Shown: positions 1 through 63,839 of the stretch, in pieces
Layout: each line of letters starts with the position of its first letter
How positions within the stretch are numbered: the first letter of the stretch is position 1
Source of the DNA: Balamuthia mandrillaris
Lineage: Eukaryota
Length of the DNA: 63,839 nucleotides
NCBI GenBank assembly: GCA_031835245.2
Contig: JAVKOQ020000084.1
Coordinates: 124,001-187,839 of the forward strand
Reading direction: 5' to 3'
The notes under the pieces: model-generated
Database searches by the model: none
Seen by the model: only the letters and a program-made list of their open reading frames with translations
Told to the model about the DNA's origin: nothing
Made by a program: the position numbers and the translations under genes

Positions 1-986
1 AGCGTTGGCTCTATCTCTGTAAAGGAGTTGATGACGGATTATACTCGCGACTGTTTGCAGTTTACCCTCATCCACAAACGGGTTGTTGAGAATGATGCCT
101 TTAGCTCCGCTTTTAGTGTTGTAATCGTAGAGAAGAACAGCAGAGCGTTTGAAGGCATCTCCCTCTAAGTTTGGGTGAGCAATTAGCACCGTTCCTTTTT
201 GGAGCATTCGTGTGGTGCTTGCTGTTTCGTCTGTGCTGTCTTGTTGTCCGGTTTCCTGTGGATGTTGTTGTTGTTGTTGTGTATTTTCTTTGAGACCAAA
301 CAGAGAGGCTTTGTTTGTTGATGGCAAAAAGAGAGAAGAATGAATAAATGAATGACTAGAACGCGGAGGAGAACAGCAGATTTGAAAGTGAAGAGAGCAG
401 AGAAACAAAGAGAGAGAACAGAGAGAGAGAGAGAGAGAACAGAGAAAGAGGCCATATCAACGCACTATCAATGCCATATTTCTTGCCAGCACTGACGCAG
501 CGTCCAATCTCTCTTATCGCAACCAAAGCCGCATCGATCAGTCGCTCCTTTTTCTTTAGTCCATTATTTTTTTTTGGGGCACTTCAGTGTTGTTGCAAAA
601 ACTAACACAATCGAGCAGTGAGTGAAAAAAAAAAAAGGACAAACCAGTTGATCGGGTTCGTCTTTATGCCGATGGAAGACGTCTGTTAGGAACGACACTA
701 CGGAGCGTTGCCGCGCGATGGCCGGGTTGTAAAAGAGCGTCTCCTTGTAGCCAAAGAACTCGGTGCTCAGCTCATCCACCACGGAATAAGTGTCGACTTG
801 CTGTGGTTTGGCGGTGGGCCGCGTTGCTGCGAAAATAGGGGCCAAGGAACGAGCGGCGCCGGCGGAGGAGCGCAGGAAGAGAGTGGGGCGGAGGAGAAGG
901 TACTTGAGCGCCGGTTCCCTGTCCAGCACCTTGCCCTCCCTCAATAGCGTCCGGTAGACCGTCCTCACTAGCGTGGCATCTCCCAT
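1..986 (-). CDS. YqgE/AlgH (DUF179) family protein with N-terminal LYR-like segment; 3' end lies outside the window
   Basis: Exon 1 starts MGDATLVRTVYRTLLREG. A manually translated downstream exon (1-~290) reads LQKGTVLIAHPNLEGDAFKRSAVLLYDYNTKSGAKGIILNNP, matching the AlgH/YqgE N-terminal pattern (LIAxP...FxRSV.L......GA.G.ILN.P). Confidence 0.75.
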
Positions 987-1228
987 TTTGTTCTGTTTTT
1001 TTTTGTTTTATACTATTCCTGTAGAATTGGTGCTCAATTACAGAACAAATTGAACTCCAAAAGCACCCATGATTTTTCAACACAAATGTTGAGTATGAAA
1101 GGAATGTTATTTATGCAAAGAATTTTTACATGTCTACAAATAAACAAAATAAGGACATCAAAGAAGCGACTGGATCTGATGCAGAAGTGTATGTGCATGA
1201 CGATAGGGGGGAAGGGTTTGTTGGCTCT

Positions 1229-2821
1229 CTAGAACAAGGCCTCGAGGAGAGCGCTGCTGGGAGTGGCGGCGGCGGACTCGGAGTCCTGCACCACCACCAC
1301 GTTCTGGCTCCTCTTCTTGCACTCGCAGCCCTCCTCGGAGGAGGACTCCTCCTGGTCGGGGAGGGTGGGGCTCTGGTCCTCGGGCAAGCGGTCCAACAGG
1401 CAGGCGGTGCGGGCGGAGACGCTGAAGGTGTAGCGGCACATGTCGTTGATGGAGGTCTGGGCGAAGCCCGTGGCCCTGCTGTTCACCGAGGGAGCCATGA
1501 TGTTGCTGCTGTGCCTGGCGCCGTAGTTGTGCCCGATCTCGTGGGCGGGGATGACCCAGCGGGCGTTGCCTCCCAGGTAGCCCGTGATGCCGCAGCCCTG
1601 GGTGGTGTACCTGCAGAGGGCGCTGTAATAGGCACGCCCGGCCACGCCCGTGCGGTCCGGCAGGCATCCGGAGAGCAAGTGCCAGAGGCCGATGGTGCGG
1701 TCGGTCTGGCGGACCCTCCAGTTGCAGAAGGGGGTGAGCCTGGTCTGCACGTCGGAGGGGCAGCTGGCGGTGTTGAAGTTGGTGGAGGAGGAGGAGGAGG
1801 AGGAGGAAGGGCTGGAGTTGATGACCAGGGACTTGATGACGGGCTTGTTGCGCACGGCGGTGTAGTAGTGGCCCTGCATGGTGGACCAGACGTAGGAGAT
1901 GGTGTTGGGGGTGCCGGAGGTGCCCCCCGCCTTGCGCACGTACTGGTTGTCCGTGGCCACGCCCATGAGCAGGTAGCTCGCGCTGCGAGGAGGGCAGCTG
2001 CTGGTCGGGTCCACCACGTCCTCCGCATCCTCCTCTCCCTCCTGGATGTCACCCGTGCCGCAGGAGACCGGTGGTTGCTCGCCTTCCTCCTCGGCTTGGT
2101 CCACATTGCGAGGGGCGAAAGGAAGCTCATCCCAGTGCTCCTTGAAGACCACCATGTTGCCTCCGGAGAGGGTCTCCATCATGCCTCCACCCTCGCTTCT
2201 CTTCTTGCTGAGCTCGGGGTGAAGGTAGGTGGGCTCCACCACGTAGCTCTCTCCCGTCTGGGCGTTCCAGATGCTCATGTGGAAGATGCCTTGGTCGTAG
2301 TCGGCCACCACGGCGGAGACGCTGGCCTGCTCCCTGCCATCGATGGTGGCCTCTCCCAGGTAGGCTCTGCTCTGAGGGGAATAGGTCTCCACCAGCTCTC
2401 CCTCAGAGAAGACGGAGACCACGGCCTTGGGATGGAAGAGATCGTTGTTGTGGTGGAGGGAGGCGGAGAATTCTCGGCCCAAGGCCTTGAAGGACAGGCT
2501 CATGGAGTGGCGGCTGGTGAAGGTGGAGTTGGAAAGGGTCCTGCGGGTCATGACGGCTTGACCGGGGTTCTTCTGGATGGAGAAGGAGATGCTGTCCAGC
2601 AGCTCACGTTCCGCTGGCAGCTCACGAGAACGCGCTGCCCATGCCGAATGTCAGAAAGAAGAACGTAACGAAAGAGAGAGAAAGGAAAAGAAACTAAAAA
2701 CGGAGGAGGAGAAGGGAGGATGGGTACCATAGATGTCGGCATAGTTCAAAGCGAGAGCGGAGGAAACAATGCAAAGAAGCATCACCCCAGCGAGGAAAGC
2801 AGTGTTGCTCGCTCTTGTCAT
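1229..2821 (-). CDS. Secreted metzincin zinc metalloprotease (M12B/reprolysin-like), copy 1
   Basis: Signal-peptide exon MTRASNTAFLAGVMLLCIVSSALA, one ~95 nt intron, candidate cysteine switch PPVSCGT, HEIGHNYGARH zinc motif, Met-turn SSNIMAP. TATTTAAA box at 2943-2950 on the minus strand. Confidence 0.9.
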
Positions 2822-3909
2822 GTTGTTCAGGTAAACGGGAAGTGGATGTCGGTGTTTTTCGCTTTGTTTGTGTTGTTTGAATTTTTTTGTTGTTGTTGAG
2901 TGAATGAAGGAGAAAGGGAAAGGGAAGTGGAAAGGGAAGAGGTTTAAATAGTTTCTTTGGTGACCTCCATCCGTTCCCTCAGCTGACTTTGTGCAAACCC
3001 GATATCCTCCTTCAACATTCGGGGGAACCCAACGTGTTGTTGGTTGAGTACTTATTTCTTCTTCTGTGTTCAAACAACCATGTTCCATTTCCTCCCTCCG
3101 CTTGGCGGTTGTCAAACGAAGGAGACCACTTCAACATAAGACTTATTTCTGAGCTTCCACTATCGTCATTGCGACCAGCGCTGAACCATTCGTTGAAGGA
3201 CCAACAAACGAAAACAACAGCAACAAGCTCCTCCTCGTAGCAAAAATCTTTGGAAGCTCCCCGATATATTTGAAGCATCAAACAGCCTGCATTACATCTG
3301 TTTGAAGCACCAAATAGATGCATTACATTCGGCCAATCAACGCAAAGCACTGAGAGTTCGATCCCGAGGCACCAAACAACCAAATGAAGTGTTCAGTTTC
3401 CTCAACACCAAGGAAAAGGAAGATCTCGATGGAACCCAATACTGTGATAAACGCTACAACTCATATCTTCAGCCATCGATGCTCCTTTTTCCAGGGGAAC
3501 CGGATGCCTACATCTTCTTCTATTGAGGAGTGCTTGTTCCTTTCCTCATACGATTGTTTAATTGTACGCATCAGATTATTGGGTGGTGCAAACATATGTT
3601 ACCCACCGCGATGCCTGAGATGTACCAGATGAGGTTTTTTTTTTTTTCATGGGAAGGCACAGAAAGGAAAGGAAAGAAAGCAACGGTATCCGATAGATGT
3701 CATTCTTTTCCTGGTTGGTGTCTGTTCGCTTGCTCAGGGACCCCGAACAACGATCCAACCTCGTAGAATCTAGCAGTTAGACATCATATGTGTCGACAAT
3801 AATGAACTGTCCACAAAAATGTCTACAAAAAAACTGAAATCGACAAAAAAGATTTCGGTTCGGCTTGGACGCAGACGAGAGCGTTGTGGCGCGGGGGGTT
3901 CTTCACGGT

Positions 3910-4653
3910 ATGGATCCTTTGGAGTCGTTGAAGGATCCAGGTGGGCTGGTGGCTTGGGCCAGCCACCAATGGTCCCACTTCACGGAACAGTACTACGCCT
4001 TTTTGTGGCTGGGAGTGGGGATCTGCCTCCTGCTGCTCTTTTTGAAGCCACATCTTTCGCAAGCATGGAGAGCGAGGAAGAGACGGCAGGCAAGCCTCGG
4101 TACCGATTGATCCTTCTTTTTCTGTTTGTTTGTTTCTATTCTCGCTCTCTGCTCTGCTCTGCTTCTCTCTTTCTCTTCCTCTCTCTCCTCTCTTCTTTTG
4201 CTTAATGTTGAGCGTTGTTTTTTTTTTTGGCAGCGGCAACTCCAGCGCGGCCTGACTACGATGAGGAGCTTCGTGTAAGGAGGTTGTTGCAACAGCAACA
4301 GGTGGAAGAGGAGGCCAAACGAGTGGCCGAGCGAAAGAAAGAGCAGGAGCGCATCCGTAGACAGCAAAAACTTGGTTTGATTCCCAAGGACAAGCCCCTA
4401 GCTCAAGGTGCCTTTTCAAACCCTTTTTCTCCTTCATCTTTATCTCTTTCCTGCTTTCTCTTTTCGCTTGTCTCTTCCCTCGTTCTCTGCTTCTTCTCTT
4501 TTATTTCTCTTTTCTTCTATGCTTAGTGCAGAGTGGAAGACATTAACACAAACAACAAAATACATAGAACACAATCCGTTAGCACCAACAACGTCGACAT
4601 CGAGGTTCAGACCTTCCTCTTCCTGTGGCAAAGGCAAACGAGGCTGAGGTTAA
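3910..4653 (+). CDS. SELENOS: Selenoprotein S (VIMP)-like; in-frame TGA 4645-4647 read as Sec
   Basis: Exons 3910-4099, 4234-4407, 4532-4653. Single TM helix, charged helix DYDEELRVRRLLQQQQ, C-terminus HNPLAPTTSTSRFRPSSSCGKGKRG-U-G-stop, resembling SelS YNPL...RP...GGUG. SECIS downstream. Confidence 0.88.
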
Positions 4654-4930
4654 GTTGTTGCAGAGAGAGATAAAGAAAGGAGAAACGAGGGATTCTTCTC
4701 CTCTCGTTCTCTTTTTTCAACCCCTACAAAGAAAAAGAATCTTTTTGGTTCTTTTTTTTTTTGTAGTCCTCTCTGCAACTTTTACTCCAAAGAGGATGAG
4801 AAAAGTGTATATCTCACTTTTTTTTTTCTTCCTTTTGTACAAACTCATGATTTGCTTCCTTTCTCTTTCTCTCTTGCTCTTCATCCCAAGGAGGAAGGAA
4901 AAAAAGATAACAGGAGGCAACGACTTTTTA

Positions 4931-5026
4931 AAAAAAAGTGGACATGAAGTGGCTAACTTAAATCAGCTTTCCTCAAACAAAATTACTGACGGTTAGTTGC
5001 TGAAGCAATAAACACACTTTTTTTTT
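4931..5026 (+). promoter_or_regulatory. SECIS element (form 2) in the SelS 3' UTR
   Basis: ATGAA 4944-4948, helix II GTGGCTAACT/GGTTAGTTGC, apical AAA 4960-4962, mini-helix TCAG/CTGA, 3' TGAA 5001-5004, helix I AAAAAAGTG/CACTTTTTT. Confidence 0.88.
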
Positions 5027-5097
5027 CTTTGCATTCCTCCAACGTGAAAGCAAAAAACCCAAAAAAAAACCAAAAAACCCAAAAAAAAAAAAAAAAC

Positions 5098-5591
5098 AGC
5101 ACCGACATTTGGGGGTGCTGCAGTGGGCACATAGGAACGGATGCCCTTAGGACGATGAGACGACGGTAGCAGCAGCGGAAAATGGACACTTGGATGTCCT
5201 CAAGTGGGCAAGGAAGCAAGGCTGTCCCTGGAACCGTCGGACTTGCAAATGCGCAGCTCTAAATGGACATTTGGAGGTGCTTCAATGGGCACGTGAGAAC
5301 GGATGCCCTTGGGATACTCCGGAAGAGGCAGCAAAAAACGGACATTTGGAAGTGTAGTGAAGTGGGTTCGTGGACAAGGTTGTCCTTGGGATCAGAGAAC
5401 GTGCAGTAAAGCAATTTGGAAGTGTTGAAGTGGTGCAGGGAGAACGGTTCTCCTTGAAATGATCGGATTTGCTATTATGCAATTGGAAGTGCTGAAGTGG
5501 GCCAGGCAGAATGGGTGGCCTTGGAGCAAAAACGAAGTCAATCGGTTCAGACTTCCTGAAAGTCGTTGAATGGCTGAAAGAGCAGCCATAA
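5098..5591 (+). pseudogene. Degenerate ankyrin-like repeat gene of the GHLEVLKWARENGCPWD type
   Basis: About six repeats, e.g. AAENGHLDVLKWARKQGCPWNRRTCKCAALNGHLEVLQWARENGCPWD. In-frame stops at 5148-5150 (TAG) and 5455-5457 (TGA), plus frameshifts and deletions. Confidence 0.8.
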
Positions 5592-6017
5592 GGGATCCAA
5601 TCCCCCAAATAGCAAATGAATGTGAAGAGGTCGACAGACACGTCACATCAGTCTACGAGAATAGAGTCAGCTGCATCGGAGTCAAGTGGGGACCAACCCA
5701 AGAGAGAATCCCATATAACCCTCAACAGAAGAGAAAGGCATAAAAGGCGAGAACAGATGTACACACACGGATACACGCACAGAGACAGAGACGTCTCTAC
5801 ATTGTTACACGCATGATCTCCGCCCTTGACTCAGCACGTGGAATGCAATTACTGTCGACTTCCTTTTTTAGGTGTTAAAATTCTCCCTACCAATCGGAGC
5901 CGTCCACGTATATTTTGTCGACTCATTCATTCATTAAATGATCCGGTGCTTCGACAAACTAGACAACACACAACACAAAAAAAAAAAAACGTAGCGAGCG
6001 AGCGAACAACAAAGAAC

Positions 6018-6225
6018 ATGAAGGTTGTGCGTAGCGGGGGAGGGTTGGTGGTGGTGGTGTTGCTGCTCTGCCTGGCCTCGTTGTCCGTGTTGCTGGCGAG
6101 AGCGGCGGCGGAGAGTGCTGTAGAAGGAGGAGGAGGAGGAGGAGCGAAAGGCCGAGTGGAGGTGCTGACCTCTGCCAACTTTACGGAACACGTGAGCGAC
6201 GGGACTTGGCTCGTTAAATTGTACG

Positions 6226-6268
<43 letters not shown>

Positions 6269-9205
6269 TCTCGAGATTCGTTTTTTTTTTTCGGTGAAGG
6301 GTCGTCATAATCAACTGACCGTGTTGTTGTTTTGCGCTAAGCTTTGCTCCGTGGTGTGGTCACTGCAATGCAATGGCGGAGTCATGGAGAGAGTTGGCCG
6401 CAAGTGCCAACGAGCACGGTTTTCGTGTTGCTGAAGTGGACTGTACCGCTGCTGAAGGTACTTTTCTTCGTTCTCCTTAATGTTCTTCTTCTTGTTCTTC
6501 TTCTTCTTCTTTTTGTTCTTCTTCTTCTTCTTCTTCTTCTTCTTCTTCTTCTTCTTGTTCCGCTTCTGCTCTTCTTCTTCTTCTTCTTCTTCTTCTTCTT
6601 CTTCTTCTTCTTCTTCTTCTTCTTCTTCTTCTTCTTCTTCTTCTTCTTCTTCTTCTTCTTCATAGCTCATGTTCATGTTCTTCTTCTTCTTGCTTCTTTA
6701 GTCTTTCTCACATTTGATTCCTTTTTTTGAAAAGATGTTTGCGCCCTGATGTCCATTGAAGGTTATCCTACCATATTCTATTTCAACGGGAAGAAAGCAG
6801 ATGGTTCTTTTGCTCTGTATAACAGAGCAAAAGAGGTTCTTGTCTCGGAAAGAACTGCCGATGAGTTCATTTCTTGGGTCGAACGTTTCCATCACAGAGC
6901 GGAAGTGAAGAAGGATGATGACTCTGTATATGTGCTCTCTGCCGAAAATTTTGATGAAGCCATTTCAGATGGCTTTTGGCTTGTTGAATTGTACATTCTC
7001 TCTCTCTCTCTCTCTCTCTTCTCTTCTCTTCTCTTCTCTTCTCTTCTCTTCTCTTCTCTTCTCTTCTCTTCTCTTCTCTTCTCTTTTTTTTTTTTCTCTT
7101 CTCTTCTCTTCTTTTCTCTTCTCTTCTCTTCTCTTCTCTTCTCTTCTCTTCTCTTCACTTCTATTCCTGTTCGTCTTAATCTTTCCCGCTTTCGTTTGTG
7201 TTTATTCACCTAATCTTACGTCCTCCTCTTCTTATTTTCAATTTCTATTTGTTAACCACCAAAAAAGCTATGCGCCTTGGTGTCCATACTGTCAAAAGTT
7301 AGCTCCAACATGGGCTGAACTAGGTGCTCAAGAAAATGTCAAAGACCACTTCAAAGTTGGCAAAGTTAACTGCGATGAGAATGAAGGTTTGTCTCTGGCT
7401 CTCAATCTTCTGATTGCGGTTAACCTCATTTTTCGTCGAAAAAAAAAAAAAAAAAACAACAAAAGAGCTCTGCCATAAGCAACAAATTGGAGGATTCCCT
7501 TCTATTCGACTGTACGTTCGTTTATTTGTCTTTGTCTAATTTTACTTCTCATTTTCTCACTTCGCATGCTTTTTAACTACAGTTTTCGCGATGGTGCCCT
7601 CTTGAAAAAGTATGTTGGAGAAAAAGCAGTCGATGCGTTTGTAGAGTTTGTGGAAATGGAAAAAGAAGCTTTTGTACCTGGTTCCGATGTTCTGGTCCTC
7701 ACCAACAGAAACTTTATGAACAACATACTTTCCTCTGATGGCGCTTGGATGGTTGAATTGTACGTTTTTGTTTCTCTCCAAATTCCCTGTTATTCTTCTA
7801 CCATCCTTATTTCACACATGCTTATTTTTACTCTGCTAATCTTTCTCTTTCTTACGCCTTCAATGCTCTTTCTGATACCGTTAGTTATGCTCCCTGGTGT
7901 GGACATTGCAAAGAATTAGCTCCCGAATGGGAGTCACTAGCCTCCTCCGTCAAAAACAGCGGAGATGATGTGAAGGTGGCCAAGGTAGATTGCGATGCGA
8001 ATGAAGGTTCGTATTTTATTCCATTAGAAAGAGTTAATTTTTAACAAATCCTGTTGTATCAGAACTCTGCAACAAAGTTGGTGTGAACAGTTTCCCTACA
8101 ATCAAAATGTTTGCTCTTGTTTCTTGTTTCTTTTTTGTTATTCAATTTCATTTTCAATTCTTACCTCTCGATCTCTAAAACGCAGGTTTCAAGTTACTTC
8201 GTACGATGGAGACAGAGACGTGGATTCATTCATAGCATTTATAAGATCTCAAGCGTCTCTACCTGCCCCAACTGCCAGCGATGTCATTACACTCACTCCT
8301 GATAACTTTGATAGCATCAAAGAAGGAGTCTGGATGGTTGAATTGTAAGCTCGTCGCATTCTCTCTTTTGCTTGCTTTATTTGGATTGCTTACTATTGAA
8401 TAACAATTAAGTTATGCGCCGTGGTGTTCTCATTGCAAGGCGTTGGCTCCAGAATGGGAAGCGTTCGCGACCTCCTCTAAAGGCAACCTTAACGTAGCAT
8501 CCGTTAATTGTGAAGCGTTCCCAGACCTATGCGACCATGTTGCTTCCTTCCCAACTATTTTGCTGTACTACTGCTCTCTTTCTCTCTCTTTCTCCCCTCT
8601 CTCTCTTGCTCTCTCTCTCTCTCTCCTCTCTCTCTCCTCTCTCTCTCTCTCTTGCTCTCTCCTTGTGTGTTGTTAATATTTCTTTTGTTTACCTCTCATT
8701 AATGTTGATGTAGTTATGCAAATGCTGGTGAACCTATTTTGTTCAAAGGCAATCGAGAACGAGGTGCCTTTTCTACATTTGCTGAAATGATGGCAGAAGA
8801 ACAAGGAGAAGATAGTGATAGCCACATCATTCAACTTGACTCTGATATTGCCATTCGCGATGCCCTCGTCGAAGGAGATTGGATGATTGACTTGTAAGAT
8901 CCTTTTTCATTTGTGGTTGTGTTGGTTGTTTACAAATGATTAACTGTATTCTGTTGCCAAAAAAGTTATGTACCTTGGTGTTCCCATTGTGCCATATTGA
9001 AGCCGGTTTGGGAGGATTTATCTTTGGAGCTTCATGAAGAAGGCATTCCTGTCAAGGTTGCCACCTTCAATTGCGACGACTTTTATGGTAACTTTCCTCT
9101 CTCCTTGGTCTCTTTGCTTGCTTTCTATTTTATGTTTTAAACCCTGTCTTTTAGGTAGGTGCAAAGAAATAGGGGTAGAGCACTATCCAGCTATAATGCA
9201 GTACG

Positions 9206-9246
<41 letters not shown>

Positions 9247-9460
9247 ATCTCTCTCAGTTCTTTTTCTTTTTCTTTTTCTTTTTCTTTTTCTTTTTAACAT
9301 TTTTCTGTGTAACAAACAAAGCGTAAGGAATGGGCGTTACCAGTTTTATGATGGCTCGTTTGCAGTCGAACCTTTGTTGGAGTTTGCCAAAAAGGATCCA
9401 GCTACAGTTGCTCCTCCGCCCGCTGTCTCATCAACGCCAAACACCAAAGATGAATTGTAA
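6018..9460 (+). CDS. Protein disulfide-isomerase family protein with five thioredoxin domains (TXNDC5/ERp46-like), ER-resident
   Basis: Signal peptide. Spliced active sites WCGHC, WCPYC, WCGHC, WCSHC, WCSHC. C-terminal KDEL followed by TAA at 9458-9460. Many GT-AG introns. Confidence 0.92.
6482..6690 (+). repeat. Intronic (TTC)n microsatellite
   Basis: Directly visible; source of the spurious poly-F/K/E/S ORFs. Confidence 0.95.
7017..7155 (+). repeat. Intronic (TCTTC)n pentanucleotide microsatellite
   Basis: Directly visible tandem ctctt units. Confidence 0.9.
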
Positions 9461-9540
9461 AAGTTGCGTTCTTTGTTATGTTATTTTATTTGTGGAATGA
9501 TTTATGTCACGGTAGGCCTTGCTGGTGGACAGCTCTTCGA

Positions 9541-10369
9541 TCACCACTCTGAAGTCTCAAGTGTCTCTTTCGCCTCCCAGTCACTCCAGCGATAAAAACT
9601 CGCTGCTGAAGCAAACACGTTCAACCTATCCTCCTCTCCCTCGTTCTTCTCATCCAACGTGAGTCCCCCGTATACAGCTTTGCGATGATGAAACTCCAAG
9701 TTGTGCAAACGAAGGGACCCGCAATCCAAGAGGTTGAGCCGGTGCAGCCTGGTGCAGTGGGCCAAGACCTGGTTGACCGCTTCTTCTCCAGGCCGGAGAG
9801 CCAGCTGCTCGTTTCCCTGCAGCAGCAACACGCGAAGCCTGCAGGGGGACGGCAAGCAAAGAGGGAGATAGCCAAGATGTTGGGGGGTGAGGTCGGTGAA
9901 GCTGAGGTCCAGATATTCCAGGCCGGAGCAACCCCTGAGCAATGCTTGCCAGGCACGGAAGTGGCGTTCATGTGGTTGTCCCTTTGGTAGTTTGTTGACC
10001 AGAAAGTATTGGCCATGCAAACCCAACTGCAGCGGCAAGAAAGTGTTGGTGGAGAAAAACTAGAAGAAGCAAGGAAGAAGCAGAAGGAAGAAGAAGAAGA
10101 AGAAGAAGAAGAAGAAGAAGAAGAAGAAGAAGAAGAAGAAGAAGAAGAAGAACAAGAAGAACAAGAAGACCAAGAACTAACGAATAACGTACATGAAGAA
10201 GATTAGGGCAATGGGTGCCCAACATGGACAAAAGACAACGCACATCTCCGTCCTCGTCATCGTTAGGCTGATAAGAATACCACTCCTCTTCGCCGCGGCG
10301 TGAGTACTCGAAGAAGCCCCGGTCAGTCCCTCTAGCATAGGATAGCCTTGGCTGCAATAAAGCCGAACT

Positions 10370-10411
<42 letters not shown>

Positions 10412-10944
10412 AGAGTTAACAAGGAAAAATAAGCATAGAACACAGGAGCGAACCTCAATTCCAGAAACTCTAATTTCTCTCCACATTTAGCCACCAGAGA
10501 AGACAACGCAACCACAAAGCACTCTACAGAGGAGAGGTTGATCTGTCTCAAGTTGTTCCGTTCGTTCAAAGCGTTGGCAATGGCTGTCAGGACCTCTCCA
10601 TCCGGGTCCTTCAAACCGCTGAGGTCCAAGGAATGGATGTTGCTGCAGGAGGGAAGAAAGATGGAAAAGTGGCACGGCCGCAAGGAAAGAGGTGGCCGTG
10701 GGGGTAGTGACCCGTAATCATTGTAGGAGAAGAGGGATGGCGGCAGGGCCAGCGGAGACTGGGTTGCCGTTAATGCGCGGAAGAGGAGGTCCTGCAAGCA
10801 ATGTTCTTTGAGGTCCGCGGGAAGTGATTGTTGGATGAGGGCAGCGCTGGGAGCAAGATACCGTACTAACGGGTCGATGCACAGCAATGCAAGAGGAGGA
10901 ACAGAGGAGGCACAAGAAGAAGAACAACAAGAATTGAGATCCAT
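9541..10944 (-). CDS. Leucine-rich repeat (RNI/AMN1-like) protein
   Basis: LRR units NIHSLDLSGL, NLRQINLSSV, GLEYLDLSFT, RLRVLLLQGN, RLHRLNLLDC across three exons; paralogous to 39988-41283. Confidence 0.8.
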
Positions 10945-11350
10945 GTCTGTTCTTGTAATGCTCCTCTCTTTCAGGACGACACGATCATTCTATTCAGAGA
11001 GACGCAGGAATTCATAAAATGTAAAGCATCTAAACTATTTAATGAATTTCAGGCATTTGAAATACGTCAAAAATGTGAAGAATTTCACTGACAAAAAAAA
11101 GAAAGGAAAGAAACAGAAACGAAAAATCGTTTCGGCCGTTTTGTTGCAAAACTTCCGACGACATCCCACCCCTCACCCCCCCCTCTTTCCCTCTTCCCCA
11201 CAACAACAACCTTTTTATATCCTTGGGTGGTGGTTTTGGACTTTGAAAAAAAAAATGGTGACCTTTCTTCTATTTGTTTTTTTTTTTTTTTTTTTTTTTT
11301 CTCATTTCAACAAAAAAAATTACACATAGAACTCCACGGAAGAAAAACAG

Positions 11351-11876
11351 ATGTGGGAGTCGGGAGAGCTATCCCTTGCAGAGCAACAGGAGATAGAACA
11401 AGAGCTGGCCTCTCTGGAAGCAGGAGAGAAACACCAACACCAGCAAGAAAACAACAACGCCGCCACCGAGGACGACGAAGCTAAAAATGGTGACGTGGTT
11501 GCAGTGGTGACATCCAATGCAGCTGAGGAGGAGGAGGAGGAGGAGGAGCAGGACGAGGAGAAGAAGAAGAAGGAGAGAGAGGACGAGGTCCAATGGGAGG
11601 TCTTGCCAGAGAGAGACATGGAGCTGAGCTTCAGGGATGATGGCAAGGAGGAGGAGGCCCAGGCCGAGCAGCGACAGAGGGTGCAGAGACAGCTGGCGCA
11701 GGTTAGCTTCCTGGAGAAGAGGCTGCAACGAACGCTGATCGACACGCTTGTGCTGGCTGCTGTGGCCCGTGCCATGTGGGAAGAGACCCACACCGCTGCG
11801 TACGTTTGCTTGCTTGTCTTCTCTTCTCTTTCTGTTTTTCTCTGTTTCTCTGTTCCTCTCCTCTTCCCGTCTCTTC

Positions 11877-11916
<40 letters not shown>

Positions 11917-14900
11917 ATCTTGGTCCTCCTCTGTTCTCTTCTGCTTCTCTGCTTCCTCCTTTCTTCTCCTCGTTTCTTGCCATGATTTTTCTTTGAGGTT
12001 TATGTGATTGTTGTTGTTTAACAGGCACGGAATGGAAGGAAGGGAGTACCATCTTTTGGTTTCCTCGGTGTTGAACGGCCTGAGGGAGCACGTCGAATCT
12101 TTAATAGAACGACAAGTACCAGAACAAAAGCAATTGGGATTGTTGGCATTGGGTGGTTATCGCAGCCTCTTGCTCGTTACCCAGGAGTGTTTGAGCCATG
12201 CTCACTCCATTCTTTCGGTGTACACCAGAAGCCGTGTGCACTCGCCAATCAACAACGTAATGTTTATTCTGCTTTGTTTGTTATTGTGTCGTTTACTTCC
12301 TTTTCGTTTCTGGTATTTAAACTTGCTTCACACAGACGCCAGCATTGTCAGTCGAAGATAAAGCCTCAAAGGAACACGAACGGGCAATGGGCGCTCATTC
12401 TCTCTCCACGTCACCTCAAGCGGAGGCGCCCATTTCTGCTTCCTTAGCATCGTCAAGGGACCGAAAGAAGCTAACTTCCTCCGCTCCTTCTGTACCTACA
12501 GTAGATGCTCCTCCTCGTCATAAAGCTTCAGCTGATCGTTCTGTTTCCTCTCCTTCCGGCTCTTCTACAAACAGCAACAACAGCGCTTCCACTCCACCTT
12601 TTTCTTCTTTTGCTTCTTCCATTTCTTCTGCCTTTTCTTCTGCCTTCTCCACTACTTCAGCAACCACTCCAAGAAGGAAATCACACACAACAACCACAGA
12701 ACCAGATAAATGGATATCAAGCCCAGCAACTTCTTTGACTCAATTGAAGGAAGAAATGGAGGGGACCCTCTCCCTCCTGCAACAGTTAGTTCACATTTTT
12801 AAGATATGTAATGTCATTCCATTGGATGCAGAGAAGTATTTCAGCCTGACGTTGGATGAGATAGAGAACATGTTTCCCGAAAGTCTTGAATGGAAGTTGG
12901 ATATGTTTCCTCATTACGTTGGCTTTGAGGTTAGTTCTCTCTCTCTCTCTCTCTCCTCTCCTCTCTCTCCTCTCTCGTTCTCTAAGGAAAATGCTCACTC
13001 TTTCTTGTAGTATTCCAAAGAGCTGATGCAGTATGTTCGCTTGTTGGATGTATTTTACATTGCATCCACAAAGGCCTATAACGCCACGAATCCTCTAACC
13101 AAGAAAACCATTTTCTCATCCTCTGTTGTTAAGTACAACGTTCTACCCAAAGAAGCTGCTGTTCTTGTACGTGTCTCTGGTTCACTTTCTCATGTGATAT
13201 TTCCATATTTTTCCCTAAATGAACTTCACAAACAAAAAGGCTGCAAACTGCAAGAAAAACTTATCCAGAGAAGTGCTCATTTCGGTATGGGAACTGCTGG
13301 AGGATCAGGTCTTTCGTTGGTTGGCCGTTAACTCTGGCTTCTTCCCCAAAGTGAAAATCACCGTCAACTCACGCATCACCATTCCGTTTCCTTCTTCTTC
13401 ATCTCCCTCTTCTTCTCCTTCATTCTCTTCTGCTGCTTCGGTCGTATCACCTGATGAACAAAAGAAATCAAACTCTTCCTCTACAGACGAAGAAGTACCA
13501 GTAATCCATGCTCGTTTCTTCTGGCATCGTCCCAAGAAAAGGACTTCTACTTTATCCGCGTCACCAACTACCAACTCCACCACCGAAACTTCTGAGAAAG
13601 CCGGCAAACAGAAACCTACAACCGCAGAATCTCGCTTTGGTTCGTTCATGTCTTACGTCAGCCAACAATGGTCAAAAGAAGAAAAGCAACAACCCACAAA
13701 ACAAGGCGCAACAACAACCGAGAACCACAACCACGATAACAACGTTGAGGAGACACAGAAGGTGATGCAAGAGGAAACGACCAGTGCCCCAAAGAAGAAA
13801 GAGAAACAAAATGAAGAGGGTGGCGACGGCCAAGAACCCGCCTTCCTGATACTGCACATTCATGGAGGAGGATTCATCTCCCAAACCTCTAATTCACATT
13901 CGATGTACCTGAAGCAGTGGGCTCACGATCTTGGCATTCCTATCGTCAGCATTGATTACACGTTCGTTCCTACTCTCTCCCCCTCTTCTCTCTCCTTCTC
14001 CTCTAACCTCCTTTTTCTCCTCTCACAAAATAAAAAATAAAGCAAAGCGCCAGCAGGTCATTATCCAATTCCATTAACTGAATGTTATACGGCATACAAG
14101 TGGCTACAAACCAACTATCACCAGCTCGGCATTCCTCACAACCCCCTTGGCATCCGCATTCTCTTAGCCGGAGACAGTGCTGGAGGTATTTTTTTTTTCT
14201 TTTCCCTTCTTTCTTGGTTCTGATATTCTTCTTTTCTTATTTTCTTACCAAAACAAAAACAACAGGCAACTTATGTGCAGCTCTTACTTTGAAGGCATTA
14301 GAAGAGGACAAAGTGTTGCCTCCGATCGGCACTATCCTCTTCTATCCAGCAGTCACGTTGACGGCGACGGGAGGCATCTCTCGGCTGGCCTTTTGTCATG
14401 ACCCTATTCTCAACTATCGCACTTTGATGCTTTGTCAAGAGGCTTATCTCAGCCCTGTTCAACAAGAGGTTTGTTCTTCCTTTTGCCCCTTTATCGCTTT
14501 GTTTTCGTTTTGTTTGTTTTTAACTTTTTAAAACATTCAGGCGGCCGCAACAGATTACTTTATAAGCCCAGGGGTTGCTCCAAACTATTTACTTGCGCAG
14601 TTCCCTCCAACTTTTGTTATTTTGGGTGGCATCGATCCTTTACTTGGTTTGTCATCCTTTTCTCTTCCCTCCTCTTCTCTTTATCGTTCTCTTCTCTCCT
14701 TTTCTTTCTTTCTTTCTCATGTTTTCTTTTTTCTTTTTTTCGTGCTTCTCTTCCTCCTCAGATGACGGGCTGCTCTTTGCGCAGAGGCTCAGGGAGAACG
14801 GACGACAAGTGACCATCAAGCTGTTCGACACCCTTCCGCACGGATTCTTGAATCTCTCTCAGGCCATTCCCTCAGCTCAAAAGGCAGTTTCCTACACAAC

Positions 14901-15033
14901 GGCTTGCTTCCGGCATCTCATACGAAACTTTTTGGAGGCTTCCAAAGATCCTTGGAACTCCAAGGACATTGCTTCTTCCTCCTCTTCTTCATCTTCCTCC
15001 TCTTCCGTCTCCTCTTCTTCGTTACCTGCTTGA
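11351..15033 (+). CDS. Hormone-sensitive lipase-like alpha/beta hydrolase
   Basis: HIHGGGF oxyanion motif, spliced GDSAG-GN nucleophile elbow, DPLLDD acid residue, LPHGF catalytic His. Confidence 0.9.
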
Positions 15034-15154
15034 AGAATTGAAGACCAAAGAGAACTTATTTTCTTTTAGAGAAAAGAAGAGAAAGGATAAAAGGTAACAA
15101 CGTTTGAATTGCATACAAGAGAAAAATCAGAGAAGAGAAGTAAAGGATAGGCGT

Positions 15155-15357
15155 TCAGAGCCATTTGGGACGATGCTCAGGAAGAGGCAGGCTGACGAGA
15201 TCCGTGTCAAAGAGCTCGATAAACTGTTCGTTGAGCAAACGGACCTTATCACCAGCGTAGCGGCGGTACTCCTCAAAGATGGAAGTAAGGCTCCACCGTT
15301 GCAGCTTCCTCAAACAACCTATCACCGTTCCTTTGTTTTGTGGTGGCGTGTTAACAG

Positions 15358-15399
<42 letters not shown>

Positions 15400-15801
15400 C
15401 CAAGAAAAATGATAGGAAGAGAGACAAGAGCGAGAAGAGAAGAGAGAAAGAAGTTGTGAAGAACAAGAGAGAGGCAGAGAACGAGATAACAGAAGAACAA
15501 GAGGGCAAAATAATAAAGGAGAGTACGAGAGAAGAGAACACAGAGAGAACGGGAGGGCAGGGTGAAGGGTGAAAACCTGTTCGGTGACGACCGAGGTTAC
15601 ACATGATGGCCAAGGGATAGTTTTTGGGCTCGAGGATGACCTTCAACGCCGAAATGACAACGTCCTCAGAGATTGGGCTCCACGGGTTGGCTATGCGCAT
15701 CTGTGAGTCCTCCATTCCCAAGTGAAGCAGATCAATGTCCTGGTCGTCCACAAAATTGTAGCTAGTAAAGAGCTCAGTGAGAAAAGAAAGTGTGATTTCA
15801 A

Positions 15802-15842
<41 letters not shown>

Positions 15843-16012
15843 AGAGAAGAAATGTACAAAGGCTGGGAGGGATCATCAGGAGCGAGATAGATGATTGTTT
15901 TGAGATTCATACGCTCCAGGAAGGGAAAGTTAAGGACGTTGGGTTGGCCCGACCGATGAAAGTCCTCTTCCACCATACCATAGTTATTAGGAGGTATGTA
16001 AAGTGCGCCCAT
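15155..16012 (-). CDS. Oca/Siw14 (PFA-DSP) family tyrosine-phosphatase-like protein
   Basis: IPPNNYGMVEEDFHRSGQP, MCNLGRHRTG P-loop, GCLRKLQRWSLTSIFEEYRRYAG; two introns. Confidence 0.9.
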
Positions 16013-16191
16013 TTTTTGTTTTGTTTTGTTTTTTTGTCTTTCTTTCTTTTTATTTTTTTTTTCTTTACACACAAAATGTTGCTGCTGGCGGGATTTGAAC
16101 CGGCGGATTCATTTAAAAAATCCAAATTGTTGTCACCACGATTCGAACCGGTGCGATGGAAATTAATTATGTCATGACGACACGAAAATAG

Positions 16192-17734
16192 TTAGGCCGA
16201 GTGTTTGCCTTTCTCTTTCTTGTCTTCTTCTTCTTCGGCTTCGGCTGCGGCTTGCTGGTCCTCCGCGTACTCCTTCTTGAACTGGGTGCGGTAAAGCTTG
16301 GCGTAGGTCCCGCCCTTCCGCAAGAGCTGCTCGTGGGTGCCCTGCTCCACGATGCGCCCCTCCTCCAGCACCAAGATGACGTCCGCCTGCAGTATGGTCG
16401 ACAGCCGGTGCGCAATCACGAAGGAGGTCCTCCCCTCCAACAGCGGGCGAATGGCTTCCTGAATGAAGCTCTCCGTCAGGCTGTCCAAGCTGGAGGTGGC
16501 CTCGTCCAGGATGAGCACTGCAGGGTCCCTCAACAACGCCCTGGCTATGGCGATCCTTTGCTTCTCCCCTCCGCTCAGCATGTACCCGTTCTCCCCCACG
16601 ATGGTGTCGTAGCCCTTGGGAAAGTCGTTCACGATGGCCTCGTGGATCCTTGCTAGGCGACAGACCTCGTGTACTTGTTCCCCGGTGGCATCGGGCTTGG
16701 CCAGGAGGACGTTGTTGAAGATGGTGTCGTTGAAGAGGACACAGTCCTGGGGCACCACCGCAAAGATCTCGCTCAGGTTCTGCAGGCGCAGGTCCCTAAG
16801 GTCATAGCCGTCCAGCAGGATCTCGCCCCCAGAGACATCGTATAAGCGAAGGAGGAGGGAGGTGAGAGTGGATTTGCCGGCTCCTGTTTTGCCAACAATG
16901 GCGCACATCTGGCCGGGCTTGATGTGGAAGGAGCAGTCCTGCAGCACGTATTTAAGCTCGGATTTGTTGGTTTTTTGTTGTTCCTCCAGGGTGTAGTCAG
17001 GGATGACTTCGCCTTGCCTGGTCACTTTGGCTGAACTCCAGAAGTAACGATCCACCTATTTATTTTTTTGTTCGTGTTAAAAGAGAAAGGAGAAGAGAAG
17101 AACAGAAGGGCGGATAAGGAAAAGAGAATAAACAGAAAACAATAAAGGTACCCTCTTGATGGTGGCAGGACGTTCCAAGTCAAACAATTGATAGCTGAAT
17201 TTGACACTGCGATACTCCACCTCTCCTCTCACATCCTGTTTTCGCAAGTTGATGCTCTGCTCCTTCTCTGCAATCTCCACGGGCAAGTCCAACACCTCCA
17301 TGACGCGCTCGAAGCTGATGATGGACTTCAGGAAGCCGATCCAGTCACTCATGAGGCCCATCAAAGGTCCATGAACCTGTCCCACGTAGGAAGTGAACGA
17401 AAAGAGAGCGCCAGGTGTGATGGTTCCCTCGAGCACGGCGTGTCCTCCCCAATAGTAGATGAAGGCGGTGGAAATGGAGCCAAGACTGCCGACGAACAGC
17501 CAAAACTTTTTGTCTCGCCATCTATGTTTTTGCTGTTCCTCCCACCGCTGTTAGAAAAAAAAGAACACGTGAGAAGGAAAGGAAATGCAGAATAAATTGG
17601 GTTTGTGATGAAAAATGAAAGAAAGCAAAGTACTTCGTCTAGTTTAGTAGCAAACTGTTCCACATTGTATTGTTGTAGGCCAAATAGTTTGGTGAGCTGC
17701 ACACCCGATAGAGCCAATGTCTAAAACAATTTTT

Positions 17735-17782
<48 letters not shown>

Positions 17783-19214
17783 GATAAACAAGAGAAATGC
17801 AAACAGTTGAACATTTTAAAAAAGGTGTGTACCTCAGAAACAAAGCTCCAGAGCTGTCTTCGCTTCAGGGCAACAGTGTTTTCATCTCTCTGCAGGCGGC
17901 TTGCCAACCACCGCGCAGGAAAGTAGAAGCAAGGAAATAGGAAAATGATGTACAATGAAAGGTAGGCGTTCATGTTTAGCATGAAAAAGAGGGCCAACCC
18001 TAGCTGAAAAAGGTTTCCCATAACGTCAACCATGTTGGAGGAGATGGCGGTATGGGCAGTGTAGACATCGTCAAACAGGCGTGAGGTTATCTCGCCTGAC
18101 GGTGTCGCAGCAAAGAAGCGCACGCCTAATCGCTGAAAATGTCTGTAATGAAAAGGTTCAAAACGAATTTCGTGCACACTGAAAAAGGTGAAGCAGAAGC
18201 AAAAGAAAACGAAGAACTACTTACGTGTACATAGCGGTTTGTAAGGCCATTGTGACCCGATGATCAAACACCGAGATAGTAAAGTCGCGTTGTTGAGAAA
18301 CAAAGCGGTTTAGCAGAGGCAAAGCCACCGCAGCGAGTGCAAGCAAGTTAACCAGCATTCGGTTGTTATTCGGTATGGCATCATCGATCAACGTTTGGAA
18401 GATTTTGGGTTGAAGTGCACCTGTTTGTTTCAAACACCAGGCAATGAGAATGAGAATGAGAATGAGAAAGAGAGAGCGAGAGAGCGAGAGAGCGAGAGAG
18501 CGAGAGTGAGAGAAGGAGGAGAAGAAGAAAAAAGAAGAAGCATAGGAGGAACAAGAAGACGAAGAGGAAAGGAGTGTCACATGAGATAAGAAGAGAGAGA
18601 GCGAGAAGAAACAGAAGAGAGAGAGAGAGAGAGTGAAAGCGGAAGCGAAAGAATAGAAAAACTGTTACCAATAACTTTCAGAACAAAGAGAAGAAACATG
18701 GAAAAGAACAAAGTCCACTTGTGCGGCGCAGTGAACGACCATATACGCTTCAACACCACCCATTTTTCGCGAACAAACTGAAACTTGTCCACCTGTTGCA
18801 GCGCCTTATCATCATCACCTTTTGGAACAAAAAAAACGGTAGTGAGAGAGAGTGTTGGAATCTTCTTTCTTTTTCCGTTCACCAAGTGACACTGATCATC
18901 CATCACCCGGAGCCAAAAATAAAAAACAAGCAAACAAACAACACACCTGGCCGAAGGATGTTTCTCCACGCGCCCCACGACTCCATGCCACCGCCCGTGA
19001 TGTTGCGTCCTCCTCGTGGTCCTGGTATGGTGGCTGAGTTTTGTTTTTTTTAAAAAAAAATAAATAAAATAAAAATAAAAATATCCAGAGTATAGAACAA
19101 GAAGAAGGATGGAATCTTCGTACCACGCCACGAGTCACTCGCCCCGGCACGAAACAATGATGCAGCAAATGAAATGTTCCTCGAACTTGTTTCCTGCTTC
19201 TCCTTCTCTCATTT

Positions 19215-19248
<34 letters not shown>

Positions 19249-19356
19249 ACGACAACGTGGCTGTGAAGTTTCGCGTGGTGGGGGCTGGGATGCCAATATC
19301 TTGGTACATTGTGGATGATCCTCCACAACGGCTGGCGGAAAATCCGAGAACGCCAT
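16192..19356 (-). CDS. ABC half transporter (ABCB/MsbA-MdlB-like, TMD plus NBD); 5' exons uncertain
   Basis: Walker A GKTGAGKST, signature LSGGEKQR, Walker B ILDEATSSLD, H-loop IAHRLST; upstream TM exons. Confidence 0.88.
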
Positions 19357-19492
19357 TTTGTGTTACATGTCGTCATGGTGTGGGTGGGGAACATCATGAC
19401 GACATGTGGGCTCAACAAATAACGAGTTCGAGCTCCTGGTTCGCAAAAACGAGAGAAGGACCGAAGCAACTGGGGTACCATCACCGGCGAAC

Positions 19493-20056
19493 ATGGAGAG
19501 TCGAAGGAGAGTGCTCTTCTTGGATGTGGACGGCGTGTTGATGCTCTTCCATCGGCGAGGAGAGTGGAACGAGAGCTGTTTGTTGCAGCTGAAACGCATC
19601 CTCACGGAGCTGCATCCTTTGGAATTAGTGCTGTCCTCCAACTGGAAACGGTCCGAGGAGAGCATGCAAAAACTGGTAGCACAGTTTAAACGACTGTGTT
19701 TTCCCGGTTGGGAGGAGGCCTCCGTGACAGACCTGCAAGTCACACCCGAGCTGGAGTATGAGACAAGCGTTGCTCACTCTCGCGTCAGAGAAATAGAGGA
19801 GTGGCTGCGCCGAGCGAAGGAAGAAAAGCCTTTGGTGTCGTCTCATTCGGGAGCAAGCCACTGCGACATTGCTTGGGTGGCTGTGGATGATATGAACCTA
19901 GAAGAGGCCGATGGAAACGTCATGAAGGGACACTTTGTTCGTACCGGTCGAGAGGAAGGGCTTGTTGAGAGTAAGGCAGACAAAGTCCTTGAGCTATTCC
20001 TACAACAGCAACATCAACAAGAAACCACTGCTTCAACAGTTATCCTGGAAGAATGA
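19493..20056 (+). CDS. Intronless HAD-superfamily protein (HAD_SAK_2 / Swiss-army-knife RNA-repair-like)
   Basis: VLFLDVDGVL, LVLSSNWK, RVREIEEWL, WVAVDDM, FVRT..EEGL. Confidence 0.8.
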   Translation: MESRRRVLFLDVDGVLMLFHRRGEWNESCLLQLKRILTELHPLELVLSSNWKRSEESMQKLVAQFKRLCFPGWEEASVTDLQVTPELEYETSVAHSRVREIEEWLRRAKEEKPLVSSHSGASHCDIAWVAVDDMNLEEADGNVMKGHFVRTGREEGLVESKADKVLELFLQQQHQQETTASTVILEE

Positions 20057-20222
20057 ATGCCAACACGTGTTTTTTTTTTGTGAGTTTTTTGTGGCCACCA
20101 GGTGTCGACCTGTAACGGTGATCGCAACCACCTGTATATTATTTGTTGCACCCTCACCTTCCTTCGATTCTACCTTCTTTACAGTGCCTTGCTTGCTTGC
20201 GCTCTCCGTACTAACGTAGCCT

Positions 20223-20336
20223 TTATGCTGTTGAGACTTCATGTTCTTCTCCATTGCGGAAGTTGGGTGGAGCAAGAATCGGAGCGGTCACCAAGGCGTC
20301 CTTCAGCGCCTCGAAAGTCCAAGCGAACTTGCGTTC
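20223..20336 (-). mobile_element. Possible Ty3/gypsy pol relic (RT-RNase H linker)
   Basis: Translates as ERKFAWTFEALKDALVTAPILAPPNF, resembling the FxW...AFEALKxALxxAPILAxPDF linker. No other domains or LTRs seen. Confidence 0.5.
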
Positions 20337-20792
20337 CCGGTAAGCTGCTGTTCAGTTCAACAACTTGGGGCCCGCTCAACCTTGGTCCGGCCAAGAAAGT
20401 ACCTGTCTTCATCCTCCTCCTCTGCAAGGGCGCTGGCTTTTATTGCTTGTGCTCGCAGGATTCAGGCCTTTGTTCAAGCATATCTGGATCGACGTGCAAT
20501 GGTAGGGGTTAGCAGCGGTCCTTGTCGACACTGCAATTCCCGGCGAAAGGTAGCAGGGAAGCGCAAGGACTTTTTTTGCTGCCCTCTGTTCCCTTGCCAT
20601 TTCTCTCTTTTCAGCCCTGAAAACAGGTCCATCAAAAAAAAAAAAAACAAAGTTGCATGTGATAAGGGTCGAACGGATGGCGTGAAGGTAGCTGTGATTA
20701 AAACCTATTAGGTAGCCAGCCACGAGGAAAACAAAAAATGAAAAAAAAATAAAAGGAAAAAGAAAAAGAAAAGAGCAGGAGAGAGGGCTGAC

Positions 20793-20891
20793 ATGGAAAC
20801 GCAGCAGCAGCAGCAGCAAGCCTCAGGCAGTACCTTTGAGTTCATTCCTTCCAAAAAGATTGAGAGCTTTGGTGCTACAGTATGGCATGGT

Positions 20892-20959
<68 letters not shown>

Positions 20960-22989
20960 TTGCTTGCACTGACTTTGTTTTTTCTCTCTTTGTTGCTGTT
21001 ATAATCGCCAGAGTTCTCGCCTCTGGCACTCAAGTATGACGCTGTGAACCTGGGTCAAGGCTTCCCAAACTTCTCTCCTGACCCGGAGCTGGCGGAGGCT
21101 GCTGGCGAGGCCGTCACCAGAGGCCTCAAGGAGGGCGTCACCGTGGAGCACGTCTCCAAAGAGACGGGACGGGGCGACCTCCTGAACCACTACGCTCGTC
21201 CTGGTTTGTTAAGCGTTCTCCTATTTTTTGTTTGTGTGTTATTATTTGTGCTTTTTCGTTTCTTGCTCTCATTTTTTCTTTCTTGTTTTTTCTTTCTTTC
21301 TTTCTTGTCGTGGCTTTCTTGTTGTCGTTTCTTTCGTTCTCGTCGTTTCTTTTTTTTCTTTCTTGTTGTTTCTTTCTTTCCTTCCTTCTATCGATTGTAC
21401 TGTTATCAAACAACAAAATAACAACAAAGGTGGTCATATGCGCCTGGTTAATGCGCTGTCAGAGACGTATAGCCCTCTTTTTGGTCGCCGCATCGACCCA
21501 CTCACGGAAATCCAAGTGACAGTCGGCGCTTCGGAGGCCCTCTTCACTGCCATTCAGGCCTTTATGGGACCTGGAGATGAGGCCGTCTTGATAGAGCCTT
21601 TCTTTGACATCTACATTGGTTCTATCCATCTGGCTGGAGGTACGATGTCACTCCTTTTGCTTTTCGTTCTTTTTTTTCCTATGTTCTCTTTTACTGTTCT
21701 TTGTTCTTGATCGTTTTTGATTTCTGTCTGATGTTCTGTCTGTCTTCTATGCAGGCACTCCGCGGTATGTCTCTCTTAAGCTCGCCAAAGGCAAAGAGCA
21801 CGAGCCATTCACCAGCTCTTCCCAGTGGGTCATCCATACTGATGAATTGGAGGCCGTGATGAACGAAAAAACGAGGTTCATCTTTTATTTCCTCTTTCCT
21901 CTTTTCTCTATTCCTCTTCTTCTCTTATCCTTCTCTTTTATCAAGTAACCAACTCAAAACAAAACAAAAAAAAAAAAGGGTTGTTGTTATCAACTCTCCA
22001 CACAATCCTAGCGGCAAGGTGTTCACTGAGCAAGAGCTGCAAGGGATCGCCAACGTTATTAGCAAGTACAAGAACTGCATCGTCATCAGCGATGAGGTCT
22101 ATGAGTGGATGACCTATGACGACGTCAAGTTCACCCGCTTCGCCACTTTGCCTGGCATGTGGCAGCGTACTATCACTATTGGTTCCATTCTATTCCTCTC
22201 TTTAGTTCATCCTCTTCCCTCTTTTAATGTTGTTGGGTTGCTAATGAAGGAAACAGGCTCAGCGGCCAAGACCTTTTCCATCACAGGATGGAAGATCGGA
22301 TGGATCATGGGACCCTCCGACTTGGTACAGGCCTGCGCTCGTGCCCACCAATACATCAGCTTTGCGGTTGCCACTCCGTTTCAGGAAGCGGTAGCCGTTG
22401 GCTTTGAGACGGCCGCCAAGAAGAACTACTTTGAGTGGCTAGCAAAAACCTATCAGAAGAAGAGAGACTTTTTGGTTTCAGTTCTTCGCGAGGTTTGTTT
22501 CCTTTGTTTTTCTTCTCTCTTCTCTTGTTTTGTTTGAAATGTAACCTACATGATTTTATTGACCAAAACAAAGGTGGGTTTAACACCAGTGGTGCCACAA
22601 GGAGCGTTCTTCGTGTTGGCTGACATTTCAAAGATAAAGCTGAAGGGCGATGAAGGAAAGGATAAGTCCATCACCAAAATGAACATGCACCTGAACGATT
22701 GGAATGTGTGCAGGTGGCTCACAACGGAGATTGGTGTGGCCGCTATTCCATGTTCTGCTTTTTACTGGTATCTATCTCCAACTCTTTCACACAACGTATT
22801 CTTCTCTTTCTTTCTGTTTCTATGTTTTTTTTTGTTGACTTTTTGTGTGTGAAAGTGACGAACACAGTGAAGGAGCAAGTAATCTTATCCGTTTCTGCTT
22901 CTGCAAGACGGACGATGTGCTCGAACAAGCCGCTCAGCACTTTCGAAAGCTGAACACCATTTTCTCCTCTTACGAAGAACAACAACAAC

Positions 22990-22994
<5 letters not shown>
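20793..22994 (+). CDS. Kynurenine aminotransferase / glutamine transaminase K (class I PLP aminotransferase)
   Basis: AVNLGQGFPNF, NSPHNPSGKVF, ISDEVYE, GSAAKTFSITGWKIGW (PLP lysine), IRFCFCK. Confidence 0.92.
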
Positions 22995-23023
<29 letters not shown>

Positions 23024-23383
23024 AAGCCATGCTAGACATGAGAGAGGACACGAGCAAGGACAACAGAGAAGACATGAGCGAGGATAAGAGCGATGCGACA
23101 CGTCAGCAGCAATTAAGGTGGCCTTAAAATGTTTTCTCGGAAATTTCGAAAAAAAAGAAGCCAAAGAAAAAAAAGTGGTTCAAAAAGAAAAGAAAGAAGA
23201 AAACGAAGAAGTGCATTCGATTGAGGGAAAAAAAAAAGATTCCTCTTAAAAGTTTAAAAAAAGTAGTGCAGAGCAAACCGCGGTGGAGGGAAGAAGTCCC
23301 CCATAGCTTTCTTTCTTTCTTTCCTTTTAGCAATATTTTGTGAATACTTGTAAATATTTTGGAGTGGGGCGCGAAAAGGAAAC

Positions 23384-24577
23384 ATGTTAGACCGAGATGA
23401 AGAGGAGGACAATCGTTCTCACGTTGTCAAGGTTTGTTCCCCTTCCCTGCTCCCTCTCTCCTTTCTTCTTCTCCTTCTTCTTCTTCACTTCTTTTTTTTA
23501 AAACGCAATTCCTTTCAAAAAATAAGGCACGAGATGCAGTGACGGACGCCGAGGACGCGATGCTGCTGGGCAACTTTGAGGACGCCATAGGCAAGTACCG
23601 GCTGGCCGCTCAAATGTTTCTGGAGGCCTCCAAAGACTTGGAGCACGAGCACAGCGCGCAGTCGCTGGCCCTGTTGGCACAGACGCACCTGAAGAAGGCG
23701 GAGGAGATCGAGCAGTACATCGAGAGCGCCAAGGAGAGGGCCAAAGAGGAAGAAGCCGCTCCGAACCTGTTTTATGACTCATATCTGGCCGACTCTTTGC
23801 TTTCTTCGTCTTCTGGCCGCTCTTCTGCTTCTGCTTATTCATCCTATTACTATCCTTACCATCAACAACAGCAACAGCAGCGGTACCAACATGAGCATGC
23901 TGGTGAACGATCAGGAAGAAAAGCAAGAGAGAGCAATAGAGAAATGGAGGAGGAAGAAGAAGAGGAAGAACATCGATTGGTTTATGCTCCTTATACTTCG
24001 ACTTCAGAACTGCCTCTTTTGTTTGTTTACACGAAGCGAGGAGAGAGCGATGATGAAGAGGAGCACAAGAACGAGAACGCAGAGGAAGATGATGGCGATG
24101 AGGAGGTTGAAGCAGAAGGTGAAGGCGGGACTTGGCAGATGGTCATGAACGGTTTGGATCAATTGTTGGACATACTGCCAAAGCCTGTTCTCGTTCCTTT
24201 CACTCATTATTCCCAACCACAACCAACACAACAAGCAAGCGAAGAAAAGAAGGCAGAAACATCCGCTGCCACAAACAGTAACAACGGCAACGTTAGAACT
24301 GGATACAGCTATTATTGGCCGCCACAAGACCCTTCACGCTCCGTTACAGCATCCTTCTTTATGGTTCCTTCCGCTTCTCCTGTGCTTAGGTCTGCCTCTC
24401 CTCCATCCGCTTCGTCTCCTTCGCATGTTATGGTTGGTGGAGGCAACAAACAACAACTGCAAAAACCTTTGGCAGTGCCAAAGCCCTCTACACCGCTGCC
24501 ACCTCTCTCACCAAATGCTTCACGGCGGGTGTCTCCTTCTAAAATCCTTGCTCAAAGGTTCTTTCTCATTGCTTTTT

Positions 24578-24612
<35 letters not shown>

Positions 24613-25993
24613 ACTATCACTTTATTCTTTCTCTCCGAAGTTCTCTTGTGTTTCTCTTCGTATTTTCTGTCTTCTGTCCATTGCGCCACTATTCTGAAAA
24701 ATCCAAACAGCAACACACAGCAAATGTCGCAAGAGGAAATGCGGTTAGAAGTGGAGCGGCTGCGCAGACAAGTGCTAAACCTCAGCAGAGAGAATGCAGA
24801 ACTGCTAAAGACGTACGTGGAGGGCACCAACATGAAGCAGGAAAACGAGATGTTAAAAGGCAGCATCATCCGTTTCCGCAATCAAGTGCAGCAACAGGTC
24901 AAACAACGTGTTAACGGAACGCGCAGCATCAGCCGTCCTTCAACTCTCAGCAAGAGCATCACTTCAATTACAGGAGGCAGCACTTCAATTGCTTCTTCAT
25001 CTTCTTCTGCTTCACCTGTGAAACAACAGCAACAACAAAACTCTTCATCCTCCACTTCGCTTTCAGCTTCTTCGTCATCGATAACGTTGAAGAAACAGCA
25101 GCTGCAAAAGAGGTTACATCAGCAGTTAGCAAAGAGCAGAAAGCTGGAGGCGGAGAACAGGGCGTTGAAAGAGCGGTTGGAACAAGAAGAGCAACAGAGG
25201 CAAGAGAGAGAAAGGGCTGCGGTAGAGGAGGAGAGGAGGAGATGGGAGCAGCAATTGGCAGAGAAAGAGAAGCAGATCCAAGAGCTCCGCGGGGTGGTAC
25301 AGGAACTGGTTTACAAGAACCAGAAGCAAAAGGAAATGTTGTTGAAGTACAACGAGCGGTGGAGAAGAGTGGAGGAGAAGTTGAGGCAACAAAGAGCCTC
25401 CCTGCCGTTAACAACAGGAAGTTTATCGGAAAGAAAGAAGACAACAATGAAAGAGGAAAGAGAAGAGAAAGGAGAAACACCATCGACAACGACGACGATG
25501 GGAAGACGGAGAAGAAGTCAAAGCATGAAGGAGTTGTCTCCATCACAGAAGCGGAGAGAAGAGCAAGAGCAACAACAAAGCCGATCGATTCACGAGGAAG
25601 AAGCAAAAAGCCATCATCACAGCAGCAGGGAACGGATCAAAGTGTCTGACATTCATCGTCCTGAAAAAGCCAACGCTTCCATCCATGATGAACACCGTCA
25701 GCACCGCTCTCAGCATCACCGCTCTCAGCACTATCACTATTCCTCCTCCCTGCCGTCTAAAACGTCATTGTCATCGTTGGCTTCCTCCATCTCCGCTCCC
25801 GTGCTTTCCTCCCTCTCTCCAGACTTGTCCCCACCGTCCTCTTCCTTGTCCACCTCTCCCTCTTCCTTCTTCTCCTCCTCTCCATTTCCTTCCATCTCTC
25901 CATCTGGTGGTGGCGGTTTCCTTCTTTCTTCCGCTGAACTCGACGAGGAACCTCCTGCTTCCTCCTCGTTGTTAATGTCTTCTGGTCGTTCTG

Positions 25994-26024
<31 letters not shown>

Positions 26025-26118
26025 CTCTCCCTCCTTCTCAAATCCTATTCCAATTCCAAGAACATCTTCTTCCTCCTCCTTTTCTTCTTCTTCAAGCCGC
26101 CAAAGTAATGCTTCTTAA
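23384..26118 (+). CDS. MIT-like domain plus coiled-coil protein (NRBF2/Atg38-like)
   Basis: N-terminus ARDAVTDAEDAMLLGNFEDAIGKYRLAAQMFLEASK...QSLALLAQTHLKKA resembles the NRBF2 MIT domain. Long coiled coils and a Ser-rich tail. Confidence 0.65.
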
Positions 26119-26170
26119 TGCCTTTGGAGGAAAAAAAAAACAAAAAAATAAATAATAAATATAAATAACT

Positions 26171-27355
26171 TCAAAGTATCTCTTCGCTTTCTTCGTCGCT
26201 GCCAAGTAATGAGCCACTAAAATGGAGAAAGGTTTCCGTGTCGCTCACTCCGCTTTCGACCTCTTCTTGAACCATTGCTGTCTTTGCCACTTCGTTTTCC
26301 TTTTCCTTTCCTTTCTCTTTGTCTTCTGTCACTATCTTTCCTCTCTCCTCTGCCCCTTCATCCTCTTCTTCCTCAGCTTCACTTCTTACAAGCGTAGAGC
26401 GTCTTCCGTCTTCCTCCTCTTCTTCTGCTTCTTCTTGTTCTGGTTCTTCCTCCTCCTCCGACTCCTCTTCTCTCCGTGCTTTGTCCTCTTCGTCCTCCTC
26501 CTCATCATCCTCGCTTCCATTGCCTTCATCCTCATCATAATAAGCAATCTGTTGCTGACCCGCCTCACCGGGTGAGAACCTCAAACGGGACTCGTACCAA
26601 GCAATGAGCCGCTGTGGGATGAGCTGTTTGAGCACGCTTGACGCCACGAAAGACCGCCTGGTCTTGCCTCGCCACGAGACCAGAAACTTTAAGCCCTCCT
26701 CGTCCACGTCCACGCCAAAGATGGTGTCCACCTCGTCCCCATGCTCAAAGCCCACCAGTTCCAAGAGCTCCGCTTTCTTCCTCCGCCTCCTTCTCTTGTT
26801 TGGTTGTGCGTTTTGTGGTTGCTGCGGCTCTTTTTGTGCTGCGCGTTTCTTCCTTGTTTTGGGGGCGGTTGTGGCGGTTTTGGCTTCTTGTTGTTCTTGC
26901 TGTTTCTTGAGTGCCAGTCGCTCTTGTCGTTGCTTGGTAAGCTCCCGTCGTCGAGAAGGGGTGTTGCTTTCTTTCTTGGCCTGCTTCCCCTTCTCCCCCC
27001 ACTGGCGCTCGAATTCCTCCAGCAGCTCCTCGCAAAAGAGGTTGCTACGTTTTTCCCAGGTGTTGGCGGAGGCGGGGTAGCCCTTCCATTTGATGAGGTA
27101 TTCCACGCCCCGCCCTTTCTTCCGCTTGTCCACGATCCGCTCTACTTCGTAAATGTCTTCTTCCTCCTCCCCCGCGTCCTCGCCCTCGCTACCCGATGGA
27201 TTGGCCTGCACAGCGCCATCTTCTTCTGCCTCATCGCGTGATTTTGGATTGGTTTTGTCCACTGCCTTATCCGTGGTTTTACCTGCCACCACCTCTTTGC
27301 CTTTGCCTGTGTCCCGTTCTGCTTCGTAAAATTCAAACCCCTCCATCATCAGCAT
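26171..27355 (-). CDS. HP1-like chromodomain plus chromo-shadow protein
   Basis: [33 protein letters not shown] chromodomain; shadow domain GFEHG...LKFLVSW...[12 protein letters not shown]; acidic tail. Start codon uncertain. Confidence 0.88.
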
Positions 27356-27639
27356 CCCTGCCACCACTACTCCGCAGTGTTCACAGCGTGCCACGGTGTA
27401 CTCTTCTTCGTTTTTTCCGCTTCGTTTTTTTGGCGGGAAGGTGTTTTCTCACGTCGTCGTGAATCAATCAAAATTTTTTTTTCTTGTAAATTTTTCCTCA
27501 CGAGCTGAAAAACTGCAGGAGGAACCCCTTTGACAAGAATGACTGCAGCGTTTCTTCTGTAAAACTGCACCAATTCTGCACCAGCCATCGCCTTTCTTTC
27601 CTCCTTGGCAAAAAAACAAACTGTGAAAAAATAAAGAAC

Positions 27640-29053
27640 ATGCCACACCTGTTGGAGCAACGCGCCTGCCAGTGCAACAAAGCCAGACTCTGCGGTGACG
27701 CTGCTGGTGCTGCTGGTGCTGCGGGAGACTTTACCATCTCGGGAGGAACGCCCTCCTACGCGCCTGACCTGCGGCTGGAGCCCCAGCACATCGAGCTGCA
27801 CCTCCGCTTTGACCTTGCCAGGAAGGAGTGCGAGGGGGCGGCCCTCCTGCGCGTTGGTGCCAACGACCCCACCGCACGCGCCCTCCAGCTGAACGCCATC
27901 AACTTTTTGAACGTCTCCGTGGAGGACGTCGATGGCCACCCCTTGGACTGGAGCTACGACGGCAAGGTCATCAGCGTGGCCTGGGAGGCCCCCTTTGGGG
28001 GGCAGGGGGAGAGTGCTGCCTGCCCAACGCGCACCCTTCGAGTTGGGTATCTGCTTCGTTCGCCCGTCTCGGGGCTGTTCTTCTCTGCGCCTGATGAAAG
28101 GCAACCTGAGCGTCCTCTTTATGCTGTCACTGACAACGAGACAGAAAGGTTTGTGCTCTCTGCTCCTTCTCTTCTCTCATCGCTCTCTCACCTCCTTCTC
28201 CACTCTCCTCTCTATCTCTCTCACTCTCTTCTTTCCTCTTGTATTTGCTATCTTCATGCTTACCTCTCTCACAAAACTTTACAGAGCTAGATATTGGTTT
28301 CCATGCGTGGACTATCCCGTCGTTCGTACTTCTCTCGACATTCACCTCACCTCGGAAGCTCACCACGACCTGTTTGCCAATGGACTTTTAGTGTCCGAGA
28401 AAGTGGACGAGGCAAGCAAGAAGAAGACTGCTCATTGGCGATTGGAGCAGCCCTGCCCTTCTTATCTGGCTTGTGTTTGTGTTGGAGAGGTACACTTCTT
28501 TTTTTTTTTCTTATCTATCTTTCTTTATTTCCTTGTTTGTTGTTCCGTAAGCTAAACTAAAACAACCCACAAATGGAAATGAATGCAGTTTGTGGTGGTG
28601 AAAGACGGAGACGTTAATGGAGTCGAAATAGCATACATTGGCGTAAAGGGCGTCAAAGAAGAAGACCTGAGAAGATCGTTTGGCAAGACTCCCCAAATGA
28701 TGCGTTGGTTGACCTCGAAGTTGGAGCTGGACTTCCCTTTCCCTAAATACTATCAATTCATCTGTCCGATCAAAGGTGGCGCTATGGAAAACATTACGTA
28801 TGATTGTTCTAGTCTTCCTTTCTGTTTCATTGCTCTATTCTCTCTCTCTCTCTCTCTGTTTTGTTTGGTTGTTACTTATAGTAGCTGATTCATTTTTCAG
28901 CTTGACAACTTGGGGAGACGTATTCTTGGTAGATGAAGGCCTTTCTGAGGAATGGCAATATGTAGTGGATAGTATTAACATTCACGAGATGAGCCATAGC
29001 TTTTTCGGAGATGCTCTTGTCATTCGTCACTTTGAACATGCTTGGTTGAAGGT

Positions 29054-29096
<43 letters not shown>

Positions 29097-30881
29097 GTGG
29101 CCAACCGTTAGGGTTCACGTTTGCCATTTATATTAACTCACTTTTTGCAGGAATCATGGGCCACTTACTTTGAATCTCTCTGGTTCCAAGAGAATTCCCC
29201 TTCGTCTACTTCCACTTCCTCTCCTCTTCTGCCCATGGAATTTCAATGGGAAATGTTTCAAAACGCAGAGCAATACATGCGTGAATGCAACGAGCAGTAT
29301 GTGCGTCCCATTGTAACCAACACATACGACTCTTCATGGAACCTCTTCGACGCTCACACTTACCCCGGCGGTTGTTGGCGGCTTCATATGTTGCGTCACC
29401 TCATGGGAGACGCTTCCTTTTGGGGCGGCGTTCGAGCTTACCTCCGCGACAACCTCTACTCCGTTGTGGAGACGACGGCTCACTTCAAGGCTGCGTTGGA
29501 GAGGAAGCTCTTCTCTGGAGGAAAGAACCTGACTCGTTTCTTCGACCAATGGATCACCAACGGCCGAGGCTATCCTCAACTCACTGGAGAGTTTCGTTAC
29601 GACCTCGCCACAAAGCAGCTGATCATCAGCTTTGCTCAAACTCAGAAAGACGAGAGTAAGAAGATTGGACTGTTCGACTTTGAGTTGGAGGTAGAAGTGG
29701 TGGAATCCAACTCTGGAAAGACTCATCTCTTGAAAGTTGACATCTCCTCTGCTCGTTCCCAAAACTTTGTGTCACTTCAACTCGAGAACAAGCCTAGCAT
29801 TGTTCGCTTCGATCCACAAATGAAGGTCCTGTTCTCTCTGCAAGCCATGAACGGACTAGGAGAAGACATTCTCGGCAACACCTTTCTTCATCCAGAGACA
29901 AACCTTGGGAATCAGCTCTGGACTGCCAACGAGCTCATCAAACGTGGCAACAAAGCTTGCTTTGAACTACTCCATCGTTCTGGATTGTTTTTATCTTCCT
30001 CTTCTCATTTCTACGGAGTGAGAGTACAAGTGGCAAAGTATTTGGCAGCAAAGAATAGCGAAGATAGCATCGAGGCTTTGGCGGCTTTGCTGCGCAATGA
30101 AAGCGATCCGAGAGCCTTTGCCGGTCTCTTCCTCGCTGTTGTTCATCACAACCTTAGAGATGAACGCATCCGTCAAAGCATTCTGTCCTTCTTGTCCGAA
30201 GAAGGGGAGAAGAAGAAAGATACTCATCACTTCAAACGCGGAAGATGGGCGGCATTGCAAGCTCTCGGCGTACAAGGAAAGAGCGAGGACTTTGCCCTAT
30301 TGTTGGAGGACAGCTTCTATCCACAACAACAGCAGCAGCACCCCCACCTACGGCCATATGACTCGTTCATTCGCATCGGAGCGTTGCGCGGTTTGGCCAA
30401 ACTCGCCGCCTCCACAGCCTCGGATGAAAAGACAAAGCAGCAAGTCCTGGAGGCTCTCTCTCAGCGCATCGGCGCCAGTAATCCCGACGACACCCGCCCA
30501 GCCGCCATCGAGGCATTCGCTCAAGCGGCCGCATCTCAAGCATCGCAACAAGAGGAGAAGAAGCGAATGGCCGTCGAGCAGTTGATCGCTCTGTTGAGGG
30601 ACCCGCTGCTGAGGGTGAGAAAAGCCGCTGTCACGGGGTTAGTGGTGTTGAAGGCTGGCCCAGGAAGAGCGGCGGAGGCCGTGAGCGCTGTGGCCAGTGA
30701 GATTGCGGAACAGGATTTGCCATGGTTGGAAAGGCAGGTGAAAAGTTTGAGAGCTTCTTCTTCAGGCGGCGGAGAGGAGGTGAAGGATTTGAGGAAGCAA
30801 GTGGAAGAGTTGCAGGCCAGGTTGAGAAAGTTGGAGGGCAAAGTGGAGGCGAGCGAGGAGGAAAAACAGAAAAGCAAGTAA
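27640..30881 (+). CDS. M1 family zinc aminopeptidase with C-terminal HEAT-like repeats and coiled coil
   Basis: GGAMEN, HEMSHSFFG, spliced WLK-ES third ligand, HTYPGG; HEAT-like LIALLRDPLLRVRKAAVTGL. Confidence 0.92.
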
Positions 30882-31515
30882 GCAATAGAAAGAGGACTCC
30901 CGGAAGCCGCTTTGGTTGTTGTAAATGGCGATTTTTCCTTTCCTCGGTTGAGCGTTCCAAGTGGTCCTCTTTTTTCTCGAACACACATGCTTCTCTCTCA
31001 TCCGATAGAACCCAAGAATGCGCTTAACAAAGAAGATATGTTGATGCAATAGTTGCTCTCTGCTCGATTTGCTCTTCACCCTTCTCTCTTCCCGCACTGC
31101 GCCGTGGCCACTAGTTGTGTGTATCCAGGTCCATCGTCTCTCGTCATGCTATCTGCAATCAGCGGACCGTACCTCGCCGCCGCAGCCCTTTATTGATGGC
31201 TGTGGGGACGCGCGGCGTGTAATATCAACATGTCGTCGTGAAATGTGGACAGGAGCGAGGACAAGAGAGAGCACCCCAGGGGAGAGGAGAGAGAGACAGA
31301 AAAGAAAGGAAAGAAAAAGAAAGAAAAAGAAAGAAAGAAAACGACAAAGGAACAAAATAAAAAAATAAAGGAAATCTCAAGAGTAACCTCTCTGTAAAGC
31401 CCTCTTTTTTTTTTTGCTTCTTTTTTTTTTCTCTCCAACAGCTCCAGCCTCTTTCCTTTCCTCTCCTTTCCTTTTTTTGTTTTTAATACCCGTTTTTCTT
31501 TTTTTTTGATTGGTT

Positions 31516-33687
31516 ATGCTGTCGGACGGAGACTCCCCAGAAGAGACTTCCAAGCTAATGAGCGGCCTGCGACCTCACCCCCACTACTACTCCTCCTCCT
31601 CCTCTTCGGAGGGGGGCGGCAGCAACACCGTCTCCTCCTCCACCTCTCCCATGTCGGAGACGCACCTGGCTGGTGGGGGCAGCGTCTCCCCCGCCTCCTT
31701 CTCCCCACTCTCCGCCAACCTCTACGAAGGCCTGCAGACCTTTTCCCAACGACAACAGCAACAGCAACAACAACAACGGAGGGACAGGGCCAGCCCTTCC
31801 TCTCCTCTCCGACGGCAAGGCCAAGAAGACGACCGAGATGACGCAGAATCGGACGTGACCCTTGATGAAACCTCTGACAGCGCCAAGGAGGAGGAGTACG
31901 AGGAAGAGGAGGTGGAGGAGGACGATGAAACAGAGCCGAAGCGCTCTTCCTCTGCTGCACGTCGGCAAAAACGACAACAACAACCACAAAGAGAGCAATC
32001 CATAAAGTCGCCCTCCGCCACGGAAGAGGACGACCTCATCTACGAAGCAGAGAACGAGCCGTCCAACAATGACTGGAGCGGCAACAAGGGACAAGGCGGA
32101 GGGAGGGAGGCCACCTACGCGGGCGGCCACATGGAGGAGGCCCTCCCCTCCAACGTCTTCCTCCGCGCCCTGCACCGGCTCTTCCAGCGGATCGACGCGG
32201 CCTTCTCTCTCATCGTGCCCTCCGGCGGGGTGCTGGCCTCCATTTTCGTGCTGCTCAGCGCCACGCTGGGGGCGGGCTCCCTGGCCCTGCCCTACGCCGT
32301 GCGGGAGTGCGGCCTCGCCCTGGCCCTCTTTCTGCTCCTCCTGGGCAGCTCGGCGGCCTTCTACAGCATCCACCTGCTGACCTGGACCAGCAGGCTGACC
32401 GGCCGGCAGACCTACGAGGAGCTGGTGGAGCATGTCTTTGGGCGGAAGGTGGAGGTGCTGTTGGAGCTGTCGATCATTGTGTTTGGGTGGGGCAGCACGG
32501 TGGCCTACATGGTGGCCATTGGGGACACGCTGCCTCCGCTGGTGGAGCTGTTGGGCGTGCCGGGGCACCTGTTTATAGCGAAGCGGTGGTTCCTGTTAAT
32601 CTTCACCACGGTCGTGGTGGTCTTCCCGCTGTGCCTGATGAACAAGCTGGACTCCCTGAGGTTCACGTCGTTCCTGGGATTCCTGGCCACTTGTTACCTT
32701 ATCCTCACCATCATGGGACTTTGTATTCGTGACATGGCCATGGATGGTTTGTTTCTGCTTCGTTCTTCGTTCTACTTCTTAGATCTTCTTCTGCTTCTTC
32801 TTCTTCTTTTTCTTCTTCTTCTTCCTCTTGTTCTTCTTCTTCTTCTTCTTGTTCTTGTTCTTCTTCTTCTTCTTCTTCTTCTTTTTCTTCCTCTTCTTCT
32901 TTTCTGCTTCGTTCTTCGTTCTACTTCTTAGATCTTCTTCTGCTTCTTCTTCTTCTTTTTCTTCCTCTTCTTCCTCTTGTTCTTCTTCTTCTTCTTCTTG
33001 TTCTTGTTCTTCTTCTTCTTCTTCTTCTTCTTTTTCTTCCTCTTCTTCCTCTTGTGCACTGTATCACTCTCTTATATTGTTTTGCTCGACAACAGGCCTT
33101 GCCACAGAAGAAGTGGAGTATGCCAATGCCAACCAACGTCTATTCGTTGGCCTGCCCATCATCTTCTATGCCTTTTCCTCTCACATCAACATCTTCTCCA
33201 TCTCCCAAGAGCTGCATGAACCCACACAACGACGGCTGGACCTCGTGGCATTGGGCACCGCCCTCCTCGCGCTTATCGTCTACACCATCATTGGTGTGTT
33301 TGGCTATCTCTCTTTCTTGGGGGATACCGAGGACAACATTTTGAAGAACTATGACGTGGACAATAAGCCCATTCAAATCGGAGCGATGGCGTTGACCATC
33401 TCCATTGTGTTTTATATTCCATTGAACACGCATCCTTGTAGGATTACTGTGGATTGGATGTTGTTTCGTAACCAAAGCAAGGTTCTTTCTCTTTTCTCTT
33501 TGTTGCCTTTGTTCGTTGTTCTTTTGTTGTTTTTTTAAAACTGATATGTATTCAAATCTTTTTGCATACATAGTTTCCTCAACGGCTTAGATATTTAATT
33601 GAGACTATTGTTCTCGTTTTTCTCGCACTCGTTCTTGCTATTGCTGTACCTAGCATTGTCGTTGTATGTATTTGCTTCTTTTCCTTG

Positions 33688-33732
<45 letters not shown>

Positions 33733-33964
33733 TTAACTAACAGAAAACAAAAAGGTATTTGGGCTATTGGGAGCAACAGCAACGGCGATGTGTTGTTATA
33801 TAATGCCGCCTGCGCTTCACTTGAAAATAGGAGTAGAGCGGTGGTACCATCCACGAGCTTGGCTCTCATGGTTGCTTGTCATCGGAGGCTCTATCACCGC
33901 CATCGCCAGTACAGTCATTCTATCCATCGATCTCGTCAATACTGTTAAAGAGCACTTTGAATGA
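31516..33964 (+). CDS. Amino acid/auxin permease (Aa_trans, SLC38/AVT-like) transporter
   Basis: ATLGAGSLALPYA, LDSLRFTS, FYAFSSH, GYLSF..NILKNY; many TM helices. Confidence 0.9.
32752..33050 (+). repeat. Intronic ~149 bp direct tandem duplication of a complex TTC tract
   Basis: tttctgcttcgttcttcgttctacttcttagatcttcttc occurs at 32752 and again at 32901. Confidence 0.85.
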
Positions 33965-34100
33965 GCGGAGAGTAAAAGGTGCATACAATGAAGCTGGGTT
34001 ATATTTAATTTTTGCCACATAACGTTCTCTTCTCTTCTCTTCTCTCTCTCTCTCTCTCTCTCGTTCTCATTGTCCAGTAGCAGTATTTGTGTCATCCATT

Positions 34101-35561
34101 TTACAGCTCCATTCTTTTCTTCAAGTTGTTGCTATGACCCTCTTTCTCCTCTGTTTCCATCATCATTTTCTTGCCAACACTCCTCCACACCGCTCCCATG
34201 ATGTCAATAGCTTCTGCTCTTATCTTGGCTTCTCTCTTCGTGCCGCCACCCTGAAGAAGAACGCAGCGACGGACGACTCCTCTAACAGTGGCCTCGATCT
34301 CCAGCTGGCCTAATTTCCACAAGGTATTGGTGCCCTTCTCCATCATCATCTTCTCCACCTCCAACTGCATGGTCTGCATCTCATCAGCGTTTCTGATATG
34401 CAGCGCCTTGGCCCCAAACTCTCTCTCGATCTTCTCCACTTCTCTCTGTAGTTCCACAGCGGCCATCGTGAGGTTGGCCACTTCTTTAATGGTGTGGGCC
34501 GTCTCTCTTAATCCTTGAAAGAGGGACTCCATGCCGAGGAAACGACCCATGTGCTTCTTTGCCTCTTGGCGATAGACGTATCCCACAATGAGGAGCAAGG
34601 AGGGACCGCCGGGGGCTTCCTTCTTCTTGCTGGCTTCGAGCTCTCGCTCCACCTGCTCTTTCCAGGTTTGTTTGGCAGCTCTTTTTTCTTTGGAGGAGTG
34701 TTGGACGTAGAACTGGATCTTTTCGGAGAGTATTTGGGCCAGTTTCTAGAGAGGATAGGACAATGGAGAGAGAGGGAGAGAGGAGAGAGAGAGAGAGAGA
34801 GGAGAGAGGAGAGACAGGGAGAGAGGAGAAAGATAAGCAACGAGAGAGAGGAGAGAGAGGGAGAGAGGAGAAAGATAAGCAACGAGAGTGAGAAAGAGAA
34901 AGAGAGAGAAGATACCTCTTCCTTTTCTTGTTGAAACTTTTTAATGAGGGACACCCTTTCGTTCTCAGGTTTAGCAAGGAAGGCAGGATCGTCCATGATG
35001 CCAAAGGACAGCTCGCCAAACGTATCATCAAAGAGGCCATTGCCGAACAAAGGCTTGAGGACGGCAGACAGAGGAACATGAGTGATCCCGCTTGCCTCCA
35101 TTCCTGCCGTTCCGTACCTATGCACACACACAAAAAAGCAAGAGGGAGCAACGTGAACCGATGAAGAGGGCAAAGATTGAGAAGAGAAGGTAGACGAAGA
35201 GGAAGGAAGAAAAAAAAAGAGGAGAAGAGTACAAGACAAAACGACACAAGAAGAAGACGATCGCAAGAGAGAAGGAAGAGGAACACAACGATACGTACTT
35301 GTCGTAGTGCGCACGCTTGTCAGGGTCGATGAGGACCTCATAGGCCACGCTGACCTGTTTGAACTTGGCCTCGGCGGTGGGGTCATCCGGGTTTCTGTCC
35401 GGGTGGTACCTCCTGGCCAAGCGGTAGTAGGACTTTTTGATCTCCGCCGCCGAGGCGCCCTGGCTCACCTCCAGCGTTTCATAGTAGCTGCTGCTGCTTT
35501 CGGTTGTGAAGGCGGGGGAAGGGTGGCTTGTTGTTCCTGGAGCTTCGTTGGGATCTTGCAT
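34101..35561 (-). CDS. DnaJ (J-domain plus DnaJ-X) co-chaperone, Djp1/Caj1-like
   Basis: YYETLEV...YHPDRNP (HPD motif), [24 protein letters not shown]...RAEA. Confidence 0.88.
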
Positions 35562-35748
35562 TCTTCTTCTTCTTCTCTTTCCTCCTCTTCTCTCTTTCTT
35601 CTTTTTCTTCTTCTTCTTCTTCTTCTTGTTCTTGTTCTTCTTCTTGTTCTTCTTCTTGTTCTTGTTCTTGTTCTTGTTCTTCTTCTTCTTCTTCTTCTTC
35701 TTCTTCTTCTTCTTCTTCTTCTTCTTCTTCTTCTTCTTCTTCTTCTTG

Positions 35749-35778
<30 letters not shown>
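35560..35778. repeat. (TTC)n plus (TC)n microsatellite immediately upstream of the DnaJ ATG
   Basis: Directly visible. Confidence 0.9.
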
Positions 35779-35782
<4 letters not shown>

Positions 35783-35992
35783 GAAAGTGAGAAGGAAAGA
35801 AGAGGGAGGGAGGAGGTTGGAGAAACGCAAAAAAAGAATGCAGAGAGAGAAGCGAGTGGCGGAGAGAAAGAGGAAAGAGTGGAGAAAACCCACAGAGCGA
35901 ACAAAGAAAAGGGTTGCTTGCTCAGATGAACCACCACCAGATCTATTACAACTGCTCTTGCTAACAGACCCCCCACAAGGAGAGCGAGAGAC

Positions 35993-36029
<37 letters not shown>

Positions 36030-36144
36030 AGCAACATGGTGTTGCTCCATATCGTGGATGAATGAAGAGAAGAGAGAGGAGAGAGAAGAGAGAAGAGAGG
36101 AGAGAAGGGAGAAGAGAAGAAAGCTCGGCAGAGATGGGAAAGAC

Positions 36145-36533
36145 ATGGTGCTGCCGCACATCGTGGCGTTGAGGTTCCAAGAGGATATCTCGGGGGAGCG
36201 CATCAAAGAGCACTTGAAAAGGTCCATCCATTCATTCAGGATAAGCGAGACCGGTGCTCATCACCTGCAGTATGTTGTCATTGTTTTGCTTGCAGATGAG
36301 GTGCCATCTCCTTTTTTTTTCTCTCTCTCTCTCTTGCTATCTTCTTTCCCTCACCTTTCTCTCTCTCCTCTCCTCTTTCCTCTTCTTTCCTTTCCTCTAC
36401 TTTTAACCAAGCGCTATGCATACGCAGCGAGCATTGGCGAAATACATATCGCACGCCTAACACGCCCAGGTGAAAGAGATCCAAGCTGCGCTGTTGGGCG
36501 ACATCTTTTTGGTGGTTACTTTGTCTCCCGCTA
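36145..36533 (+). pseudogene. Probable Dabb (stress-responsive A/B barrel) pseudogene
   Basis: N-terminus MVLPHIVALRFQEDISGERI; downstream LAKYISHA*HAQVKEIQAALLGDIFLV resembles the Dabb LxxYxxHPxHxxV motif, with TAA at 36458-36460. Confidence 0.5.
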
Positions 36534-36685
36534 GCACGTGCCTCGAGGAAGCAATCACCAAAGCACAACAACAACCTCGTAATGCATTTTCAGTGCATTC
36601 TCATTTTTTTCTGATAGTTATAGCTATTTATTTCTACGTTTTTTTTTATTTGTTTTTTTTTTTTTGGCGGTCGAAGGGCAGGAGC

Positions 36686-38222
36686 ATGAGCAACACTCCT
36701 TCTTGGACCTCAACTTCTTTGCGTACACAACAAGCCCTCTTGCGAGATCAACTGTTTCAGGCCATTCTTTCTCGTGACCTTCACTCCGTACAACGGTTAT
36801 GGCAAGAGCACAACAATTTAAAAGCGATAAGAAAGCGGATTGAAGCGGAGGAACGCGAGTTGAACGACGAACCGAACGATTCCCGATTGGGCGAAGATGA
36901 AGAAGAACAAGAAGGAACCGTGTTTACCGAAGAAGTAACGGATGGAATGATCATTGTGAGATGTAGGAACAGCATTGAAGAGAGAGAAGAGAGCGAAGAC
37001 TTAACGGCTTTGATGGTGGTGATGGGAGTGGACAGCCATTGGACCAAAGAACTTTCTTCTTTTCGTTACTTTATGCCCGAATGGAACGCCCGCTTGAAGA
37101 TAAATCTCGACAGGGAAGGTGCCAAGCAGAGCAAGCTGGAGACAACCCTCAAGATTACGCAAGCACATGCAAGAACGGAGTTTCAACTGCGTTGCATCGA
37201 CCTGTTGTTGTCCTTTGGCGAAGGAGAAGAAGAGGAGGGAGAGTCGGAGGAGTTGTTGTCGGCCAAATGCAAACAGAGCGGATGGAACGTGTTGCATTAT
37301 GCTGTCATGCACCGAGTGGACGAGGAGGTGTTGCGGAGCTTGTTGCAGCGGTGGAGGGCTTCCCCGGAGGAGACTTGTGCTATTGCTCCTTGGGTGCACG
37401 AGGATGTGAGGGTGTTTTCACGTTCGTCTTGTTCCTTGCTTTTCGTTTGTTGTTCTCGCTTCTGTTGCCTCTTTGCTTCCTTCTTGCTTCCGTTAATTGG
37501 CACTCACTATTTGTTTTTTGCGAGTGTAGCAGACAAACAGGTTCCTCCTGTGTTGCTGGCCATCATGGAACGTAACATGTCTGCTTATCATCTCCTTCTT
37601 TCCAACGTGGAACCTCCTCCTGGTTCTTCTTCCATGGAGGGATGGAACGGAATGGATCAGCTCCTGTTCAACGCCCATAAAGAAAGAGAACCGTTGTTAT
37701 ATAGTATCTGTGGCCGCCCCAGATGGTATACTCCTTCTTTTTGCAACGAAGCTTTGCAAGCTCTGCATGAACGCCTGCCACAACAGTACTTTGAACTTTG
37801 GTTGAACTGTTGGATTTCAAATTGGGCCACTGACTTTCCGGCAACACCGTTGATCCTTCTTCTGGACCTACACAATGCAGCGCGTTATAGTGTTTGTGAC
37901 TTGCTTGCACCTTTGTTCCTTTTTCTTTCTTTCTTGTCGTTTCTTTCTTTGTTTTCTTTTCATATTCTTTGTTCATCCAGTTTTTATTTTGCTTCCAACT
38001 GATAAAAATTGAAACAGGAAAAAGAGGCTGGCGTAAAACATTGGGAGGAGGCGGTAAAGTGGTTACTCCAGAAGGGAGCAGACCCTTATCTCTGCGCTGG
38101 CAACGGTAACTGCTCAGTTGCTTGGTTGTGGGATTATGGCTACAGAGATATGGTTGAACAACATTCCATTGTGCACATGCGAAGAGTTCGCGAGTATGCA
38201 AGCATGCCAGCAGGTACAGTTT

Positions 38223-38275
<53 letters not shown>

Positions 38276-40554
38276 TCTCTCTCTCTCTCTCTCTCTGCAA
38301 CTACCTCCACTCTTGCTAAGGCATAGCTCACTTTATTCAACACAACAAAACAAAAGCTCAACAAAAGGGTTTATATTTAGCACTTGTGTCATCCTCGTTG
38401 AGAGCTTCAGTGGGCGAAGAGGAAGCAAAGCGTGTAACCCCCGCAACGATAGGAATTCTATGGCTGATGGTCAACAAGAAGGGGACCCAGGCGATTACCT
38501 TCACCAGCAATGGCATTCTCACTAAGTGGAAGCTTTGTTCGCCTGAACAGAAGCAGTGTAAAGGTTTTGTTCTTCACTTTGTTTGTATGCAAAGGTTCTA
38601 AAACTAACTCATATATTTATCATAGAAGACACAACAAGTTTGTTCCAACCAACAATATTGCAAAGCGTGGATATACTGAGCTTGAGTGCTGAAATGAAGA
38701 AGAGTAGGACCAAGCAGAAGGATATCTTCAACTCAGACCAAAACAACGGTGAAGAATTGCCATTGTTCTGCAATACACGCGGAAAGCTCGCGCTCAACAG
38801 GCGGATGTCCATTCGTTGGCATGACTTGACTGTTTTGCCCTTCCCTGGCAAGGGCTATCGTGTAACTTCTTCGGATCGACGTTGGGTTTTATTGAATGAT
38901 ACAGTACTACTTCGTTTCAACTCAGCACTGGTGCGATGGACAACCCAAGCAAATGTTCCTTCCTCTTGTTACCTTGACAAGGCAAAGCTAACGCTTTTGG
39001 ATTGGAAGCCCATACGAACGGATGAAAACGACAAGAATGGAACGGAAAAGAAGAAGGAAGAGGTAACGCTAACTTGCGTGACGAGAGACGCCTTTGCTCG
39101 CTATGTTGCAACATTTGAAGTTGACGAAGAAGAAGAAGTAGAAGAAGAAGAAGATGATGGTGATGAAGGAGAAGATGATGGTGATGAAGAAGAAGGACAA
39201 GAAGATGACGACGAAAAAGACGCGAAAAAGAATCTTAAATGGCAAGAAGAGACGATAATTCCTTTGTTGAGTTATTGCGGAAGGAGTGCTGATGTGATAG
39301 CCATCAACGAAAGAAGAACAAAATTGGTTTTAGCGTTGGTCAGCAGGTTGGAATGCATCGACCTGAGAACAGGGCTACAGAAGTGGTTTCTTGATACAGA
39401 ACGAAATATTTGCAATCAAGTAAGATATTCTATCCTCTTTATTGTTTGTTGCTTACCCATTCAATTGTTTGATTAGAGGACAGAAGATGGCGACTATGAT
39501 TCTACCCAATATCCGTTTAATAGTTTCTCAGACGTTACAACAGTGATCATCGTAGCTCTCCCAAGGCAATCTGCCGAACAACAACCATACAGTATGGACC
39601 GGAACGCAACACGAAAGGTAGAAGAACCGTATGAGGAAGAAGAAGAAGAGGAAGAATGCATCGTCGTTGGCTTCTCCGACGGCCAAGTCGCCATGTTATC
39701 GCTTAACAATCCAGGCCATATTTTCAGCGTTCACAAACTTCCCAAAGTAACCTCCTTTTGCGCCCGTATCCACCAACCTCCGTCACGTACCTGTCCTTCC
39801 GTGGATTGTCTCGTTGCCGATAAAGAAAGAGGAGTGGTCTGGGCGGTTGGTTCTGGCAGTCCACTTATTCCTCTTCCCCTTCCTTCTTCTGCATCATTAC
39901 CTGTTGGCTTGGGTGATGTACTGGCATACGAAGCAGTGTGTTTTAAACGTTTTCATGACAAAGCAAAGAAAAAATCTCCTTGTCGAATGCCTGAAGAAGA
40001 TTCTTTGCTTCCCTACGAGGACCAAAATGAACTACACCAATCCACGGCTTCTTCGATTTCTTCTGTTGCTGCTCTTTCTACGCTGTGCATCGACTCTTTG
40101 GTGCGATCCCTTACTCCAAAAAGCGCTTCCCTCATCCAAAGCTTGCTTCCCTCGGACCTCAACGAACGGTGCTTGCGGTACCTTCTCTCGCGTCTGATGA
40201 CTATTTCCTTGCGCCCCAACGAGCTCTTTACGAAGGGGCTTGTCACTTTTCTACCTTTATTCCCTCATGCATCAACCTTCACTCTTTGGATCTGACCGCT
40301 TTGGTCGATAAGGAAGGAACTTTTATGAGCGCCATCGCCTACTCTTTGAACGAACAAAACAACTTGCGGCACATCGATCTCAGCTTTGCAAAGTGTAATG
40401 TGGCTGCGTTGGCTTCTTTGGTAGCAAGGTGTGGGGAAAAGATGGAATTACTGGAACTATGGTTTGTTTTTCATTCTTTTTTTTCTAGCTTCTGTCTCCT
40501 TGTTGCGGCACCTTGTCATTCTCTTGTTATTTTATTTTGAACTACCTCTCATCA

Positions 40555-40599
<45 letters not shown>

Positions 40600-41283
40600 C
40601 TTAGGTCAGCTTCGTTGTATCAGAACCCTGACGCCTCGGGTAAAAGTTACAATTGCCTTCAGCATATGATTAAGTATAAGTATGAAGGGCTTTGTTTCTT
40701 ATCAGTGTTGGGCACGCATTGTCCTAATCTTCGCCACGTAAGTTGTTGTACATCCGATCTATTATTCTGTTTCTGATCTTCTTGCTTTTTTGTGTGTATG
40801 CAGTTGGGTTTACATGGACATTCGAAACTGGTCAACCAACAACAAAGCGAACAAAACTTTGGGGACTGGATAGCGCTCCTCAAGGGTTGTCCCGGCCTGG
40901 AATACCTGGACCTCAGCTCCACCGACCTCACTCCTCAACATCTTCACTATCTCTCGCTTTTGTTGCAACCCTCCTGTCTTCGTGTTTTGATACTCCAATC
41001 AAACCAAAAGTTGGCTCGTTGCCCTGGAGAAGAAGCGGTCAACCAGGTCTTGTCCTACTGCCCCAGGCTGCAAACGCTCAACCTCTTGGATTGCTGGTCT
41101 CTTCGTTTGCAAAACTTGGAGTTTCATCATCGCAACGCTGTTTTTGGACCGCCGTTTGGTGAGAAGAACGACGAAGAGGAGGAGAAGGAGAAAGATAAGT
41201 TGGTGATTTTGGCTTCAGCGGAGAGTTTTCGTGGATTCGACTGGAATGAGGAAAGCGCAAAAGAACTTGCATCTTGGAGGTGA
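36686..41283 (+). CDS. Multidomain gene: ankyrin-like repeats, beta-rich (WD-like) region and LRR module; apparent 1-nt frameshift near 40228
   Basis: GWNVLHYAV and VKWLLQKGADP ankyrin-like motifs. Exons join in frame by GT-AG through ~40228. The LRR C-terminal part is homologous to 9541-10944. Confidence 0.6.
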
Positions 41284-42253
41284 TGTGTTTTTTACCCAAA
41301 CCCCCTTCCTTTGTTGTGAACGGCATAAAAATACTGACTCATTTATAACTTAAACTTCTCTTTGTTCTCTTGTTGAGCGGAACATGTGGGCGTCTGACGG
41401 CCCCCTCTCTTCTTGCTCCTGGTTTTTTATTGTACTCATTGCTGCTGCTCCTATCTCCTGTCTTCTCTCTTCTGTACCTTCAGAGAAGGCACTCGAGCTC
41501 CGGAGCTTATCTGTCCACTCCTCCATTCTCCTTCTGCGCTGCCCTGCATTGCCAAAACGGGATGCCCCATGATGAGATTGTTTGGTGGCTCATGCGCGCA
41601 TCTGATGCCCAGCAAAAAAAAGCTCCGAATGGACTGTTAGTTCCGAACATACAGCAACTGTTCCTCGTCCTATCTTTCTGTTCGTTATCTTAATCGCTTG
41701 ATTGGTCGGACATCCATCTATTTGATGCTTGGACGAGATATCGGGTCCTCATCATGCTGTTACAGTATGATTGTTTATTTGGTTTGGTGCTAGCAACAGA
41801 AGGACGAGAAAGGGTGCGAAAGCAGCAAGTTGAAAAAGTGGTACTACCCTTGTTTATTTCAGTGTGGTAATGCTGTAATCGTTTGGGTACCAGACAACCT
41901 GAAAACTTTAATATTGTTTCTGGTTCTTTCTCTTTGCATTGTCTATCGGGAAGTGAACACGAACAACTAGGGACACCGATGCTTGCAGGTTACTGTCGGA
42001 CAAACTGGAAATGAAGGAATGAGTGTGCAACCAACAACAAGATGGCTTCCCCCGAACGTTGAAGGAAGATATCGGGTTTGGAACAAAGTCAGCTGAGGGA
42101 ACGGATGGAGGTCACCAAAGAAACTATTTAAACCTCTTCCCTTTCCACTTCCCTTTCCCTTTCTCCTTCATTCACTCAACAACAACAAAACAATTCAAAC
42201 AACACAAACAAAGCGAAAAACACCGACATCCACTTCCCGTTTACCTGAACAAC

Positions 42254-43848
42254 ATGACAAGAGCGAGCAACACTGCTTTCCTCGCTGGGGTGATGCTTCT
42301 TTGCATTGTTTCCTCCGCTCTCGCTTTGAACTATGCCGACATCTATGGTACCCATCCTCCCTTCTCTTCCTCCTTTTTAGTTTCTTTTCCTTTCTCTCTC
42401 TTTCGTTACGTTCTTCTTTCTGACATTCGGCATGGGCAGCGCGGTCTCGTGAGTTGCCAGCGGAACGGGAGCTCCTGGACAGCATCTCCTTCTCCATCCA
42501 GAAGAACCCCGGTCAAGCCGTCATGACCCGCAGGACCCTCTCCAACTCCACCTTCACCAGCCGCCACTCCATGAGCCTGTCCTTCAAGGCCTTGGGCCGA
42601 GAATTCTCCGCCTCCCTCCACCACAACAACGATCTCTTCCACCCCAAGGCCGTGGTCTCCGTCTTCTCCGAGGGAGAGTTGGTGGAGACCTATTCCCCTC
42701 AGAGCAGAGCCTACCTGGGAGAGGCCACCATCGATGGCAGGGAGCAGGCCAGCGTCTCCGCCGTGGTGGCCGACTACGACCAAGGCGTCTTCCACATGAG
42801 CATCTGGAACGCCCAGACGGGAGAGAGCTACGTGGTGGAGCCCACCTACCTTCACCCCGAGCTCAGCAAGAAGAGAAGCGAGGGTGGAGGCATGATGGAG
42901 ACCCTCTCCGGAGGCAACATGGTGGTCTTCAAGGAGCACTGGGATGAGCTTCCTTTCGCCCCTCGCAATGTGGACCAAGCCGAGGAGGAAGGCGAGCAAC
43001 CACCGGTCTCCTGCGGCACAGGTGACATCCAGGAGGGAGAGGAGGATGCGGAAGACGTGGTGGACCCGACCAGCAGCTGCCCTCCTCGCAGCGCGAGCTA
43101 CCTGCTCATGGGCGTGGCCACGGACAACCAGTACGTCCGCAAGGCGGGCGGCACCTCCGGCACCCCCAACACCATCTCCTACGTCTGGTCCACCATGCAG
43201 GGCCACTACTACACCGCCGTGCGCAACAAGCCCGTCATCAAGTCCCTGGTCATCAACTCCAGCCCTTCCTCCTCCTCCTCCTCCTCCACCAACTTCAACA
43301 CCGCCAGCTGCCCCTCCGACGTGCAGACCAGGCTCACCCCCTTCTGCAACTGGAGGGTTCGCCAGACCGACCGCACCATCGGTCTCTGGCACTTGCTCTC
43401 CGGATGCCTGCCGGACCGCACGGGAGTGGCGGGACGTGCCTATTACAGCGCCCTCTGCCGGTACACCACCCAGGGGTGCGGCATCACGGGCTACTTGGGA
43501 GGCAACGCCCGCTGGGTCATCCCCGCCCACGAGATCGGGCACAACTACGGCGCCAGGCACAGCAGCAACATCATGGCTCCCTCGGTGAACAGCAGGGCCA
43601 CGGGCTTCGCCCAGACCTCCATCAACGACATGTGCCGCTACACCTTCAGCGTCTCCGCCCGCACCGCCTGCCTCTTGGACCGCTTGCCCGAGGACCAGAG
43701 CCCCACCCTCCCCGACCAGGAGGAGTCTTCCTCCTCCGAGGAGGAGGGCTGCGAGTGCAAGAAGAGGAGCGAGAACGTGGTGGTGGTGCAGGGCTCCGAG
43801 TCCGCCGCCGCCACCCCCAGCAGCGCTCTCCTCGAGGCCTTGTTCTAG
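42254..43848 (+). CDS. Secreted metzincin zinc metalloprotease (M12B/reprolysin-like), copy 2
   Basis: Same structure as copy 1: intron ~42348-42439, HEIGHNYGARH, Met-turn; TATTTAAA at 42125-42132. Confidence 0.9.
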
Positions 43849-44206
43849 AGAGCCAACAAACTCTTCCCCCTATCATGCACATACGCTTTTACAGAGCTCC
43901 CTTTCCGTTTCTTCTTCACGTGTCCATAGGTCTTTTATCTTTTAGACTGTAAAAACAACTTTTTTTTCCAATGTTGTCGATACAAATTTTCTTCTTTTTG
44001 GCGTTACCTCTTGCGGCAGTTCGACTCCCACTAAGGGCATGTGATTTGATTCATCCATAAGGTTCACGGTTCGACGCGCGGCATACGCGGATAAGTTTTT
44101 TCGTTCGAACTGATTTCTTCGGTTCGACCCCTGGCGCAAGCATTATTTTTTTTTGTTATACACAAAAAGCAAGTTCCTTGCTGATGGGTGGGGGTGTGCT
44201 GTCACA

Positions 44207-45528
44207 ATGGAAGTGGAGGCTCTGCCGGATGAGCTCATTGCCCATGTGTTGAGCTTTCTTGGGCCGTACGACTTGTGCCACGCTGCAGGAATGCTGTGCA
44301 AACGCTTTCACTCCATCTCCCAAAGCGAATTTCTGTGGAAAGGGCTGTGTGGCAGCTTCGGCTTCAAAGCCTTCGCTCCTCCAACCACTTCTGCTTCTTC
44401 TTCTTCTTGTTCTTCTTCTTATTCTTCTGCTTCGTTCAAAGCTTCTTTTGTCTCATGTTGGAAAAGCCTTTATGGCAACTGGCGTCTGCAGAAAGGAAGA
44501 CGAAGAGAGGACCTACTGGAGCTTCAAGGCCCCAAAGTGTGTAGCATGGCTGTGAGCAGCTCTCGAATAGCCATCTTCCTGGCTTCCTTGGATGCGGTGC
44601 ATGTGTTTGACAGGGGAAGAGGGCCTCCCACGGCCACGCTTCAGTGCTTTTCCTCCTCTTCCGAGGGATTCTTCTATGGGGTGGAGCGGCTGACACTGAC
44701 GGACAACTTTGTGGTGGTCATACTGTGTTTGGACGAGAGCCCTGCGACACAACATGATGTGGTAGTCTTCTCTGCTGACTCTGGACGAGAACTGTTTGCT
44801 TTGAGCGCTACGATGTTCCTACCGGCAAATGTTCGATCTCTCTCTCTCTTTCGCTTTGTCGTTCCATTCTCTCTCTCTCACTCACTTTCCCGCTCTTTCT
44901 CTGTATCTCTTCTCCTGATACTTTTCTGATTTAGCCAACAAGTGTGTGGGCCAAAGAAGATGAACACAACGAGCTTACAGTGCTGGTTTTATTTGGTTGC
45001 GGGCAAGCAGTAGAATGGCAGCCATCAACAGGAGTCTGCGTCATGTCTCCAATCAACAATATCCTCTTCTCTCATCAACAAGAAGAGGACAAAGAAAGAG
45101 AACAAGCTAAAGACGACCGAGGAGATGAATCTGCTGCTAACCAATGGCACGGGCTTTACCTCAGCGACAAGCGTTTGCTGGGGTGCAGAAAAAAAGATGG
45201 TTCCATCTTCGTGTTCAATCGTGAGACGAACCGTTGCCACACCATTCATCCTGACATCAAGTTCGACCCTTCTTCTCCGTTTGCCGACTTTTCTTACGAT
45301 GAGCAAACGGATCGGCTTTTGCTTCTGCAAAGGAACAGCAAAGCCACCCTGTGGGACACAAGCGGGCACCAAAGAGCGAGGAACGGGCCTATCGCCGTCC
45401 TTCCTGCCGTCGGATGGGAGCGTTGCTTTTTGGAACGAGGAGAAGCGTTCATCGGGCGATACTCTGCGTTGGACATTTGGGACTTTGAGGAGAGGGCTGC
45501 CGCGCAAGCCGCAGCAAACCAATTCTAA
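44207..45528 (+). CDS. F-box protein with C-terminal beta-propeller-like region
   Basis: LPDELIAHVLSFL..DL....CKRFHSISQSEFLWKGLC; one intron ~44831-44942; repeats ending LWD and IWD. Confidence 0.8.
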
Positions 45529-45753
45529 ATCATGTCGTCATGGTATTTATCGTCGACATAATAACTGACAGGGCGACAGGAGGAAGAGTCAAAAGCGTCC
45601 ATAATCTCCAAGAGAAAACGTGTAAAAATCAAAGAAAACACCGGTTCCGTTGCGCCGTTTCTGCCCGATTCGTTAAACCCGAAGCTGATTGTGTCTGGCA
45701 CACCCAACAGTAAGAAGAGCGAGCGTACGACCACACGCACACAGTCCACAAGC

Positions 45754-46362
45754 ATGGCGGCCAGCGCAGAAGAAGCAAGGTTAACTCGTTTGTTGGGCGA
45801 GCTGCACACGCCAGAGATGCAACGAAGGCAGGGAAACGGCTCCGACCACTCCGAAACATTTTCCCCAGAAGCAGAGGACAAGGAGAGAGAGAGGCTAAAC
45901 AAGCATTGGCTCGGAGAAGCTCCCCCAACGGCCTCCCCGACCAAAGCCTGCGAGAGCCAGCAACCTTCGCCTAAAGCGGCAGCGCCTGTCGTCGTCAAGA
46001 GGGAAGTTGCGGTGCGCCCAAAGATGAAACTCGGGAGCGCGGAACAGGCTCTGCGCAACGGAGAGACGGAGGAGCAGATGCTGAAGAGAAAAATGGAAGA
46101 AATGAAGAGGAACATGCAGCTGAAGCAACAACAGCAACAGCACCAACAGAAGAGCCCGAGAAGAGTAGCGGCGGAGCCTCCAACGACAGCGACTACGACG
46201 CCAACTAAGGCCCCACCAGCTTCAGCTGCCGTTCAGCACCCACAAATGAAGGAGGACGTCCAACCCAGCAGCAGCAATGGAATAGAAATAGCGGTTCCAG
46301 AGGAGAAAGCCGAAGAGATGGCCAGAAAGGAAGAAGAGCGCCTTCGTCACCGATGGCTTTGA
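45754..46362 (+). CDS. Hypothetical low-complexity protein
   Basis: Open frame of about 200 aa from an ATG, coding-like composition, no recognised domain. Confidence 0.55.
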   Translation: MAASAEEARLTRLLGELHTPEMQRRQGNGSDHSETFSPEAEDKERERLNKHWLGEAPPTASPTKACESQQPSPKAAAPVVVKREVAVRPKMKLGSAEQALRNGETEEQMLKRKMEEMKRNMQLKQQQQQHQQKSPRRVAAEPPTTATTTPTKAPPASAAVQHPQMKEDVQPSSSNGIEIAVPEEKAEEMARKEEERLRHRWL

Positions 46363-46483
46363 AAAAAGAAAAAAACAAAACGCCCCACTCGCTCGCTGTA
46401 CATAATAAATCCAAGAAAAAAAAACGTGTGACCCTTTGTCGATTCGAACCGACGGCCAAAAATATTTGGGCGAAGTTTTAGAG

Positions 46484-46561
46484 TGACGTGGCTTTGCCAT
46501 ACAAAGAGAGCCACGTATCAGCCCACGTCAGCAACCTCATAAAGGAGGGAGTGCCACGTCA
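46484..46561. promoter_or_regulatory. Cluster of TGACGTGG/CCACGTCA bZIP-type sites
   Basis: TGACGTGG 46484, CCACGTAT 46511, CCACGTCA 46523 and 46554, all within 180 bp upstream of ATG 46661. Confidence 0.55.
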
Positions 46562-46660
46562 CGCGACCGCTGCGGCAGCTGTTCAATTTCTTTCTCTTCT
46601 GCAATACAAAAAGTTCCACCAACCACACACACACACCAAGCAATCATACACACGCACGGA

Positions 46661-47694
46661 ATGGCCCTGAGGCAAGACCACGTGGAGGCGGTGGTGGATC
46701 CCTTCGCTAGCCCAGAGGAACAGGAACAACAGCGGATGAGAGCGCAGCGCCTGGCGGAACGCCTCTCCGTCCGTGAAGAGCTTGCCATGCAGCAAAGAGA
46801 AAAGCGGCTGAAATGGGGGAGACACCCCTTGTGGATGGCGTTGAAACGAACAGTTGTCTTTGTGTTCGTGGCCTTTGTGACCTCCACCTTTTGGCAGTTC
46901 TTTGCGGAGCGAAGCGGCGTGGAAGAGGTATCACCTGGCTTTTGGCTTGCCAAGGCTGCACACTTGTCGGAGAGCTTGTTCGATACGCTGGGAAGACTCT
47001 ACATCAGGCTTGTCGACCTTATCTATCACTTGAAGCACCTGCGCGACTTTTTGTACCGAGCATGGGACGCTTTCCGAGAGCTGCTGTTGCGACTCATTCC
47101 CATAAACGAACTCTGGGCAGCTGCATCTAAGGTTTGTTTCTTTCTCTCTTTTCTCCCTCTCCATAACTTTTTCCCCTCGCTGTGTCTTTCTGCCTTGTCT
47201 CCTTCTCCTCCTCCGTTCCATTTTCATAAACTTCTTGTTTGCCCGTCTGACCTTGGTCTCCTTTGCAGGTGGTGCTGCCAATTGTAGATATAGTGGTCTC
47301 TCCCTTGCATTTCTTTGTGGGGTTCATGCAAGAGGTCCAGGCCTTGCCCAACCACAGCATCAGCGTCTTCTATACGGCCAGCTTGGTGGTGGGCCTCCTC
47401 CTGTGGTGCGCAATGAAAGCCATGCATACCACTCATACACTTAGAAAGAGGAGAATACTGAAGAAGCAGAACGGGGAACAGCAGACACAACTTGGACAAG
47501 CATCGAAGGAAGAAGCTGAAGAAGCGGAAAGTAGGCCTTTCATGCAGATGAAGACGTTTGGGAAAACTTGGCTGGAGGAGTGTAAAAAGGCTTGGACTAC
47601 CAACCCGTTTTTCCAGATCGCCTACATTCTGGCTTTTCAACTTTTCTTCATCTTAATAGTGTACAACGCCCCTGGGGTGTTGCAGTTGCTCTAA
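46661..47694 (+). CDS. Hypothetical multi-pass membrane protein
   Basis: Two exons (intron ~47132-47268) and three or more hydrophobic segments. Confidence 0.7.
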
Positions 47695-47901
47695 CCTTTT
47701 GGGCGTGTCGTGTATGCCCCACCAATAATATCTGTAAAATACTACGATTATCAGAAATAATTGATGAATATCAATAATTCACGCGCTCTGAAGAAACCTT
47801 TGGAATTTATCAATAATGTGGGAAACATACGCGATAATTAGACCAAATTTTTTCGATTAAAAGTGAAATTAAAAAAAAAAGGCAAAGCAAAAAAGAAGAA
47901 A

Positions 47902-50425
47902 ATGGCAGAAGCAGGAGCAGCGGCTCCAAAGGCCGACCTCGTCATCCTGCACTTCAACGACGTGTACGACGTGGAACCGGCCGCCAAGGAGCCCGTAGGA
48001 GGGGCCACTCGCTTCGCCACCGCCTTGAAAACGCTGCGCCAGGAGGCCTCCTCTCCACCGTTGGTCTTGTTCAGTGGAGACGTCTTCAATCCTTCTCTTC
48101 TCTCTGCCATTACCAAAGGAAAAGTAAGTAAGCTCCTTTTTAAAAAACACAAAAAAAAAACCAACCACTTCTTTCTTTTTTTCCCTTGCTCTCCTGTGTT
48201 GGTGTTGTTGAGCGTCTACTCACTTCAAAAAAAAAAACGCGCATACATACAATAAAGCATATGGTCAATGTGATGAATGAGCTGCACATCCAAGCTTCTG
48301 TTTACGGCAATCAGTACTGAAGCTTTCCCTTATTCTTCTTCTTTTTCTTCTTCGTTCTTCGTTGTTCTTCTTCTTTCATCTTTCATCTTTCTCCTGTCTT
48401 CTGTTTTTCTCATCACTCTTTTTTTTTTTCGCATAGCGAATTTGACTTTGGAGTGGAACAGCTGAGAAAGAATGTGTCTCAGTGCAACTTCCCATGGCTC
48501 ATGTCGAACCTGATCGACACAGCCACGGGTCTTCCCTTTGCCGGCGGTCATAGACACCTTGTGCTTCCTTGGAATGGCTTGAAAGTGGGCCTTATTGGTG
48601 TCTTTAACTTTCTTCTCCTTCTGCTTCTTCTTCTTGTTCTTCTTCTTCTTCTTCTTCTTCTTCTTCTTCTTCTTCTTCTTGCTCTTCTTCTTCTTCTTCT
48701 TCTGCTTCTGCTTCTTCCTTCTTTCTCTTGTTCATTCTTTAACTTGCTTCTACGTTTTAGGTTTGGTGGAACAAGAATGGCTGGTGACTCTTGCCTACCT
48801 TCCAGAGTCAGTGGAGTACCGCGATTTCGTGACGGAGGGTCAAGCCTTGGTTGAAGAGTTGAAGGACAAAGAGGGTTGTGACCTGGTTATAGCCCTGACC
48901 CATATGCGGGCTCCGAATGACAATCGCTTGGCTAAAGGCGTGCCTCGCTTGGATCTCATTCTATCAGGTAGACCTTTCTTCTCCCCTCTCGCCTCCAATA
49001 ACGTATCTCACAACACAACAACAGGACACGATCACTTTTACGAAGTTTGGCAAGAACAAACTCATAATACAACCATCGTTAAGAGTGGAACTGAGTTCCG
49101 TTACATCAGCCAAGTTGAACTCTTCCTCGACAGTAACTCTCCCAACCACAAGCCTAGAGTGATAACCAAAAAGATCGAGGTCACGAAAGAGTTTGAGGAG
49201 GATGAGAACATGAAACAAATATTATCCTGCTTCCAAGAGATGATGAACACAAAGCTCAACAAAGTGATTGGAAGGACGAGCGTAATGCTGGACGCGAGGA
49301 ACGCCTTTGTGAGGACCGGAGAGACTAACTTGGGAAGCATGATTTGCGATATTATGAGGACCACTATGGGTGCTGATGTTGCGTTGCTGAACAGCGGCAC
49401 TATTCGATCGGACAGCAGCTATGGGCCAGGTACTTTGCTACTTTCGTCTTTCTTCTTTCCCTTTTTCTCGCACCTTTGCTTTCTACCGACAACCGATATG
49501 ACAAACAGGAGACATAAAGCTAAAGGACTTGATGACCATTCTCCCATTCGCCGATACTGTCGTCGTCATTGAGGTAACTGGGCAACAATTGTGGGACGCT
49601 TTTGAGAACGGCGTAAGCAAATGGCCTTTGCAAGAAGGTCGCTTTCCTCAGCTCTCTGGAGCTTCTTTCGTCTTTGATCCGTCGTTGCCACCTGGACGTC
49701 GTTTGCTCAAAGCAAACATCGTGGAAGGCGAAGGAGAAGGCAGAAGCGTTCCTTTGGATAGAGAAAAAAAGTATCTGTTGGCCACGAAGACTTATCTCTC
49801 CGATGGTCAAGATGGCTATGATTGCTTGAAGGACAGCAAGATGGTCATTGACCAGGAAAATGGTCTTTTGCTGCCAGTTATGGTTCGTGTTCATCGTCAC
49901 CTTCTCGTTCTTGCATCTTTTGCTTCTCCTTCTCCTCCTTTCTCTTCCTCTTTCTCTCTTCGTTTTTATTCGAAAGAACTAACGAATACTTCCGTTCTTT
50001 TCTTTTCTTTTTTTTTTCTTTTTTTTTTTTTTGAAAAGGTGAGGCACCATTTCATGAAGTTGAAAGTATTATCATCCTTCAAGAGTGTTCGAGTGAATCA
50101 ACTGGTTCGTCTTGCTTTTCGCAAGAAAGAACAGGTCGATTCAGTTATGGCCATAGCTCCAACTTGTTTCGGCCGCATTGTCGCTCTTCAGGGCGAAAAC
50201 AAAGCGGAAGAAGTAAAAAAGGACAAAGAAAAGGAAGAAGAAGCCGGAAGAAGGAAGAAGGAAGAAGAGGAGGCGCAACGAAAGAAGCAGGAAGAATCCG
50301 AGAGGGCTGTAGCCGCTATGACCAAAGAGCAGCTGCAACAACGAGTGTTGCAGCTGGAGAGAGAGAACGAGACGTTGCGTCAACGTTTGTTGCAACAGTC
50401 TTCCTCCTCTTCTTCCGCTCAATGA
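47902..50425 (+). CDS. 5'-nucleotidase/apyrase family metallophosphoesterase
   Basis: ILHFNDVY, FSGDVFNPS, spliced GNHEFDFG, LTHMR, GHDH, NSGTIRSD, EGRFPQLSG. Confidence 0.92.
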
Positions 50426-50639
50426 ATGGTCGCTCTTGCTCATCTCCATTTTTGGCATTCTCTGCATACCTAACATTTTCTTCATATCTTTCATTCTTTG
50501 TATGCCTCACATTTTCTTCATATTTTTCATGCATGTCATACTAGACATACTTTGCATTTTCTTAATTTGATTCGTCGAAGGAAAAAGAACCGAGTAGCAA
50601 GCAGCAGACGGAAGGAAGGAGGAGAGCATCGCCATCACC

Positions 50640-51798
50640 ATGAGCTTGCGCCCCACGACTCGCTACCAGACGTTGGAGGACGCCTCCTCGGGCTACAGGG
50701 AGCAAGACAGGCTGACCCAAGAGCAGCAGCAAGGCTCTCTGGAATCGGGGCACCTCCAGCACAACGACGACGGGACCGAAATCATTGGCCTCGTCGGAGA
50801 GAGGGATGGCTTTTGGCACAGTTTGCCTTGTTGTCCTCAGGTTCTCTCTCTGCTATCTACTTTTCTTCCATGCCTTTTATTTTTTTCTTTTGTTTAACTC
50901 AAACAAAAAAAAAACAGAAACGACCCAGCAAAAGGGCAACCGTGGCAGTGCTTGGCTTCATTGCGCTGGTCTTGATCGTGGCTGGCATTGCCATTAGCGG
51001 TACGTTGTGTTTTTTTCTTGTTCTATTCTTCTCAGTACATTTTTTTGCTGCCTATCCTGTTGCGTTATTTAACTGTATTCTGCCTTCTTTCTTCCTTCTG
51101 TCTCCCTTCTTCCTTCTTCCTCCATTTCTTTTCTTCTTTGCTGCCTGCTTTTGCTGCTTTCTTCCTTTTAAAACAGTGTCGTTGTCGGTGAAAGACGATA
51201 CGGATTCCTCCAATAACAAACCAACTTACTCCTTTGACGACATTTTCTCTCTCAACCCAAAGTCCTTCACGTTTCAATGGTTCTCCATCAACTCCACCAC
51301 AGCTGGGCTCATCTACTCGGACAAAGAGCGCAACATCTTTTTGCAAAAGGTGTATGTAGACAGCAACGAAAACCAAAACAATAGCCATACGGCTGTTTTT
51401 CCTGATGTCAACGAAAGAGTGACCCTGTTCAACGTTAGTCTCAACAATAACTCCTTGTTGGTGCCTTCGCTGGGCAGTCAGTACTCCCTGTCTTATGATG
51501 CCTCCTATCTTTTGCTTCCTGTGCACCAAAGCAAGGTTCTTTTTTTTCAATCGTATCGATATATTGCTTCTCTTCTTTCTGACCTCTTCCGTTGCTTTCT
51601 TTTTTATTCTCCATTTCTCCTTTTGTTCTTTGTTCATGTTTGTTTTTCTTTATTTGGATTGCAGATATGGCGGCATTCTTTTGAAGCCAAGTTTGTTCTA
51701 TTTTCTGTGGCAAATCAAGATGTGCATGACAACTTGAATGAAGATGCCAAGCAAACAAACGCCATTTGGTCTCCTACCAGCCTTTCTGTGGTAAGCCT

Positions 51799-51840
<42 letters not shown>

Positions 51841-54816
51841 GCATACTAAAAGCAACAAATGTAAAGGCATTCGTTCAAGATGATGATATTTATTTGAGAA
51901 AGGATGTGTCCAGCACCGAACAGTCTCCCATCAGGATAACTACTGATGGTTCCCTGCCTGGTTTGTTTTTCTTAGTCTTCCTCCTTTCTTTACGTTAACT
52001 CACTCTTTGTTTTCACCCAAGGAATCACAAACGGCGTGCAAGTGTGGGTCTACGAAGAAGAAATCTTTGCCGACTATTCAGCCATGTGGTGGGCGCCTGA
52101 TGGCTCTCAGCTGGCCTTTCTTCGATTCAACCAGAGTGCAGTGCCACAGGTTACCATGCCCATGTATGAAGGCAACCCTTATCCTACGCTAAAAACCTTC
52201 CACTATCCAAAGGTACTTTACAACACCCCTTTTTTTTTTCTCTTGTTCTTCTTTCTCTGTGTATTGTTCTTCTTGTTCCTGCTCTTCTTCTTCTTCTTTA
52301 ACACACTTTGCTTCCATTTATGACAATAGCCTGGTTATCCCAATCCTGATGTGAGTGTGGGTGTCTTCAACGTAACCGCGGGCTCAACAGTTTTCTTGGT
52401 TGTTTTTCAATATCGCCATTAATTTTGCCTATCCTTCTTTTGACTGATTATCTTTAAATTTAAAAAGAACATTGGAAATAGCACTGATATGTACGTGACT
52501 GCTGTTGAATGGGTGGATAGTATCACAATATCGGTCACCACTTCCAATCGCTTACAAAACGTTCGTTTATCATTTCTTTATTGTAACAAATTGAAAGATA
52601 CGTATTCTTTTAATGCTAAACAAACACCATAAACAGAAACAAACTGTGCTCTTGGTTAACACGCTCACCAATGCCTCTCGTATCCTTGAAGTAACTGTAT
52701 CCAAGAATGGCTGGTTGGAGCCTGTACGTTAAACTCTTCTTCCTTTCTTTTTCTTCGTTGCCTCTTTTTCTCCTTTCTTATTGCTGTTCAAACATACTGC
52801 CAACAAAAGGACTCCAACCTCAAATTCATTTCCATCAACAATACCGTGCAATACTTTGTCGACACTGTTCCCGACGATAATGGCTTTATGCAAATCGCTC
52901 TTTATAACTACTCCTCGGCTGAGCTCATTCAAACCTTTTCTGCTGGCAAGAAACGAGACGTGACCCAAATTCTCGGGTGGTACTCTCCAACTGATTCTTT
53001 GCTCTTTGTTAGCACTGCTTCAGCCTCTTCGGCAAAGCAAGACGAAGAATCGTTCACTTCTCTTGAAGAAAGAGCTATTTTCAGCATTGACGACTTTACA
53101 AAGCAAACCGAAGGAGGAAAGAAGAAGCGAGAAATACAAGACGAGAACAACTGGAGATTGTTGTCAAAGGTTAATGCTTCCTCGGATCACCCGGCGGAGA
53201 CGGAAGGTTGGTGGGGCTGTTCATTCCATGAAAAGAGCGGCTTTTACGTGCTTACTTTTGGAGGCAATGGGGACGTTCGCCATGTTCCATTCACTACTCT
53301 TCATCACTTGCATGTTCAAGGTTTGTTTGTTATTCTTTTGTTTTTTGACCCTCGTATTTTGCTTGTTGCTGTTCTCTGCTTTGTTTGACTAACCACTGCC
53401 TTTTTTGTGGTTTGTTCCTTCATTAGATATGATGGTAACTTTAGAAAGCAACAACGATTTTAAGGCAAACATCAGCAAGTTGGCCTTACCCACATACAAA
53501 TTCTTGTCTATCCCTCTCCAGCTTGGCGAAAACAAAACATGTACTTTCCTTCCTGATTTATTTCTTGTGATTTCTTCTTGTTCTTCTTCTTTTAGGTTCT
53601 TATTCTAACTTTTGTTCTATTATCAGCAATGAACGCTTGGCAATTGCTCCCTCCTAATTTCCAGTCGGACAAGGCGTACCCTATGTTGCTCAAGGTATAT
53701 GGTGGACCTGGCAGCCAAGGCGTCACCAAGCAATACGCTCTTGGTTTTGATGCCTATCTTGCCTCCCAGGGCTACGTCATTGCTGCTGTAGATGGAAGAG
53801 GAACTGCTTTTAGGGGTAATGATTGGAAATTCAGTGTTTACGGTATGTTTTTTTCCTTTGGTCTGGTTTACTGTTCTTTGTATCCCATTTTATTTATATT
53901 CTTAACTTATGTCCTCTCAACAATATAGAAAATTTGGGTCAAGTGGAATCCGAAGATCAAATCGCTGCTGTAAAGTTTATGAGCAAGTCCCGCTACATTG
54001 ACAGCAGCAGGCTTGGCGTTTGGGGATGGGTTTGTTTGTTTATTTTTATTGTTTACTCAACTTATTCTCCTTACTTCTTTGCATGACCGTGTTGTTTGCC
54101 TTTCTTTCTTTTTGAATTTGTTGCTGTTCTTTATTTTTTTTCGTTTCTTCAATGCTAAACCAAACTGTTCCATTGTTGCACAGTCTTACGGCGGATATAT
54201 GACCAGTAAAATCCTTCAATCAAGTACGTTATCATATTGTTTTGTACTTTATTATTATTATTGTCTTTGTTTCTGAAGTATCTCTGTTCTCTCTTTCTCG
54301 TTCTCTGTAAAGATGAATCGCGAGATCTGTTCACAACAGGCATTGCTGTTGCTCCTGTCACCGACTGGAGCTTTTATGGTTTGTCTCTTGTTCTGTCTTA
54401 TCCTCTTTTTTCAAAAAAAAAAATGCAGTTCCTCGTTTAACATTGCTGAATGGTAAACAGACAGCGTGTATACAGAGAGGTACATGCAGACACCATCACT
54501 AAATCCGTCGGGCTATCAGAATAGCAGCATACTCGCCAATCCTTTGGCTAACTTTGCCAACATTTCTTTCTTGCTCGTTCATGGCACTGGTACTTCGCTC
54601 TCTCTGCCTCTCTCTCTCTCTCTGCCTCTCTCTCTCTCCCTTTTTTAAGTTTTTTTTGATCGTTCATTTCTTTGCTTTTTTAACTCAACGCCTCAACAGC
54701 GGATGATAACGTGCACCTGCAGAACTCGGCAGAGCTAAGCAAGTTGTTGGTGAATAAAGGCATTGCTTTCCAGCAGATGTATTACACCAACAGTTCGTAT
54801 TTTCCTTCCTTGTTCC

Positions 54817-54882
<66 letters not shown>

Positions 54883-55059
54883 TCTTCTTCTCTCTCTCTC
54901 TCTCTCTCTTGGTGTTCTCATCTTTCTTTGTATTAACACTTTCTCTGCCGCTCAAAAGATGATCATAGCATCAACAAAGATAATGCAAGAAGACATCTTT
55001 ACAACAAACTGAGCAACTTTTTGGACATTCATCTTCGGAAGAAGGAGAAAGATCAATAA
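50640..55059 (+). CDS. Dipeptidyl peptidase IV family (S9B), type II membrane protein
   Basis: N-terminal TM helix, WVYEEEIF, VYGGPGSQ, spliced GW-SYGG, DDNVH, DHSI. Confidence 0.93.
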
Positions 55060-55490
55060 CCGCCCCTTGGAAGAAAAAAAAGAGAGCAGAGGATTATCTT
55101 TTTTGGAAGTGGGCGAGTTATTGTAACTTGTGCTTCTCTCACAATAAAAACCAAGGGATGGAAGGTCAACAGACAGATGCCTCACTCCAATCGTTCTGCC
55201 TTGCTTCCCTCTTCTTTTGCTTCTGGGCTTTGGTTTGATGGCTCCCAAACTGAGCAGTTCGAGCCTTGCTTTACTGAATTGGGAGCTTTCTCCTATAATT
55301 GCCAAGATGCACGCCGGAGCCCTCTCCTCAAAAGCATGGCGAGCGGTACACTGTTCTGCCTGGCGCGGCAAACATTAGCCAACCCGCCTTTTTTTTCCTT
55401 GGCATGGACAACAACTAAACAGGGTTTGATGGTAGTGAAAACTCCACCCCAGGCTTTGTTGCCTTTGTCGCCTAATTTTTGTTTCCGACC

Positions 55491-55530
<40 letters not shown>

Positions 55531-55602
55531 AAGAAGGAGAGAGTGTGGATGTTTTTGTAAACGGCCGTGTCCGGCTAGCAGAGGAGAGAGAGAAAGTGCA
55601 AG

Positions 55603-55643
<41 letters not shown>

Positions 55644-55774
55644 GAGAGAGTGCGAGCAAGAGAGGAAAGGGAGTAAAAAAGGGACAATAGGAACGTGTTA
55701 TCCTTTGGAAAGGAATGATCACACAAAAGAAACAAGTGTTAGAGAGAGACTATTTTGTTTTCTTGGGCTAATGC

Positions 55775-56339
55775 TTAATAGTCGTCGTCATCACCGAACA
55801 AACCACCAGCAGCCAAGTCCTCCTCAGCCTCCTCCTCCTTCTCAGCGGGCTTCTCCTCGGCCTTGGGGGCAGGAGCGCCAGAGCTACCACCAGCAGCGGC
55901 GGGGGCACCACCACCGACGGCCACGTTGGAGCAGGCGTCAAGGAGGGCGTCGAGGCCCTTCTCGCCAAAGGCACGCTCGTAGAGAGCGGTCACAAAGGCG
56001 GGCACGGCAAAGCCAGCAGCGGTCAGGACAGCGTTGAGCTTGTCAGCCTGGTTTTTTTTTTTAAGAAAGAGAAAGCGGAGAAAGGAGAGAAAAGGGATAG
56101 AGAGATGAAGCCAAGGGAGAAAAAGATTATAGAAACGGAACAAAACAGAAACAAATTAGCGGAAGAAAAAGAAAGAGTAACGTAACACAAAAATAAGGGG
56201 GGGGAGGGGGACAAAAGAGATGTTGATTTTTTTAGAAGAAGGAATTGCTTACGGTGATGGCGACGCTGGAGTCCTGGAGGATGAGGGCAGCATAGGCTGC
56301 GGCATAGTCGTTCTTTTGGCTGGCGGTGAGGCTGTCCAT
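55775..56339 (-). CDS. RPLP1: 60S acidic ribosomal protein P1
   Basis: YAAAYAALILQDSSVAIT-ADKLNAVLTAAG, Ala/Gly hinge, acidic tail; one intron ~56049-56251. Confidence 0.9.
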
Positions 56340-56448
56340 TTGCTAATTACGCACAAAAAAATAAATAAATAAATACATCAACAATCGTTCCACCAGATGA
56401 AAAAAAAAAAACAAAACCAAGTCCAATTCAATTCAATTCACCAAACGA

Positions 56449-56485
<37 letters not shown>

Positions 56486-57070
56486 ACATCTCAACGAAAT
56501 CAATCACGTTTAACAAACACTTTGCGGCGGAGCAGAAAGATAGAGAGAGAAAGAGAGGAGGGGAAAGTACGTTTTTTTTTTTTTTTCGCTGGTGGAGAAG
56601 AATAACACGGTTTGTGTGGCGCTACTCGCTTTGCGTTTGTCCTTTTTGCTCTCTGCTGGCGAAGAATGACTTTTTTTTTTTTGCTGGTGAACCCCCAAAT
56701 TTTTCTCAAGAAGAAAACAAGAACAAAAAAATAGCATATTCTGTCGACAATTAGATTTGTGCGGACATTGACTTTATGCGGACATTTGTCGACAGTGGAG
56801 GAAATTTGGTTCGCTTCTCCGCCGTTTTTCCATCAACTTTCTGCCGCTTCCCCGTTTAAAATATTCAAAAAGAGAGAAAAAAAAAAGGTGTTTTGTTCTT
56901 CATATCACACAAGAACGAACAAACGACACTGAAGAGAGGACTCTGTGCCAACCTCGAGGTGGGTGTGTGTGTGTGGTGTGTGGACCGTTTCATCCTTTTC
57001 AGTTTTTTTTTTTTCCTTCCCTTCCCCTCATCTGAAGGAAAAACAAAAAAAAACACAAGGAAGGCATACC

Positions 57071-57691
57071 ATGAGTCAGGTGAGAGGAAAAGCGCAGCTG
57101 ATAGCCCCAACGGTGGCTTCCATTATGGCGAGGGACGTCATTTCCGTGACCCCCAAAGACACCCTTCGCCACGCCCTTGGCCTCATGCGAACAAATACCA
57201 TCAACAGGCTGCCTGTTGTAAAAGACCATTTGCGTAAGACGCTCCTTTCCTCTCTCAGCCTCTACACTACTGATGATCACCAACAAACACCACTAAAAAC
57301 TTACCTCTTCTCTCTCTCTCTCTCCCTCTCTCAAGAGAATCGCCAAAAGCTGGTGGGCATCGTGAGCGAGCGTGACGTGCGCCTGGCCGCTCGCTCCCCC
57401 GTTCTCGCCGAGACCAAGCGGGAGGTGCTGGAGAGCCTGGAAAAGGTGCACGTCGGGGACGTCATGAAGACGGGCGTGGTCACGGTGGAGGACACGGCCA
57501 GCATCGTCGACGCCACCAAGCTCATGAGGGTCAGCCACGTGGGCGGGCTGCCGGTGACCGATGCGGCGGGCAACCTGGTGGGCATGTGCACCCGCACGGA
57601 CCTGCTGGATCAGCTCATCCGGGTCTATGAGCCGCTGGACAGCGGTCCCTCCTCCTCTTCGGACCAAAAGGAAGTGGCTGCTTCCAAGTAG
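57071..57691 (+). CDS. CBS-domain pair protein (AcuB-like)
   Basis: IMARDVISVTP...RLPVV..KLVGIVSERD and VMKTGVVTV...GLPV...LVGMCTRTD; one intron. Confidence 0.88.
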   Translation: MSQVRGKAQLIAPTVASIMARDVISVTPKDTLRHALGLMRTNTINRLPVVKDHLRKTLLSSLSLYTTDDHQQTPLKTYLFSLSLSLSQENRQKLVGIVSERDVRLAARSPVLAETKREVLESLEKVHVGDVMKTGVVTVEDTASIVDATKLMRVSHVGGLPVTDAAGNLVGMCTRTDLLDQLIRVYEPLDSGPSSSSDQKEVAASK

Positions 57692-57699
57692 AGTGAAGA

Positions 57700-57942
57700 G
57701 GAGGAAGAAGGAGGAGAAGAGAAGAAGAAGAACGAAGAACGAAGAAGAACAAGAAGAAGAACGAAGAAGAACAAGAAGAAGAACGAAGAAGAAAGAAGTA
57801 ACAAGAAGAAGAATGAAGTTAAAAAAAGAAGAAGAACAAGAAGAAGGGGAAGAAGAAAAGAAGAAGAAGAAGAAGAAAAGAAGAAGAAGAAGAAGAAGAA
57901 GAAAAGAAGAAGAAGAAGAAAAAAAAGAAGAACAAGAAGAAG
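57700..57942. repeat. (GAA)n microsatellite
   Basis: Directly visible. Confidence 0.9.
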
Positions 57943-58350
57943 GCATGACTAAAGTGTAGAAAGAAAGAGCAAGGGGAAAGGGAAGCAAAAAAAAAATAAA
58001 ATAAAAATGTAGAAAGAAAAATGTAGCGGGAGGGGGAGAGAGGACGAAACAGCAAAAAAAAATGTAGAGAGGGAGAGAGCAGGCAGCCCCGTGGTGGCAA
58101 GAAGAGAGGAGGGAGAAGCCGGCTGTTGTGTGAATGCATCGAAAAATGGGTTGTTCCCCCAAAGCTTGTGGCCGGTAGATGAAAGCAGTGAGAAAGAAGG
58201 AAAAAAGAGTTAAGGGCCAAAAGCTTTGTTTGATGATCTTTTTCTTTTGTCAGCAATAACAACAAATCTTCAGAACAAAAAAAAAACTAAATAAAATTGT
58301 GAAAAAAAAAAAGGGAGTAATCATAATCAATCAGTACTACTTTTATGTGT

Positions 58351-58572
58351 TTACTGGCCCTTTCCGGGAACATATTGGAAGACAGCTTTCGGCTCCACCA
58401 CGAAGAGAATGCCCAGCACGCCGACGGCTCCCCAGCGGAACAGGGCGGGGGCGTAGCGCAGGGCAAAGTTTCCGTACTTTTGGGCGTTGAAGGCGAGGCG
58501 GGTGACCCTCTCCCGCGGAGTCGAGAAGAGGTAGGGGCGTCTGCGGGCAAGCTCGTCGATAGTTTGTGGCAT
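58351..58572 (-). CDS. UQCR11: Cytochrome b-c1 complex small subunit UQCR11/QCR10-like
   Basis: QKYGNFALRYAPALFRWGAVGVLGILFVVEPKAVFQYVPG resembles UQCR11 PRYRELVKNWVPTAYTWGAVGAVGLVWATDWRLILDWVP. The last codons could be spliced differently. Confidence 0.75.
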   Translation of the reverse strand: MPQTIDELARRRPYLFSTPRERVTRLAFNAQKYGNFALRYAPALFRWGAVGVLGILFVVEPKAVFQYVPGKGQ

Positions 58573-58977
58573 TCTTTCTTTCTGAGACCAGAGAAAGGGT
58601 GAACGGGAACGAGGGCGAATCCAATCAAGTGGGGGGGGGGTCTGAGTTGGTTTGAGTGCGTTGAACCAAATCAATCTTTTTTTTTTGTCTCTTTCTTGTG
58701 CTACTCTTTTTTTTTCGATAATAATGTTGCACCGCTGGACGAGATGTCGCTCCCACAACGAATGTCCAGTTCCAGAGTGTTGCCAAGTGAAGGGGCGACC
58801 GTTTCAGTTTCGCAGATTGAACCCGCATGCGGGAGTCACGCGTTCGACTCGCACAGATAACACATTTCTCCAAAATTCTTTTTTTCTCAGAAAGAGAGAA
58901 AAAAGTTTAACGAAGAAGAAGCACACAGGCAGTCACGACAGCTCGAGAGAAAGCAAGCACAGCGCCACTCACGCAGC

Positions 58978-59302
58978 ATGTTGGAGGTAGAACTCATCCG
59001 CGTCATCCGAGAGAACGACCTGGCAGCCCTGGAAGAGCTCCTGCGCTCCGACCGGGACCCTCTGTCCCAGGAGGAAGGCTCGGACGAGGAACCGCCTGCT
59101 TTGGTGTTCATGGGAGGGGCCACTCCCTACCACTGGGCGGCCCAGGAGGGTCGCTTGGAAATGGCCAAGCTCTTTCAGGAGAGGGGCATGCCCGGGCTTA
59201 CCGCGAAAGATGACACCGGCTCCACTCCTCTTCATTGGTTTGCGTTATTTTTTTTTGGTCTCCTCCGCTTTTCACATATTCCCTCTCCTCTGTCTCTCTC
59301 TC

Positions 59303-59336
<34 letters not shown>

Positions 59337-59643
59337 CTTCTTTGATTCTCTCTCTCATTCTCACTTGCGCTCCTTTTCCTCACCCTGCCGTTTCAAATAC
59401 GCTCAGGGCTGCTGATGAAGGTACCTTCTTTTTCATTACCTGTTTTCGTTGTTTTTGTTGTCTTCCTCATCCATTGCTTGTTGTTTTCTTCTTGTTCTTG
59501 TTCTTCTTCTTGTTCTTCTTCTTGTTCTTCTTCTTGTTCTTCTTGTTCTTCTTCTTCTTCTTGTTCTGCTTGTTCTTCTTCTTCTTGTTCTTCTTCTTCT
59601 TCTTCTTCTTCTTGTTCTTCTTCTTCTTGTTCTTCTTCTTCTT

Positions 59644-59674
<31 letters not shown>

Positions 59675-61372
59675 TACATTTCTGTATTTCTTCTTAACAA
59701 CCGCATCTAAATTTCTTCCTCTCTTTCCTTTGCAGGACACACGGAGATGTTGGAGTATTTGATTGAAAGAGGAGCAGACGTGAATGCAGTGGATAACGAG
59801 GGAGAGTCAGCCCTCATGAGGGCATCATTAGGTGGCCATACCGCCTCTGTGGAGTTCCTTTTAAAAGCTGGAGCTGGCATGAACTTGCAAGCTCTCAACG
59901 GCAACACTGCGTATGATTATTACCAGTTTTTTTTTGTTCATGCTTCTCTACTGATACAAAAAAAAAATCCATAGTCTTCATTTTGCAGTGTTGAATGCCA
60001 ATGAAAATGTGATTACAGTTCTGGTAATGGCTGATGCGGATCTTACTTTGAAGAACAAGGAAGGAGCTACCGCTGAACAGATGGCGCAACAGATGTGCCC
60101 CGATTGCATCACTTTCTTTGACAAAGCAGCAAATCAGTTTAGAGGTTTGCCATTTCCTCTTTCTTCATTGCTGTTCTCTATTTCACTCAATTCTCTCTCT
60201 CTTTCCAATTTCTCACTATTCCAACTTCCGAAACAACGAAAATAGCAACAATCGAATCTCTTCAACGCCAAAACGAAGGGCTACGCCAAAAAGAAACACA
60301 AACCGAGGAACGTCTCGAAGAAACACAACGCAAACTTATGAACCTCTATACTCAACTCAAAGCCTCCGAAGACTCTCTCCAAAAAGAACGACAACATGCT
60401 TCTTCTTTAACTCAACAACTCTCTTCCCTCAACGAACGGGTTCAAACAACAAATGAACAACTTTCTAAAGTGCAACAACAACTCGAACAATTAGAAACAG
60501 ACAAACAAACAACAGCAAGTGAATGGCAACACAAATACGAAGCTCTAAGAGAGGAGGAATCGCAGCGAAGAAAAGAGTTGGAAGCTTCTCTGGAAGAAAC
60601 CCGCTCCAAACTGGCCGAAAAGGAGGAAGAGAACAAGCAACAAGCGATAAAGATGAAGGAACTGAAATTGGAGGTCGAAGTGGAGATGAAGTTGAGAAAA
60701 AGCGCTGATGAAACGGCTCGTCGCCTTCGACAAACTATTTTCAACCACAATCTGCACCAAAAACAGCAAAATGTACAAACCATACAACGAACCAACGACG
60801 TCGAGAATGAAGAGAGTGAAGAGAGTGGAAGCAAAGTCATAACAAAAGTGATCAAACCGGAAGTTGACAAAGATGAACTCATTCAAGAACTATATTACTT
60901 ACGAGAGTCAATGAACTCAGTGAAGCAAATCTTCTCCATAGCGACGAGTGCCATCTCTGCAACCAACAACAAGATCCGTTTTTTGGATGACTTTATCACC
61001 GAGAGAAAGTTTCAAGAAAAGATGCACAATTTGAATGAAGAAGAAGATGGTGATAAGGAAGAGAAAGAAGAGATACGAAAAGAGAGAGCAGAACAGAGAG
61101 ATAGAGACAGGGAGAAAGAAGGGAAGAGAGAAGCAGCGGCAAGAGATATCGTTGGAACGCAGCGAACAAAAGACTTACAACATCAACAACACCAGCAGCA
61201 ACAACAACTGCCATTTGCTTTTCCTTCAACTTCTGCTTCAAACGTTCGTATCATTCCATTGGATGATGGTGGCCTCTCTCTTGTTCCTAAAGCAACACCA
61301 GCACCAACGACACCAACCACAACAACAACTCTAACACCAACGACACCGCCACAACAATCATTACAGTCATAG
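58978..61372 (+). CDS. Ankyrin-repeat plus coiled-coil protein
   Basis: GATPYHWAAQEG, GSTPLHW, GESALMRASLGGH, GNTA; long Q/E/K coiled coil. Confidence 0.85.
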
Positions 61373-61431
61373 TTTAACAAAGTTTGGTAAACAGCAGTGC
61401 TTTCTTTTCTTCCATCTTCTCTAAACATCCA

Positions 61432-61933
61432 TCATTCTTCACCAAGAATCAGTTTGTGAGAAGCAGGCACGGATTCATCCCACTCAGCGTAAAACATGTT
61501 GAAAGCCAGGAGAGAGCTCAGGCCATGCTTTTGCTGAAAGGCAGATGGCTGGAAGGACCTTCTTGGAGCAAAGCCACAGCCTCTGCTTTTGATGACCGTC
61601 TCGGTCCCCACGTCAATAACGCTGGGTTGCTCATAGGCAAGAAAAGTGTATCGGTGTTTTCCTGCGGAGAACATGAACAAGAAGAGGAGGTGGAGGAAGA
61701 ACAACAAGAAGAAGAAGAAAGACAAGCACAACAACAAGAAAAGAAAGGGTCAACAAAGTTGAGGTTGAGATGGTGAAAAAGGTTCAGAGAATGATACCGC
61801 TATCTTTGCCGGGTGCAGCTCCTACGTATTCCGCGATGGCAAAGCCTTTCTCCGGTTCAAGCTCGTCATCAGAGGAAAGAGGCACGTTCACCGCTGTTTT
61901 TAACAAACGATTTTAGCTCCAAATGAAGAGAAC

Positions 61934-61989
<56 letters not shown>

Positions 61990-62355
61990 ACAAACCGAGC
62001 CAATGCAACCAAGCCTTAAACTTGGGGTCGAGCGGGCTGGGAGCATCCGGATCCACCAGCATGACGGTGTACAAAGCAGAGCTTCTTCCTCTCTCGGCTT
62101 CAGCAAGGCGGAGGCGAGGCACCTGCCGCACTTGCTGTGGCTTCAGCTCCGTTCCTGGGCTGAGGGTGAGCTGGCCTTCCTCTCCATCATGAAAGGAAAC
62201 CTGCACAGGAGAAAAACAAACAGCTAGGTTATTTTCAACGTGGTAGTGCGAGGCTGGAAAAAAAGAAAGCCAAAGAACCCTACGCTGAGCAAAGAGCGAG
62301 GGAGCTCGGAGACAAGGTCCGGCACGATGCGGTGGCTCGTTGCTTCTTCTTCCAT
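61432..62355 (-). CDS. Phosphatidylethanolamine-binding protein (PEBP/RKIP family)
   Basis: IVPDLV, YTVMLVDPDAPS, WLHWL, EYVGAAPGKDSG-KHRY; three introns. Confidence 0.92.
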
Positions 62356-62625
62356 ACTGTACCCTAGGGTTTCCTCCTTCTTTGCTGAAACGATATTTTC
62401 AAATTTTTCAACAATAAAATTGTTATAATGAGTGAGTTAGTTGCTTCTCCTTACGAAGAGAACAACAGAATAGCATTTTTTATTGCTTTGTGGAAAAAGA
62501 AAGAAGAGAGAGAGCTCTTAACAAACAGCAAATAGTTTTGGTTGGCGGAGGCCTGCCTTCCAACCAAAAGCCAACCTCACGTTCTGTTTGTTTTTTTTTA
62601 AAAAAAAAAAGGGAATAAAAAGGAA

Positions 62626-62906
62626 TGGCCCTTCCCAGAGTCGAACTGGGACCTCCCATAACAAGCCGCACCCCAACTCTTCTGCACTTGTTTGCTTCGC
62701 TCTCCCGTTTTCACGAAGGAAGAAGCAAGCAATTTGCAAAGAAAGGTCAGCCTTTTGGATCACTACTGTGCGAAACGTGCACGCCCAAACGGGTTGGGCG
62801 CGCGCACCTCCGGGCAACATACGAGTCCAACAATGAGATGAGAGACATATATGATTTGCTCTCATCGATCCAAACGGGTGTGATGCCACGCTTACACCAA
62901 AGGGCC
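62626..62906 (-). ncRNA. Candidate Pol III structured RNA A (281 nt) with tRNA-like 5' and 3' ends
   Basis: 5' GGCCCTT pairs with 3' AAGGGCC-A. D-arm/A-box-like TGGTGTAAGCGTGGCATCAC, T-arm CCCAG-TTCGACT-CTGGG, ~210 nt structured insert, downstream T5 and T11 runs. Confidence 0.65.
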
Positions 62907-63005
62907 TTATAATTAATTTGTAATGTTTGGCGTCCCCCTCCCTTTTGAACAACCGCTTTCCCACCTGCAAAACGAATTATGGGTCTTTCTGTCCTTTTCC
63001 GACGG

Positions 63006-63140
63006 TCTTGTTCTTCTTCGTGTTCTTCTTCTTGTTCTTCTTCTTCTTCTTGTTCTTGTTCTTCTTGTTCTTCTTGTTCTTCTTGTTCTTCTTCTTCTTC
63101 TTCTTCTTGTTCTTCTGCTTCTTGTTCTTCTTCTTCTTCT
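63006..63140. repeat. (TTC/TTG)n microsatellite between the two candidate RNAs
   Basis: Directly visible. Confidence 0.9.
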
Positions 63141-63165
63141 CATCTAATAAAAAAAAGCATTGGTT

Positions 63166-63392
63166 TGGCCCTTCCCAGAGTCGAACTGGGACCTCCCCCC
63201 AAGCCACCACGCCGTTTGCTGGCCCTCTCCTCCTTTGTTCGGGGCGTGTGTGCCGCCGCAACCAAAGAAAGATACTGCCATGCGTGGCGACTCGTTCGAG
63301 TTTGTTTCCCCTCTTCCCCTTCCAGCCCAAGGAAGCTGAAGCGAGGGAGGGCGAGCAAACCCGAAAGAATGGTGCAACCACTTAAGGGGGCC
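63166..63392 (-). ncRNA. Candidate Pol III structured RNA B (227 nt), paralog of A
   Basis: Terminal 32 nt identical to RNA A, 5' GGCCC, long helices, shared CTTTCTTTG and AGCAAAC motifs, downstream T8 run. Confidence 0.6.
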
Positions 63393-63408
63393 TGCTCGGG
63401 AACAAAAA

Positions 63409-63828
63409 ATGAGGCAAACAAGCACCCAGCGTGTTCGTGAGTGGCGAGCAAAAAAGAAAAGAGAACAAGAGGAAAAGCAGCGTCAAAAAGAAGCGCAAGA
63501 TAAACTTCAAAGAAGGCGAGAGCACAACAAGCTGCATCAAAACGACGTCGCCGAGCAGCTTCTTCTGAAGCAAGTTTATGCAACTGCAACCACCCGTGTT
63601 TGAAGAACTTGGATTGGAGGTAACGACCAGTGTCCAGCAACATTTGGACAACTTGGATGAACAGGAGAAGCGAAATCGAAAAAGAAAGCAAAGTTGCCCT
63701 TGAAGGCCTTACTTTGCTTCCTGTTCCGATTTCGCTTAAGGCGTGACGGAGGCGACCTTAGTGTCTTTGACAAGGGAAAAAATTGCTACAAAGGGGTGTT
63801 GTCTGTTCTACCCACTTTAAACAAATGA
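63409..63828 (+). mobile_element. Possible degenerate Harbinger/IS5-like transposase N-terminal relic
   Basis: Frameshifted pieces VFEELGLEV, RKRK/AKLPLKALLCFLFRFRL and GVTEATLVSL resemble the HTH preceding DDE_Tnp_4 domains; stops and frameshifts present. Confidence 0.3.
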
Positions 63829-63839
63829 GAAGCAGTGAA

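Follow-up and report, generated by a model that had tools for sequence, protein, structure and literature searches.

The RNA A/RNA B locus of Balamuthia mandrillaris

The window analysed here, the whole stretch of 63,839 bases of B. mandrillaris DNA, contains two neighbouring genes on the minus strand that encode RNA A and RNA B. A purine-rich simple repeat (GAA repeat) separates them. The pair is flanked on one side by a PEBP-family gene, one exon of which has a weak Pfam PBP match (E 0.18), and on the other side by a divergent 64-codon open reading frame (ORF). A 5'-nucleotidase gene is also located in the window. One of its exons is 100% identical to a Balamuthia mandrillaris protein, and therefore, the window is amoebozoan nuclear DNA. 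The two RNA genes comprise the following features:

62626..62906, minus strand: RNA A, 281 nt, a whole tRNA body with a 214-nt insert replacing the anticodon loop; transcribed (ARAGORN with introns; reads)
62907..62925, minus strand: AT-rich stretch directly upstream of A; from its sequence likely the leader and TFIIIB region of A
62900..62906, minus strand: 5' strand of the A acceptor stem, 7 Watson-Crick pairs with 62627-62633
62880..62899, minus strand: U8, G9 and D arm of A (3-bp stem, A14, A15, G18G19); fits the Pol III A-box pattern
62874..62878, minus strand: 5' strand of the A anticodon stem, 5 pairs with 62655-62659, one of them G-U
62755..62873, minus strand: arm 1 of A, predicted branched hairpin (z -3.6), its middle ambiguous in the ensemble (pair probabilities)
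62663..62753, minus strand: arm 2 of A, predicted from the fold as a long rod with CTTTCTTTG, ends GGCTTG (z -3.2)
62626..62657, minus strand: shared 32-mer in A, comprising the end of the anticodon stem, the 4-nt variable loop, the T arm with B box, the 3' strand of the acceptor and the discriminator A
62600..62621, minus strand: oligo-T runs after A (T5 at 62617-62621, T11 at 62600-62610), predicted Pol III terminator
63166..63392, minus strand: RNA B, 227 nt, same plan as A, its 5' half degenerate (called by ARAGORN at 85% threshold only; constrained fold; zero read depth)
63295..63365, minus strand: arm 1 of B, predicted long hairpin (z -2.9)
63200..63294, minus strand: arm 2 of B, predicted long rod with CTTTCTTTG, ends GGCTTG (z -5.3; 19 kcal/mol better than its reverse complement)
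63166..63197, minus strand: shared 32-mer in B, exactly identical to that of A
63149..63156, minus strand: T8 run after B, predicted Pol III terminator

The divergent ORF (63409-63603, plus strand) is rich in lysine, arginine and glutamate and starts 16 nt from the 5' end of B in the opposite direction. No homologue was found among longer proteins and no Pfam family matched. Reads at this position stem from diverged paralogues that are expressed elsewhere. Possibly, the ORF is part of a repeat family.

An identical 3' end

The 32-mer at 62626-62657 recurs exactly at 63166-63197, as a first-pass annotation had reported, and the identity extends by 0 bases to either side. The same annotation had read its minus strand as T arm with B box, acceptor strand and discriminator, which was borne out. 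In addition, GGCCC was found at both 5' ends (62906 and 63392), the arm-1 helices lie where they had been placed, and the oligo-T tracts described behind each copy correspond to T5 and T11 behind A and T8 behind B. When both strands of the 63,839 bases were scanned for T arms (5-bp stem, TTCRA loop), only these two were obtained, and blastn detected no third copy of the 32-mer within the window. Outside one large duplicated gene, exact non-low-complexity repeats of at least 25 nt amount to 10 listed runs at four places, the 32-mer pair being one of them. A direct-repeat scan of the whole window yielded only simple repeats among the matches listed.

Two short motifs had been named as further shared elements. 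CTTTCTTTG is present at 62737-62745 and 63263-63271 and belongs to the 5' strand of arm 2 in both A and B, at different heights; it occurs 7 times in the window. As one 9-mer picked post hoc, it provides modest evidence and is only suggestive of a shared element. AGCAAAC had to be dropped: It is paired in A, located in a loop in B and found 18 times in the window, so that its sharing is probably due to chance.

Anatomy of RNA A and RNA B

RNA A contains all parts of a cloverleaf: The acceptor stem has 7 bp and is followed by A73, the D arm contains the A box, the anticodon stem has 5 bp, the variable loop 4 nt, and the T arm is canonical and carries the B box. Between the two strands of the anticodon stem lie 214 nt, for which two arms directly adjoining at a three-way junction are predicted. 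Across the two genes, 165-210 extra bases are found at the codon-reading loop. The original proposal of a tRNA-like 3' end has to be extended for A, where D arm and anticodon stem complete a whole tRNA body and the insert is located exactly in the anticodon loop. ARAGORN with introns makes a single call in the window, which covers exactly 62626-62906 and is classified at the default threshold as tRNA-Pro with a 207-nt intron. Without introns, nothing is called. On shuffled windows, the program with introns made 2 calls in 40, and at 105% threshold the call on A is lost, which counts against reading A as a tRNA scaffold. This means, the call is good, but not decisive alone. A 10-nt direct repeat is present inside A (62870-62879 and 62785-62794, minus strand). 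Its copy at 62785-62794 sets the five bases of the anticodon-stem 5' strand in the tip loop of arm 1, where an alternative pairing would be possible; it may be chance.

In the 5' half of RNA B, two extra C produce a 2-nt bulge in the acceptor, U8 is missing, the D loop is reduced to 4 nt, and the anticodon stem is weak with 4 bp. The A-box pattern matches in A and has no match in B. As expected from the earlier statement that the middles cannot be aligned, MAFFT aligns no inserts of A and B. In an alignment by hand, one anticodon-stem pair and some base pairs of arm 1 are changed on both sides, which in two sequences may be taken as a hint, not as a test.

RNA A is abundant and has an expressed paralogue

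Out of 24 listed runs of public RNA reads, 4 were placed on A and 3 on B. Runs X1-X20 (shares 0.13-0.15) are outside the evidence because the GAA repeat separating the genes was part of the query used to search for runs, and run X24 gave 0 contigs on A. The informative runs X21, X22 and X23 originate from one study with unstranded 150-nt paired random libraries (12.9 million records read each). They contain 107, 222 and 180 reads on 62000-62990, respectively. At 62714-62747 in A, the summed depth was 90, 177 and 142, compared to at most 1.7 per direction for the PEBP gene, and coverage drops at both predicted ends of A. Relative to the neighbouring mRNA, the unspliced form has about 100 times the depth. 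At the boundary between insert and 3' body (bin 62646-62679), the depth was 39, 62 and 50, and neither of the two tabulated joints removes the insert, in a library type that would miss mature tRNA. Therefore, unspliced RNA A is abundant. Both read directions are about equally represented on A; since the libraries are unstranded, strand, exact ends, CCA and polymerase of the transcript lie beyond these reads. No CCA end was seen in the reads on A or B.

The bin 62782-62815, which is specific to A, was covered at a depth of 13, 73 and 68. A second expressed paralogue has the stretch 62715-62756 in common with A and then diverges. The reads that part from A at 62756 number 48, 77 and 58 in the three runs and continue into a single related sequence (agreement 0.98-1.0), which by eye has about 25 of 30 letters in common with arm 1 of A (about 80% over 30 nt). 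Another 43, 54 and 39 reads leave A at the tip of arm 2 (62715), where the tip of the paralogue differs. Consequently, part of the depth on A belongs to this paralogue. As to the copy number of the family, the reads point to few expressed types. At 62801 and 62813, all covering reads of X22 and X23 differ from the window, indicating that the reads come from another strain or haplotype. Partial differences at 62812, 62825 and 62853 are all C-to-U on the RNA strand and commoner in one read direction. A second allele or paralogue is likelier than C-to-U editing, as none of these changes is complete and they are confined to reads with at least three other differences. Two reads of X22 join 62661 back to 62511 via 11 A, which could reflect a template switch, a circle or a tandem copy in the strain.

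Reads on 63136-63600 numbered 28, 13 and 1 in X21, X22 and X23, and the body of B (63200-63391) had zero depth in all three runs. X21 reads on the 32-mer of B run on into A. In X22, a mixed group of 3 reads on this 32-mer (agreement 0.74) continues into unrelated sequence, which is a weak sign of a further family type. Thus, A and B are not the equivalent pair that had been assumed, as B is without an A box and without reads over its body in three libraries. B may be a diverged member lacking the A box that is silent, conditional, hard to copy or absent in the sequenced strain. The broader proposal, a tRNA-like structured family of Pol III type without Rfam match, is supported: A is transcribed, and the reads contain at least one more member.

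Can RNA A be spliced to a decoding tRNA?

The reads could also represent the pre-tRNA or a stable intermediate of a true tRNA gene with an unusually long intron of 207-209 nt and slow splicing. The ARAGORN call favours this explanation, and since 150-nt paired random libraries hardly show mature tRNA, the missing splice joint is weak evidence against it. In the 5-bp register of the anticodon stem, none of eight junctions generates by one splice an anticodon loop with a purine at position 37. In the 4-bp register, two of eight junctions yield U32-U33-UGG-A37. However, this register leaves an A-A mismatch and shortens the variable loop to 3 nt, and A73 is present, whereas eukaryotic tRNA-Pro has C73 (PMC9976931, excerpt). 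Serine identity depends on G73 together with a long variable arm (same excerpt). Eukaryotic tRNA introns comprise 6-133 nt (PMC4090602, excerpt), and introns of about 64 nt are called unusually long in algae (PMC13578239, excerpt); the putative 207-nt intron of A is outside the former range. Furthermore, B is unable to yield a tRNA, and it is the unspliced form of A that exceeds the neighbouring mRNA about 100-fold. A slowly spliced tRNA gene is, therefore, very unlikely. The acceptor stem of A is also present in ordinary tRNAs with CAU, AAU and other anticodons (metagenome loci), so that the parent tRNA cannot be fixed. With intron-containing eukaryotic tRNA genes (37/38 introns, spliced by TSEN), A and B share the cloverleaf body, the insertion in the anticodon loop, the A/B boxes and the oligo-T. 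They differ from them by the 207-nt insert, the absence of a sound loop in the 5-bp register, the abundant unspliced form and, in B, the lack of a usable body.

Folding of the inserts

Folding z-scores of -4.28 (A) and -4.24 (B) were obtained, with 0 of 200 shuffles as good, and the inserts alone scored -3.4 (A) and -6.0 (B). Among 2120 sliding 250-nt windows ranked after correction for composition, the best of B is 4th and the minus strand of A 19th, i.e. folding of both RNAs is strong, but not unique in this genome. The minus strand folds better than the plus strand (A: -115.6 vs. -101.9, B: -110.0 vs. -86.6 kcal/mol) and contains more G-U pairs (19 vs. 5 in A, 13 vs. 1 in B), which would be expected if selection acts at the RNA level, and not from a palindrome in the DNA. 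The strand-specific G-U pairs of the two genomic copies would, thus, indirectly indicate structural selection. Against the scaffold reading, the unconstrained minimum-energy fold of A forms no D, anticodon or T arm, and compared to this fold, the cloverleaf is less stable by 7.2 kcal/mol in A and, likewise against the unconstrained fold, by 9.9 kcal/mol in B. The reads yield no covariation, since the fixed difference at 62801 converts a predicted G-U into U-U and breaks the pair, and the changes of the expressed paralogue fall into the poorly defined part of arm 1.

A SINE consists of tRNA head, body and tail. A functionless or selfish Pol III repeat, either tRNA pseudogenes with hairpin DNA or SINE-like and transcribed since its A/B boxes survive, might account for the decayed 5' half of B and its lack of reads, for inserts that cannot be aligned and for the absence of an orthologue from the collections scanned (see below). 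Likewise, other 250-nt windows fold as strongly as that of A, and B starts next to a short ORF with expressed paralogues, possibly a repeat. In contrast to the SINE plan, both tRNA halves enclose the insert, and the flanks inspected contain no target-site duplication, so that a tRNA-derived SINE structure was rejected. In addition, one dominant paralogue type instead of a cloud is seen in the reads, DNA palindromes should not produce strand-specific G-U pairs, and the identical 32-mer next to unalignable inserts also counts against a repeat. We consider such an element unlikely.

The long imperfect hairpins could also be precursors: The tRNA body would serve as promoter and carrier, and Dicer-like enzymes would cut the arms to miRNA- or siRNA-like products. 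Acanthamoeba has miRNAs with precursors of 75-125 nt (PMC11014262, excerpt), and arm 1 of B has weak matches to miRNA models (23 vs. 79 bits, far under the gathering scores). Weak Rfam matches of this kind are, however, typical of any hairpin, the arms are branched or bulged, and it is the full-length RNA that is abundant. A role as small-RNA carrier is, hence, quite unlikely.

Comparison with known RNA classes

An Rfam scan with the region and with each RNA alone revealed only sub-threshold hairpin matches, in accordance with the earlier view of an undescribed family. tmRNA resembles A in that acceptor and T arm enclose a large insert. By contrast, A is a nuclear eukaryotic gene that has kept the D stem, and tmRNA was rejected based on C3-G70 instead of G3-U70 and no tmRNA call or model match. 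A function loosely like that of tmRNA has also been considered: Elbow and A73 would be charged by an anticodon-independent synthetase, e.g. LeuRS, and the aminoacylated mimic would have translation factors, stress kinases or stalled ribosomes as its targets. This would agree with the perfect 7+5 bp acceptor/T stack and A73, which are identical between otherwise unalignable genes, and with the leucylation of minimal A73 tRNA variants with intact D/T contacts (PMC9976931, excerpt). Yet, the missing G3-U70 and tmRNA call weigh against a charged mimic, too, as do the 2-nt bulge in the B acceptor and the lack of a CCA end among the reads, and the conserved 3' end needs no explanation beyond the constraints of promoter and processing. 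We regard charging as highly improbable.

SRP RNA was rejected, since a helix-8 motif and an Rfam match are lacking and the paralogue has another sequence in place of the GNRA-like tip of arm 2. Box C/D or H/ACA snoRNAs were rejected as well, as no C box was found and the arms abut without a hinge. Searches of A and B for an Sm site and a TTAGGG template motif were negative.

Vault RNAs (metazoan vtRNA; trypanosomatid TBsRNA-10) are similar to A and B in their type-2 boxes, paired ends, variable centre, paralogues and high abundance. To our knowledge, no amoebozoan vault-type RNA has been identified so far. MVP and TEP1 are present in Amoebozoa (PMC3762200, excerpt). In vault RNA genes, the A and B boxes flank a central domain of variable length and sequence (PMC7058938, excerpt), and the trypanosome vtRNA is abundant and found in vaults with TEP1 (PMC12547018, excerpt). 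Paired ends, a variable centre and paralogues were found in the Balamuthia family; both internal boxes are present in A, only the B box in B. The Rfam vault model gave no match at E up to 10. In contrast to vault RNAs, A has retained the D arm, the anticodon stem and a genuine T arm, and the family measures 227-281 nt compared to 84-140 nt, about 190 at most (PMC9326685, excerpt).

YrlA-type bacterial Y RNAs, too, have a tRNA elbow without anticodon loop and another module joined at the position of the anticodon stem. However, YrlA has a closed acceptor loop and ends in the anticodon stem (bioRxiv 10.1101/312249, excerpt), whereas the ends of A and B form the acceptor, which is the opposite topology. 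The Ro60 motifs GNCGAAN0-1G and GGUCCGA (PMC4201824, excerpt) have no exact match in A or B, and no known TROVE-binding motif was detected in either RNA. Membership among vault or Y RNAs is not claimed.

Search for relatives

The full 3' end pattern was found at 0 loci in viral, metagenome and prokaryote genome collections. The T-arm pattern matched 24 viral loci, 22 with and 2 without an acceptor-pairing 5' strand at tRNA distance. The latter two (L019 and L023, 401-420) have the same T arm, no acceptor-pairing strand within 350 nt upstream and no ARAGORN call, and are possibly tRNA-like or split. The acceptor plus oligo-T pattern occurred at 6 viral and 114 metagenome loci. Among 116 metagenome matches, 43 have a 5-bp T stem; they proved to be ordinary tRNAs or 3' remnants of such, and a long folded insert is absent from all of them. 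Ten loci (L045, L079, L088, L092, L097, L103, L115, L124, L127 and L136) are 3' halves of CAU-anticodon tRNAs without the 5' half, the usual trace of integration at that tRNA gene. The junction pattern gave one viral locus, an ordinary tRNA-Gly, and blastn against phages 4 matches of about 30 nt, confined to the T arm. Thus, the viral, metagenome and prokaryote collections scanned, which hold little amoeba DNA and say nothing about Acanthamoeba, contain no orthologue of A or B.

Literature searches, which miss most subscription papers, yielded no account of such RNAs in amoebae in the partial texts seen, nor one of a nuclear, unspliced, multi-paralogue tRNA-bodied RNA. Bacteria and phages are known to have tRNA bodies in which a large domain takes the place of the anticodon arm. 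The Balamuthia genome preprint lists 681 tRNAs and 100 other non-coding RNAs found with tRNAscan-SE and Infernal; its excerpt names nothing like A or B, and its annotation may list A as tRNA (bioRxiv 10.1101/2025.02.25.640156). For a possible link to Dictyostelium D1/Dd8, no relevant paper was found.

A probable natural tRNA scaffold

In engineered tRNA-scaffold constructs, the cargo is placed at the end of the anticodon stem, and the tRNA body provides promoter, processing and stability. On balance, RNA A probably is a natural tRNA scaffold of this kind, whose body would act as promoter, processing signal and stabiliser; the predicted arms and their junction would bind protein, and no codon would be read. 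Different from the engineered constructs, A and B are natural and multi-copy. It is likely that they represent an uncatalogued family of stable, non-decoding tRNA-bodied RNAs. This family is likely made by Pol III and processed like tRNA, and its arms likely bind protein by analogy to vault and Y RNAs.

In such a scaffold, the A box, the B box and the oligo-T seen in the sequence of A would serve as promoter and terminator. The reads contain an abundant RNA that is confined to the A gene and has the insert joined to the 3' body. From tRNA geometry and biology, Pol III would be expected to transcribe the gene, RNase P and RNase Z to trim the ends of the transcript, CCA to be added, and the elbow to confer stability. 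The paralogues keep body, junction and arm bases and change the arm tips, and from what is kept and what is changed, elbow and junction would be the recognised surface. The partner might be a TROVE-domain protein (TEP1 or Ro60), a guess that even within the scaffold reading would more often be wrong than right. That A and B are the vault- or Y-type RNAs of Amoebozoa, or a functional equivalent, with the whole ancestral tRNA body kept and exchangeable two-armed cargoes on one chassis, is doubtful. If true, the origin of TROVE-bound Pol III RNAs from tRNA genes would have a living intermediate in this family.

An abundant 280-nt family that is missed by Rfam and that a tRNA finder mislabels as tRNA-Pro with an intron would constitute a new class of Pol III transcripts. 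Its host is a human pathogen that is usually fatal and belongs to a eukaryotic supergroup that has been little studied. A and B provide a concrete candidate for an amoebozoan vault-type RNA. Calls of tRNAs with long 'introns' and broken anticodon loops are a simple signature for mining other protist genomes.

Other features of the window

A gene with a zinc-metalloprotease motif (HEXXHXXGXXH) is present in two near-identical copies 41 kb apart (1229-2650 and 42424-43848, minus strand), and this pair accounts for 1076 of the 1086 exact-repeat runs of the window. The strongest composition-corrected folding in the window is found at 4560-4920, apparently due to pairing of purine and pyrimidine tracts. 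A hairpin of 17 bp (94% complementary) with a 9-nt loop at 19365-19407 adjoins the start of an ORF.
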